A stretch of 64,000 nucleotides of DNA, taken from contig NC_135894.1 in the NCBI RefSeq assembly GCF_964194155.1, forward strand, positions 56,172,001 to 56,236,000, read 5' to 3'. The notes under the pieces were generated by a model. It was not told where the DNA came from. It did no database searches and saw only the letters and a program-made list of their open reading frames with translations. Made by a program: the position numbers and the translations under genes. Shown piece after piece: positions 1 to 64,000 of the stretch. The stretch comes from Cetorhinus maximus (taxonomy: Eukaryota). Numbering within the stretch: the first letter of the stretch is position 1; the number at the start of each line of letters is the position of its first letter.

Positions 1-345
1 TACATCCACATGAGGACCTTGGAGGTTGTAAAGATGCACGGTCACAACATGGTTTCATTGCAATGGCAGCATAAGCAGCAGCTCCGTTGTGGGGATTGAC
101 AACTGTGCCAGGTTACCTCAATCCTTGAACACCTTGAGGAATTTCACACATGCAGCACCTCCTTGAAGGTCATGTCAAAGGATCCACACTGGGGGTGTCC
201 TGCAGGAAGTAGATGTCCACAGTTTCAAAACCGCAGCATTCAAAAGGACGAAGAAGGCACAGTCAATGGGTGCATCTCCTTCACTATTTTTCACTGCCAC
301 CCTGACAGTGTTACACGCCCTGGTTTGTGGCTCAGTTGCTGGTTG
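1..345 (-). mobile_element. Decayed L1-Tx1 ORF1 (ZCCHC3-like) N-terminal remnant
   Basis: Manual minus-strand translation across frameshifts gives NTVRVAVKNSEGDAPIDCAFFV..ECCGFETVDIYFLQDTP..GSFDMTFKEV..NHVVTVHLYNL, resembling Tx1-clade ORF1. It runs off the window edge. Confidence 0.65.
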
Positions 346-1384
346 CAGCTAGCTCTTAAAGTATTCCCTGAGTCAGCAACAAAGGCTCTCATGACATCCT
401 GAGCTGCAATATTAATGAGTCATTCGTCTGAGTCAGGCAGGCAGGCCAACTGCCCTTTGAAAGGTGGCGATGACCAAGAATCGATCAGAAATAGGATTGG
501 CAAGTATTTGTGCAGCTGCCTTAACAGTGCCTCTGCCCCTTTCCCGTCAACATAGGGGAGTTAGAATTCCTTCCTTTATGTTTTAGGATCTTTATTCACA
601 AGTTACACACAATTGAATGGAATGTTTCAGCATGAATTATGCAAAGTTTGTGGCTGCAGGCCTGCTGTTTTATTTTACTGGGAAGATTGTGGATGTGATA
701 AATTACTTAGGGACAACATAAATAATGGCAGAGATTTTGTCAGGCTGACTGGGGTCTTGCCCACCAATTGGAGAACCATTGGGAAGTCGCGTCAGTTCCA
801 TGGGGGAGACCCGATGGAATCAAGCACCCCTCAGGTGCTTACGTGGCCACTGTTAGGCCTTCCCCATCATTGAGGTCCCCAATAGCAAAATTCCCAGCCA
901 ATGAAGTGCTACTGGTTAAGCAGAAGCTGGCTACTCCTCACGCCACCTGCATCAGTGGGAGCGGTGGGAGCTGGTGGCAATGCACTCGCCAGAGGCCCAG
1001 GATCATCATGGGATCCCAGGCCAGGGGTGAGTGAGGATGGGACTGGGATCGCAGGGTGGGAGTCAGGGGAGGGCAGGGGGTGTCAGGGGCAAGGGAAGGG
1101 GGTGGCTTTCAGGGGCTATGATGCCTATGGTCCTTCATGACGATAGCTAATTACCATACCAAACAATGGAGTGCAGCCCCATGAATTACTATACGTCAGT
1201 CAAGAGCATCTGTTCCTTTGTCTAATGTTGAAGATACACATGTTTTTTTCCTTCAATTTTATCCACTTCATTTTTTTCTCCTGGAGTCACCTTTTTTTTT
1301 GCTTAGAGGCAGTCCAAAGAGCCTCAGTTGCAATCTAGTTCCTTGTGCAAGAAGGCAATCTTCATGTGGGAACCCTAATATTTT

Positions 1385-1511
1385 GGGCGGAATTTTACCG
1401 CTCAGTCGTGGCAGGGACTGGACTGTAAAATGTAGTGACCCGTTCAAAAATCCATTGACTTTGACATGACCGGAAAATCCCGCCAGCAGGAAGGGCCGTA
1501 AAATTCCACCC
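1385..1511. mobile_element. Short MITE, PIF/Harbinger-like
   Basis: TIRs GGGCGGAATTTTAC...GTAAAATTCCACCC. The core TTCAAAAATCCATTGACTT is shared in inverted orientation with the copy at 59428-59526. Confidence 0.7.
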
Positions 1512-1519
1512 TGAATCAC

Positions 1520-1790
1520 AACATGATGTTCGGACGTGAGCACGTGCAAAGCCAAGCCCGATCCTATTCTCGTCCAACATCTGTAAATGCACACTTCCAG
1601 CAGAGGTTGCTGGATCGGAACAGGAGATCCTGGAAGCTTCTCTTTGCCTACCACAGGGAATTCGAGAACTAACGTAGCAACCATATCGCTGCCCTGGATG
1701 AGATCAGCTAGCTCGGCATAAAGTAAAGATTAGACTTGGGCTGCTCTTGTTGTCTATGACTCAGCTCACATTGTTGAACCACTGGAGGAG
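1520..1790 (-). mobile_element. Old SINE-like repeat fragment
   Basis: Similar segments recur at about 26060-26350 (+) and about 49650-49870 (-), e.g. GAGATCAGCTA..CTCGGCA and ATGCACACTT..GCTGGA. Heavily decayed. Confidence 0.4.
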
Positions 1791-1899
1791 TTGGAAGGAA
1801 CATTTTTTTTTTGCCTTAACTGCTGTGAAGAAACAAGAAATTGGTTATATTAGTGTATGTTATGCTAGAACCACTGAAGTTAGCAAACTGTTCATTATG

Positions 1900-2572
1900 T
1901 TTTTTTTAATTCATTCATGAGATATGGGCACGCTGGCTAGGCCAGCATTTATTGCCTATCCCTAATTGCCCTTGAGAAGGTGGTGGTGTGCTGCCTTCTT
2001 GAACCTCTGCAGTCCATGTGGTGTAGGTACACCCACAATGCAGTTAGGGAGGGAGTTCCAGGATTTTGACCCAGCGACAGTGAAGGAATGATGATATATT
2101 TCCAAGTCAGGATGGTGTGTGGCTTGGAGGGGAACTTCCAGGTGGTGGTGTTCCCATGTGCCTGCTGCCCTTGTCCTTCTAGATGGTAGTGGCCGTGGGT
2201 TTCAGATGTGCTGTCTAAGGAGCCTTGGTGAGTTCCTGCAGAGCATCTTGTAGATGGTACACACTGCTGCCACTGTTCAGTGATGGAGGGAGTGAATGTT
2301 TGTGGAAAAGGTGCCAATCAAGTGGGCTGCTTTGTCCTGGATGGTTTCAAGCTTCTTGAGTGTTGTGGGAGTTGCACTCATTCAGGCAAGTGGAGAGTAT
2401 TCCATCGCACTCCTGACTTGTACCTTGTAGATGCTGGACAGGCTTTGGGGAGTCAGGAGGTGAGTTACTCATCGCAGGTTTCCTAGCCTCTGACCTGCTC
2501 TTGTAGTCACAGTATTTATATGGCTAGTCCAGTTCAGTTTCTGGTCAATGGTAACCCCCAGGATGTTGATCA
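1900..2572 (-). mobile_element. 3' fragment of a non-LTR retrotransposon (CR1/L2-group LINE, partner of the abundant SINE)
   Basis: The minus strand encodes the RT C-terminus (..WKFPSKPHTILTWKY.., and SWNSLPN in the adjacent frame). The 3' tail GGGCAATTAGGGATAGGCAATAAATGCTGGCCTAGCCAGCG..ATGAATGAATTAAAAAAA is shared with the SINEs in this window. Confidence 0.85.
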
Positions 2573-4365
2573 CTATATTAAATGTAGTTTTGTACTTTCA
2601 TTAGTATAATTCAGCCTGTGCTGTTATTACTATATAAATATTTTAAGCAATTACAATAGTATATGGGAAAAGATACAAAATCCCTTTATCCCATAATCAT
2701 ACTGTGAGGCCCTGCATTTACCAGAAAATGCCAAGGAGTTGTTCCATTGGAGGCTGTTAGTTTTTCATGTATATCACTGCAGGAGTTTGCCAAGTGGCAT
2801 GATTCATTAAATCATTAATTCTGCAGAATGAAGCACTTAACACTTTCCATTCCAGGGATGCACTGCCAGGATCAAGCACTCCTCTTTTAGCTATGAAATG
2901 GGTGTAAGTACTTTACTGTCTTTTTATTCTCACCTGTGATCCTTCTTGATCACAACCCCAGAAATATTCTCCCTCCTACAGCGTAGCATTTTTATACTTG
3001 TATACTTATTTCCCACACTCATCCTCAAGTGAAACTGCTAACCAATACTATATTAAAATGAAACAGTTTTGTCCTTTGGGCACACTTATTTCTCTGAACT
3101 CGTTTCATGTACAACCCAATCAGGGAACTCTAACAAACATCAGTCAGGGTGTGATTTGATACCTGCCCTACTCATCAGTAACACATTTTACTCAGGAGTC
3201 CTTCAGTGGGTGTCAGGCCCCAAATTAAGGGACTAAATTCCTGGCTAAGGCAGCCACTTGGACACCAAATAAAATGAGCTCCACAAACTGAGTAGTGGAT
3301 CCAACACATGCATGGATTGGGTGCAGGCCACAACATTGATGAATTTGAATGCTTTATGCCCATTTTACAGACAAAAAGAGGGTGGAAGGCATGCTAATTT
3401 GATCCCCTTAACTCTTATTCACTTCTGTCTTTTCATATTAAAGACATTTTAATGAACAATTGGGGATCCACTGTTAATACTTTAAAAAGCAATAGCAGAA
3501 TAATATATTTTAATATCAATAGTAAATTAGTTTCCAAAATATTTTTAACTCCATTTGTCTGACTCTGTACCTTTGCTAAATTGAATTACACCACCTTTTC
3601 CCTGCTATTTCGAATTGTTGCACTTAAAAGTGCTCATCGTATAAGGCATTATACAGATGTCACCACAGACATTGCGGGCACTCATACAAAGTGAAATAGG
3701 TGAAAGATTGATTGACTATTCTATATCATTCTTCCAGTTCTGTCAGAAATCTGGTTAAATCATTGTGGCAAACAGTTGAAAGGATATTATCACCTGTCAC
3801 ATCACATTGCAAAGAAAAAAATATATTTGTACGATTCATTTAACATCCAAGTCAATATCCCAGTTAAAAACCAGAATTCAAGGGTATTTCTATAGTCACT
3901 GCAGAACAACCTTTGTATATTTGTATGGGAAATAACTCTTCAGTGGAATGTGACCTACAGTTGGAATAATGAAGCAATTTATTGTGTTCACGAGCATTGT
4001 AAGTAAATGAAACTCCACCGTAGATTGGTGCTATCTGCTTTCTGTCACCAATTTTCATTTATAAATCCCCAGATTTTTCTCGGTTAGTGGATCAGTAAAA
4101 ATTTAATGTTGCAAAAAGACAAGTGAAGGGCTGGGGAATCATATCCCCACCTGCCCTGGCAGAAACCGGGCAGATGGACAGTTAAAATTAGGTGAGTTAC
4201 TTACACACCCCTGAGCCACCAGGGTAAAGAAGAGTTCTGCTTTTCACCTGTCGCCCTGAGCAGGCAGCAAGGACACTTGGCCAGAGTCAGCAGTTGTGCT
4301 GTGAAATGAAGCAACTAACAATTAATCTCCAAGCCTCATCTAACATGGTTTTTGCCAAGTCTACC

Positions 4366-5072
4366 TCATGGGATCTGGGTATTGTTGGCATGGTCAGAAT
4401 TTGTTGCCTGTAATTGATCTTGAACTGGATAGGCAGTTAAGAGCCTGTGGGTCTGGAGTCACTTGTAGGCAAGACCTGGTAAGGAGGACAGACTTCCTTA
4501 GTTATTAGAATGATCGACCTAAACAGAGTTGGTGTATTTGTGCCCTTGGAGATGGTGTGTTTGGCCAGTTCCCCTGGCAGCATGAGACGAACAGCACTCT
4601 GGATCTCCCTGGCTAAGATGGTGTGCCGCTTGTTGTCATGAATGAGGTGTGAGGCCTAGGAGGCGATGCACTTGAAAATGTCGATAATGAGTGAGTTCAT
4701 AACACTTATGGCCTTAGGCGAGATCGTGGACCTGGGTGGGTCAGCACCCTGTACACGTAAGTGAAATAGCTCTGCTTGTGAGATTTCCTCTGCTTCTTGG
4801 GCCACTTCTTGGTGACTTTAGTCAGTGACTGCTTCAATGCCTTGCACCACCCTTAGCTGCAGCTGCCACCTCAGTCACTTCCTTAGTTATTAGTGGATCA
4901 GACAGGTTTTTATAACAATCACTTATAGTTGCCATGATCATCATTACTGAGACAAGCTTTATACTCCAGACTTATTAATTGAATTTAAATTCTACCAGGT
5001 GGGATTTGAACCCTTGCCCCCAGAGCATTAGTATGGGCCTCTGGATTACTAGCCCAGTTTTACCACTACTCC
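4366..5072 (-). mobile_element. tRNA-derived SINE, split by the H2B retrocopy
   Basis: Head near 5070-4990 (GGGCTAGTAATCCAGAGGCCC..GGGTTCAAATCCCACC). The body and tail match the copies at 5883, 44500 and 56680. Confidence 0.8.
4509..4876 (-). pseudogene. H2B: Histone H2B processed pseudogene (divergent variant) with 17-bp TSD
   Basis: Minus-strand translation: [105 protein letters not shown]. It is flanked by ACTTCCTTAGTTATTAG at 4492-4508 and 4877-4893 and carries frameshifts and a premature stop. Confidence 0.92.
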
Positions 5073-5882
5073 ACCATCCCCCCAATTGAAGGCGGAAGAT
5101 GTTGCTACTGTTACATTCCCAAATCACACTACTGTAAAAGTCTTTTATAGGGCTGTGTGAGTCAGCTCCCATAAAAGTCAGATATTCAGACCACTTACAG
5201 GAGTGGCGAAAGGCTTCAACTTGATCTAATGCAGATCCTACTATGTAAATAGCTACTTTCTAGATACACTTTGATTCTCAATACTTTGCAGTGCACAGTC
5301 CCGTCACAAATACTATAAATATATTTTGTTATCAAAATAGGTTGACAGTAATTTCTGATCATAGGAACTTGTATCGGATCACACTTATACCCTTTAATAC
5401 TATATCTTATTTTATTCAATCACAGGACGTTGACTTTTCTGGCAAAGGCAGCTTTTCTTGCCCATCTCTATTTTTACTGATGTACAAAATACAAACAGAA
5501 TTTACAGTATTTCTCTGAATTTACTTGGTCTAATTTTTGCCCCGGATTTTTCTCCTGTTTTCCACGCCTCAAAATGGAAACGGAAAAGCACCCAAAACAA
5601 TGCGTTTAGAAACTAAAGTAATTTTTTTATTGCCAAAGTGCCTTATGTGTGTTTCATCCTGAAATTCAGGAGTAACTTCAATCTCATGAACAAAGCAAGT
5701 GAAATTTCCTTTCCTGTTATACAATTATTTTTGTAACTAGCCCACCTTCCAAGCTAGGATTAATCTGGCCAAAAAGAAGGCCAAGTGTTTTTGAACCAAA
5801 ACAAATGACATGCTTGGTTGGATTCAAACAGGAGATAAACAAGACCTGTTCCCAGTTGCCTCACCTCCCCTTAACTCTTCTT

Positions 5883-6150
5883 AAATTCATCCTCGGGATG
5901 TGGGTAAGGCCAGCATGTATTATCTATCCTTCATTGCCCTTGAACTGAATGACCTGCTAGGCCATTCCTGAGGGTAGGTAGAGTCAACCATGGTGGTGTG
6001 GGATCACTGAGTCTCATATAGACCAGACCAGGTAAGGATGGTAGTTTTCTGTCCCTCAAAGATAATGAACAAGTTGGGCTTTTATGGTCACTCTTTACTG
6101 ATTTATTCCAGATTAGTAAATTGAATGCAAAATCACAAACTGCTATGACG
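5883..6150 (-). mobile_element. SINE copy (same family as 44500-44850)
   Basis: GGGATGTGGG..AGGCCAGCAT..TTGCCCTTGAAC..AGAGTCAACCA..AGACCAGGTAAGGA body. Confidence 0.75.
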
Positions 6151-6570
6151 GTAGTTGGGTGGTCAGCGGGGGGTAGATGGGTGGCCAGGGAGGAGTTGGG
6201 GGATAGTCCGGGTAGGTGGTGGGTGGGTTGTCCCGGGTAGTCAGGTGGTCAGGGGGGGGCTGGGGTGGGTAGTTGGGGTGGAGGAGTAGTCGGGGTAAGG
6301 GGTCATCAGGTGCTTGGGGGTTGGCGTGGTGTAGGTGGATGGTCAGGGAGGGATTGTGGGTTGTCAGGTGGGGTGGGTGGTAGTCGCGGGTTGAGAGTAG
6401 TGGGGTGGTAATGGGTTGTTGGGGGTAGTTGGGTAGTTAGGTGGGGGGTTGGGGCATAGCTGGGGATGGGGGTGTAGTTGGGTGTTTGGATGATAGTCGG
6501 GGGGGTTGGGGATGGTAGTCAGGTGGTAGGGAGTGAATCATGGGGATGGGGGGTAGCCAGGGGGTCCAGT
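6150..6570 (+). repeat. G-rich low-complexity tract (GGT/GGGG repeats)
   Basis: About 420 bp of GGGTAGT/GGGGTT-type degenerate units with strong G-strand asymmetry. Confidence 0.85.
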
Positions 6571-7081
6571 GAGGAGCTTGGAGTTCTGTAGTATAGTTAC
6601 CCAAGGGTTAGAACTAGTTTTAATCCTTCTAACTTCTGGGGTAATTATTCTGCTGAGTAAGGCGGAACCAACCGATGTCTCTGACTTTAAATCAGAGTTT
6701 TGGAGGGTTCCAGATGCAGGGTATTTGCCCAATGAAAGTGAAATCTCCGGGGCAATTCCTGTCTAGTCAGTGCGTGGGGACTGCTGAGAGGTCCCCCTGC
6801 ACATTTCTGGTATATAGCCATCTGGAGAATGGAAGGTCTGGGCCCTTGTCCCCGTTTCTTTTGGTTTTCAGTAAACTTCACACCACTTAAGGCATCTGAA
6901 TTAGCATTCTTTTCCACATAGCTGGAGACTTCTGTCTCTGATTTGTAAACTAACTTTTAAGGCTTCCTTATGAGAATTCATCTATTATTATTTATTTACA
7001 TCATAACGGTGACCCAGTCCAGTCATGCTCATTTTTTGTCATACTTACTGAAACATGAACTTTCACTAAGGTTAACACATG

Positions 7082-7699
7082 GGGCAGAATTTTGCCCGTG
7101 ATGGGCAGGTGGGCAGCCGATCGCCGCCGCCGAAATGGGCCCTGCCGCCATTTTAAGTGGGTGGGCCAATTAAGGCCCACCCAACGGGAAGCGCTATGCG
7201 CATGTGCACGAAAGAGCGTACATCTCCCTGAGGCAAAGTGCTGTCTCAGAGAGAGCGCTGAAAGGCAGTGAAACATTAAAAATAGAAAATTTTAAAAATC
7301 ATTAACATGTCCCCCTCATGTGAAAATGACACATGAGATGGGACATGTTAATGAAATACACAAAAACGTTATTACAGTTTTATAATTCCAATATCAAACC
7401 TCATCCCGCCACTGGATGAGGTTTGTAAAAAAATCACTTACCCGCCTGCCCGTTGGGCCCATGCGCTGAGCCCAAGTTCGCACAGGCCCCTCAAAATCCT
7501 GGTCGATTGAAGAGCTAATGGCCTGAACAAGGCCTTTAATTAATGGCGGGCGTGCGTCGCGCTGCATAGCGCACCCGCCAACTGAAACATCGCGATGCCG
7601 TGTGCTGACGTCAGGACGCTCGCGCGATGTCAGCGCGCGACATTTTAAGTGCTGGCGTGCCGACTCTGCCACCCACACGCCAGCCAGAAGATTCAGCCG
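7082..7699. mobile_element. Non-autonomous PIF/Harbinger-like element
   Basis: Ends GGGCAGAATTTT...AAGATTCAGCCG with a 3-bp TSD (ATG). Internal hairpins AACATGTCCC..GGGACATGTT and AAACCTCATCC..GGATGAGGTTT. Same family as 34717-35678. Confidence 0.8.
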
Positions 7700-8389
7700 A
7701 TGGTATATGGAGTTTAGGTTTGATTTTAGGACCCTGGACCTCTGGCTAAACTTTGAAAAAGTCTCATTTGGCCTTGCAAAGCACGCTGGTATAAAATTTG
7801 ATCAAGTTTTAAAATTTGGCCAAGTTATATCAAACCTGTATTTTTAACAATAATCACTACATTACCATACCTGGTAACACACAAAAACTGTCCTCATACC
7901 CTCATATCACAGAAAAATACAAAATAGCAGAGGTAACCAAAATAATTACAGAGGAAAGTCAGTATACAAAGAAACTTGTGACCTTACAGAGGAGTTAATT
8001 CCTTCTCTAAAGGTGCCAAGCAGAAAAGTAGCAGTAAACATGAATTGACAAGGAAAAGATTTTGACTCCAAACTGATGTCATCTAACTCAGAGAAGCATT
8101 CAGGATGAATGGTTTAACAATAAACTCTCTGTGCCATACGTCACTCACTTTACACAGTGAAAAACACTTTGTTGGAAGTTTTCTTTTCATTATCTATTTA
8201 GAGTCAGTGATAAAGATTTGCATCTGATCGGTGTGACATAGCTGGTACAAAGTGTCATTGTGCACAAAGTACATGACAGCAAGGAGATTTTACTGAAATT
8301 CTAATACATACCAGTAGTATTCCTGAGGTACTGCACTCAGTAAGATCAGCAGGTTTCTTCTCCACCTCTTTAGAATCCTGCCATTCATG

Positions 8390-8645
8390 CCTCCTCCAGA
8401 CACTTTGTTTGTTTCTTTACTTGTCCCATTACCATTCCCGTTGGTCTTGTGTGATGAAACTGTTTGTTATTTAACCTCTCCTGCCTTCCACCCTTTCACA
8501 CCCATTCCCCTTTGTTCTTTCACCCGACCCTCCCTACCTTCACTTGCATAAAACAGTTAATTTCTTTAAATAATATTAATGGTTTAAAATTATGCGATCT
8601 CAGGCCTTTGAACAATCCTGCTTCCCTGTTCCATGACCTGCTGTT
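8390..8645. mobile_element. Decayed Penelope-like fragment
   Basis: Pyrimidine-rich segment ending in GACCTGCTG, similar to the Penelope-like copies at 50420 and 55577. Confidence 0.4.
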
Positions 8646-8754
8646 TCAGCCCCTGTCATCAGCCTTATGAAATTTATAACAAAAAATTAAAATGTAAACC
8701 TTTAATTTTTGGAACTTGAGCCATTCCCCCTTAACTCCTAATCTTGAAAAGCAG

Positions 8755-9035
8755 ACTTGCATTTATATAGCGCTTTTCATGACTGCCAGACATCCCAAAG
8801 CAGTTTACAGCCAATTAAGTATTATTGAAGTGAAGCCGCTATTGTAAGGTAGGAAATGGGGCAGCCAATTTGTGCACCAAAAGCTTTCATAAGCAGCAAT
8901 TTGATAATGACCAGAAAATCTGTTTTAGCGATGCTGATTGAGGAGTAGATATTGGCCAGTACATCAAGGATAACTCCTTATGTTCTGAAAGATGGAACCC
9001 AACAGTGCAACACCCCCTCAATATCTCCCTGAAGG
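8755..9035 (-). mobile_element. Deu-domain-type SINE (SacSINE1-like) fragment
   Basis: The minus-strand tail TGAAAAGCGCTATATAAATGCAAGT is L2-type. The central motif is GCACAAATTGGCTGCC..TTCCTAC. Confidence 0.7.
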
Positions 9036-9169
9036 TACCTACTGAGCCATGATACTTACAATAGGGCCTTTCTCCCTCATGGTGAATCACCCATAATCAT
9101 AAAATTTTTCACGACGATTGTATTCTAACCATCTGCTTCTTGTAATCAGTGTTCCAACTGGAGGGTATA

Positions 9170-10005
9170 CCATATAAACTTGTGTAAAAGCTGCTCTTGT
9201 GTAAAAGTCGACCCTCTGACGTTTGACCTAAAATACCTGATTTTTTCATATACCTCATGTTAGGGTCGATCCTAGCTTTTCAGGGATCAAAGTCCAAAAA
9301 ATTTCAGAACCAAAGTATAATCTCTACAATCACATCAAAATCCTCAATTCATTATTCATTTAAAAAGTTACACTTACCATATTTCCTCATGTTCCTGCTT
9401 GTCAATTAAGACAGTAAGGATGTGGATTGATTTTGAGTTTTGGAAGCAGAAACCAACAGATGGGAGAAGAGAAATAAACAGCACACATGGAAACAGAATA
9501 CTGGGGCCAACTTCCAGAGCATGCATTAAATAAATGAACAGCTGGGCCTTGCTGAGGGGAGGGGAGGCACATGCCTTGCCAATCGGGACCTTGTGAGTAC
9601 CGACTTAGTACACTCCTCCTGCACCAAGGCCTAGGTCAAGGGCTGGGGGTCTTTAGCGTTACATTTTCTAATGATGTGGCCCTTGCCTTTCCTTCCCTTC
9701 CCCCACTGCCCCCGAACAAGATTGGAACTGCGGACCTAACTGACACTGCCACTTCCTGTCCCAGGATGGGCAGGCTCCTTCCTAAAAACACAGAGTGACA
9801 GAGAACCAATAAATAGCAGGGGTGGGCACCGCTAAGGGGGTTACCTGTGAGCTCTTTTGAGCATCATGTTAGGTGTGCCAGATGGGTGTGTTTTAGTTGA
9901 AAAGTAAGTTCCTCAAAAACGTCCCTCGTATAAAAGTCAACTCCTTAACTTTTTGCCTAAAGAATTGGTCTAAAAAAAATTGGACTTCTACACAAGTATA
10001 TATTG
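9170..10005. mobile_element. Non-autonomous Tc1/mariner-superfamily (Tc2-like) element
   Basis: Imperfect TIRs (TA)CCATATAAACTTGTGTAAAAG ... CTTCTACACAAGTATATATTG, with repeated subterminal TAAAAGTC motifs. Confidence 0.55.
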
Positions 10006-13000
10006 AATACCAAGTGATACTGAACTGTGCAAGATAAAATATTGCCCCAAAACTTATAAGCATTTTAGGAGCTTAAGGTGGTTCATTAATGATTCCTATG
10101 ATGCTGGCACATACTTCACTCACAGAAGTCAAGCCTTAGTTTCATTTTAAAGATGAAAATTGTTACTGGGGGAATGGCCCACACCATACCACATAGGTGG
10201 AGAGAAACAATTGGAGAGAAATAGGGATGTTGAGGAGAACAGAAAGATCCTAACAAAATGATGATCCCAGGAGAGAAAGATGCAAGATTGAAGAGGAGAG
10301 AGTAACAGTAACATAGTTGGCAGGGGGAGGTGAGGAGAGGCAACCCTTAAAATGAATGTTACTGAAACTGACATTATCGACAAATAAATAATCATAATGA
10401 AACTCTGATTACTTTGCACTGATTATATGTAACAATGATAGCGGGAAGTTGGAGAGAAATTTGATCTGAACTATCACTGCCTTTCATCCTTCAAATACAT
10501 AATGTTGTCAGTTGATGCTATTGCTTAGAGATTGGTAATGTTTCCGAGGAACCTTTCAACTCGCATATTGATAGTGAATATCACACTTTGTACTCTGTAA
10601 ATGTCAGCTGCTTTTGACAAATACTCTTTTATGTGTTTCTTTTGCATGCTTCGTTATGTTTTTGGTGTGTACCTGACCAGCAATATGATCTGGAAAATAA
10701 GTTTTAATGCTGTAGAAAGGCATGGTCAAGTAATTCCAATCCCTACATAGGCAGAGTGTAACCTAGCAAAAAGGTGCAGCATAATTCTTCAGCTGGTTGC
10801 TTTGTTAGCTGACTGTAAGTCTAAACCATGAAGTAGTGTAAGTGATGTTCAAACATTTTAGAATTTTGATATCAGAAATTAGATTAATTAATTCTGATTG
10901 ACAGGGTCTCTTCTGTCATTAGGAAGATGTGTCAGTGGACCCAAGTGATTTGATTCTAATTGTAGCACATTTCCAAATATTTGGAGCTTCTCATTAAATT
11001 AGATGCCTGCATAAATTAACAGTGCTGTAATTCCATTTAGCGCACGATCCAAAACACAAATTAACTTACACAATTGCACAATCACACACATGCAAGACTG
11101 TTTCAAAATAGAGAATGTAAGACAGCTCTTTGTGATTTGGCTGTAGATGTTCACCAGATGTTAATGATTACTTTCGCTGTCCCTGCTTTTCTTGAATTTG
11201 TATCTATCACCATATTTATCTCTCTGCCTCCTGTCGGTGTTCTTGGTCTGTCTGATCATTTTAATAGAGGCAGTGTCCTTGTGTATACTCAATTCCTGGA
11301 ACAGAACAGATGCATACTTTGGACAGTTTGTGCTGCAATTTAATTGTTCTGCACAACTGTTTTTAACTTAATATTGATTACCTCCAGCATGTGTAGTGTA
11401 TTGGTGATATTAACAAACATCACATGGATAGCATTATAGAGTCATAGAGGTCTACAGCACAGAAAAAGGCCCTCTGGCCCATTGAGCCTGCGCTGGTCAA
11501 ACAAGTACCTAACTATTCTAATCCCATTTTCCAGCACTAGGCCCATAGCCTTGTATGCCATGGCATCACAAGTGCACATCCAAATACTTCTTAAGTATTT
11601 GGTTTCTGCTTCTACTGCCCTTTCAGGCAGTGAGTTCCAGATTCCCGCCACCCTCTCGGTGAAAAAATTCTTCCTCACATCCCCTCTAAACCTCCTGCCC
11701 CTTATCTTAAATCTATGCCCCCTGGTTATTGATCCCTCCACCAGGGGGAAAAGTTCCTTCCTGTCTGCCCTATCTATGCCCCTCATAATTTTATAGACCT
11801 CAATCATGTCCCCCCTCAATCTCCTCTGCCTCAGGGAAAATAACGCCCCTCTATCCAATCTCTCCTCATAACTAAAACTCTCCAGCCCAGGCAACATCCT
11901 GGTAAATCTCGTCTGCACTCTCTCTAGTGCAATCACATCTTTCCTATAATGTGGATTCCAGAACTGCACGCAATACTCCAGCTGTGGCCTAACCTGCGTT
12001 TTATACAGTTCCAGCATAGCCTCCCTGCTCTTATATTCTATGCCTCGGCTAATAAAAGCAAGTATCCCATATGCCTTCTTAACCACCTTATCTACCTGTC
12101 CCGCTACCTTAAGGGACCGGTGGACATGCACACCAAGATCCCTCTTATCCTTAGTACTTCCCAGGGTCCTACCATTCATCGTGTATTCCCGTGCCTTGTT
12201 TGTCCTGCCCAAGTGCATCACCTTACACTTATACGGATTAAATTCCATTTGCCACTGATCAGCCCAGCTATACCCTCATGTAATCTGAAGCTATCCTCCT
12301 CACTATTTACCACCACACCAATTTTGGTGTCATCCGCAAACTTACTGATCAACCCTCCTACATTCAAGTCTAAATCGTTTATATATACCACAAACAGCAA
12401 GGGACCTAACATCGATCCCTGTGGAACCCCACTGGACATAGGCATCCAGTCACAAAAACACCCCTCGACCATCACCCTCTACTTCCTGCCAGTCACCAAT
12501 TCTGGGTCCAATTTGCCAAATTGCCTTGGATCCCATGGGCTCTTACCTTCGTTATCAGTCTCCCGTGCGGGACCTTATAAAAAGCCTTGCTGAAGTCCAA
12601 GTAGACTACGTCAAATGCATTACCCTCATCTATACACCTGGTCACCTCTTCGAAAAATTTTTCAGACATGACCTCCCCTTAACAAAACCATGCTGACTGT
12701 CCTTGATTAATCCCTGCCTCTCCAAATGTAGATTAATTCTGTCCCTTGGAATTGCTTCCAATAGTTTGCCCATCACTGAGATTAGACTGACTGGCCTGTA
12801 GTTCCCTGGTTTATCCCTTCCTCCCTCCTTGAATAACTGTACCACATTGGCTGTCCTCCAGTACTCTGGCACCTCTCCTGTGGCCAGAGAGGTGTTGAAA
12901 ATTATTCCCAGCACCACTGCTATCCCCTCGCTTGCCTCACTCAACAGCCTGTGATATATTTCATCCGGGCCCAGAGATTTCTATACTTTTAAGCCTGCCA

Positions 13001-15651
13001 GACCACTTTGAACCTCCTCCCTTTCTATGCTAATTTATTTAATTATATCACAGTCCTTCTGCCTGATCTCCATACCCATGTCATCGCTCTCAGCTGTGAA
13101 CACCATCTCAAAGTATTCATTTAGAACCCCACCTACGTCTTCCGGCTCCACACACAAATTACCACTATGGTCCTTAATGGGCCCTACACTTTCCCTAGTT
13201 ATCCTCTTACTCTTAATGTATTTGTAAAATAACTTTGGCAGGTAAAATAAAGGCAAATCCAATGTTTTTTCATGCCCCCTTTTTGCTCTCCTAATTTCCT
13301 TTCTAAGTTTCCCCCCTACACATTCTATACTCCTCTAGGGTTTCCGCTGTTTTTAGCCCTCGGTATCTGCCACAAGCCTCCCTTTTTCTCTTTATCCAAT
13401 CCTGTGTATCCCTCAACATCTAAGATTCCCTGGATTTGTTGGTGCCACCCTTTATCTTTACTGGAATATGTTGGCCCTGTACTCTCAATATTTCCTTCTT
13501 GAATGAGTCCCACTGCACTGACAAAGATTTACCTAAAAGTAGCTGCTCCCAAATTATACCTAATCTTATGAAAATCGGCCTTCCCCCAATTTAGAACTCT
13601 GATTTCTGGCCCATCCTTGTTCTTTTCCATAACAACCTTGAATCTAATGGAGTTATGATCACTATCTGCAAAATGTACCCTCACTGATACCTCTACCACT
13701 TGCCTGGCATCATTCCCTAAAATTAAGTCCAGGACCAACCCCTCCCTTGTAGGACCTTCTACGTACTGGCTTAAAAAGCTCTCTGGAATGCATTTTAAGA
13801 ATTCCGCTCCCTCTAAACCTATCACACTATGACTAACCCAGTTAATGCTGAGAAAGTTGAAATTCCCCACTATTACTACCCTATTATTTTTACACTCCTC
13901 TGAAATTTGCCTACATATCTGCTCTTCTATTTCCCTCTGACTGTTTGGGGGCCTAAGGTACACTCCCAGCAATCTGATTGCTCCTTTTTTGTTTTTCAGT
14001 TTTATCCATATGACTTCATTTGAGGAGCCATTTAAGATGTCATCCCTCCTTACTGCTGTAATTGATTCATTGATCAATATTGCGATACCCCCTCCTCTTT
14101 TACCTCCTTCCCTGTCTCGCCTGAAGACCCTGTAATCCTGGAATATTGAGCTGCCAATCCTGCCCCTGTCTCAACCATGTCTCTGTGACGGCAATGACAT
14201 CATACTTACATGTGTTAATTTGTGCCTTCAACTCATCTGCCTTATTTGTCAGACTCCTTGCATTAAAATAAATACCATCCAACTTTGCCAAACTCCCTTG
14301 TGCCTTGACTGACCTATAATTTCTATGCCTTCCACACTCACTTGTCCTCTCTTCTAATTTTGGTATGCAGCACCCCTTGCTGAACCTCCTCTCAGGATCC
14401 GCTGCCAAGTTAATTTAAACCCTCCCCAACATTACCAGCGAACCTCCCCGCAAGGATGTTGGTCCTATTCCAGTTCAGGAGCAACCCGTCCGCCTTGTAC
14501 AGGTCCCACCGCCCCCAGAAACGGTCCCAATGTCCCAGAAATCTAAAGCCCTCCCTCCTGCACCATCTCTCCAGCCACATATTCATCTCGACTAACATCC
14601 TATTTCTATACTCACTAGCACATGGCACTGGAAGTAATCCAGAGATTACTACCTTTGAGATCCTGTTTTTTAATCTGCTTCAGAGCTCCCTAAATTCTAC
14701 TTGCAGGACCTCATCCTTCTTTCTACCTATGTCGTTGGTACCAATATGTGCCACGATCTTTGTCTGTTTGCCCTCCCCCTTTAGAATGCCCACCCGTTCA
14801 GTGACATCTTTGACCCTGGCACCAGGGAGACAACGTACCATCCTGGGGGTCATGTCTTCAGCCGCAGAAACGCCTGTCTGTTCCCCTTACTATCAAGTCT
14901 CCTACCGTTATTGCTCTTCCCTCTTTCCTCCCCCCCCTGCGCAGCTGAGCCACTCATAGTGCAATGAGCGTGGCTGCACTCCTAAGAGGAACCTTCACTC
15001 TTACTGTTTTCCAACACAGAAAAACGATTCTCGAGCAAGATGCACCCTGGGGATTTCCTGACTACCTGCCTAACACCTTTCTTCTGACTGATGGCCACCC
15101 ATTCCCTCTCTGTCTGCACTTTCATAAACTGTGGGGTAACCATGTCTAAAAATGTGCTATCCACGAAACTTTCAGCCTCGCGGATGCACCTCAGTGCCTC
15201 CAGCTGCCGCTCAAGCTCCAAAACACGGAGCTCAAATAGCGGCAACTGGTGGCACTTCCTGTACACATGGTCGGTCAGAGCGCAAGGAGCATCTAGGACT
15301 TCCCACATGTTGCAGGCGGTACATAATACGGGACTGAGCTGCTCTGCCATGCCTCTAGTTGAAAAAAAAACCCTTACTTTAAGTTAAATACAGTAAAAAA
15401 AAGTTAAATTATTTATGTACTTTAAATAAAAGTTAGAACTCTTACCTTTCATAGCTTAATCTATTTTAAACTGGAGAAAAACACTTACCCATGACTCACC
15501 AATCAGCTCTCACCTTTGTGCTGACGTCACTTTTTGAAGCTGCCCCACACTCACGCTGGTTCTGATCTCTCCGCCGCTCTCTCGTGCTGTCTTGTGATGT
15601 CACTTGTGTTATTTTCAACAAGAACTGACTGCAGGACACTCTTCCCAGACT

Positions 15652-17437
15652 TTTGTTTTGGAAAAATATACTATATTCATAAAATATCTGAAAGAACATT
15701 ACAAAACGTTTCTAAATGGCCATCACAAAAAGTGCAATCAGATTCAACTTTTACACATGGTTCACGAGGTGCTTCAATACAATGACTAAATATTACAGTC
15801 ATTTCAATATGGTTATTACAGACAGTCAGACAGTGTGATGGTATTGGAGTTATCTACATACATCATGATGCACTCTGAGGTGCTTCAATACAATTATAAT
15901 ACAATTAGTGTTCACGCATACATTCAATGTGAGTCGTACAGCCAGAGGGGTCTACACAATTCCCAGCCCCTCAGTGCACTATGGCAGAAAGGTCTTAGAC
16001 AGCAACCTTTCCCCATTGTGCCTTTGCAGCGGCTGCCCCAAGCTTTAGTGCATCTCTCAACATGTAGACCTGGACCTTGGAATGTGCCAGTCTGCAACAC
16101 TCGGTCAGGGACAATTCTTTGCGCTGGAAGACCAACAAATTTCGGGCAGACCAAAGAGCGCCTTTCACTGAGTTGATGATCCTCCAGCTGCAGTTGATGT
16201 TTGTCTCGGAGTGTGTCCCTGGGAACAGCCCGTAGAGCACAGAGTCCTGTGTCACAGAACTGCTCGGGATGAACCTCGACCAAAACTACTGACTACTGCA
16301 TCTCTCTCCAAGCCTTCTTTGCAAAGGCACATTCCACAAGGAGGTGAACAACGGTCTCTTCCCTACCACAGCCACCTCAAGGCAACGTGCAGAGGGGGTG
16401 AGACTCCTGGCATGTAGGAAAGATCTGAGAGGGAGGGCCTTTCTCACCACCAGCCAAGCTACATCTTGGTGCTTGTTGGAAAGTTCTGGCGATGAGGCAT
16501 TCTGCCAAATGACTTTGACAGTCTGCTCGGGGAACCATCCGACAGGATCCACCATCTCCTTTTCCTGCAGGGCCTCTAGGACGTTACGTGCCGACCACTG
16601 CCTGACGGACTTGTGGTCAAAGGTGTATTTCTGCATAAATCTTTCCACGAGGGACAGGTGGTACGGCACAGTCCAACTACTTGGAGTGTTCCGCGGCAGC
16701 GTGGCCAGACCCATCCTTTGCAACACCGGGGACAGGTAGAACCTCAACACGTAGTGACACTTGGTGTTTGCATACTGAGGGTCTATGCACCGCTTGATGC
16801 AGCCACACACAAAGGTGGCCATCAGGATGAGGGCGACATTGGGCACGTTTTTCCCCCCTTTATCTAAAGGCTTGTTCATCGCGTCCCTGCGAACACCACC
16901 CATTTTCGACCTCCAGATAAAGCAAAAGATGGCTCGGGTATTCGCCATCACGCAGGAATGAGGAATAGGAAAGACCTGTGCTACATACAGCAACACCAAG
17001 AGTGCCTCACCCCTGATGACCAGGATCTTATCTGTAATGGAGAGGGAGCATCGCTCCCACATGCCCAGTTTTCTTTCCACCATAGCCATTTGCTCCTTCC
17101 AGTTTCTAATGCATGCCTCGGTCCCTCCGAACCATATCCCCAGCACCTTCAGGCAGTCTGACCTGACGGTGGAGGACAAAGGATTGGATAGCCCAGTTCC
17201 CAAAGAATATGGCCTTGCTCTCATTATTATTATTATCTCATTATTATTGCTTTAATGTTCTAAGTCATAGGTGAAATAATTCCTGCTGCTAATCGCTGGC
17301 TCATGAGGCCAGTTCGACCTGGTTGCAGATGTTGATCAGTCTGTGCACTGACAGCGGATCTGAGCAGAAGATGGCAACATCGTCCATCATCCAGGGAAGC
17401 ATTGACCTGAGTGCCTCCATTGCCTGGGATCGTCTCA
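15652..17437 (-). mobile_element. 5'-truncated L1-Tx1 non-LTR retrotransposon
   Basis: RT C-terminal half: TIPGNGGTQVNASL..MDDVAIFCSD, LKVLGIWFGG, KGGKNVPNV, WLVVRKALP, ALWSARN..WGK. A-rich 3' end at 15652. 16-bp TSD ACACTCT(T/C)CCCAGACT at 15636-15651 and 17438-17453. Confidence 0.92.
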
Positions 17438-17499
17438 ACACTCTCCCCAGACTGCTTCACCGTGATGCTGACTGCAGGGCACTCTTCCCAGACTGCTTC

Positions 17500-18225
17500 G
17501 TAGAAACATGGAAACATAGAAACTAGGAGCAGGAGTAGGCCACTCAGCCCTTTGAGCCTGCTCCGCCATTCATTATGATCATGGCTGATCATCCAACTCA
17601 ATAGCCTGCTCCTGCTTTCTCCTCATACCCTTTGATCCTTTTCACCCCAAGAGCTATATCTAACTCCTTCTTGAAAACATACAATGTTTTGGTCTCAACT
17701 ACTTTCTCTGGTAATGAATTCCACAGGCTCACCACTCTCTGGGTGAAGAAATTTCTCCTCATTTCAGTCCTAAATGGTCTACCCCGTATCCTCAGACTGT
17801 GACCCTTGGTTCTGGACTCCCCCCACCATCGGGAACATCCTTCCTGCATCTACCCTGTCTAGTCCTGTTAGAATTTTATAGGTTTCTATGAGATCCCCCC
17901 TCATTCTTCTGAACTCCAGCGAATATAATCCTAATCGACTCAATATCTCCTCATATGTCAGTCCCGCCATCCCGGGAATCAGTTGGGTAAACCCTCTATA
18001 GCAAGTACATCCTTCCTCAGATAAGGAGACCAAAACTGCACACAATATTCCAGGTGTGCAGCAAGACATCCCTGTTCCTGTACTCGAATCCTCTCGCTAT
18101 GAAGGCCAACATACCATTTGCCTTCTTTACCGCCTGCTGCACCTACATGCTTACCTTCAGCGACTGGTGTACAAGGACACCCAGGTTTCGTTGCACACTC
18201 CCCCCTCTCAATTTATAGCCATTCA
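17500..18225 (-). mobile_element. CR1 3' fragment (second subfamily)
   Basis: LGLYSLEFRRMRGDLIETYKIL..FFTQRVVSLWNSLP with a (TTTCTATG)n-type tail. Very similar to 60137-60760. Confidence 0.92.
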
Positions 18226-19139
18226 GATGCTGACTGCAGGACACTCTTCCCAGTCTCATTATTATTGCTTTAATGTTCTAAGTCACAGGTGAAATAATTC
18301 CTGCTGCTAATCGCTGGGCATACGTTTAGGCCAAACTTGGGGGAATTAATTTTTTCTGCAAATTCAGATGTAATCAATTTTGTGATTTACCAGCCACCAG
18401 TAAAACAGAATATTCTGCATTGGAAAACTCTTGAGTTTAATCGGCAAAACAATACTGGAAAGAACAATGTTTTAAATTAAGTGTTAGATGCGTAGGGCTG
18501 TCATCACAAAGTAATGCTAAAAGGAGTGCATCATTAGCTCCATCTCAGTGCCCCTGCCACAATCAAACTTTGTTCATCTGTTTTTATGTTACTTGGGTGA
18601 CTGTAGGTGTACAGTCAATCCAAGCTGATCACAGTTATAGAGGAAAGCAAACTATGTTCTGTGTCAAATGGAAAATGCCTGCATAAGTCACCTTAGAAAA
18701 TTGATATTTCAGTGTTTTGAATTCTTGGAATTCATGTCCAGGAGCAACTTTAAGATTTAATTCTAAAATCACAAATTTGTCTTGAATGTGATACAAGGTG
18801 TTTTTTTTTACCCTGATATTTTGTTGTAAGGTTGCAAATCTTTCCCATGTCACCTTCTCCTCAAAAAACTGTCATTTAAATTACGTGAAATGCTTGGTAA
18901 TAATGCTGTTAACTAATGATCTTCAAACTGCTTGGCATCTTGAGCTAATGGCCTAGATTTTCTGACAGTACAATGTGTGGCAGCACTAAGGAAAGTTAAC
19001 CGGATCTTAGAGCACAGATTATAGTCAGAGAGGGCGAGAATAAATCCCAGGAGATGATAATGAGTGTGCGTTATGCATTGACACGACCACATGCCTGACA
19101 TGTCTATGCAATTTTGATTGCTGTGATATCGAAAGAATG

Positions 19140-19300
19140 TCCAGGTACTGAAAGATTTTAGAAAAGGGCAAACAGAATAATATCCTACTGAAGGCTTCTG
19201 AGGTATGAAAAGCCTGAGACTGTTTACTGTAGAGAAACCTCAGAGAAGGTATTATTCATGTTTTCAAGATTGTTAAGGTAGTGGATAAATTAATTTTCAT
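19140..19300 (+). mobile_element. Very old CR1 RT remnant
   Basis: Degenerate LER..KRA..II / LRLFT.E..R / FKIVK.VD pattern. Confidence 0.4.
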
Positions 19301-19402
19301 AATTCAAGACCTACATTTTCCAGGAATTGCCTTTGAAGTTCATTTGCATGAAAATGGATTATTTTATGATGGCCTTGAGGAAGTATAATTTCCATATACC
19401 AG

Positions 19403-21857
19403 TGGCTGAAATTTTCCTGTCCTGTTGGTGTCGGGCGTCATGGCGGGTGGGAGGGGGTGATGATATGGTGTGAAGGCCAAAAATCAGTTTTGGCACAGTG
19501 GGATAATCCGATGGTGTCCACCACGGCGGAATGCCAATCCTGCTGGAGGCCAGCGTGAACCCGCTTTGCATCCAACTAATCAGTTGCAACGTAAGGCCCA
19601 GAATCATTTCTCCCTCCCCCAGCCCCATTACGCCAGCGGGAAAACACGCTGGCCCCAGAACATTTCTGGACAACTGTGACATGCAGAAGTCGGGACTTAC
19701 CATTACAGCCTTGCTCAGATCACGGACATCCAAGGACCAAAAGATGCTGGAGCCCTACAGCTACCGGCCCCTGGAGGAATATGTGCATCGCATGCTGGGT
19801 GGATTCTCATGCAGCTCACGGAACGTGGGAGGTCTCCGTTGATGCCTCGGGTCTGCTTCGGAACATCAAGTTCTTGGCCATGGGCTGCTACGGATGATCG
19901 GAGAGGGGTTGGGGAGAGGAAGGTCTAGCTGTGAGTGGGAGAGGAGAGTGTACTGGCAGAGTATGGGGAGGTGATGGGGGAGTAAGGGATGGAGAGGAAG
20001 GTCTAGATTTGACTGGGCGAGGAAGGTGTACTGTGGTGAGGGGGTCGAAGGTGTTCAACTGTACAACCACGTGATCGGAATTTCTTGACTTTTTTAGGCC
20101 TACATCTTCTTTTTGTTGCTCCCCTGACATCCGCAGCAGGGGTGGAGATGGGTGTCCAGCTGCCACTCCTCCTCCCTTCGGGTGCCTGACTCCTTGATGG
20201 GAAGGAGCTCCTGGAGGAATGTCGAGGTGCTCTGTTTCCCTCTTGCATTGCCACTGCAGGAACTCACCCATGGCTACCGTGATGGAATGCAGGTCTGCTC
20301 ACATCTCCACATTCTGATGGACAAGGGTCTCCATGGCATCCATCATCCTTCCCATGGAGACTTCCATGCATGCACACATGGGCACCACTTCATCAAAGAG
20401 CAGGCGGGCGCACTCTGATTACATGCCACTCTGTTGAGGGCTTCCAACTGCTCTGCGTGATGTTCCCCTGCCTTCTGCTGACTCTACAGGATGAGTTTGA
20501 AGGCCAAATCCAGAGGCTCATCATCTGACTCGGACCCCACAGATGCCTCTTCCTCAGCAGCCCTCCGAGTGCCGGGGAGCTCGGCTGAATCTGCCTCCTC
20601 CTGCTACGGACACATATCCGTGCGGTGACCACCAGATTGTGAACCCGAGCCTGCTCTAGATCTAGGTCCCACCGAGGTGTGTGTCTCTACACTGGTGCGG
20701 GGTGTGGGTAAGCGCTGTGACAGGTCTCCAGGCTGCTTATTTCCAGCTCTTTAATGGAGGAGGTGTCCTGTTGGCTGGAGATGAGGACCTGGATGGAGCT
20801 GAGGGACTGGCTGGCTGAGGGTGTTGGTCATTTGGCAGAGCTCCCTGTAAACCAAAGTAGAGATAATTAGTGCATGGCAGCAGAGTCAAAGCAGGAGAGA
20901 GAGCACTCACAGTTGCATTGAGAGAGGGATGATGAGGTGCAGGACCTACACGTGGGTGTTCACCGTTGACCTCACCGTCACCGCAGGCACGGTCCACATC
21001 CTCACCAGTCAGCACGATGGCACACTCCTCAAAGTGAATGAGGGGCCTAATGTGGGCCACTCCAACCCTGGTCTGGGACCTCTCCCTGCTGTTGTGAACC
21101 AGCTTCTCCTGCATGGAAACAGATGGAGAGAATGTGAGCAGGACACATGGCACTGCGTGGAATGTTTGTGTGGTGAGCGGAGTCATGGATGGGACAAGTA
21201 CGCAAGCTCCAGAGGATATGAGCCTGATGGAGATGTGAGGGTGTGAGTGAGAGTGAGTGGTGTTGTCCAATGAGGTGTGAGGTCCCTGTGGATGTGTGAT
21301 GGGTTTTTGAGTGTGAGTTGAGAGTGATGTGGTGGTTGACTTACCTTGGCGGAATGGATGAGACCATTCACCCTCTTTCTGAACTGGATGGCTGACCTCC
21401 CCTGTGCTCCAGTGGCGCTGACCACCACTGCCACCGCCTCCCAGGCCAGATTAGTGACCCTGGCGGACCTCCTGTGGCCAGAGCAGGGTTAGAGGACATC
21501 GCAGCGGCCATCCATTGCAACCAGCCGCAGAGAGACATCACTAAATTTAGGGGCTACTTTCGGGGCCATCGGTCGCCTGCAGCAATCCTAGTCTGAAGAC
21601 AAGAAGTAGGCATGCGCTCTGGTGAGTTTTAAATATGGTGCCTGGAGTGAGGAAGTGCTGAGGTCATGGCGTAGTGGGCAAACCCGAGCCCGCCCACCAG
21701 CGAACCTGCATGTTCTTCGTGAATGCATAATTAATGAGGTGGGACGTGCCAGGGATGGGACGATACTGCGTGAAAAGCCATCATTACGGCGGGCGGGTAG
21801 TACATCCATTTTCCTGTCCGCTACCGTACGTTGTGCGAATCTGAGAAGATTCCGTCC
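19403..21857 (-). mobile_element. Deleted PIF/Harbinger transposon carrying remnants of the Myb/SANT-like gene
   Basis: Ends TGGCTGAAATTTT...AAGATTCCGTCC. The minus strand encodes KFSD....DVL..SGHRRSARVTNLAWEAVAVVVSA..RSAIQFRKRVNGLIHSAK, then a GTAAGT donor near 21345 and a next exon EKLVHNSRERSQT..EECAIVLTGED. This is typical of the Harbinger Myb-like protein. Confidence 0.75.
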
Positions 21858-22213
21858 ATGTTAAATCAACTCAACAATGATCTTTGACACGTGAGTGAAA
21901 CATTCCTTTATGGTCTGTCTGCCAATTTCATTACATCTCTAAATTACCTCTCAAGCTTTTCTGACTAAGGTTACCTGTTTAGTACCAATTAATGCCAGTT
22001 CTGCACTGTAGATTTTTCCCCTTAGGAGTTGCATTGGGACAACCCAAGCTTATTAACGTTATGACCCTGAAAGCGAGCAAAGAGAGAAGACATGTCCCAG
22101 CTGTTTGTTTTGGATTGAAACCAAAGTTCTAGTGGGGAAGAGAAACTTATTGTGCCCTGGAAATGTAATATTAAAATAGCCCTGTTCTTTTCTTGTACAT
22201 GATACTACGCATT

Positions 22214-22996
22214 GGGCGGAATATTACGGTGGGGGAGGAGGGTGCGCAAACGGCTTGCCCCCTATTCCCTCCTGCCCCACACCCGGAAATCAGCGTGGAG
22301 CCCATCTGCTCCACTCTGGCCTACGCCGCAGCCGTAACATGCTGAGGATGAAGTCCCGCTCCCAGGAGCTGCTGGCCAATCTGATTGACCAGCAGCTCCA
22401 TCAGTACCAACAGTGCCAACAAGTGGGCATTTCCGGGATTCCAAGAGGAGGAGGAGGAAGGCCCAATGGATCCCTGGAAACAGCTAAGTCCGGGTTCTTG
22501 GGCAGGGAGGGTTTGGGCAAGTCAGGGAAGGGTCTGAGGGTGGTGGGGAGGTGGGTGGTGGTGAGGGGTGTGAGTTTAAGGCTGCTGGTGGGTAGGAAGT
22601 AAGGGGAAGTTCTATCTTAGGGGAGCTACCCATTCCCACCTCCCTGGCCCGATCAGCAAAGGGCAGCCCCCAAAGATAGAACCTCCCCACCCTTTGAGGA
22701 GATTACTGAAAAAATCTGGTTGCCCACTCTTGTCCAATTGCCAATGCCAAACGTTATGGGGTGGGCAGCAAATTATCAGGGCCAAATGGCTTGGTAACAA
22801 GCCTAATTGACCCTTGATTATCTATTTAAATATCGTGAGTGGGCTGCTGATTTCGACGCCCACCCACCCCCTTATTTATGGGGGTGAGTTTGGGGTGGGT
22901 GGGAAGGTGGTGGGGTGGGCACCTGCCCTATTTTACGTGCCCCCCCTGCCCCACCTACTGAAAACATGCTCAATGGGACCACGTAAAATGGAGCCC
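22214..22996. mobile_element. Non-autonomous PIF/Harbinger-like element
   Basis: GGGCGGAATATTACG...CGTAAAATGGAGCCC with a 3-bp TSD (ATT). Confidence 0.7.
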
Positions 22997-23108
22997 ATTA
23001 TCTTTCAGTCAAAAGAATGGCAATAATACTTCAACATTCTGTAATGATTAGACTGTGTGAAAACCAATCCTCAGCCCCATACACAAATACTGTGCATAGT
23101 GCAAATGG

Positions 23109-23297
23109 NNNNNNNNNNNNNNNNNNNNNNNNNNNNNNNNNNNNNNNNNNNNNNNNNNNNNNNNNNNNNNNNNNNNNNNNNNNNNNNNNNNNNNNNNNNN
23201 NNNNNNNNNNNNNNNNNNNNNNNNNNNNNNNNNNNNNNNNNNNNNNNNNNNNNNNNNNNNNNNNNNNNNNNNNNNNNNNNNNNNNNNNNNNNNNNNN
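23109..23297. other. Assembly gap (189 N)
   Basis: Run of n characters. Confidence 1.
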
Positions 23298-24445
23298 TGA
23301 TATGTAGAGACAGGTAAATGAAATGGAGAGGAACAGTGAATGTCCGAATGAGTGGGAAGCGCTTGGCGGAGCCAGTGATGTGTCTCAGATTAGTAGTTTA
23401 ATAAGTGGAGTGACATGGACACACATTTACATCTGACTACCCTGTGGCTCCACCCACTAATGTTTCAATCTCAATGTCACTTACCATGTTTGTGCGCCTT
23501 TTGAAGAATTTTGACTGGGAAGAAAATACAGCCAGTTAGGTCAGGGGTACTCTGAAGTATTTGATTATTGGCACAGGTATGTCGGTAATTTCAGAGACTA
23601 TTGGAAAAATTTTGACAATTTAGCAAAATTAGATGTGCGAACAAATGATGCCACTTCCTGAATTTTGCAAAGAAAGAGAACATTCAGTCCAAGTGTTACC
23701 ACATAAGATGCAAATAAAAATAAAATCAACATTTTTAACAAAATAGAGTAGCTTGCCACAGATCTAATTAATTTCGAGAATTCAGAATGACAGAAAAGAC
23801 ATTTGACGAAAATAAATACTGTAATGGTCTGGAAGCTGATCGCACAATCAATCTGACCATTTTTATGCAAACACAATAAACCCAAAATAGAAATTCTATG
23901 TGACATATTCCTTTTTATTCTACATAAATTTTCATTTTATACCAGATTTTATTTGCTTGGAAGCCAGGGAGTTTTGTTTTATTATATGTCATTAAAAAAA
24001 AGTAATCTACAAAGCGAGTCCATGTCATAAATACAGTTGAGTCAGATTGAGCTTCTCCCTGTTTGGCAGGAGTTCACACTGGCAGATTCTGATTTGTAGC
24101 TTCTTGTAAAGCTTTGCAGCAAATTTAATTGCAACCATTTTATTTACTGCTGATTCATCTTAGCTTGCATTTATTAAAACAAAATTCCTAATATTTTTTA
24201 CTTGTTTAAGTGAGTGTGATATTGTTTTATTTTAAGCAAGGTGTCAGACAATACCATTTTTCCACCGAAAAGATTTGAAATTAAGAGTTACATTTAATGA
24301 TGGATGGGTAGGGGCGTGGTTCTTTGACTCTGACCAGACTTTTTTCAAGAAGTAGACGAAGCAAAAATTATTTTCCCCATAAGCTAAATTACGTGCGATT
24401 CATTAGCTTGTCTAGGTAATCAAAATACTACCCCACACCCTTTAG

Positions 24446-26000
24446 ACCGGATTTTTCACGGAGAAGGCAAGAAGGTCAAGTCAGGAAACTTCCTGACTCA
24501 GCAAACCAGCCTCCTTTTTTAAAAATTCCCCTGCACTCCATATTTTTGTTCTGGAATGGTGAGCGGGATGGAGTCAGGCCTGCAACATTCAGAGGCAGGC
24601 CTGAGGCCATCAGGTTAGCATGCCCTTGTCCATTTACTAGGACATCAACCCAGTTGTAATAATGAATGTCAGACTCTCAAATGTGCACCGACTCCACATG
24701 GCCCCCCATGCCCCCTTATACTCCCTGCCCTTCATAACCCCATGCCCACTCATACCGCCATACTCCCCAGGCTCCATCCATGCTCACATGCCCCCTCATA
24801 TCCCTGGGCCCCCTCATACCCCCATGTTCCCTCCATGCCCCCATGTTTCCTTCCTAGCCACTCACCCAGTCTCAACTATGGTAAGACCCAGGTACCATGT
24901 AATAGCAATGGAAAGGATTTACAATGGACATGAAGAGAATAATCTTCCAACAATCAAATAGCGCTGTCACTCAAGCACAGTTCATACTTGCAAAAAATAA
25001 AACCCCCAGAACCATTAAAAAAAAAGTGAAATCCTCTCAACTGGTTAATCTGTTGTAAAACTAAACATCTATTCAGTAGCCACATTAAAGTTAGATACTC
25101 CTTTTATAACTTCTTAAATCTGTCAATCAAACTGCCTACACAACTCCTTGCTGAGATAGGAGTTTCAGGAGCTATTGAAACACAGCCAAGCATTCATAAT
25201 GGCCTCAGCTCCCAAAATAGGCCCTTGCAAATGCAAACAATTAAGTTTATTGAAACTGAAATAGCAGAAGGCTAAGTTTTTTTTATAAGCTACCCGGATT
25301 AGCCAGTCGATAAAAGTCGTCTAGGAGCAGCTGGCTTTTTTCTTTCTAAGTAAAGCTGTAGACCAGTCTTCCTTTTCTTTTCATATTTAAAGAACTGTGG
25401 GCATTTAAATGTTTTCAGATCATGACAGATCTTTCAAGCACTGTTTTCTTCAGATTTGAATGCAAGGTAGCATGGGAAAAGTACCGTATTGCATCTCAAC
25501 ACATACACAATGCATGATCAATGTAATGTTCAACTTACCTTTTCAGGACAGAGCCCTATGATCAATCACTGCAGTAAAAGCACATTTAACTTACAATACA
25601 GCTTCTAACTATTGAAACTGAAAGAACAATTTATTTTGTATTTTGAAGCAAATGGCCTGTCATTCAAAGAATTCCAGGAGCAGGTGACTTTTTTTTAAGG
25701 TTTCCCACTTGGGACTGCAGTTCCCCTATGGTTCATGACTCCTCTGGGGTGTCATGAACCATGTGTTTTTACAGAAGTTGCAGGAGGGGGCTGACCAGAT
25801 TTGTTCATGGGTGTGTTTTGAGGGTTGCTGAGCCAAAGAAGTTAGAAATGTTGGAAAATTGCTAGAAGCCATCTTGTCCGAGTTTCAAAACATTGGAAGA
25901 TGGTTAGAAGCCATTGATTTCAACAGAATGAAAATTCATAAGAGGCGGCTGATCCACTTTCCTAGATCACCACTCATGTGGGTGAAGGCAAAAATTTATC
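24446..26000. mobile_element. Old non-autonomous Harbinger-like element (boundaries approximate)
   Basis: Degenerate ends GACCGGATTTTTC / AAAAATTTATCCC, an internal C-rich CCCCATG tract and a GGTTCATGAC..GTCATGAACC palindrome. Confidence 0.4.
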
Positions 26001-29000
26001 CCTTTGTGTCGCAACATTTAAGTTTTTTTTAAAATATTACAAATACATTAACAACAGTCATGCCAGGCAGATCGCCTGAAGTGAGCTTATTCTGTGAATA
26101 GCTCAGTCACTGGAGATGAAAAAGATCTCCGCTTCCATTTTGCATCAGTGTTGGATTCACTGATCTCAGCTAGGGCAGCACTAGGAAGACTGCAAGTGAC
26201 TTCAGCACTCACAAATTAGGGAGAATTGTCACCTCTACTGGAATTGTGGATGTTTTGTGACAACATGATCTGATTCACCTATTGATTAGCCAGTCAATAC
26301 TCTGTTGAGGCTTACTCATGAATAATGACCATCTGGTCGAGGTAATGGAGCAAGGAATCCAGCAAGGAATCAGCATCATCAGCAGAAAACAGGAGAAAAT
26401 TGACAAGAAAGGATAAAAACAAACTAAGATTATTTAGTAGCAAAGTTTTAATACCTCAGGGGAAAAGAGAGAGAAGACAATTAACTAAGAAGCTTTGGTT
26501 TGAGACAGGTACAATCAGATATATCAGAGACCTTACAATCTCACACAGCACTATATATTTAAAATCAAAGACTCTTCTGATTTCTACATGCGTATCAGCA
26601 TAGTAAGAGAAAGTGTAAGAGTGCATTATTAAGAGTTTATTTAGAAGTCCTGCATTCAAAGCTGATATCAATAAATTTAGGAATAAATCAACCTAATGTA
26701 AGAATGTTAGCCAGCTGCTTTTGTTGATAACAGGAACTGTGCATGTAGAAATCAATGCAACAATCGCTTCTCTCTTGGACTAATTTCAGGAGGGACGTTT
26801 CAATTTACAGCAAAGTCCTCCATAAATCCTCATTGCATTGCTGTCCACCGCTTTGAAGTCACCATTTCGGATTTAAATTTTCAAACTCAAAAAATTGTTA
26901 TTTGAACTGTTGATTAATTTGCTGTTTTATTAAACTCACAATCAAGGTCCTTAAAGGAAATAGAACAGAGTTAATGCTCCTACAGAATTTGAAATTCAAA
27001 ATATGTTCTTTTTAATTGATAGTCAGTAATTTCAGTATATGCTGGGCACGTGCTGAAAAGTGGGGGCCCAAAGTTTTTCCAAAATTGGCCAGTGGACCTC
27101 ATTAAAATATTCATGTTGAGCTGCCAGTACCTGTTGCATAACCAAAGGCAGTTCATCATCACCACCTAACCAATTTCAGCATCCTGTTCCAGCAGCTGTG
27201 GTCTCATGCATGCCATTTTACCCACAGGCCTGAGAGATAGGTGCAAAATAAGCCAAGTTAAGTCCATCCTTCCACATGCCTTCTTGTTGCTGTTGGTTTC
27301 ATTCAGCGGTCATTTTCATTTTGGTTAGTATTCTGAAAAAAAGATGCTGATGTCAGTAATAGGATGTGTGTAATAAAACAGAATAAACAGCAACTTGTGT
27401 GGTACACTGGCCTGAAGTTTCTGCTAGGTTGCCTCAAATTGGCCAAACCAGCACAATAGGTTGAGTGCAAATTATGTCCAACACAAATCAAATTTCCGCA
27501 ATCCTTTGCACTGGTTTAAAAGGCATTGAAGCCAGCCCTGCCCACAAAACTGGCCATGCCTCCAGATCCAGCTGGTGGATTTCCACTATTTTCACCCTTG
27601 TGTAGACCTTCAAAGACTCTTAAAATTAAGCCTCTTTTACATACAAGGGTCTTTTAAAAGCTGTGACTTTTAGTTTACCAAAAAAATTACTCTACACCAA
27701 TGCAACTGCTTCTGTGTAGTTTTTTTAAAATGCCATTTTCAGTCATTTAAAGTTGGGTTACTGATAGGTGTGGACTAGACACTGATTAAGAATGCTTTTT
27801 TGCGATAAACCCATTTTTAGCTATATTAATTAAAACAAGTTTATTTAAACACCAAGCTACCCTTCTTAATTATATTAAGGAATTTTTTAAATGCCAAAAT
27901 TTATATTTTAAAATGCTGATTGTGTTAGTTCATGATAGATTTTACATTCGGTTATATGCAAATGAGTTTCTGCAGCAACTTGGACAGAAAATGCACTTTG
28001 CAAAAGTAGAGCAATTTGTGCCTGGATCGTTGATTGCATCCAAAATGGAAACTTTTGGCTAATGAGTATGCGATTTGAAGAATGAGCGTATTATTTTCTG
28101 TTCTGTAAAGGATAATATATTGTGCAAGGAAGTGTTAAAGTCCAGAGAGATCTGCAAGGATTATTTTAAGTGCAGAAAAATTCATGATATATAGTTAGAG
28201 AACTGTGCAGAGACTTGATCTAAAGCATTAATCTTTATTTTGCTAAAGAATTGGGAAGGCCAGTCAGTCAGCATGACAAATTGGTCATAACTTTAACTCC
28301 CAAAATGTGAGTTTGCAGGTGTGATGTTTCATCAGGAGAAAATATTGATTCAAGGCCCAGAGTGAAGGAGGGAAAACAAGAAGGTGCACACTCAGAGTCT
28401 CTTTCATATACCTCCTAATAGCTAAAACAAGTGTACAAGATCAGCCCAGCCACTCAGCAAGAGAATGGTGCAGAAAGAGTGAACCTGTGTAGAAACACCA
28501 GGCAAAATATAGGGAGTGAGAGGGATATACCTTTCTTTAAAATTGTAGCAGTGGTATGTTTTAGTGCAGAAATATTTCTGTAGCTCTCCAGAAAGATCTG
28601 TTTCACTTTGTCCCTTTCGTACTCATACTTTTTCTATTGTCATTTTATATCTTTTAGCACTGTGTCATGTAATGTTTTTATGATGCAGATAGTATTATGA
28701 TGCAGTATATGTTAACTCTTGGGGTTTGGGAGAGGGCATGACATATCTTTTTTGCACATAATTAATCATAACAGCACAATCCACATAGGAAATGTGAGGT
28801 CAACGTGTTGTTTTTTTTTTACACTAAACACATTTAGCATGTAAATTATGATGCATTGCAACTTTAATTACCATATCTACTATGGTGGAGCAGTTAAAGA
28901 AAAAGGATGTCTTGTTCATTAACTATAATGAACATTCCATAGTGTGTTTCAATAAGGGAAGAAATACTAAATCTGCTAATTTAATCAGCTCAAGACATCA

Positions 29001-29305
29001 TTTACTAGGAAGAAAGATATTTGACAGCATGCATATTATAACTATTAAGAGATCGAAATAATTCAACAGCTGATATTTCGCCAATGGAAGTGAATGGGCC
29101 GTTAAAAATTTGCAATGCCACTGTTGACCTGCCACATTCATTTTTATAATGAGCCCTTTAATTGCACAGCAATGCCTTCTCTCTTACCCAATCAGATTGC
29201 TTGATTCAATGAATCTTCTCCTGGATGTTTCAAAGTTTCCCTCCTTCATTCTTCATTCATCCACCATCTCTGCCCAACTTTAGTCATTTTCTTGTCAGTT
29301 ACATC

Positions 29306-30023
29306 AGGTGGAATTTTCCACTCTAGGACTAAGTCCCATGGCAAGGGTGGGAACAAGGAGAGTTTCCCACTGCTGGCCACTGGGAATTTGCGCCATGTCG
29401 CGCGATGCTGGCCTAATTAATTATGCAACCGGGGGTTTCCCGTTTTTTGCGTAGCGGGGCATGCTGGATGGCTCACGCCTCGCCATCATATCTGGGCACC
29501 ATATCTGAAAGGCGCCTGGGCATCAACTGACCCACCGTTGAAGATAGAAGCTGGGCCTCCTGGAAAATCCTGGAGTTAGAAGATCCACGTCGTAGATGCT
29601 CCATCCATCCACTGTTGCACGTGGTGTTCCAGGATCCGGTTTCTGGTGGCCTCCATCATCCCTTCCAATCCCCGAAAGCTGCCCCAGGCCTTTTGCAGAT
29701 ACATCCGACATTTGTATACCACGTTGGTCCAGACGTGTTCTGGACCGGCGTGAAAACCCATTGGCAGCACAGATGATTGCACAAGGGGGACAATTGCAGA
29801 GTAGCCTCCATCTGCATCCCATTAACAGGATGAAAAATGGCTTCATGCCCGCCTCTGGCAGGAATGGTGACCCATCATGACGGGCAGGAGCGCACGATCC
29901 TGCCATCATTTTACACCAGCAGGAAACTGACTTTTCAGCTCCTGACATATCGTTCCCCCCCACCCATCACTAAACCTGCTGCAGGGGGAGGGGTGGGGGG
30001 TGGCGGTCTGGAGAATTCCACCT
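29306..30023. mobile_element. Non-autonomous PIF/Harbinger-like element
   Basis: TIRs AGGTGGAATTTTCCA...TGGAGAATTCCACCT, flanked by ATC/ATT. Confidence 0.7.
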
Positions 30024-30101
30024 ATTGTCACCCATAGTCTTCTGTCAACAGTGTGAAAGTGAAAATGGGATTTGCACTGTATCAATCAATCACTCCAATC
30101 C

Positions 30102-30207
30102 CTGGGAAGAGTGTCCTGCAGTCAGCATTGTGGTGAAGCAGTCTGGGAAGAGTGTCCTGCAGTCAGCATCGCAGTGAAGCAGTCTGGGAAGAGTGTCCTG
30201 CAGTCAG
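30102..30207 (+). repeat. 41-bp tandem monomers at the CR1 5' end
   Basis: GCAGTCTGGGAAGAGTGTCCTGCAGTCAGCATCGCAGTGAA repeated about 2.6 times. Confidence 0.9.
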
Positions 30208-30490
30208 TTCTTGTTGAAAATAACAAGATCGACATCACAAGTCAGCGCAAGAGAGCGGTGGAGAGATCAGAACCAGTGTGAGTGCGAGGAAGCTTCAAAA
30301 AGTGACGTCAGCACAAAAGTGAGAGCTGATTGGTGAGTAGTGGGTCAGTGTTTTTCTCCAGTTTTTTTCTCCAGTTTAAAATAGATTAAGCTAAGGAAAG
30401 GTAAGAGTTCTAGTTTTTATTTAAAGTATGTAAATAATTTAATTTCTACTATATTTAACTTAAAGTAAGGGTTTTATTTCAACTGGAGGC

Positions 30491-31516
30491 ACGGTAGGGC
30501 AGCTCAGACCCATGTTATGTACTGCCTGCAACATGTGGGAAGCCCAAGGCGCTCCTTGTGCTCTGACTGATCACGTGTGCAGGAAGTGCCACCAGCTGCA
30601 GCTACTTGAGCTCCGAGTTTCGGAGCTTGAGCGGCAGCTGGAGGTAATGAGGTGCATCCACAAGACTGAGAGTTTCATGGACAGCATGTTTTTAGACATG
30701 GTCACCACACAGCTTACGGAAGTGCAGACAGAGAGGGAATGGGTGACGATCAGTCAGAAGAAAGGTGTCAGGCAGGTAGTCAGGAAATTCTCAGGGTGCA
30801 TCTCGCTTGAGAACCATTTTTCTCTGTTGGAAAATGGTGAGAGTGACGGTTCCTCTGGGGAGTGCAGCCACGCTCATTGCACTGTGAGTGGCTTAGCTGA
30901 ACATGGGCGGAGGAAAAAGAGGGGAAGGTCAATAGTAGTAGGAGACTCAATAGTAAGAGGAACAGATAGGCGTTTCTGCACCAGGATGGCGCCAGACTCC
31001 AGGATGGTATGTTGCCTCCCTGGTGCCAGGGTCAAGGATGTCACTGAATGGCTTCAGGGCATTCTAAAGGGGGAGGGCAAACTGACAGAGGTCATTGGTA
31101 CCAATATGTACCACGATATAGGTAGAAAGTGGGATGAGGTCCTACAAGCAGAATTTAGGGAGCTAGGAAACAGATTAAAAAACAGGACCTCAAAGGTAGT
31201 AATCTCTGGATTACTTATGGTGCCATGCGCTAATGAGTATAGCAATAGGAGGTTAGTCAAGATGAATGTGTGGCTGGACAGATGGTGCAGGAGGGAGGGT
31301 TTTAGATTTCTGGGACATTGGGACCGTTTCTGGGGATGGTGGGACCTGTACAAGGCAGATGGGTTGCACCTGAACTGGAATGGGACCAACATCCTTGTGG
31401 GGGGGTTTGCTCATGGTTTTGGGGAGGGTTTAAACAAACTTGGCAGGCAATGGGATCCTGAGAGGAGGTTCAGCAGGGAGAGATGCACAGCCAAAATTAG
31501 AAGAGAGAGCAAGTGA
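30491..31516 (+). pseudogene. CR1 ORF1 (zinc finger/leucine-rich region plus SGNH esterase domain)
   Basis: CTACNMW..CRKC, IVVGDSIVRG, CLPGARVKD, GTN, DGLHLN. The start ATG of copy A corresponds to ACG at 30491 here. Confidence 0.85.
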
Positions 31517-34500
31517 GTCTGAAAGGCAGATAAATTATAGGTCAGTTAAGGCACAAGGGAGTTTGGCAAGGTTGGATGGTATTTATTTTAATGCAAGGAG
31601 TCTGATGAATAAGGCAGATGTGAGTATGATGTCATTGCTGTCACAGAGACATGGTTGAGAGGGGGGCAGGATTGGCAGCTCAATATTCCAGGATATAGAG
31701 TCTTCAGGCAAGAAAGGGAAGGAGGTAAAAGAGGAGGGGATATTGCAATATTGATCAGGGAATCAATTACAGCGGTAAGGTGGGATGATATCTTAGAAGG
31801 CTCCTCAAATGAAGCCATATGGGTAGAACTGAAAAACAAAAAAGAAGCAATCACATTGCTGGGAGTATACTATAGGCCCCCAAACTGTCAGAGAAATAGA
31901 AGAGCAGATATGGAGGCAAATTTCAGAGAAGTGTAAAAATAATAGGGTTGTAATAGAGGGGGATTTCAACTTCGCCAACATTAACTGGGTTAGTCAGAGT
32001 GTGATAGGCTTAGAGGGAGTGGAATTCTTAAAATGCATCCAGTGGAGTTTTTTAAGCCAGTACGTAGAAGGTCCAACAAGAGCGGGGGCGATCCTGGACT
32101 TAATTTTAGGGAATGAAGCTGGGCAAGTGGTAGAGGTATCAGTGGGAGAGCATTTTGCAGATAGTGATCATAACTCGATTAGATTCAAGGTTGTTATGGA
32201 AAAGGACGAGGATGGACCAGAAATCAGAGTTCTAAATTGGGGGAAAGCTGATTTTAATAAGATCAGGTATGATTTGGCCAGAGTGGACTGGGAGCAGCTA
32301 CTTTTAGGTAAATCTGCGTCAGAGCAGTGGGACTCATTTGAGAAGGAAATAGTGAGAGTACAAGGCCAACATATTCCAGTAAAGATAAAGGGTGGTACCA
32401 TCAAATCCAGGGAACCCTGGATGTCGAGGGATAGACAGGATTGGAAAAAGAGTAAAAAGGAGGCTTATGGCAGATACCGAGGGCTCAAACAGTGGAAGCC
32501 CAAAAAGATTACAGAATGTGTAGGGGGGAACTTAAAAAGGAAATCAGGAGAGCAAAAAGGGGGCATGAAAAAACATTGGCAGGTAAAATAAAGGAAAATC
32601 CAAAGTTATTTTACAAGTACATTAAGAGTAAGAGGATAACTAGGGAAAAAGTAGGTCCCATTAAGGACCATAGTGGTAATTTGTGTGTGGAGCCAGGAGA
32701 TGTAGGTTGGATTCTAAATGAATACTTTGTGTTGGTGTTAACAAGTGAGAGGGATGACATGGCTATGGAAATCAGGCAGAAGGACTGTGATATAATTAAA
32801 GAAATTAGCGTAGAAAGGGAGGAGGTTCAAAGTGGTCTGGCAGGCTTAAAAGTAGATAAATCTCCAGGCCCAGATGAAATGTATCCCAGGCTGTTGAGTG
32901 AGGCAAGGGAGGAGGTAGCAAGGGCGCTGGCAATAATTTGCAATACCTCTCTGGCCACAGGAGAGGTACCAGAGGACTGGAGGGCAGCCAATGTGCTACC
33001 GTTATTCAAGAAGGGAGGAAGGGATAAACCAGAGAACGACATGCCAGTCAGTCTAACCTCAGTGATGGGGAAACTATTGGAAGCAATTCTGAAGGACAGA
33101 ATTAATCTACATTTGGAGAGCAGGGATTAATCAAGGGCAGTCAGCATGGTTTTGTTAAGGGGAGGTCATGTCTGACTAATCTGATTGAATTTTTCAAAGA
33201 GGTAACCAGGTGTGTAGATGAGGGCAATGCATTTGACATAGTCTACTTGGACTTCAGAAAGGCTTTTGATAAGGTCCTGCATGGGAGACTGATAACGAAG
33301 ACAAGAGCTCATGGGATCCAAGGCAATTTGGCAAATTGGATCCAGAATTGGCTGAGTGGCAGGAAGCAGAGGGTGATGGTCGAGCGGTGTTTTTGTGACT
33401 GGGTACCTGTATCCAGTGGGGTTCCACAGGGATCGGTGTTGGGTCCCTTGCTGTTTGTGGTATATATAAACGATTTAGACTTGAATGTAGAAGGGTTGAT
33501 CAGTAAGTTCGCGGATGACACAAAAATTGGTGGGGTGGTACGTAGTGAGGAGGATAGCCTTAGATTACAGGAGGATATAGATGGGCTGGTCAGATGGGCT
33601 GATCAGTGGCAAATGGAATTTAATCCGGATAAGTGTGAGGTGATGCACTTGGGCAGGACAAACAAGGCACGGGAATACACGATGAATGGTAGGACCCTGG
33701 GAATACCGAGGATCAGAGGGACCTTGGTATGCACGTTGCCAGTCCCTTAAGGTAGCGGGACAGGTAGACAAGGAGGTTAAGAAGGCATATGGGATACTTT
33801 CCTTTATTAACCAAGGCAAAGAATATAAGAGAGAGGAGTTTACGCCGGAACGGTGTAAAATGCTGGTTAGGCCACAGCTAGAGTATTGCGTGCAGTTCTG
33901 GAATCCACATTATAGGAAGGATGTGATTGCACTAGAGAGAGTGCAGAGGAGATTTACCAGGATGCTGCCTTGTCTGGAGAGTTTTAGTTATGAGGAGAGA
34001 TTGGATAGACTGGGGTTATTTTCCTTGGAGCAAAGGAGATTGAGGGGGGACATGATTGAGGTGTATAAAATTATGAGGGGTAGACAGGAAGGAACTTTTC
34101 CCCTTGGTGGAGGGATCAATAAACAGGGGGCATAGATATAAGGTAAAGGGAAGGAGGTTTAGAGGGGATGTGAAGAAGAATTTTTTCACCGAGAGGGTGG
34201 CAAGAATTTGGAACTCACTGCCTGAAAGGGTGGTAGAGGCAGAAACCCTCATAACATTTAAGAAGTGTTTGGATGTGCACTTGCGATGCCATGGCATACA
34301 AGGCTATGGGCCTCATACTGGAAAATGATATTATGAGATTAATAGTTAGGTACTTGTTTGACCAGTGCAGACTCAATGGGCCGAAAGGCCTTTTTCTGTG
34401 CTGTAGGCCTTTTTCACTCTAATTTAATTTGGATTACTACTATAATAAATTTGTCCTATTTTTGAATAGAAATTGAAAAGGTATTTCAAAAGACATAGTT

Positions 34501-34716
34501 GTAAATAGTATTTAAATAAAATGCATTGCAGCCAAATAACCATTGCTGTCTGTTCTGCAACATTGTAACTATATTGTGGAATGAAAAAGAAATTAATTTG
34601 TATTCATTTTGGTGTTGATAAGATTTAAGAATGCAAAGAGTGGCGGAAATTGTGTATCCACAATATCTGGACTTTAAGTGACATTTTTAGCAATGATACG
34701 GCCGAAGTAACACGAG

Positions 34717-35678
34717 AGGCAGAATTTTGCCTTTGATGGGCGGGCGGGCCCCACCGGCTTGGCGGCGGGCGGGCAGCCGATCGCCGCCGCCGAAGCAGGC
34801 CCCACTGCCATTTTAAATGGGTGGGCCAATTAAGGCCTGCCCAGCAGGCTGCCCGACGGGAAAGCGCTATGCACTTCCTGTGCAAGGGGGGGGAGGGATT
34901 CCCCAACTGTCAGAGTGCGCACATCTCCCTGAGACTAAGTGCTGCCTCAGGGAGATCACTGACAGTGTTTGAAATTTCAAAAATAGAAAAATAAAAAAAT
35001 TATTAACATGTCCCCCTCATGTGACAATGTCACTTGAGATGGGACATGTTAATAAATATGAGTAAAACTTTATTAAACTTTTTAAAAACAGACATGAAAC
35101 CTCATCCCGCCGGTGGATGAGGTTTCATATTTTTTCAGAAGTCCGCCGGGGCTCCTGGCCTGCCCACCAACCTTAAAATTCTTCCGAGTTATCGACAGTC
35201 ACAGATTGCAACTCTTTTGAGTACAATCACAGTTCTTGGTTTCCGGGAGAGGGACATGAACCCACAACCTTCTGATTCAAAGGCGAGGGTGCTATGGACT
35301 GAGCCACAGCTGACACCAGTACATTGAAACTCTTTCGAGTTATCAACAGTCACAGATTGCAACTCTTTCGAGTACAATCACAGTTCTTGGTTTTCCGGGA
35401 GTGGGACATGAACCCACAACCCTCTGATTCAAAGGTGAGGGTGCTATGAACTGAGCCACAGACGGGCAGGGCCTTTAATTGCCTTAATGATCCTGTCAAT
35501 GGCCTCAATTGGCCATTGACAGGTCGGCGGGCGGACAGCTGATCTCGCTGTGCCCCCGCCTTCATGAATATTTAAATAGGGCGGGATGACGTCGGGGAAA
35601 TCCCCAACATCATCCCGCATCATTTTCGCGTCGGCGAGCAGGCCCTGCCCCCAACTCACCAACGGAAAAATTCTGGCC
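34717..35678. mobile_element. Non-autonomous PIF/Harbinger-like element (same family as 7082-7699), interrupted at 35177-35461
   Basis: AGGCAGAATTTTGCC...GGAAAAATTCTGGCC with the same internal hairpins. Confidence 0.8.
35177..35461 (-). repeat. 152-bp tandem repeat (about 1.9 units) with a tRNA-like SINE head
   Basis: GAGCCACAG ends at 35309 and 35461 (period 152). The minus-strand unit starts GTGTCAGCTGTGGCTCAGT..AGCAC..GGTTGTGGGTTCATGTCCC (A/B-box-like). Confidence 0.85.
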
Positions 35679-36627
35679 TCGATTTCAAGCCAGAAGAAAA
35701 TACCGGCCAGTTTTGATTGATATTGAAAGAATGAAAGGATTTTATTGTGATTTTGTGTTCACCTGTTTTATTTGATTTTTGAATCATTTGAATTTTGAGT
35801 GACTTACATTCCTTGCATTACCACTGCAAAATAATAAGTAAATTGTGGATTTTGTCCGGGATAAATTTGTTGGCAGTGTTTGTTGCTAGTGACTGAATTG
35901 GTTTTGCTGTACATTGATTGTATTTTGCTCACATGGAGCAGCCATTCATCATCAAAGCAATAAAACGCCCACTTCTTCAAGTGAGAATCATTCTGCTTTC
36001 TAGCATGCAGATACTGACTGCAGTCAAGGATGATAACGGGAAACAATTGTACTGATGGTCACAGTATATATCATGTAATGGAAGAGGCTGAGGCAACTGC
36101 TGTAACCAAAGAGACACTGGTTTTGCAATAAAATTCTGAAACTGTAATCAATATATATGCTCTTCTCCCCTGGATTTATTTTAACAAGAACCCTTTGAGT
36201 GCCTGTTAATTATATATTAATTATGTTTAATTGTATGCAGGTGATGGGCATTTACTTGCAAATAGGCATGAGCTATAACTGTGGTTGTTGGATTAGGAGA
36301 TATATGTCTGTAATGTATAACTCTATAAATAAATATAAAAGTGCGCAAAGATTGGCTTCAATTCTAACCTTCACCAACTGGCTTCTAGCCATAGGACGGT
36401 GCCATACTGAACACTGTGGTTCTGATATTGCCATGCTAGGCAGTAGCCAGTGCCTGTCTATATGAAGCAAGAGAGATTATCATGGAATACAGCCCATTTC
36501 ATAATGATGTACATCCTAGCAATCAGTTACAGAATAGGGAGAGGAGAAAACTACCCCAATAACCTGTTGTGTTCAGAAAACATCCCTCTTCCAAATTTAG
36601 CAGCATGACAGAGAAGTGACCTCATAC

Positions 36628-36830
36628 CCAATAAGTGACTCCTTGTTCTTCTTCCTCCACCTCCACTTGTTCACCCATACTCTTTAACTTCTGCTGTCCT
36701 CCTGCTTTCTGTCTAAACCTTCCAAGGTCAATATCTCTGAGTTGGTTAGCGTGTCGGGCCAGTGTACTGATAGGACGAAAGGTGTACTTCTCTTGAGGTT
36801 GTTGGAAGACAGACCCAGGTGAACCATGCT
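36628..36830 (-). other. Possible isolated coding exon (unidentified)
   Basis: A TGTCCAG acceptor after a T-rich stretch, then 203 bp open in one frame (HGSPGSVFQQPQEKYTFRPISTLARHANQLRDIDLGRFRQKAGG..EEEEQGVTYW), then a GTATGA donor. No family recognised. Confidence 0.2.
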
Positions 36831-38259
36831 CTGGACACCAAAATAGATCCCATAAAAACACAAATGGAACAGTGTGATAAAAAGGATCTTAGGCTGGCAG
36901 ACTAACATGGCAAAGGGAAGAAAGTAACATGGTTCTTGTGTGAGGGTCCTTCTGATAGAATGTTATATTTCAGCGTTCAGAAGAGAACTTTGGGCTATTA
37001 ACCCCTTACTAGGACTTTCTCTCCTGTAACATCAAGGATTCATTGTCATTGGATGGAGATGGCCAGCTCCTCAAAGAGGGTGAGGTTCTATTTAGAGGAT
37101 TCCCACCTCCAGTCACAAAGCATATCCTACTCTTTTGATTTGAGGTTGTATGTGTTGAAAAAAAAATCCCTATGATGTGTTAGTCTTGTAAGGATTCATT
37201 GCTGGGCAGATAATCGGCTCAAATGAAACTGAAGTACATTAGGTGAATACATCACTTTACCCAAATTGAATAAAAAGTTATATTTGTTTATTCTTTGATT
37301 AAAAGAAGTGCACATTCTCTTCATTTATGGACAGATAATGTCATTGTTGCATTCTGAAAATGAATTTCCCAAACTGACTGACTGTTATGCATGTTTTTTC
37401 TCAATGGCTGAGGTGGCTGCTTTCTTTTGCCTCTTGTGCCTTTATGAAGCTTGTTGAGGTATCTTGTAATCTCACTCATGATACTAATTGCAGAACATAG
37501 AATGAGGCAGCTCATTGATAATGCTGTAAGTGGATCTGGAAAGCAAGTGAGGCGATGGGTTTCTATCTCTGCCTGACTCAAAGTATTTTTGATATGTGCT
37601 TTGGTGTAATGGGGCTTAGGTGAAACAGGAACCATAAATGTTGAGACCCTTGCGGTCCACATCTGTTCCATTTCAACACACCTGTACAAAAAAACTGCTT
37701 CACTTCACAAGTAGCTTTTGATTGTTTAAAATTAGACTGACTCTTCAATTGATGAGCATTCATATGTTACTTGCAAAATATTTTTAGAAGATGCATTCTA
37801 CAAACGATGATCTAGCATAATCCACTAATTGAGATGATTTTGTGTGCAAATTTTACATCATCTCTTTAGTATCTGATTGAAACATATGACAGCAATATAC
37901 TATTTACCATTTCACTTGAGATGTGATAAACTCAGTTTAGAACTAACTTCCTTTAATGACTATTCCAATTTAAGAGAAAGATACTTAACCATCGTGGCCA
38001 CTTTCTGTTTCTATCTGCATCACAAATTGTCTAGAGACTAATTTATTTTTTGATTTAGCCCTGAGAAATCGATCATGTCAAAATACATCTTAAATTCTTT
38101 CTCAGATCAATGTATATTATAGATGATATGCTACAATACGGATTGCATTTTGGGTCATCTTGACCAAGTTGCCTTTGGATCAAAAGATTTAAGCCTACTC
38201 AAGGGCACTATGCTAGCATTGTTTTATAATCCTTCACATGAAGTGTTAAAACTGAAACT

Positions 38260-39530
38260 GAGGAATGTTCATCTGGGTGCGGAGGTGCGTTTCGGTCTGC
38301 GAATGGCCACACTTAGTTTTTCTTTGGAGCCTGCGTCATTTTCCCCTGGCCTTTTTGTGGGTCAGAAATGCCTAATTTGCAAAAAACACACTCACCACCA
38401 CAGAGGTTGAGTGCACAGGGATTCTTAATGGGGGGCAAAAACCTGATTTCCTCCTGCACACTGTTTACACCTGATGGTGCAGGGTTTTGAAAGCCCATTA
38501 AAAGAACGCCAGGTTTGAGAGTTTGTGAAGAAAGTGGAAAGCTTGCTGAGGAGTCGGTAACATTCTGAAAGGTAGATGTAAAGTGTTTTCACACTTTCAA
38601 ATGTCACTATTAGGTGCTGTGTGGTAATATAGATGTATTTTAATGTGGTGATTCATCGTAGGGATCTGTCCTTTAAAGGTAAGTTGACCCTTACATTGAT
38701 CACCATTGTATAATTGTTCACATGAATTACAGTACTTGCCCAATAGAGCAAGCACCGTAGCGTAGTGAAAAATGTAACAATATGTACTTTGGTGGCATGT
38801 TTTTGTGCTTTCATTTAATTGGACTGCCAGATCTGGTTGTATTTTTTTTAATGCTTCAGAAGATAGAAAAAAATGTCCTGCGCCTGCTCCCCTTCCACTT
38901 ATTGTGGAACTGTGTACTTGATGTGATTTCTTGTTGGTTTACCAACCTAATAGGCACTTAAAGGATTACAAGTTTTTTTTTCAACCCCCTTTTGTTCTTT
39001 TTTTGTTCATGATAGCATGTATGCATCCAGGGTTTTCTTAAATTGTTAGAGGTTTAATGTTTTCCAAATAGTTTTAAAATAATTCCTCTTGCTATTGCAT
39101 GATTGCTGAGGAATGTACATAGTGCATACTGGACGAGTATGCGGCAAATACATGGGGGGCATAAAGGAGTCATGGGGTGGTATGGGTGATCTGAGCAGGC
39201 ATGGAGGATGCATGCGGGCACAGAGGGGGCATGGGTGATCTGAGGGGAAATGGGCTGGCAGGGGTGTGAGGAAGGTGAAGGGTGAGATTTTGCAGTCTTT
39301 GAACAAAGGGCTGCTGTGTTGGAGAACTGAGGCAGGTCTACTAATTGGCCTGTCTCTGCATCCACGCTTCTCACACACTCCAATGCGGCTCACAAACTGC
39401 ACTGCGAATCGAACTCCTGTGTGAAAAGACAAAAACGGTGTGTGAAGTCACACATGGGCCAGGTGTGCAGTTTGTCTACCATAAAATTGCGCAACTCCAG
39501 TCTTCTGGTCCCGGACAAAGATTCAACCCT
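38260..39530. mobile_element. Old non-autonomous Harbinger-like element (approximate)
   Basis: Right end AAAGATTCAACCC, subterminal inverted similarity (GGAGGTGCGTTTCG / CGAATCGAACTCC) and an internal GGGCATGG tract. Confidence 0.4.
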
Positions 39531-39559
39531 ACATCTGATTATCAGGTGGACATCCTGTT

Positions 39560-39750
39560 TGAAGAAAAATTGAGCCCTTCTGCCCTTGCTAACTTTACTT
39601 ACTCATTTATTGATTGTTTATTTCTTTGCTGTTTGTGGTATCTTAATATGTACAAAATGGTCACTGCCTACAAAACAACAGTCAGAGTATGTGAACCATT
39701 TTGAGACATTTCTAAGAGACTTGATGAAGGCTTTATAAAAGCATATCTTT
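39560..39750 (+). mobile_element. Deu-type SINE 3' fragment
   Basis: ACAAAATGGTCACTGCCTACAAAACAACAGT..CATTTTGAGACATTTCT..GGCTTTATAAAAGCA tail. Confidence 0.5.
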
Positions 39751-39759
39751 TTATCTTTA

Positions 39760-39960
39760 ATAAGATAGAAAATGCTGAAAGCATGCAGCAGGAGAGTCAG
39801 CATCTGTAAAGAGAAGAGTAATTAATGTTTCAAACTAACCAAGGGTCTATAGCTGAAACATGAATGCATTTGATATCTCCACAGATGCTAGCTGATGTGT
39901 GCAGTGTTACCAGCATTTTCTTGTGTCATTTTTAGGTTTCCAGTATCCACAGGTAGTTTT
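39760..39960. mobile_element. Old palindromic Penelope-derived element
   Basis: GAAAATGCTG..CAGCATCTGT / ACAGATGCT..CAGCATTTTC inverted arms, with a degenerate AAGGGTC..CTGAAAC core. Confidence 0.55.
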
Positions 39961-40932
39961 CTTTCCTTGTACAAACATATATTGAGGATCTTACAGTTCC
40001 ATACACTTAGATTTCAAGATTATGATTCTGCTTGGGCCAGGCAAGAAGGGTAAGTTTGGAGTTCACTGAAGCTCCTTTTGGATATTTAAAAGGTGAAGAG
40101 GGTGGCAAGGACCTCCTTACTTAACTGATGGTTAATCTATTTTTTAAAATATTGATGCGACTTGACCAGCCTCCTCTTCACTGCTGTAATTATAAACACA
40201 AAATGTATTTTTGCATTTGAAAGTATTCCTGAGCAGCCCAGCGATGCAGCAATGTGGCTGGCTAGATTGCACCCTTATGTCTGAAATGCTCTTCCATTCT
40301 TTCTACACAATCTCCTGAACACTGCTTCCCTAAATTGCAATGGTAATGAGTCATTGTGCCGTTAGGGAAATAATTTTAGGTTAAACTGTAATTCTGGTGT
40401 TCACAATTATAGCGGCACCTTCAAAAGAGAAGTTAAAATGGTTATGTTGGATGTGATGGGATCTTCAAGAAATATGGTCAGCCATGTGAGCAGTAACAAA
40501 ACTTTGGCTATGCATAGAAATATTCAGTGGTGTTTACTCATACATGATGAGCAACATTCCCATAAAACCATACAGTAATGCTGTCATTAACCCTTTAGGT
40601 TCCCCTTTGAACCAACAACATACTGATGTCTGCAGATAAACCTTCTCACACACTATCATTGCCTACAGCATTATACCCCATTGTCCTCTCTCAGTTACTG
40701 TTGATAGGCAGCAATGACCTCATCTTTCCTCTGTTCGCTGAGCAGAGATGGGCAGCGATGGTGCTGATTGATTATTTCTAATAATTAGAGTTGACCTTCC
40801 TAGGTGGTCTTTATACTTTCGCATCAAATAACTTGCCACTGTCCTGGTACTATTTTAATCTGGTCTAATAGACATTAAAACCTTTTACTGGGCATATATA
40901 TGATATATATGATATATGCAAACTGATAGTCG

Positions 40933-41200
40933 AGAAACATAGGAAATGGAGTAGATCATTTAGACACTTGAATCTGTTCCACCATTGTATTAGGTCTTGG
41001 TGACCTGTACCTCAACTCCAATTACCCAACTTTCTCCCTATCCCTTGATGCCTTAACCTAAAAAAACATGTCAATCACTGCCATGAAAATTCCAATCGAT
41101 CCAGGGACGGAGGAGGGGTGAGTTTCTGATTTCCACTGCTCTTTGCATGAAAAAGTGCTTCCTTATTTCATGTCTACTGGCCTAACTCTAGTGTTAAGGA
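40933..41200 (-). mobile_element. Old CR1 3' fragment
   Basis: GAAACATAGGAAATGGAGTAGATCATTTAG.. CR1-type 3' UTR. Confidence 0.65.
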
Positions 41201-41392
41201 AAGTAAAGTCTTTTGAGCATGAATTCCATTACTTAATCATACTCAAAGGAAAAAGCCGGGCAACTAATCACTCCCACCGTTGTTCAAGTGATTAAGTAGG
41301 TTTCCATACTCACTGTCTCTGCTCACAATAGAAAAGTGGCCAGATGGGCTGCAATCACCTGCTCAAATCATTTAACCCAGAATAAGTTACTT

Positions 41393-44300
41393 CACAGAAT
41401 CACAGAATGTTATGGCACAGAAGGAGGCCATTTGGCCCATCGTGTCTGCACCGGCTCTCCAAATGAGCATTATGACTTTGTGCCATTCTCCTGCCTATTC
41501 CCCGTATCTTTGAACATTGTTTTTATTCAAATAATCATCCAATGGCCTCTTGAATGCCCCGATTGAACCTGCCTTCACCACATTTCCAGGCAGAGCATTC
41601 TAGACCCGAACCACTCGCTGCGAGAAAAAGTTTTTTTTCTCACATCACGTTTGATTCTTTTGCAAATCACTTTAAAAATGTGCCCTCTCTTTCTTGATCC
41701 TTTTATGAGTGGAACAGTTTCTCCCTATCTACTCTATCCAGCCCCTGATGATTTTGAACATCTCTACCAAATCGCCCCTTAGCCTTCTCCTATCCAAGGA
41801 GAACACTCCCTACCTCTCCAATCTATCTTCATAACTCAAGTTTCCCATCCCTGGAACCATTCTTGTAAACCTCTTCTGCATTCTCTCCAATGTGATCACA
41901 TCCTCCCTATAGTGTGGCGCCCAGAACTGTACACAATACTCCAGCTGAGGTCTAACTAGTGTCTTGTAAGCTCAGCATAATCTCCCTGCTCTTGTACTCT
42001 ATACCCCTATTAATAAAGCCCAGGATACTACATGCTTTATTAACTGCTCTCTCTACCTGCCCTGCCACTTTCAATGACCTATGCACATATACACCCAGGC
42101 CCCTCTGCTGCTGCACCCACTTAAGAATTGTACCCCTTATTTTATATTGTCCCTCCATGTTCTTACTACCAAAATGCATCACCTCACATTTCTCTGCATT
42201 GAACTTCATCTGCCACCTATCTGCCCACTCCACCAAATTGCCTATGTCTTTGTTAATGCCTATACTGTCGTCCTCACAGTTTACAATACTTCTAAGTGTT
42301 GTATCATCCGCAGACTTTGAAGTTGTCCTCTGCACACCAAGATCTAGATCATTAATATATATCAGGAAAAACAAGGGACCTAAGACTGACCCCTGGGGAA
42401 CACCACTACAAACCATCCTCCAGTCCAAAAATGTCCATTAACCATTACCCTCTGTTTCCTATTACTTGGCCAATTTTGTTTCCAGGTTGCAATTGTCCCT
42501 TTTAGTCCGTGAACTACAGCTTTTCTCACAAGTTTGTTGTGTGGCACTGTATCAATTGTCTTTTGAAAGTCCATGTACACCATAATAACAACATTACCCT
42601 CATCAACCCTCTCTGTTACCTCTTCAAAAAACTCAGCAAGTTCATTAAACACTATTTCCCTTCAGAAATCCATGTTGGGTCTTTCTAATCAACCCACATT
42701 TTTCCATGTGACTATTAATTCTATCCCGAATACTTGTTCCAAGAAGCTTCCCCACCACTGAAGTTAAGCTGACTGGTCTGTAATTATTGGACATATCCTT
42801 ACAACCTTTTTTGAACAAGGGCGTAATGTTTGCAATTCTCCAGTCCTCTGGCACCTCCCTTGAGTTTAGGGAAGACTGAAAGGCTATGGCCAGTGTTACT
42901 GCAATTTCCTCTCTTACTTCCTTCAATATCCTTGGATGCATCTCATCTGGTCCCGGTGCCTTTTCAACTTCAAGTACTGACAGTTTATCCAAAACTTCCT
43001 CCTTATCAATTTTGAACCCTTCCGGTGACAAGAGTTTCCTTCTCTATCACCGTGGTCTCAGTAGCATCTGCTTCCTTGTAAAGACAGATGCAAAGTATTC
43101 ATTTAACATCTCAGCCATGCCCCCTGCCTCAATGTGTAAATCCCCTTTTCCGTCCCTAATCAGCCCTAGTCCTCCTTTTACTACCCTCTTACTATTTGTC
43201 TGCCAATAGAAGGGATTCCCTTTATGTTGGCTGCCAGTCTTTTCTCATAACCAGTCTTTGCTTCTCTTATTTGCTTTTTCACCTTCCCTCTGAACATTCT
43301 GTATTCCATTTGTTCTCAATTATATTTTCTGCCTGACATCTGTCATAAGCACACTTTTTCTTCTTTATCTTAATTTCTAACTCAATTTTCATCCAGGAAG
43401 CCCTGGAATCGTTTGCCCTACCTTTCCCTTTTGAGGGAATATACCTTGACTGTGTCCAAACCACTTCTTCTTTGAAGGTAGCCCATTGTTCAGCTGCAGT
43501 TTCTCCTGCCAATCTTTTGTTCCAGTCTATCCAGCCCAGCTCCGTTCTTGCCCAATGAAATCAGTTCTCCCCCAGTTAATTATTCTTACTCTGGATTGCA
43601 CATTGTCCTTTTCTACTGTAATCCTATACCTTACGATACAGTGATCACTGTCTTCGAAATGTTCCCCCACTGACACTTGATCTACTTGGCTCACCAGATT
43701 TCCAAGAGCCAGGTCCAACAATGTATCCTTTCTTGTTGGACTGGATACATAACTGCTGTAGAAAATTCTCTTGAACACAATCTAGGAACTCTTGACCCTC
43801 TCTGCCCTTTACAATACCACTGTCCCATTCAGGTAATTAAAGTCCTTCATTGTAACTACCCTATAATGTCTGCATCTCTCTGTAATTTCTGTGCAGATTT
43901 GTTCCTCTACATCCTTCCCACTAATTAGCAGTCTATAGACTACACCAAGCAATGTAATTGAACCCTTTTTGTTCCTTAGCTCTAGCCAAATTGATTCTGC
44001 CCTTGATCCCTCTGGGACATCCTCTTTCTCCAGCACTACAATGCTCTCCTTAACCAATACTGCCACCCCTCCTCCTTTTCTTCCTTTCCTATATTTTCTG
44101 AACATCTTGTATCCAGGAATATTTAACACCCAGTCCTGCCCTACTTTGAGCCAAGTCTCTGTTATCACCACAACATCATATTTCCACATGGCAATCTGTG
44201 CTTGTAACTCCCCAATCTTATTTTCTATACTCTGTGCATTCATATGCATGCACAGTAACCCTGATTTAGACTTCATGATTTTTTTTTCCTTACTCCGGCT

Positions 44301-45370
44301 CCACCTATTAACTTAATATTCTCTATACTAATGCTATCTGTCTCTCCCAGTACTTTGTGCACCCTGGTATTCCTCTCTAATATTCTCTCCTGGTTCCTAC
44401 ACCCTTGCCGAGTTAGTTTAAAGCCCTCCCAACAGCACTAGCAAAACGCCCCGCAAGGAACTCAGTCCCACTCTATTCAGGTACAACCTGCCCAGCTTGG
44501 TTTTTTTATTCATTCATGGGATGTGGGTGTGGCTAGGCCAGCATTTATTGCCCATCCCAATTGCCCTTGTTCAGAGGACATGTAAGAGTCAACCACATTG
44601 CTGTGGGTCTGGAGTTATATGTAGGCCACACCAGGTAAGAACAGCAGATTTCCTTCCCTAAAGGACATTAGTGAACCAGATGGATTTTTACGACATTCGG
44701 CAATGGTTTCATGGTCATCATCAGACTTTAACTCCGAATTTTTGTTGGATTCAAATTTCACCATCAGCCATGGTGGGATTCGACCCTGGGACCCCAGAGA
44801 ATTATCCTGGGTCTCTGTAATATTAGTCCGGTGACAATACTACTATGCCCCCAGGTACAGGTGCCATCTTCCCCTGAGCCAGTCCCAGTGTCCCTTTAAC
44901 CTAAAGTCTTCTCTCCTGTACCATCTTTCCAGCCACACATTCATCTGCCTTATCCTCCTACTTCTGTATTCACTTGCATGTGGCACTGGGAGTAATCCAG
45001 AGATCATTATATTTTGAGGTCCTGCTTGCTAATTTTCGACCTAGCTCCCTTCTGATTGCAGGACCACATCCCCCTTCCTATCTAAGTCATTGTGGAAAAC
45101 AACTGCTGGCTGATCACCCTCCCCCAGAAGAATGTCCTGCAGCCGCATGGTGACATCGTTGACCCTGGCACTAGGAAGGCAACATGGCATCCTTGAGTCA
45201 CGCCTACGGCTGCAGAAATGCCTGTCTGTTCCCCTAACTAATGAATCCCCTATCACTATTGCTTGTCCTTTCTTCTTCTTCCCCTCCTGCATAGCCAAGC
45301 TGCTGTGACTGCACTCCTCTGAGGAACCAGCGCCCTTACCACCTTCCAAAATGGAAACCCGGTTTGTGAG
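41393..45370 (-). mobile_element. Near full-length CR1 LINE (third subfamily), interrupted by a SINE
   Basis: Esterase IVIGDSLVRG..CLPSARV, APE MNAQS..TETWL..SDH, RT PGPD, QHGF, VPQGSVLGP and SADD. The tail is (ATTCTGTG)n. Confidence 0.93.
44500..44852 (-). mobile_element. Full-length tRNA-derived SINE
   Basis: The head has a GGGTCGAATCCCACC B-box-like motif. The body is AAAAATCCATCTGGTTCACTAATGTCCTTTAGGGAAGGAAATCTGC. The LINE-derived tail is ATGAATGAATAAAAAAA. Confidence 0.88.
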
Positions 45371-48300
45371 CCAAAAGAGAAAGAGTAAAGAAAGCAAAAT
45401 ATTAAGAGGGAATGACATGACGGGGCAAATGATTTCCTTTTCTTTAATTTTCTATCAGTTGTGAAGCACTAAAAAGAGGTGCCAAGTCTTCTTCACAACC
45501 ATGTTACCACTTTATATAATGATTTGCACAGATTTTTAACCTCCGTTTTCCCTCTTATTTTCTTAAAAAATATTCCTTTTGATAAATAACTGCAGTGAGC
45601 AAAGTAAATGTAGATGGAAAGCCACTGGCTGGGAAGAAGGAAGCAGCAATGGTTGGAATAGAGGTGGCTCACTTCTATTTTCTTCCTCAGTAAAATTTTC
45701 TGGAATATTAAGAGTATTTTGTTTAAGAATTGAATTCAAATATAAGTTTGCCAACACTTGCCTTCTTTATTGCATGTACGACGGTTTAGTAGGAAACCAT
45801 CAGTAAAGAATGTGCCCATTATAATTATGTTATGTAATTAAATATTATTTTTTGGTCATTTGAAAAAAAAGCAAAACACTTTTCAGTATCGGTTGCACCA
45901 ACACAATTAATCAAAAAGAGTGGGGTGGTGGGGAGGGGGTCCAGTTTTAGCTCAGGCTATGTTACAAATATCGCATTCTCAATTTGCCCACCAAATAATC
46001 CTCATTTATAGGTCGCGTAAATAAAATTCAGAAACTGTTCTGATTTTTATTAAACCATTAGGGTGGTAATTTCCACCTCCGCTCTCCCCTGACATTCTTG
46101 TAAAGAAATTTACTTTATGATTCACTATATGGAATAGTCTGACTTATTCTGCGAAAGTCTGGCTAATGAAGTTGAACAATCTGCATTCACCTAAAGAGCA
46201 CCATTAGTCACATTGTGATTTCTCTTGCCTGTCCAACTTTGTTCAAATTGTTATAAAATGAACAAGCGGAGGACTGTAGGTGAGTGCAACCAACATATTT
46301 GGAAGTGCTGTTTCTTGGTATATGCCCCACTGATGACCTTCTGTGAATTGATTCATGACAAGCCATCTGCTTCTGTATATATGCTGAGTGCATTTAGAAA
46401 CTATGAAGCAGTGGAGTGGAACAGCTGAGTGCCACTTGTGAATGACTAAATCAGATCCTAGTTCATAAATAAACAATGAGTTTTACGTCAAACTGTTTGG
46501 AGACCGCTCATAGATGAGGCTGATAATAATGCATACTTTTTGAAAGCAATTTCATATTGGCTTTGTTGTTTAGATTATTACCACAAATATACCTTTAAAT
46601 TAAAACAATATATCCCTGTACAACATTGGCACATATGAAAAATAAAAGCAGACATTAAAAATGTTTCCATCTTATGGAAATAAGTTACTCAAGCACATTA
46701 TGATGATTTAAATTAATGGCAGGAAAACAGAGAGGGAGAATAGTGCCAGCATAATACTGGAATGGCATATTTTTGCTATAAGTAGTATAATTTTCTGAAA
46801 CAAGAAGGATATTTGTACAAGGTGTAGTCTCTAAGAATGATGAGGTATGCTTGAGGAGAAATTTTGTGCCCCCAATTATAATGGTAACAGCATTTCACTT
46901 AATTTTACTTTGAGACAATATCATCAAAGTTCTTTTTTTAAAACTGGCAAACTTACTTTGCAAATGATGAAAACACTGTCACTTGTAAATTTAACAACTG
47001 ACTCAGAAATAATGGAGTAAGGGAAAACAGTTCAGGACATAAAACTGGAAAGCTCCAAGCACATTTTCCCATTACTTTGTATAGTTTCCTCATCAGGTGT
47101 TTTTTTTTTGTGAGAGCTAGTCACAAACTTAATCGGCATCATCTGACAAAGTTATTACAATATTCAGGGCACATTGTTGCAAGGTTCACACACAACGTTT
47201 TATTTTCTTAACCAGGGACTATCTGTTTGATGATAGCCCAATACTAAGAATTAACAAACGATTATCACAAAACAATAATTAAGGGGAAATTGACAAAATA
47301 TAAATTATTGCTATATAAAAGTAAAATGTGTCATTTCACTTTTAAACTTAAGAAAGCTATCTTTGCCCTTGTATTTGACACCCAAGAAATTGATCCCCGA
47401 AATAATCCAAAATATAAAAAAATCAATTGTTAAAAAATCCTTTTTGAAAAGCATATGTTTTCTTTCAATCAAGATGCATTTAAAAAAAATAATCTTGGTA
47501 ACAATCCAATAGTAGCTCCTTTTACTACGCACATTAATCCTCAGCTAAACGGCAGGCAACCTGTCCCGTGGTCCAGTTCAGTACCATGCAGTCACCACCA
47601 GGAGGTGCACAAATGTGACTTGGGGTGGCTCAGTTAATTTCCCAATTTGCAAAAAAATTTACCTAGCCTCCATTTCTGAAGACACTTGGAATCAAAAGTT
47701 TCCTTTCATACCCTAGTGGTCCACAATATAATTTGTTAGCCGAGCCTTTACGTGTTTGGTTTTAATATGATTCTATACACTCAACTTTACTTTGAGAAAG
47801 CATACCTTTTTATTTGAAAAGTGGAGCATTGTTGGAAACTTCTTGTTGAACAAGCAGTGATTTACATACATGTTTGAGTGCAACTTAATTACAGAATGAA
47901 GGCTTAAAAATGCTTTGGCTTCAATGGGTGACTTTGTGGATTACATCCTGAGGAAATCAAAGTAGATCCCATTATAGAGCAGATTGTGCAGGTTCAGTGA
48001 AGAGAATAGGTGTGATGGATTATATGGCCTTATCTTGCCCTCTCTTCCATTCATTAAAGACATTTCATATCACACCATATCATCGTAAACTATTCTCCTT
48101 ACCTAATAGATATTATATTTAAGAATTGATGGCTCTGGATGAAAACAAATATCAGATGGTGTCACTAAAAAACAGCCTGCAATTTGACATCAATATGCTT
48201 TGCCCTAAATATTAATATTTACAATTAATGTAATTTTAGGTACTTATCTAACATGAAGTAAACAAAATACATATTTAAAACTCCTTTATAATGGCTGTCC

Positions 48301-49221
48301 AGAACTCCACTGCATCAGGCTAGCTGAAATGTAGGCTAGTGATTTTTCTCCACTATTCCTTATAATGTAGCTTCCAAGAATAAGTTGTTAGAATTGACCA
48401 AAGTAGAGAATAGATAAACTGCAATTTGGGGTTTAATTGAAGGGGAGGGAAAGCCTGTGGAGTACCATGGGAACAGATTTTATCGTGTAAGATCGGGGTG
48501 CATGGTTCAATTTTATTTAATCACTTTTTGCAAGTTGACTCCTGGACTACAGGAAATGAAGAGAAGTACTCTGCGAACATGAAGATGCCCATCCTTACAT
48601 GATGGGACACTGTAATACTCATTGCTTTTGCACTTATGCAGAGACTAGATAAACTAATCTTTTTCTCCAGGGCTAATTTTTTAATTAATAGAAACAAATA
48701 AACATATTGGGATAAAATTATTTTCATTTCTAATGCGATGTCAGCATTACCAGCATGCTTTGAGGCTGACATAAGAGAAGTGCAAATATCACTCCCTATT
48801 CTTTATAGAAAATTCAAGTAATACTCTTAATTATGGTTTGAACACAGATTTTCTGAAGTTAAAGGATAATAAAATGATTCATAGCAGCAAAGAAGTTATT
48901 TATGGATTCAATACTGCAAAGAGAAGAGAAATTGGTTGGAAGGATAGAAATGAAATCTGATGGTTTTTGTTCAGCATCCTGTACAGCCACAATACAAAAT
49001 AGGTGGGTGAAACAAAGACTGGATTTGGCATTGCAATGATGGACCAAATGGCATCCTTCAGTGAAGCTATAATTCTGGAATTCCACATAATGTCTATCAA
49101 AAAACTTTGAATTTGAACCAACACAAGCAGCCAAGATCTGTCAATCCTGACACAAACAGCAGCTCTTGCAACAATTCAAATTGCTGTCCTTTGTGTGTAT
49201 GACCTGCTAAATGGATTGACT

Positions 49222-49422
49222 GAAATAAAAACAAAAAGTCCTGGAAATACTCAGCAGGTCAGGCAGCATCTCTGCCGAGAAATGTTAGCATTTCAAATCT
49301 ATGATCTTTCATCAATATGATCATGTGGTATGATATCTTTCTTACTCCATGCACACTGCCTGATCTATTAAGTATTTTCTGTTTTTGTTTCAGATTTCCA
49401 GCATCTGTAATACTTTGCTGTT
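49222..49422. mobile_element. Palindromic Penelope-derived element
   Basis: CTGGAAATACTCAGCAGGTCAGGCAGCATC ... TTTTTGTTTCAGATTTCCAGCATCTG. Confidence 0.65.
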
Positions 49423-50420
49423 GGACTGATGGAATTTGGCAAATGTGTGTTTAAGTAACCTTTTGTGATTTTTGGTCTATAACGTTGTTACATTGTTTTC
49501 TTTACATTTTAGTGCCTTGAGAAAGGTTCCGATATAATCCAACAGCTACAAAGCTTTGACCTGTGTGAGCTCACGTTGTTAATGAACAAAAATTTACTTT
49601 TACAATCTGAAATGTTTTGTTGACCTTGCAAATTCTTCTTTTGATTTCCCCCCTTTATCCTTTATGTCTCTGGGATAGAGTTCCAGAAGTGCTGGCATCT
49701 CTCTGGTTCCTGTTTAGATGACTTCTTTATATATGAATGCGAACAGTGAACTTCAGTGAACAAGTTGAGCAGAAAAGCCACCATTGCCAACACCACAACT
49801 GCTCTTACCCACTGTCAACACATGCACACTTAAAAATCGAATCACTGAAAAGTGATCAGCAGAGGGAAGGCAGGCTGATTTCTTTGTTTACAAAAGCAAA
49901 ACATTACTTATATAGATCTTTGAAAAAAAGTAGTTTTAACCCAGGAAATACATTCTTGCAGTGCCTGTGCTGCATCTTGCCAGACCATATATTTCCTGGC
50001 ATTCTTAAGGAGTGCTGGCATGCCGACATGACAGGTTGACAGAAGTCCATTTAAATTAGAGTTTTCACTATCCATTAGCATGATGGCTCAAGATATGGTG
50101 TGTTGATCCATGCCAACACCAAGTGCTCTGCCATGCACGCTGTCATGGGGTCTGCCACCAGGCTGTCTAATCTATCTTATAAGAATAGTACATTGAAAAT
50201 ACTGGGATGCTGCCCAGTTCCTGTCAGTTGCCTTTACATAGTACTGATATTACAAACATTTACAAAAGTTTCACTTGATAAGTTCTTGGTAAATTAATGA
50301 TAGTCTTTTTCTTAAGTTTGATTGATGAGCGTTAGCCTGACAGCTTGGCAAGAAATAAAGGTATTTCCTTTTGAGACTTCTTTCACACTGCGGTTGAGAA
50401 ACTGCAGCAAGTCATGTTAT

Positions 50421-50534
50421 AACAAAAACAAAAATACCTGGAAAAACTCAGCAGGTCTGCCAGACCTGCTGAGTTTTTCCAGGTAATTTTCTTTTTGTTT
50501 TGGATTTCTAGCATCCGCAGTTTTTTGCTTTTAT
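50421..50534. mobile_element. Penelope-like inverted terminal fragment (perfect palindrome)
   Basis: TACCTGGAAAAACTCAGCAGGTCTG-C-CAGACCTGCTGAGTTTTTCCAGGTA; same sequence as about 55600-55650. Confidence 0.8.
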
Positions 50535-50780
50535 CGTGTTATTGATATACTGACAAGAAATATGTATTGACATGCTAACATTCTGAAGAAATGTCATCAC
50601 CAACAAAAATACTTTCTGTTCTGAGGCACTGCAAGGTGCAAGTGGCAGAGGACGATAAATTGAACATCTGGCACTCTTTGCATCAGGTGACTGCTATGAA
50701 TGCAAAGTTTTATGAGATGATTATGTGTTGGGCTACCTTTTTAATTCAAGATAACATGGAGTAATGAAGAGGATCATGTA

Positions 50781-53410
50781 ATAGAGTCATAGAGGTCTAC
50801 AGCACAGAAAAAGGCTCTTCGGCCCATTGCATCTGCGCCGGTCAAACAAGTACCTAACTATTCTAATCCCATTTTCCAGCACTAGACTATAGCCTTGTAT
50901 GCCATGGCATCGCAAGTGCACATCCAAATACTACTTAAATGTTATGAGGGTTTCTACCTCTACCACCCTTTCAGGCAGTGAGTTCCAGATTCTCGCCACC
51001 CTCTCAGTGAAAAAATTCTTCCTCACATCCCCTCTAAACCTCCTGCCCCTTACCTTAAATCTATGCCCCCTGGTTATTGATCCCTACACCAAGGGGAAAA
51101 ATTCCTTCCTGTCTATCCTATCTATGCCCTTCATACTTTTATACACCTCAATCATGTCCCCCCTCAATCTCCTCTGCTCCAGGGAAAATAACCCCAGTCT
51201 ATCCAATCTCTCCTCATAACTAAAACTCTCCAGCCCAGGCAACATCCTGGTAAATGTCCCCTGCACTCTCTCTCTATTGCAATTTCACCCTTCTTATAAT
51301 GTGGTTTCCAGAATTGCATGCAATACTCTAGCTGTGGTCTAACCAGCGTTTTATACAGTTCCAGGATAATCTCCCTGCTCTTATATTCTTTGCCTCGGCT
51401 AGTAAAGGCAAGTATCCCATATGCCTTCTTAACCACCTTGTCTAGCTGTCCCGCTCACTTAAGGGACCGGTGGACATGCACACCAAGATCCCTCTGATCC
51501 TCGGTACTTCCCAGGGTCCTACCATTCATCGCGTATTCCCGTGCCTTGTTTGTCTTGCCCAAGTGCCTCACCTAACACTTATCCAGATTAAATTCCATTT
51601 GCCACTGATCAGCCCATCTAACTAGCCAGTCTATATCCTCCTGTAATCTAAGGCTATCCTCCTCACTATTTACCACGCCACCAATTTTCATGCCATGCGT
51701 GAACTTACTGATCAACTCTCCTACATTCAAGTCTAAATTATTTATATATACCACAAACAGCAAGGGACCCAACACCGATCCCTGTGGAACCCCACTGGAC
51801 ACAGGCATCCAGTCACAAAAGCACCCCTCGACCATCACCCTCTGCTTCCTGCCACTCAGCCAATTGTGGATCCAATTTGCCAAATTGCCTTGGATCCCAT
51901 GGGCTCTTGTCTTCATTATCAGTCTCCCATGCAGGACCTTATCAAAAGCCTTGCTGAAGTCCAAGTAGACTACGTCAAATGCATTGCCATCATCTACACA
52001 CCTGGTCACCTCTTCGAAAAATTCAATCAAATTGTTCAGACATGACCTCCCCTTAACAAAACCATGCTGACTGTCCTTGATTAATTCATGCCTCTCCAAG
52101 TGTAGATTAATTCTGTCCCTCAGAATTGCTTCCAATAGTTTCCCCACCACTAAAGTTAGACTGACTGGCATCTAGTTCTCTGGTTTATCCCTTCCTCCCT
52201 TCTTGAATAACGGTACCACACTGGCTGTCCTCCAGTCCTCCGGCACTTATCCTGTGGCCAGAGAGGTATTGAAAATTATTGCCAGCAATCCTGCTATCTC
52301 CTCCCTTGCCTCACTCAACAGCCTGGGATACATTTCATCCGTGCCTGGAGATTTAACTACTTTTAAGCCTGCCAGACCACTTAGAAACTCCTCCCTTTCT
52401 ATGCTAATTTCTTTCATTATATCACAGTCCTTCTGCCTGATTTCCATACCCATGTCGTCCCTCTCACTTGTGAATGCCGACACAAAGTATTCGTTTAGAA
52501 CCCTACCTACATCTTCCGGCTCCACACACAAATTACCACTATGGTCCTTAATGGGCCCTACTCTTTCCCTAGTTATCCTCTTACTCTTAATGTATTTGTA
52601 AAATAACTTTGGATTTTCCTTTATTTTACCTGCCAATGTTTTTTCATGCCCCCTTTTTGCTCTCCTAATTTCCTTTTTAAGTTTCCCCCTACACATTCTA
52701 TACTCCTCTAGGGCTTCCACTGTTTTGAGCCCTCGGTATCTGCCATAAGCCTCCCTTTTTCTCGTTATCCAATCCTGTATATACGTTGACATCCAGGGTT
52801 TCTTGGATTTGTTGGTGCCACCCTTTATCTTTACTGGAATATGTTGGCCCTGTACTCTCTCTATTTCCTTCTTGAATGAGTCCCACTGCTCTGACGCAGA
52901 TTTACCTAAAAGTAGCTGCTCCCAGTCCACTCTGGCCAAATCATATCTGATCTTATTAAAATTGACCTTCTCCCAATTTAGAACTCTGATTTCTGGCCCA
53001 TCCTTTTCCTTTTCCATAACAGCCTTGAATCTAGTGGAGTTATGATCACTATCTGCAAAATACTCTACCACTTGCCCAGCTTCATTCCCTAAAATTAAGT
53101 CCAGGACCACCCCCTGTCTTGTAGACCTTCTACGTACTGGTTTAAAAAGCTCTCCTGGATGCATTTTAAGAATTCCGCTCCCTCTAAACCTATCACACTA
53201 TGGCTTGTGGGGAAGTTGAAATCCCCCACTATTGCTACTCTATTATTTTTACACATCTCTGAAATATGCCTACAAACCTGTTCTTCTATTTTTCTCTGAC
53301 TGTTTGGGGGCCTATAGTACACTCCCAGAAATGTGATTGCTCCTTTTTTGTTTTTACGTTCTACCCATGTGGCTTCATTTGAGAAGTCTTCTAAGATGTC
53401 ATCCCTCCTT
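50781..53410 (-). mobile_element. 5'-truncated CR1 LINE (same subfamily as copies A and B)
   Basis: ORF2 fragments 53490-51084 with QHGF, DFSKAFD, VPQGSVLGP and RPQLEY; (CTCTATGA) tail. Confidence 0.95.
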
Positions 53411-54100
53411 AAGTTCTGCCCAACAACAAGCCTATGTGACTTGGTTACTATAGGGAACAGAGGCCCTGGTGAAATGTTATTGACTTGCATGTGCCAGATT
53501 TAACACCTGAAAACAAAGGCAGAAGCAGATGTAATTGTAATTGCAGACTTTCTCTCCATCTCTTCAAAGTCTTTGAGACAGAGAGAGAGAGAGCGAGAGA
53601 ACAGCAGTTGTTACAGTCTGCAGAAAGAAAAGGCTGCTTTTCCTGTTAGCTACCAGACAGAAAACTGGGGAAAACTGGTCGAAGAGAAGGAACCTACAGT
53701 GATTTGAGGATACCGGAAGATCTGCCCTGGTGAGACCTTACTGCTGAAAGCTGTTTCAGAAATTCTCAGGAGACTGAGGGAAAGGGCCTTCGATGGTCCC
53801 GAAACGTTACAACTTGATGAAATGGGGAGATGTTAACCTCTTGGAGGCTGGGTGGATTTTAGGCTGTTCCATGAAAAGACTGAAACTCTGTGGAAATTGT
53901 GCTGTACAGTATATATGCAGCATGTAGTTATTGGTCACATTTAGATAATAAGGGTTGTCCTTTCTGTAGTTTAGAGTATTAGTTGCCTACTAAGTTGATT
54001 TTGGTTTGTCTGTTACAGTATAAATTTTAAAACTTGAACTCTCGTCATGCAATTGCTTTAAGTTGTCGCTGGGAATTCAAACCAATTGTTGATCGTAGCA
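53411..54100 (+). mobile_element. Probable partial solo LTR
   Basis: Abrupt junction with the CR1, a (GA)n tract, LTR-like composition, and an end ..GATCGTAGCA. No partner LTR is visible. Confidence 0.35.
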
Positions 54101-55139
54101 TGGCTACTGACTGAAATGCTTCTGCTGCTATGTTTATAATCTAGAAAGTATAGGTAGGTCGAGAAGCAGATAAGGTCATTAGGGCCACTGAGACAATATC
54201 CACTGTGGACCATATACAATTTGGCCTATGGAGTCTGCCAAATACACTCAATTTCCTCAGAGCTGCAAGTAACTTTACCCATATCTCCAAGAGAGCAAAG
54301 ATGTGTGAAATCATTCAAGGCCTTCAAAGGTGTTCAAGCAGAAGTCCAGAACATCATTTGACCTTACAGTCCACACTGATCAAGTATGACTGGTTGCATT
54401 CTATTGATGATTCATCCATGGTCCCACTAATTTAAGAGATCATATTCGTACAAAGTTTGATCATCGATATGTATTTTATACTGTATACTGTATAACCTTC
54501 AGCCCTTTCTTTATCAAATCTTTTACTCCTTGTTCTTACAGGAATTTAATCAGCCTAACTTGTTTTTTATTGCTAAAAGTCTTGCTGCTCTACTTATAAA
54601 GTGTCAGAAAATATCATGAATTCTTTGGTCTGGCTTCAGGCTTTTACATTTTCTCCTTATTTCTCTAGTCAGTTTAGATAATTAGTTTACTTTTATATCT
54701 GTAGCTGGATCATGTCCCCTTTCACTAAAAATTATGTTTATTATTGCATCAAATGCAATTTTTGCAATGTGTGTAGGTTATAAGTGCTTTTCCAGTGTAT
54801 TGTAATGCTGTTTAAAAAGAGCAATCTCCATACGTCATTCTCTCCTTGCTTTTCAGTCAGGTGTCAGTCATGTTGGCCTCTCTGCATTTACTTCGGAGCA
54901 ACTTCAGTATTTAACTTTAACACCAACTTTCTTGATTCAGTTTTTAATTCCACATAAGTTTGATTGTTTATGTTGTAGCTGAGGAAGGAAGAATAGATTA
55001 TCTACCATTAGCCTTAACAGAGCAGAACTATTCACCTAGAATATGAATGAATGCATGTCTGTACTGTAATGCATATATAAAATACCTGAATCTTTCTCTC
55101 GTTTATATGTGTTTGTATTTCCATATTAAATCCACATTT

Positions 55140-55575
55140 TGTTTTATACATTGGTGGGATGTGAGCATCGCTGGCAAGACCAGCATTTATTGCCCATACC
55201 TAATTGCCCATGAGAAAGAGAGGGTCAGCTGCTTTCTTGAAGTGGTATAGGTACCTTGTGGTATAGGTACACCCACAATGCCATTAGAGAGAGAGTTCCA
55301 GGATTTTGACCCAGTAACCGTGAAGGAACAGCACTATATTTCCATGTCAGGATGGTGTGTGACTTGGAGGGGAACTTGCAGGTGGTGGTGTTCCCATATG
55401 CCTATTACCCTTGTTTTTCTATGTGGAAGAGGTGACGGGTTTAGAAGGTGCTGTCGAAGGAGCATTGACAAGTTCTTGCAGTGCATCTAGTAAATGGTAC
55501 ATACTGCTGCCACTATGCATTAGTGGTGGAGAGAATAAATGTTTAAGGTGGTGGGTGGGATGCTGATTAAGCAGA
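55140..55575 (-). mobile_element. LINE 3' fragment (same family as 1900-2572)
   Basis: GAGTTCCAGGATTTTGACCCAG..GGAGGGGAACTTGCAGGTGGTGGTGTTCCCA is shared with about 2050-2160. Confidence 0.85.
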
Positions 55576-55576
55576 G

Positions 55577-56128
55577 ATAAAAACAAAAAACTGCGGATGC
55601 TGGAAATCCAAAACAAAAACAGAATTACCTGGAAAAACTCAGCAGGTCTGGCAGCATCGGCGGAGAAGAAAAGAGTTGACGTTTCGAGTCCTCATGACCC
55701 TTCAACAGAACTGAGTAATATTAGGAGAGGGGTGAAATATAAGCTGGTTTAAGGGGAGGGGGAGGGGGAAAGAAGGGGGGGTGGTGTGGTTGTAGGGACA
55801 AAGCAAGCAGTGATAGAAGCAGATAATCAAAAGATGTCACAGACAAAAGAACAAAGAGGTGTTGAAGGTGGTGATATTATCTAAACGAATGTGCAAATTA
55901 AGAATGGATGGCAGAACACTCAAGGTACAGCTCTAGTGGGGGTGGGGTGGAAAGACTAACAGGGCATAAAAGGTATAGATTTAAAAATAATGGAAATAGG
56001 TGGGAAAAGAAAAATCTATATAAATTATTGGAAAAAACAAAAGGAAGGGGGAATCCCCCCACCCCCCCGCCACCTTAAACCAGCTTATATTTCACCCCTC
56101 TCCTAATATTACTCAGTTCTGTTGAAGG
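55577..56128 (-). mobile_element. Penelope-like element terminal region with an inverted duplication
   Basis: AAAACTGCGGATGCTGGAAATCC..CTCAGCAGGTCTGGCAGCATC. The segment 55700-55755 is repeated inverted at about 56073-56127. Confidence 0.8.
55673..55713 (-). ncRNA. Minimal type I hammerhead ribozyme-like motif
   Basis: Minus strand: AGUU-CUGUUGA-A-GGGUC-AUGAG-GACUC-GAAAC-GUC-AACU. Stem I is AGUU/AACU and stem II is GGGUC/GACUC. The core is the variant CUGUUGA. Confidence 0.65.
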
Positions 56129-56139
56129 CTAATTGAAGG

Positions 56140-56265
56140 CAATCAAATGGAGTTCTGGGAAAGATGGGCATGGATTTGAGAAATGTCAATACTTTCAAGG
56201 TCTTTGGAAAGGAAAGGCGAGTTGGAGATTGGACGGTAGTTTGCAAGGATAGACAGGTCAAGGGA
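56140..56265 (-). mobile_element. Old L2-like fragment
   Basis: The minus strand reads LDLSILANYRPISNSPFLSKDLESI (RT N-terminal motif). Confidence 0.6.
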
Positions 56266-57356
56266 TTTCATTATTTATGATTGGCCATAATTGTTCTATA
56301 TTCTTAAATCAATATCCCCAGCTGGTAGCAGTATTTCAGAATTTCTGGGCTCCAGCATGTCCAAATTAGTCCTGGTTGAAACACTGCTGTTTACTTTAGA
56401 TCCACTTTGGTACATATATTTACACTTCACCACATGCACATTATGGCACATACAACACCAAAGCTTATTCTTAGTTGTTTCACTGCAGGTAAGAAAATGT
56501 AAGATTCTCATAATGAAATTTCTTGATTGAATGAAATTGTGGCGTACTCCCCTCTAAAATAAAACATATTCGTTCAATAAATTGAATTATGTAGTGGTTG
56601 GAAGTTGAAATATCTAATAGTTTATTGCAATATTACTGTTTCAGTTTTGCATTCCATAATTATGATAGCATGTGGATAGCTACTAGATTAATAATCCAGA
56701 GGTCAGAACTAATGCTCCAGGAACGTGAGTTCAAATCCCATTACAACAGTTGAGGAATTTAAGTTCATTAATTAAGTAACGTCTGGAGCTAGTATCAGTA
56801 ATGGTGACCATGAAGCTATTGGATTGTTTGAAAAACCCACCTGGTTCACTCCTGTCCTTTTGGAAAGGAAATCTGCCATCCATACTCAATCTGGCCTAAC
56901 TGTAACTCCAGACCTAGAGAAAGATGTTTTACACTTAACTGCCCTCAGAGATGGCCTTTCAAGCCACCCAGTTGTGTTCAAAAAGGTGCCTCACTACTGC
57001 CTTCCCACGGAATTTTTTTACATTCTTCTGTTCGATATACACGTACCAATTAAATGACAAGGATTGATAAAACAATAATGTGGGCTCTTTATCTGAAAAT
57101 AAGACTGTATACATGCACTGTTAAATGGGAGCTGGTATATGCACATCTCACTTCTACTCCCGCTGTTGTATACTGAGTACAGAGACGTGGGACAACTACA
57201 TCAATCCTGTCTCGATGGTAGTGATTGACAGCAGTTTAAGATACATTCCCTTAATGGTACATGTACATCATATCACAACATCTCCCTTTTCTCTAAGCTA
57301 ATGGTTTACCTTTAAAGAATGAAACTATTTACATGACAGCAAAAGAAAATAACATT

Positions 57357-57480
57357 GGCCAGAATTTTCTAGCCCCTGATCCTACGGGATCTTCTGGTCC
57401 TGCCGTGGTGAGCAGAGATTTCAATGGCTTGCTGGCCCTGCAATGGGGAACCCATCGTGGGGGGCTGGAAAAATCCGGCC
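57357..57480. mobile_element. Short Harbinger-like MITE inside the Gypsy element
   Basis: GGCCAGAATTTTCTAGCCCC...GGGGCTGGAAAAATCCGGCC with TSD ATT. Confidence 0.8.
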
Positions 57481-59427
57481 ATTGTGCCTGAATATATCTG
57501 AATACAGAACAATAAATTTACAAATCTCTGAAATGTATCGGTGGTTGCTTATCTGTCCGGACTTAGTTACAATGACCTTAGTTGGAGGCTGCCACACAGT
57601 TTCAGAATGCTGGTAGGCGTGCTTTGTTTGTATTGTGTCTTGCTCGCAGTAGGATTGCTCGGTGTTTCCGGTTGTAGTATGGTTCTGATTTGGCATCTGG
57701 TTTCATCACACTATCATGCTATTTGGTGTTCATAAGTGAAATGATCTAGGTTCTGGGTGTTTGCTGACAATCTCTGCTGGATTCCACATGCTATCAGTTG
57801 AGTGATGTACTCGAATATTTTGACCGACATTCAGGTTGGATAATTTGACACCTGGTTGTAGGCATCATTCATCTTCCCCTGTTTTTCAATTAACACATCT
57901 TGTACTTCTGAGAGCATAGGCAAATGGTGACTAGGGAGGGTTGTCCGCACTTGTCTGTCAATAGTAATTCTGCATTGGTTCCACAGTATGATGAAGTTTT
58001 CAAGTTTGGAACGGGTATACATATTTGTTTTAGACTGTGCCATGTAGTCTGATGGCTGATGTTCTGCATTGAGGAGTTAGATGGTCTTCTCCCAGTGTAA
58101 GCATGGGGTTTCTAATGGTGCTGCTTGTGATCTGTAGTTCTCATCATTGTCTTGATGATACCGTGGATGGTGACCAAAGAGAGGTCTCTGCACTCCGGTA
58201 GGCTTGTGATCACTGGTCCTATGGTGACCACAATATAAAATATATGGAGTGACCAGGGTGAGCTGGTGTAGCAACATTGGAATGTAATAGGTTCCAGTGT
58301 ACAATTGCCAAGGCGTTGTACATGGTGAGTTTGGCAGTGGTTGGCTGAATAATCACTTGCCACTTCTGTAGATACATACATTTCAGTGTGTGAAGTGGAA
58401 GGGTGTTTGTATCTGTACCAGTATTCAGTTTGGCATACAATTTGTGGTGTCCATGCATCTCTGGACATATAATCTGGACATTGGCAAAGGCTTAATTTGG
58501 TACCACAGTGCCAATATGTTCTTTGATGTTCACCTTGCTGAATGTCTGCTCACTTTGTGTATTAATGGCCTGGTTATCCTTATCTGACTGTGTAGCTTGG
58601 CTAGGCATTTCATAGATCTTATTTGGATGATGTCTGTTATGTGCTCTTGGTTGATTGGAATGCTGTCCCTGTGTAGCCTCTGGTTGTGGTTTTTCGTGAT
58701 GTTGGACCACTTGTTTTGGCCTTTGCTTTCTGCATTGGTGCTTCCAGCGTCTTCTGATGCCATACATCATTAAAGGCTGGGCAATTTCTGGCTACATGTA
58801 TGAGGCCATATCGCTCACATTGCTTAATAGGCTTGCATGTATTGGCTGTCATGCCAATGTTGGACGAATTATGCATAGACTGCAGACTCTGTCCACCTAG
58901 CAGCAAGGCTTCATACTTGCGTACACTTTGCGGTAGTGTTTCCACGCTTTAGGCATAGGGTTTGTCCAAGAGGTCTTTTTGGAATCCTTCCATTGGGGTA
59001 GATGCTATCACAAACTCCATTATCCTGTCAGTTATCTCTGTTGCCATATAGTTACAATCACACCCCTTGTCTCTGCATCTACTTATGAATTGGTCAATGA
59101 TCTCGGTCGGTTGTTGCCTAAAAGACATAATTCCAGACAGCATTTGATCTTTGAGCGTTGACCATATTTTATCTGGAATTTCAAGGTCATTCTCTGACAG
59201 GCCTGAAGTGTTAAGTCTATGGGAGCCTCCATTACCTATAGCAATTTTAATCCTAATTGATTACTTATCTGGTTCAGAAGTATTAAGGTCCAGAAAAACG
59301 GAGCTCCATGCATTGTCAGGACAAACTAAACTCAGTTAGGAGATCCACTACCTTCCAATTGGAAATTTTGTGGTAAACCTGTGACTTTTTGCACAATTAC
59401 TAGGACCTTGTCTGGAACAGGAACAAC

Positions 59428-59526
59428 GAGCGGAATTTTACACTGGCAGAATTTTACCATCCCACTGAAGTCAATGGACTTTTGAATGGCCCCGCCCCCA
59501 CCACGACAGGTCCTAAAATTCCGCCC
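59428..59526. mobile_element. Short Harbinger-like MITE inside the Gypsy element
   Basis: GAGCGGAATTTTA...TAAAATTCCGCCC with TSD AAC; same family as 1385-1511. Confidence 0.8.
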
Positions 59527-60136
59527 AACTATTCAGGCTTTGCTTGGTTCTCTGAGTTGCAACACTTTCAGTGGCTACAGTCTTAGCTAGTCATCGGTTA
59601 TTGCTTGGCTGCAATGGTGGCACTGTTAAGCTGTTTCTGCTTTCCCAGGCTTATTGAAGCTTCTCTCATAAAACAGTGATTTTGACCCCAAAATGGCCCG
59701 TAGACTTCAAGAGAAAGATTTAACAGAGAAAAAAGACTGTTGCAGCCACCTTCTAGCTGCTAGGGGCTGTTGGGGGCTAGTCACTGGATGGACTCTTCTT
59801 CCCAAGCCCAGTCTCCAGTGTTTAATCCCCCCCTGAACTCTCAAAGGCACAGCAAGCAGCAGGACTGCAGGAATTCCCGTCTCTCTGGAATTCTATTTAA
59901 AGTTAGAACCTTTGGAGCCAGTGTTTCTGCACAAACTTCACAGCAGGTAGACTTATACTAATTAAGCTCTCACAAATGCAAATAATCTTAACGGGGCCTG
60001 GTGCCTGCTGGCTGGAGTGAGGTGTGATGTCCTAGAATGAAGGTACAGTGTGTAGGATCCCTTCAGTGCTGCAGAATCACTTACACATGACGAGTTCGTA
60101 CTTGATGGTTGTTTTACTTCTATGCCAGTTCTTACA

Positions 60137-60760
60137 CAGAAACATAGAAACTAGAAGCAGGAGTAGGCCATTCAGCCCTTTGAGCCTGCTCTGCCATTCA
60201 TTATGATCATGGCTGATCATCCAACTCAATAGCCTGCTCCCGCTTTCTCCCCATATCCTTTGATCCCTTTCACCCCAAGAGTTATATCTAACTCCTTCTT
60301 GAAAACATACAATGTTTTGATCTCAACTACTTTCTCTGGTAATGAATTCCACAGGCTCACCACTCTCTGGGTGAAGAAATTTCTCCTCATCTCAGTCCTA
60401 AATGGTCTACTCCATATCCTCAGACTGTGGGGTATGACTGGTTCTGGACTCCCCCACCATCGGGAACATCCTTCCTGCATCAACCCTGTCTAGCCCTGTT
60501 AGAATTTTATAGGTTTCTATGAGATCCCCCTTCATTCTTCTGAACTCCAGCGAATATAATCCTAATCGACTCAATCTCTCCTCATATGTCAGTCCTACCA
60601 TCCCTGGAATCAGTCGGGTAAACCTTCACTGCACTCCCTCTATAGCAAGAACATCCTTCCTCAGATAAAGAGACCAAAACTGCAACAATATCCCAGGTGT
60701 GGCCTCACCAAGGCCCTGTACAATTGCAGCAAGACATCCCTGTTCCTGTACTCGATTCCT
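60137..60760 (-). mobile_element. CR1 3' fragment inside the Gypsy element
   Basis: YEERLSRLGLYSLEFRRMKGDLIETYKIL..WNSLP; very similar to 17500-18225. Confidence 0.92.
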
Positions 60761-62579
60761 TTACTGCGTAGAGTTGAGGCTTCTCAATTATATCTTCAAA
60801 GACCATGTTGCCATTATATTACATATTTTTCTATTCAACGTACATGTACCAATCATATGACAAGGATTGGTAAAACAATAATGTAGGTTCTTTATTAGAA
60901 GATAAGACTATACACATACAATGTTAACTGGGAGGCGGTGTATGCACATCCGACTTCTACTTCTGCTGCAGTATACTGAGTACAGAGTCATGGCACTGCT
61001 ACATCACATCCTCTCTCGGTGGTAGTGATTGGCTGAAGTTTAAGATACATGCTCTTAAAGGTACATGTGCATCATGTCATCAAAGGATTGGCGATAAATA
61101 CTGGTCTTTCCAGCGATTCCCACAAGAATGAACAAGAAAGAAAACATGGTCAGATCAGGCTGCTGCATGTAAAGAAAATGTAATTTTGTAGTACCTGATG
61201 TTATCCTTCAGGTCAAATGTCATATTCAGTAGCAATACCCTTCAAACTTCATTAAATCACTCCAGCCAACAGAATGGACCTGGGTGAATGTTAAAATTGT
61301 TCAAATTTGTGAAACTAGTTATGATATAAAATTAAAGGCTGCTAATTATTATTGGCATTTAAACAGAAGCCACAAAGTACTTAAGCTCAACCTTCACTTA
61401 TAATGCTAATAGAATTCTTCAATTGAATTACAGCCTCTTAACTCTTCATTTACTCTGGGGAGTAAACAGCATAAGTAGAATGCCTGTTATTTCTCACGGT
61501 ATGACAATTGTCTATCAGCTATTTTATATTGTGTAAAATAACAAACAGAGGAGCATCATATGAATGCATTTAGCATTGTCACTATAAAGTACAGGGTCAT
61601 TTGAGACCTCATGGACTGGTCATCTCTGACCTTTTGTGAGTTTGTCCCAGGCCCAGTTAGGGGTCTCATGCTCAGGATTACGAGCCCTGGCCAACAGCAG
61701 AACCAACAAATTTTTAGTAGTGATGCGGAAGCGCTGAAACTTCAATGGACGATGGGTGCTTACAGGTGGAGAATACTCAGGAAGAGGACTCCTGTTTCCT
61801 TTAACATGAGGGAGGAAACAGGACACCGCCAAATGGATTCTTTTCCCTAGTCATATTGCTAGTTTCCCACTGAAATTGAAAACTAGTCACTAAAGTGGAA
61901 AGCGCACGACCGTGAGGTGTGGAGAAATGAGCAGAGGAGCTCATTTAGGAAGATCACTACTATTATTATCAACAATAGTATTTTTTACTCTTATATTTGT
62001 AGAGGTCATGGGCAAAGCTTTAAATATAAGATTTCCAGCATTTGTTATCAATCATACAGAATATTTTCATAAAAATACCAGTTTCCCTCTAGTGGTTGAT
62101 GGTGCTATATAACAGACTGAATAGAGTTGTGTTTCTGATTGCCCAAATAGTTTGGTCCTAATCTTAAATGTGTTGTCAAGAGAGTGGCATTTCCCTCTGA
62201 ATAGAAAGAGATAGAGGGAACTTCTTTGCTACTCTTATACAAGTATACTTGATAAGTTTAACGAAGTCACTGTCAGAAAGATTGCCTGCCTACCTTATCG
62301 ACTAATGGAAACCTGACAAGGTATGTAAAATGCAGCGCAAAAAATAAATGGAAAAATGAACGAGAAAAGGTTTCATTCCATAGAGTTTGTTCAATCATTC
62401 TGCTCTCCAAACATTAAGCATCAACAAAAGGAGTACAGATTGGAGATGGGGCTTCAAGACTGTAACTATGTTTCTCTGACCCATGCTCCTGTTGATTGAG
62501 GCTTGTTCCTGACAATGCAAAATTTATCCTTTTAGTCAACATTATTCCTTGTGTTATGATAAGGCTGTTCCTGATCACT

Positions 62580-64000
62580 GCTTTGTGTCCTTCCTCATTC
62601 ACATCCCCCTTCCTCCTCCCAACTCCACTTATTCTGCCTCCATCCCGGAAAAAACTGCAACAAAACACTTGCAATAGCACTTTCAACTTCTCAGAGCTTT
62701 TGGTCTTCCATCCACCACAGTATTTCTGTAGCTACCAATCTGCTCAATCACACCTCTACCTTAGACACCCTTGTCCCTTTAAAACCACTATTCTCTCTCA
62801 CCTTCTCTGTTCCCCATGATACAACCCTCATATCTCCTCCTTTAAGTCCAAGTGATGGCAGACAACTGGTTTAGTCATTGAGTGCCAGGTCTGGCTGGAC
62901 CACATAGTGGAATGTAAGCTCCTACTCCCTCTGCCAAAACTGCTCACTATTCTGTGATCATTCTTGAATGCAAAGATAATCCCCAGCTTCTATTCTCCAG
63001 AGCAAATTGTCTTCTTTAATCCCCCCTGCCCTGCCCCTCTACTCTCACCTCATTGACAAATGCGGGGAGCTCATGGGCTTCTTTGTCATTAAGGTTGAAA
63101 GCATTTGTTTAACTGCCTGTTCTGTTTCCCTCTTCTCCGGTCCAGAAAGCCAAACTTTCCCAAAGGTTGCCCCTGTTCTAGCCCTGAACTTGCATCTTTC
63201 CCCAAAATCCTCCCATCAGATTTCCATCCATACCTACAGCATTGACATGGCCCTTAAAAAGGTTACAAATAACATTCTCTGTGCCTGTAACTATGGTAAT
63301 GTATCCCTCCTCTTCCTTCTCATCCTGTTTGCACTCTTTGACATGGTTGGCCACACCATCACCCTCCAATCCCTCTTCTCCATCACGCAGCTGCACGGGG
63401 TACTACCCTCATCTGGTTCCATTCCTACCTGTCCTGTTGTAGCCAGTAAATTACCTGCAATAGTTCCTCTTCCTGCATGTGCATTGTTACCTCTGGAATC
63501 CCCCAAGGATCTCTCTTTGGCCCACCCTTGTTTCTCATCTCCACGCTGTCTCTTGGTGACAACATCCAAAAACATGTCAGGTTCCACATATATGCTGATG
63601 ACACCCAGCTATATCGCATTACCACTTCTTTGGACCCCTCCACTGTTTCTGATTTGTCATGCTGCTTGTCCAATATCCAGTTTCGGATGAGCAGAAATTT
63701 CCTCGAACTAAATATTGGGAAAACCAAAGCATTGTCTTCAGTCCCTGCAACAAATTCCATTCCCTAACCACTGGATTCATCTCGCTCCCTGGCCACATCT
63801 GAGGCTGAGCAAAACTGTTAGCAGCAATGGTGTTCTATTTGATTCTGAGATGAGCTTCTGACTCCATACCCATTTCATGAGCAAGATGATTCTCACGACA
63901 CAACATATTCAACCATCTCCACAGCACTTCTTCTGCCTCAGCCCATTATGCCTTAGTTACCTCTAGACAAAACTACTCTTATACTCCCATTGCAAGCCCC
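62580..64000 (+). mobile_element. Decayed L2-clade LINE ORF2 fragment
   Basis: GIPQGSLFGPPLFLI..FHIYADDTQLY..CLSNIQFRMSRNFLELNIGKTK, with LLILFALFDMVGH upstream. Confidence 0.88.

Follow-up and report, generated by a model that had tools for sequence, protein, structure and literature searches.

The 64,000-nucleotide stretch of DNA analysed here (hereafter the window) carries, within a SINE, a coding sequence for a divergent histone H2B that is flanked by two copies of the same 17 bp and is followed by neither a poly(A) tail nor a histone stem-loop. This raises the question of whether a histone message was copied back into the genome and, if so, from which gene and by which machinery. We propose that the insert is very probably a decayed, tailless processed pseudogene, one of a family that derives from a single source gene on contig C22 of the genome searched (G000).

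The H2B insert and the interrupted SINE

An exact 17-bp repeat lies at 4492-4508 and 4877-4893; it occurs only twice in the window and in none of 100 shuffles. Between the two repeats, an insert of 368 bp (4509-4876) can be read as H2B in three minus-strand frames. When the insert and one repeat are excised, the rejoined flanks run without interruption along two further SINE copies found in the window; the one departure is a 7-bp deletion in the duplicated site. The exact duplication around a 368-bp H2B insert in a SINE, on which the original prediction was built, is thus borne out. The left portion of the split SINE (4340-4508, outer end approximate) can be aligned with the SINE copies around 44.5-44.9 kb and 56.6-57.1 kb, and the right portion (4877-5075, outer end also approximate) to SINE copies elsewhere in the window. 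We take this element to be an HE1-like shark SINE. Both repeat copies of the target site carry the 7-bp SINE deletion (4500-4503), which must therefore have predated or accompanied the H2B insertion.

The copy starts at base 2-3 of the ATG: position 4877, the first base of the forward-strand target-site duplication (TSD) at its 5′ end (4877-4893), doubles as the T of this codon. It stops 10 nt past the stop codon (4519-4521), or 14 nt when counting positions 4505-4508 of the forward-strand TSD at its 3′ end (4492-4508), four bases that also match the 3′ UTR of the family and constitute a 4-nt microhomology. A start at the G of the ATG and an end about 10 nt past the stop codon had been correctly read. 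No 5′ UTR accompanies the copy, no poly(A) follows it and the window yields no histone stem-loop with Rfam, in agreement with what had been noted.

The coding sequence (4519-4876, minus strand) is broken. Relative to the family consensus, it shows a 7-nt deletion at 4846/4845, a 4-nt insertion at 4738-4741, an 11-nt deletion at 4726/4725 and a 13-nt deletion at 4541/4540. The N-terminal tail and the C-terminal end quoted in the original prediction are both present, but in different frames, these four indels having gone unmentioned. As the frame is broken, the pseudogene had been missed by the track of open reading frames. The copy belongs to the oldest of the three subfamilies described below, with which it agrees at 25 of 26 diagnostic sites, and it departs from the consensus of this subfamily at 17/312 non-CpG and 22/57 CpG sites. 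The window also contains long broken reading frames of LINE type at 11445-14170 (minus strand), 30464-33747 (plus strand), 51575-53197 (minus strand) and 16289-17251 (minus strand), presumably three CR1/L2-like and one L1/Tx1-like, as well as 189 N at 23109-23297.

The source gene and its dispersed copies

A DNA search of G000 (3.99 Gb) gave 1085 candidates. All of the 40 that were scored are matches, the 39 other than the window copy matching at 79-84% and being spread over many contigs. Exact 24-nt 3′ motifs are found at 113 and 67 loci, and a 32-nt motif, with 3 mismatches at most, at 457 loci versus 0 for the control; this last number is a lower bound, which counts in the source gene as well as a few segmental duplicates. 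The dispersed histone-derived family that had been anticipated thus exists, with at least 457 loci, but it is made of processed pseudogenes of one gene and is not a self-propagating retroposon.

A protein search of G000 returned 1831 candidates, 150 of which were scored. The intact parent gene that had been sought is located at 2.81 Mb on C22 (G000:C22:2810875-2811261), as an intronless frame of 128 codons. Upstream lie CCAAT, octamer-like and TATA boxes, names that we assign from established knowledge, and downstream an A-rich tract, a histone stem-loop (Rfam Histone3, 34.9 bits for a threshold of 34) and a purine-rich element. It is the only locus where the 3′ UTR of the family is followed by a stem-loop (one exact pattern match). 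The gene stands in a 59.5-kb cluster (G000:C22:2781000-2840499, L131-L136) that comprises seven stem-loops, four or five H1-like genes, H2A, H3 and three divergent H2Bs. Without intron, with a 3′ stem-loop and within a histone cluster, it has the structure of a replication-dependent histone gene. Its A-tract is now interrupted in the AT-rich priming stretch (L134:777-790), unlike young copies. The second H2B variant of the cluster has orthologues in sharks, skates and sawfish.

We examined in detail 118 distinct loci, the source gene and 117 other copies. Most copies begin at a common start, 25-31 nt upstream of the ATG and about 25-30 nt below the TATA box of the source, whose Pol II promoter boxes sit upstream of the copied unit. 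The whole coding sequence is spanned by 22/30 old and 24/30 young or middle copies (46/60, motif-selected). At the other end, 114 of the 117 copies stop between +14 and +42 after the stop codon, with a pile-up at +19 to +21; the stem of the source begins at +41, and the AT-rich stretch of about 40 nt that separates stop codon and stem-loop folds unpaired. Searched to a distance of 150 nt from the stop codon, a stem-loop is present at 1/118 loci, which is the source gene, and in 0/117 other copies. The A-runs at the ends of copies other than that of the window are short (0-10) and match the source-encoded tract. Indeed, young copies reach the base of the stem and include the gene's own interrupted A-tract, which argues that their A-runs are encoded and not added. 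Added poly(A) or oligo(U) tails were considered and rejected, the runs being short and mostly encoded or due to slippage at the T/A boundary. Contigs from four runs of two other organisms, with no tissue or library record, yield decayed copies with a family-like 5′ end and CpG-type changes, none of which spans the stem-loop.

A TSD score of at least 9 was obtained for 21/35 young, 7/15 middle and 11/67 old copies (39/117), versus 1/464 mismatched pairs. Once one duplicate and one tandem-repeat case were dropped, 37 TSDs remain, of 9-19 bp with a mode of 14. They are directly preceded by TT, as for mammalian L1, in 1/37 cases and by C in 24/37. A clear TSD is lacking in 56/67 old copies, and some copies look blunt or have target bases deleted; routes of insertion other than the TSD-forming one may contribute to the family. 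The sequence flanking most copies is unrelated. The picture to be feared for a retroposed origin, in which other copies would lack TSDs and lie in segmental duplications, therefore did not materialise, and the TSDs and transcript-shaped ends uphold that origin.

Segmental duplicates do occur. On C32, one young retrocopy (L121-L124, G000:C32, 14.4-20.4 Mb) sits head-to-head with a degenerate H3 of the canonical histone cluster, immediately upstream of it; retrocopy and H3 have been duplicated together at least four times, and the open frame is kept in two. On C24 and C317 (L125-L129), at least five and probably eight segmental duplicates of one retrocopy lie within a LINE-like repeat. A full and a partial H2B retrocopy form a head-to-tail tandem at L108 (G000:C15:56238517-56239211). 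The copies of the C32 histone cluster and the C24 group were rejected as source genes, since they lack a promoter and a stem-loop of their own and correspond to retrocopies that were duplicated.

Among the protein hits listed, orthologues of the source protein come exclusively from sharks and one ray: Scyliorhinus, Mustelus, Heterodontus, Hemiscyllium, Chiloscyllium, Stegostoma, Rhincodon, Heptranchias, Pristiophorus and the sawfish Pristis. In a tree of 30 rows, in which the named mammalian variants do not figure, they form a clade (support 100/99) that is separate from canonical H2B and from the two other cluster variants. Relative to human and shark canonical H2B, the changes K43R, K46T, G53R, I61V, R79H, A81I and L101M are fixed in 13/13 orthologues, none of the 13 retains E35 or D51, and the final lysine is lost (residue numbers are taken to be those of human H2B). 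The unusual residues are thus common to intact orthologues, which led us to reject the private decay of a canonical H2B; the copies, for their part, number in the hundreds and not one or two. The claim of a lineage-specific variant as source stands as regards the distinct clade and the existence of the gene; as to lineage, however, the variant is conserved and elasmobranch-wide, and its large expansion alone looks lamniform. Among the best 120 of 7977 protein hits, 59 are H2B-annotated records of two lamniform species, 43 of which show the old, decaying sequence type; pseudogenes thus probably inflate the histone gene counts of both genomes. Other species have one or two records each among these 120 hits. 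The names of the annotated records are generic ("H2B-like"). A literature search, mostly without subscription papers, yielded no description of the shark H2B variant or of the retrocopy family. The variant is probably expressed in the germline or early embryo and apparently unnamed; as the copies are heritable, a germline or early-embryo transcript of the source is implied.

Old, middle and young subfamilies differ from their own consensus by 4.8%, 2.9% and 1.4%, respectively, at non-CpG sites. Their three consensuses are nested and in frame, and the series ends at the present source gene: the subfamilies record the evolution of this gene. From the old consensus to the source, 6 amino-acid and 12 silent codon changes are counted over about 273 and 111 sites, and from the young consensus 7 changes, all silent. 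At the level of its sequence, the source gene is under purifying selection. The copies decay neutrally or nearly so, with a pN/pS of 0.90 in 30 motif-selected old copies (5/22 frames open) and of 0.71 in motif-selected young and middle copies (18/24 frames open). Other pN/pS values (0.72, 0.54 and 0.38) were set aside as biased by protein-based locus selection and by changes in the source lineage. A record named from both Cetorhinus maximus and Carcharodon carcharias has exactly the sequence of the source protein, and the old type accounts for 29 of 39 Carcharodon records; the old wave would thus predate the split of these two lineages. No copy is more than 98% identical to the source gene. 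Copying from this gene may have slowed.

Copying of the transcript and its possible mobiliser

We suggest that the non-polyadenylated mRNA of the source would be abundant in germ cells or early embryos, that an L1/Tx1-clade LINE would nick the target DNA, and that the nicked strand would anneal to a few bases within the AT-rich stretch, where it would prime reverse transcription. With priming before the stem-loop, the latter would be left out of the copies. In the window, four SINE bases would have paired with the mRNA 11-14 nt past the stop codon. The tail-less or internal priming that had been put forward agrees well with the 114/117 copies whose 3′ ends precede the stem-loop. Internal priming of the full mRNA is the likely route, although sequence alone does not separate it from the copying of a 3′-trimmed mRNA.

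The two neighbouring H2B variants provide a comparison. They have left about 8 and 16 dispersed copies among 40 scored hits each, mostly ending before the stem-loops, so that tailless copying is general for the C22 cluster. For the second neighbour, whose stem is at +37, 9/9 examined copies end between +27 and +40, and six have TSDs of 9-16 bp. One copy of a neighbour variant keeps its stem-loop (L199, G000:C12:124486837-124487327). The source gene has 30- to 55-fold more copies than these two variants, and our guess would be that this excess is due to transcript level or timing. Mimicry of a LINE 3′ terminus by the H2B 3′ UTR was rejected, the likeness seen by eye being equalled by 14-32% of shuffles.

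Several other origins were weighed against internal priming of the C22 transcript. The template could have been a decay intermediate of the same mRNA, 3′-trimmed or briefly adenylated or uridylated, that had lost its stem-loop. Histone-mRNA decay stalls behind the terminating ribosome, near +19 to +21, where the 3′ ends pile up, and a few copies carry terminal T- or A-runs; yet young copies hold the interrupted A-tract of the source up to the base of the stem, and 3′ ends are scattered over +14 to +42 and usually overlap the start of the TSD. Truncated templates were moreover unsupported in human, in the accessible part of the report on tailless retropseudogenes (PMC5322556), and we regard such a template as rather unlikely. 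A self-propagating, SINE-like retroposon born from H2B, in which copies would beget copies, would account for the hundreds of copies, their common ends, the subfamily structure and the excess over the neighbour variants. However, among the 118 loci (of at least 457), the nested in-frame consensuses lead to one source through mostly silent changes, the sequence that young copies possess up to the stem exists only in that source, and the copies start at its 5′ end without a promoter, which renders this origin very improbable. Still less credit can be given to DNA-level duplication or templated repair, with a 17-bp repeat arising from break repair. Segmental duplicates of one insertion exist, as seen for the four on C32 and the at least five on C24 and C317, and blunt, microhomology-type junctions occur, but the flanks of most copies are unrelated, the boundaries are transcript-shaped and exclude both promoter and stem-loop, TSDs are far above the null and chimeras of RNA origin are present.

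These chimeric retrocopies lie at L040:1923-2041 (minus strand), L219:1640-1746 (minus strand) and L046. They include 5S rRNA joined to a family H2B copy within one TSD and a full U6 joined to a neighbour H2B-variant copy, and the partner of another family copy is, we assume, an RPL36A-like (ribosomal-protein-like) retrocopy. The U6, 5S rRNA and ribosomal-protein-like chimeras are template-switch products. Such chimeras are typical of L1-type reverse transcription, according to the accessible part of PMC4494074.

Insertion sites give circumstantial evidence for a LINE as well. A family of 210-bp solo LTRs (TG..CA, 5-bp TSD, 355 motif sites; L042, L043, L046, L144, L155, L185, L040 and L264-L275) holds at its TATA site 6/118 H2B copies (a seventh by eye), some with TSDs, versus an expectation well under 0.01 even with tenfold more sites. 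The same site receives the 3′ end of a LINE in 2/12 LTRs (a third by eye) and other retrocopies too. In a second LTR-like family, the corresponding site holds L048, L049, L072 and L082. The LINE family (L265:1-1500, L276-L295; 4487 candidates) is tail-less, with no poly(A), and forms tandem insertions. Its ends are followed in 14/20 cases by one of two recurring target repeats (12 and 2), and the same repeats hold the H2B copies L020, L054, L193 and L102. Pfam gives no match on the LINE fragment itself; the closest database relative has RVT_1 and zf-RVT matches below the curated cut-offs, and its Atlas neighbours are of L1-ORF2 type. The label "Tx1" is our assumption from a C-terminal sequence pattern. 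About 10/118 copies are at sites shared with this LINE; the SINE site of the window is not among these.

The likeliest mobiliser, in our reasonable though guarded opinion, is thus a family of L1/Tx1 type in this genome, tail-less and target-preferring, or older relatives of it. Mobilisation by a CR1/L2-type LINE, or by the LTR element itself, seems improbable to us. CR1/L2-like frames are, as we classify them, common in the window, blunt junctions fit CR1/L2, and six copies lie inside one LTR family; against this, the TSDs are of 9-19 bp with a mode of 14, a U6 chimera exists, targets are shared with the L1/Tx1-type family, and the copies found in LTRs, of which some have TSDs, are at the TATA site of single LTRs, which is an insertion site of the LINE too.

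Significance and comparison with known systems

Tailless retroposition of histone mRNA is already known in human. What is new is the lineage, the source gene, the scale reached from this one gene and the use of the same insertion sites by the copies and a tail-less LINE of L1/Tx1 type. Our analysis brings to light a conserved shark and ray H2B variant with fixed histone-fold changes, and adds cartilaginous fish to the lineages where histone mRNA is retroposed independently of poly(A), with more copies, and more complete ones, than in human. The retrocopies also hint, indirectly, at germline transcription of the source and of its two neighbour H2B variants, the C22 cluster being a candidate germline histone cluster. 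Furthermore, with hundreds of dated insertions, the past of one gene is preserved as in a fossil record, and lamniform phylogeny gains a set of presence/absence markers.

Going further, and tentatively, it is conceivable that sharks and rays possess a germline cluster, as yet undescribed, of histone variants with stem-loops, one H2B mRNA of which would have been in lamniforms the favoured long-term passenger of a tail-less, site-seeking Tx1-type LINE. Cartilaginous fish would then be the third lineage of vertebrates in which retroposition is relaxed and poly(A)-independent, a near-full-length non-polyadenylated mRNA having in their case been copied hundreds of times. With 18/24 frames open and a pN/pS of 0.71, some young copies could possibly have been kept as retrogenes.

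The closest parallel is provided by the human tailless retropseudogenes of histone origin. In the accessible part of PMC5322556, 51 were found from all the histone mRNAs screened, all 5′-truncated and none 5′-complete, and tailless forms were found solely in therians and the anole; sharks are not mentioned in the text or the six supplements, as far as these are accessible. As in those cases, the shark copies derive from a cellular RNA, here too a histone mRNA, lack an oligo(A) tail, end in a single-stranded A-rich region and show TSDs with a few bases of target complementarity. They differ by arising in at least 457 instances from one gene, by spanning the whole coding sequence in 46/60 motif-selected copies and by a target that is not TT/AAAA. 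Of five features tested, four were found: an identifiable source, a defined single-stranded 3′ end, the absence of added oligo(A) and a TSD with complementarity. For the fifth, relaxed machinery of L1 type, the targets shared with an L1/Tx1-type LINE and the U6 chimera are in favour, but TT precedes the TSD in only 1/37 cases.

H2B.K and H2B.N, according to the accessible part of PMC8857922, are mammalian germline variants with introns, whose retrocopies were used as evidence of germline expression. The shark gene resembles them as an H2B variant with dispersed retroposed duplicates. Unlike them, it has a stem-loop, lies within a histone cluster and has orthologues seen only in sharks and a ray; being intronless, it is neither H2B.K nor H2B.N.

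The crocodilian SINEU and target-preferring Tx1 elements, as described in the accessible part of PMC4494074, likewise consist of RNA-derived inserts that prefer a site in another repeat, with tandem insertions and both TSDs and target truncations. SINEU, however, has poly(A) tails, propagates itself and is found up to 90% in one target, whereas about 10/118 shark copies are in shared targets and all derive from one protein-coding gene; with one master gene, the shark family is not a SINE. Finally, the source itself is comparable to replication-dependent H2B genes, by the absence of introns, its CCAAT, octamer-like and TATA boxes, its 3′ stem-loop and its location in a histone cluster, and it is set apart from the canonical ones by seven fixed residues of the histone fold (13/13 orthologues) and by the loss of the last lysine.
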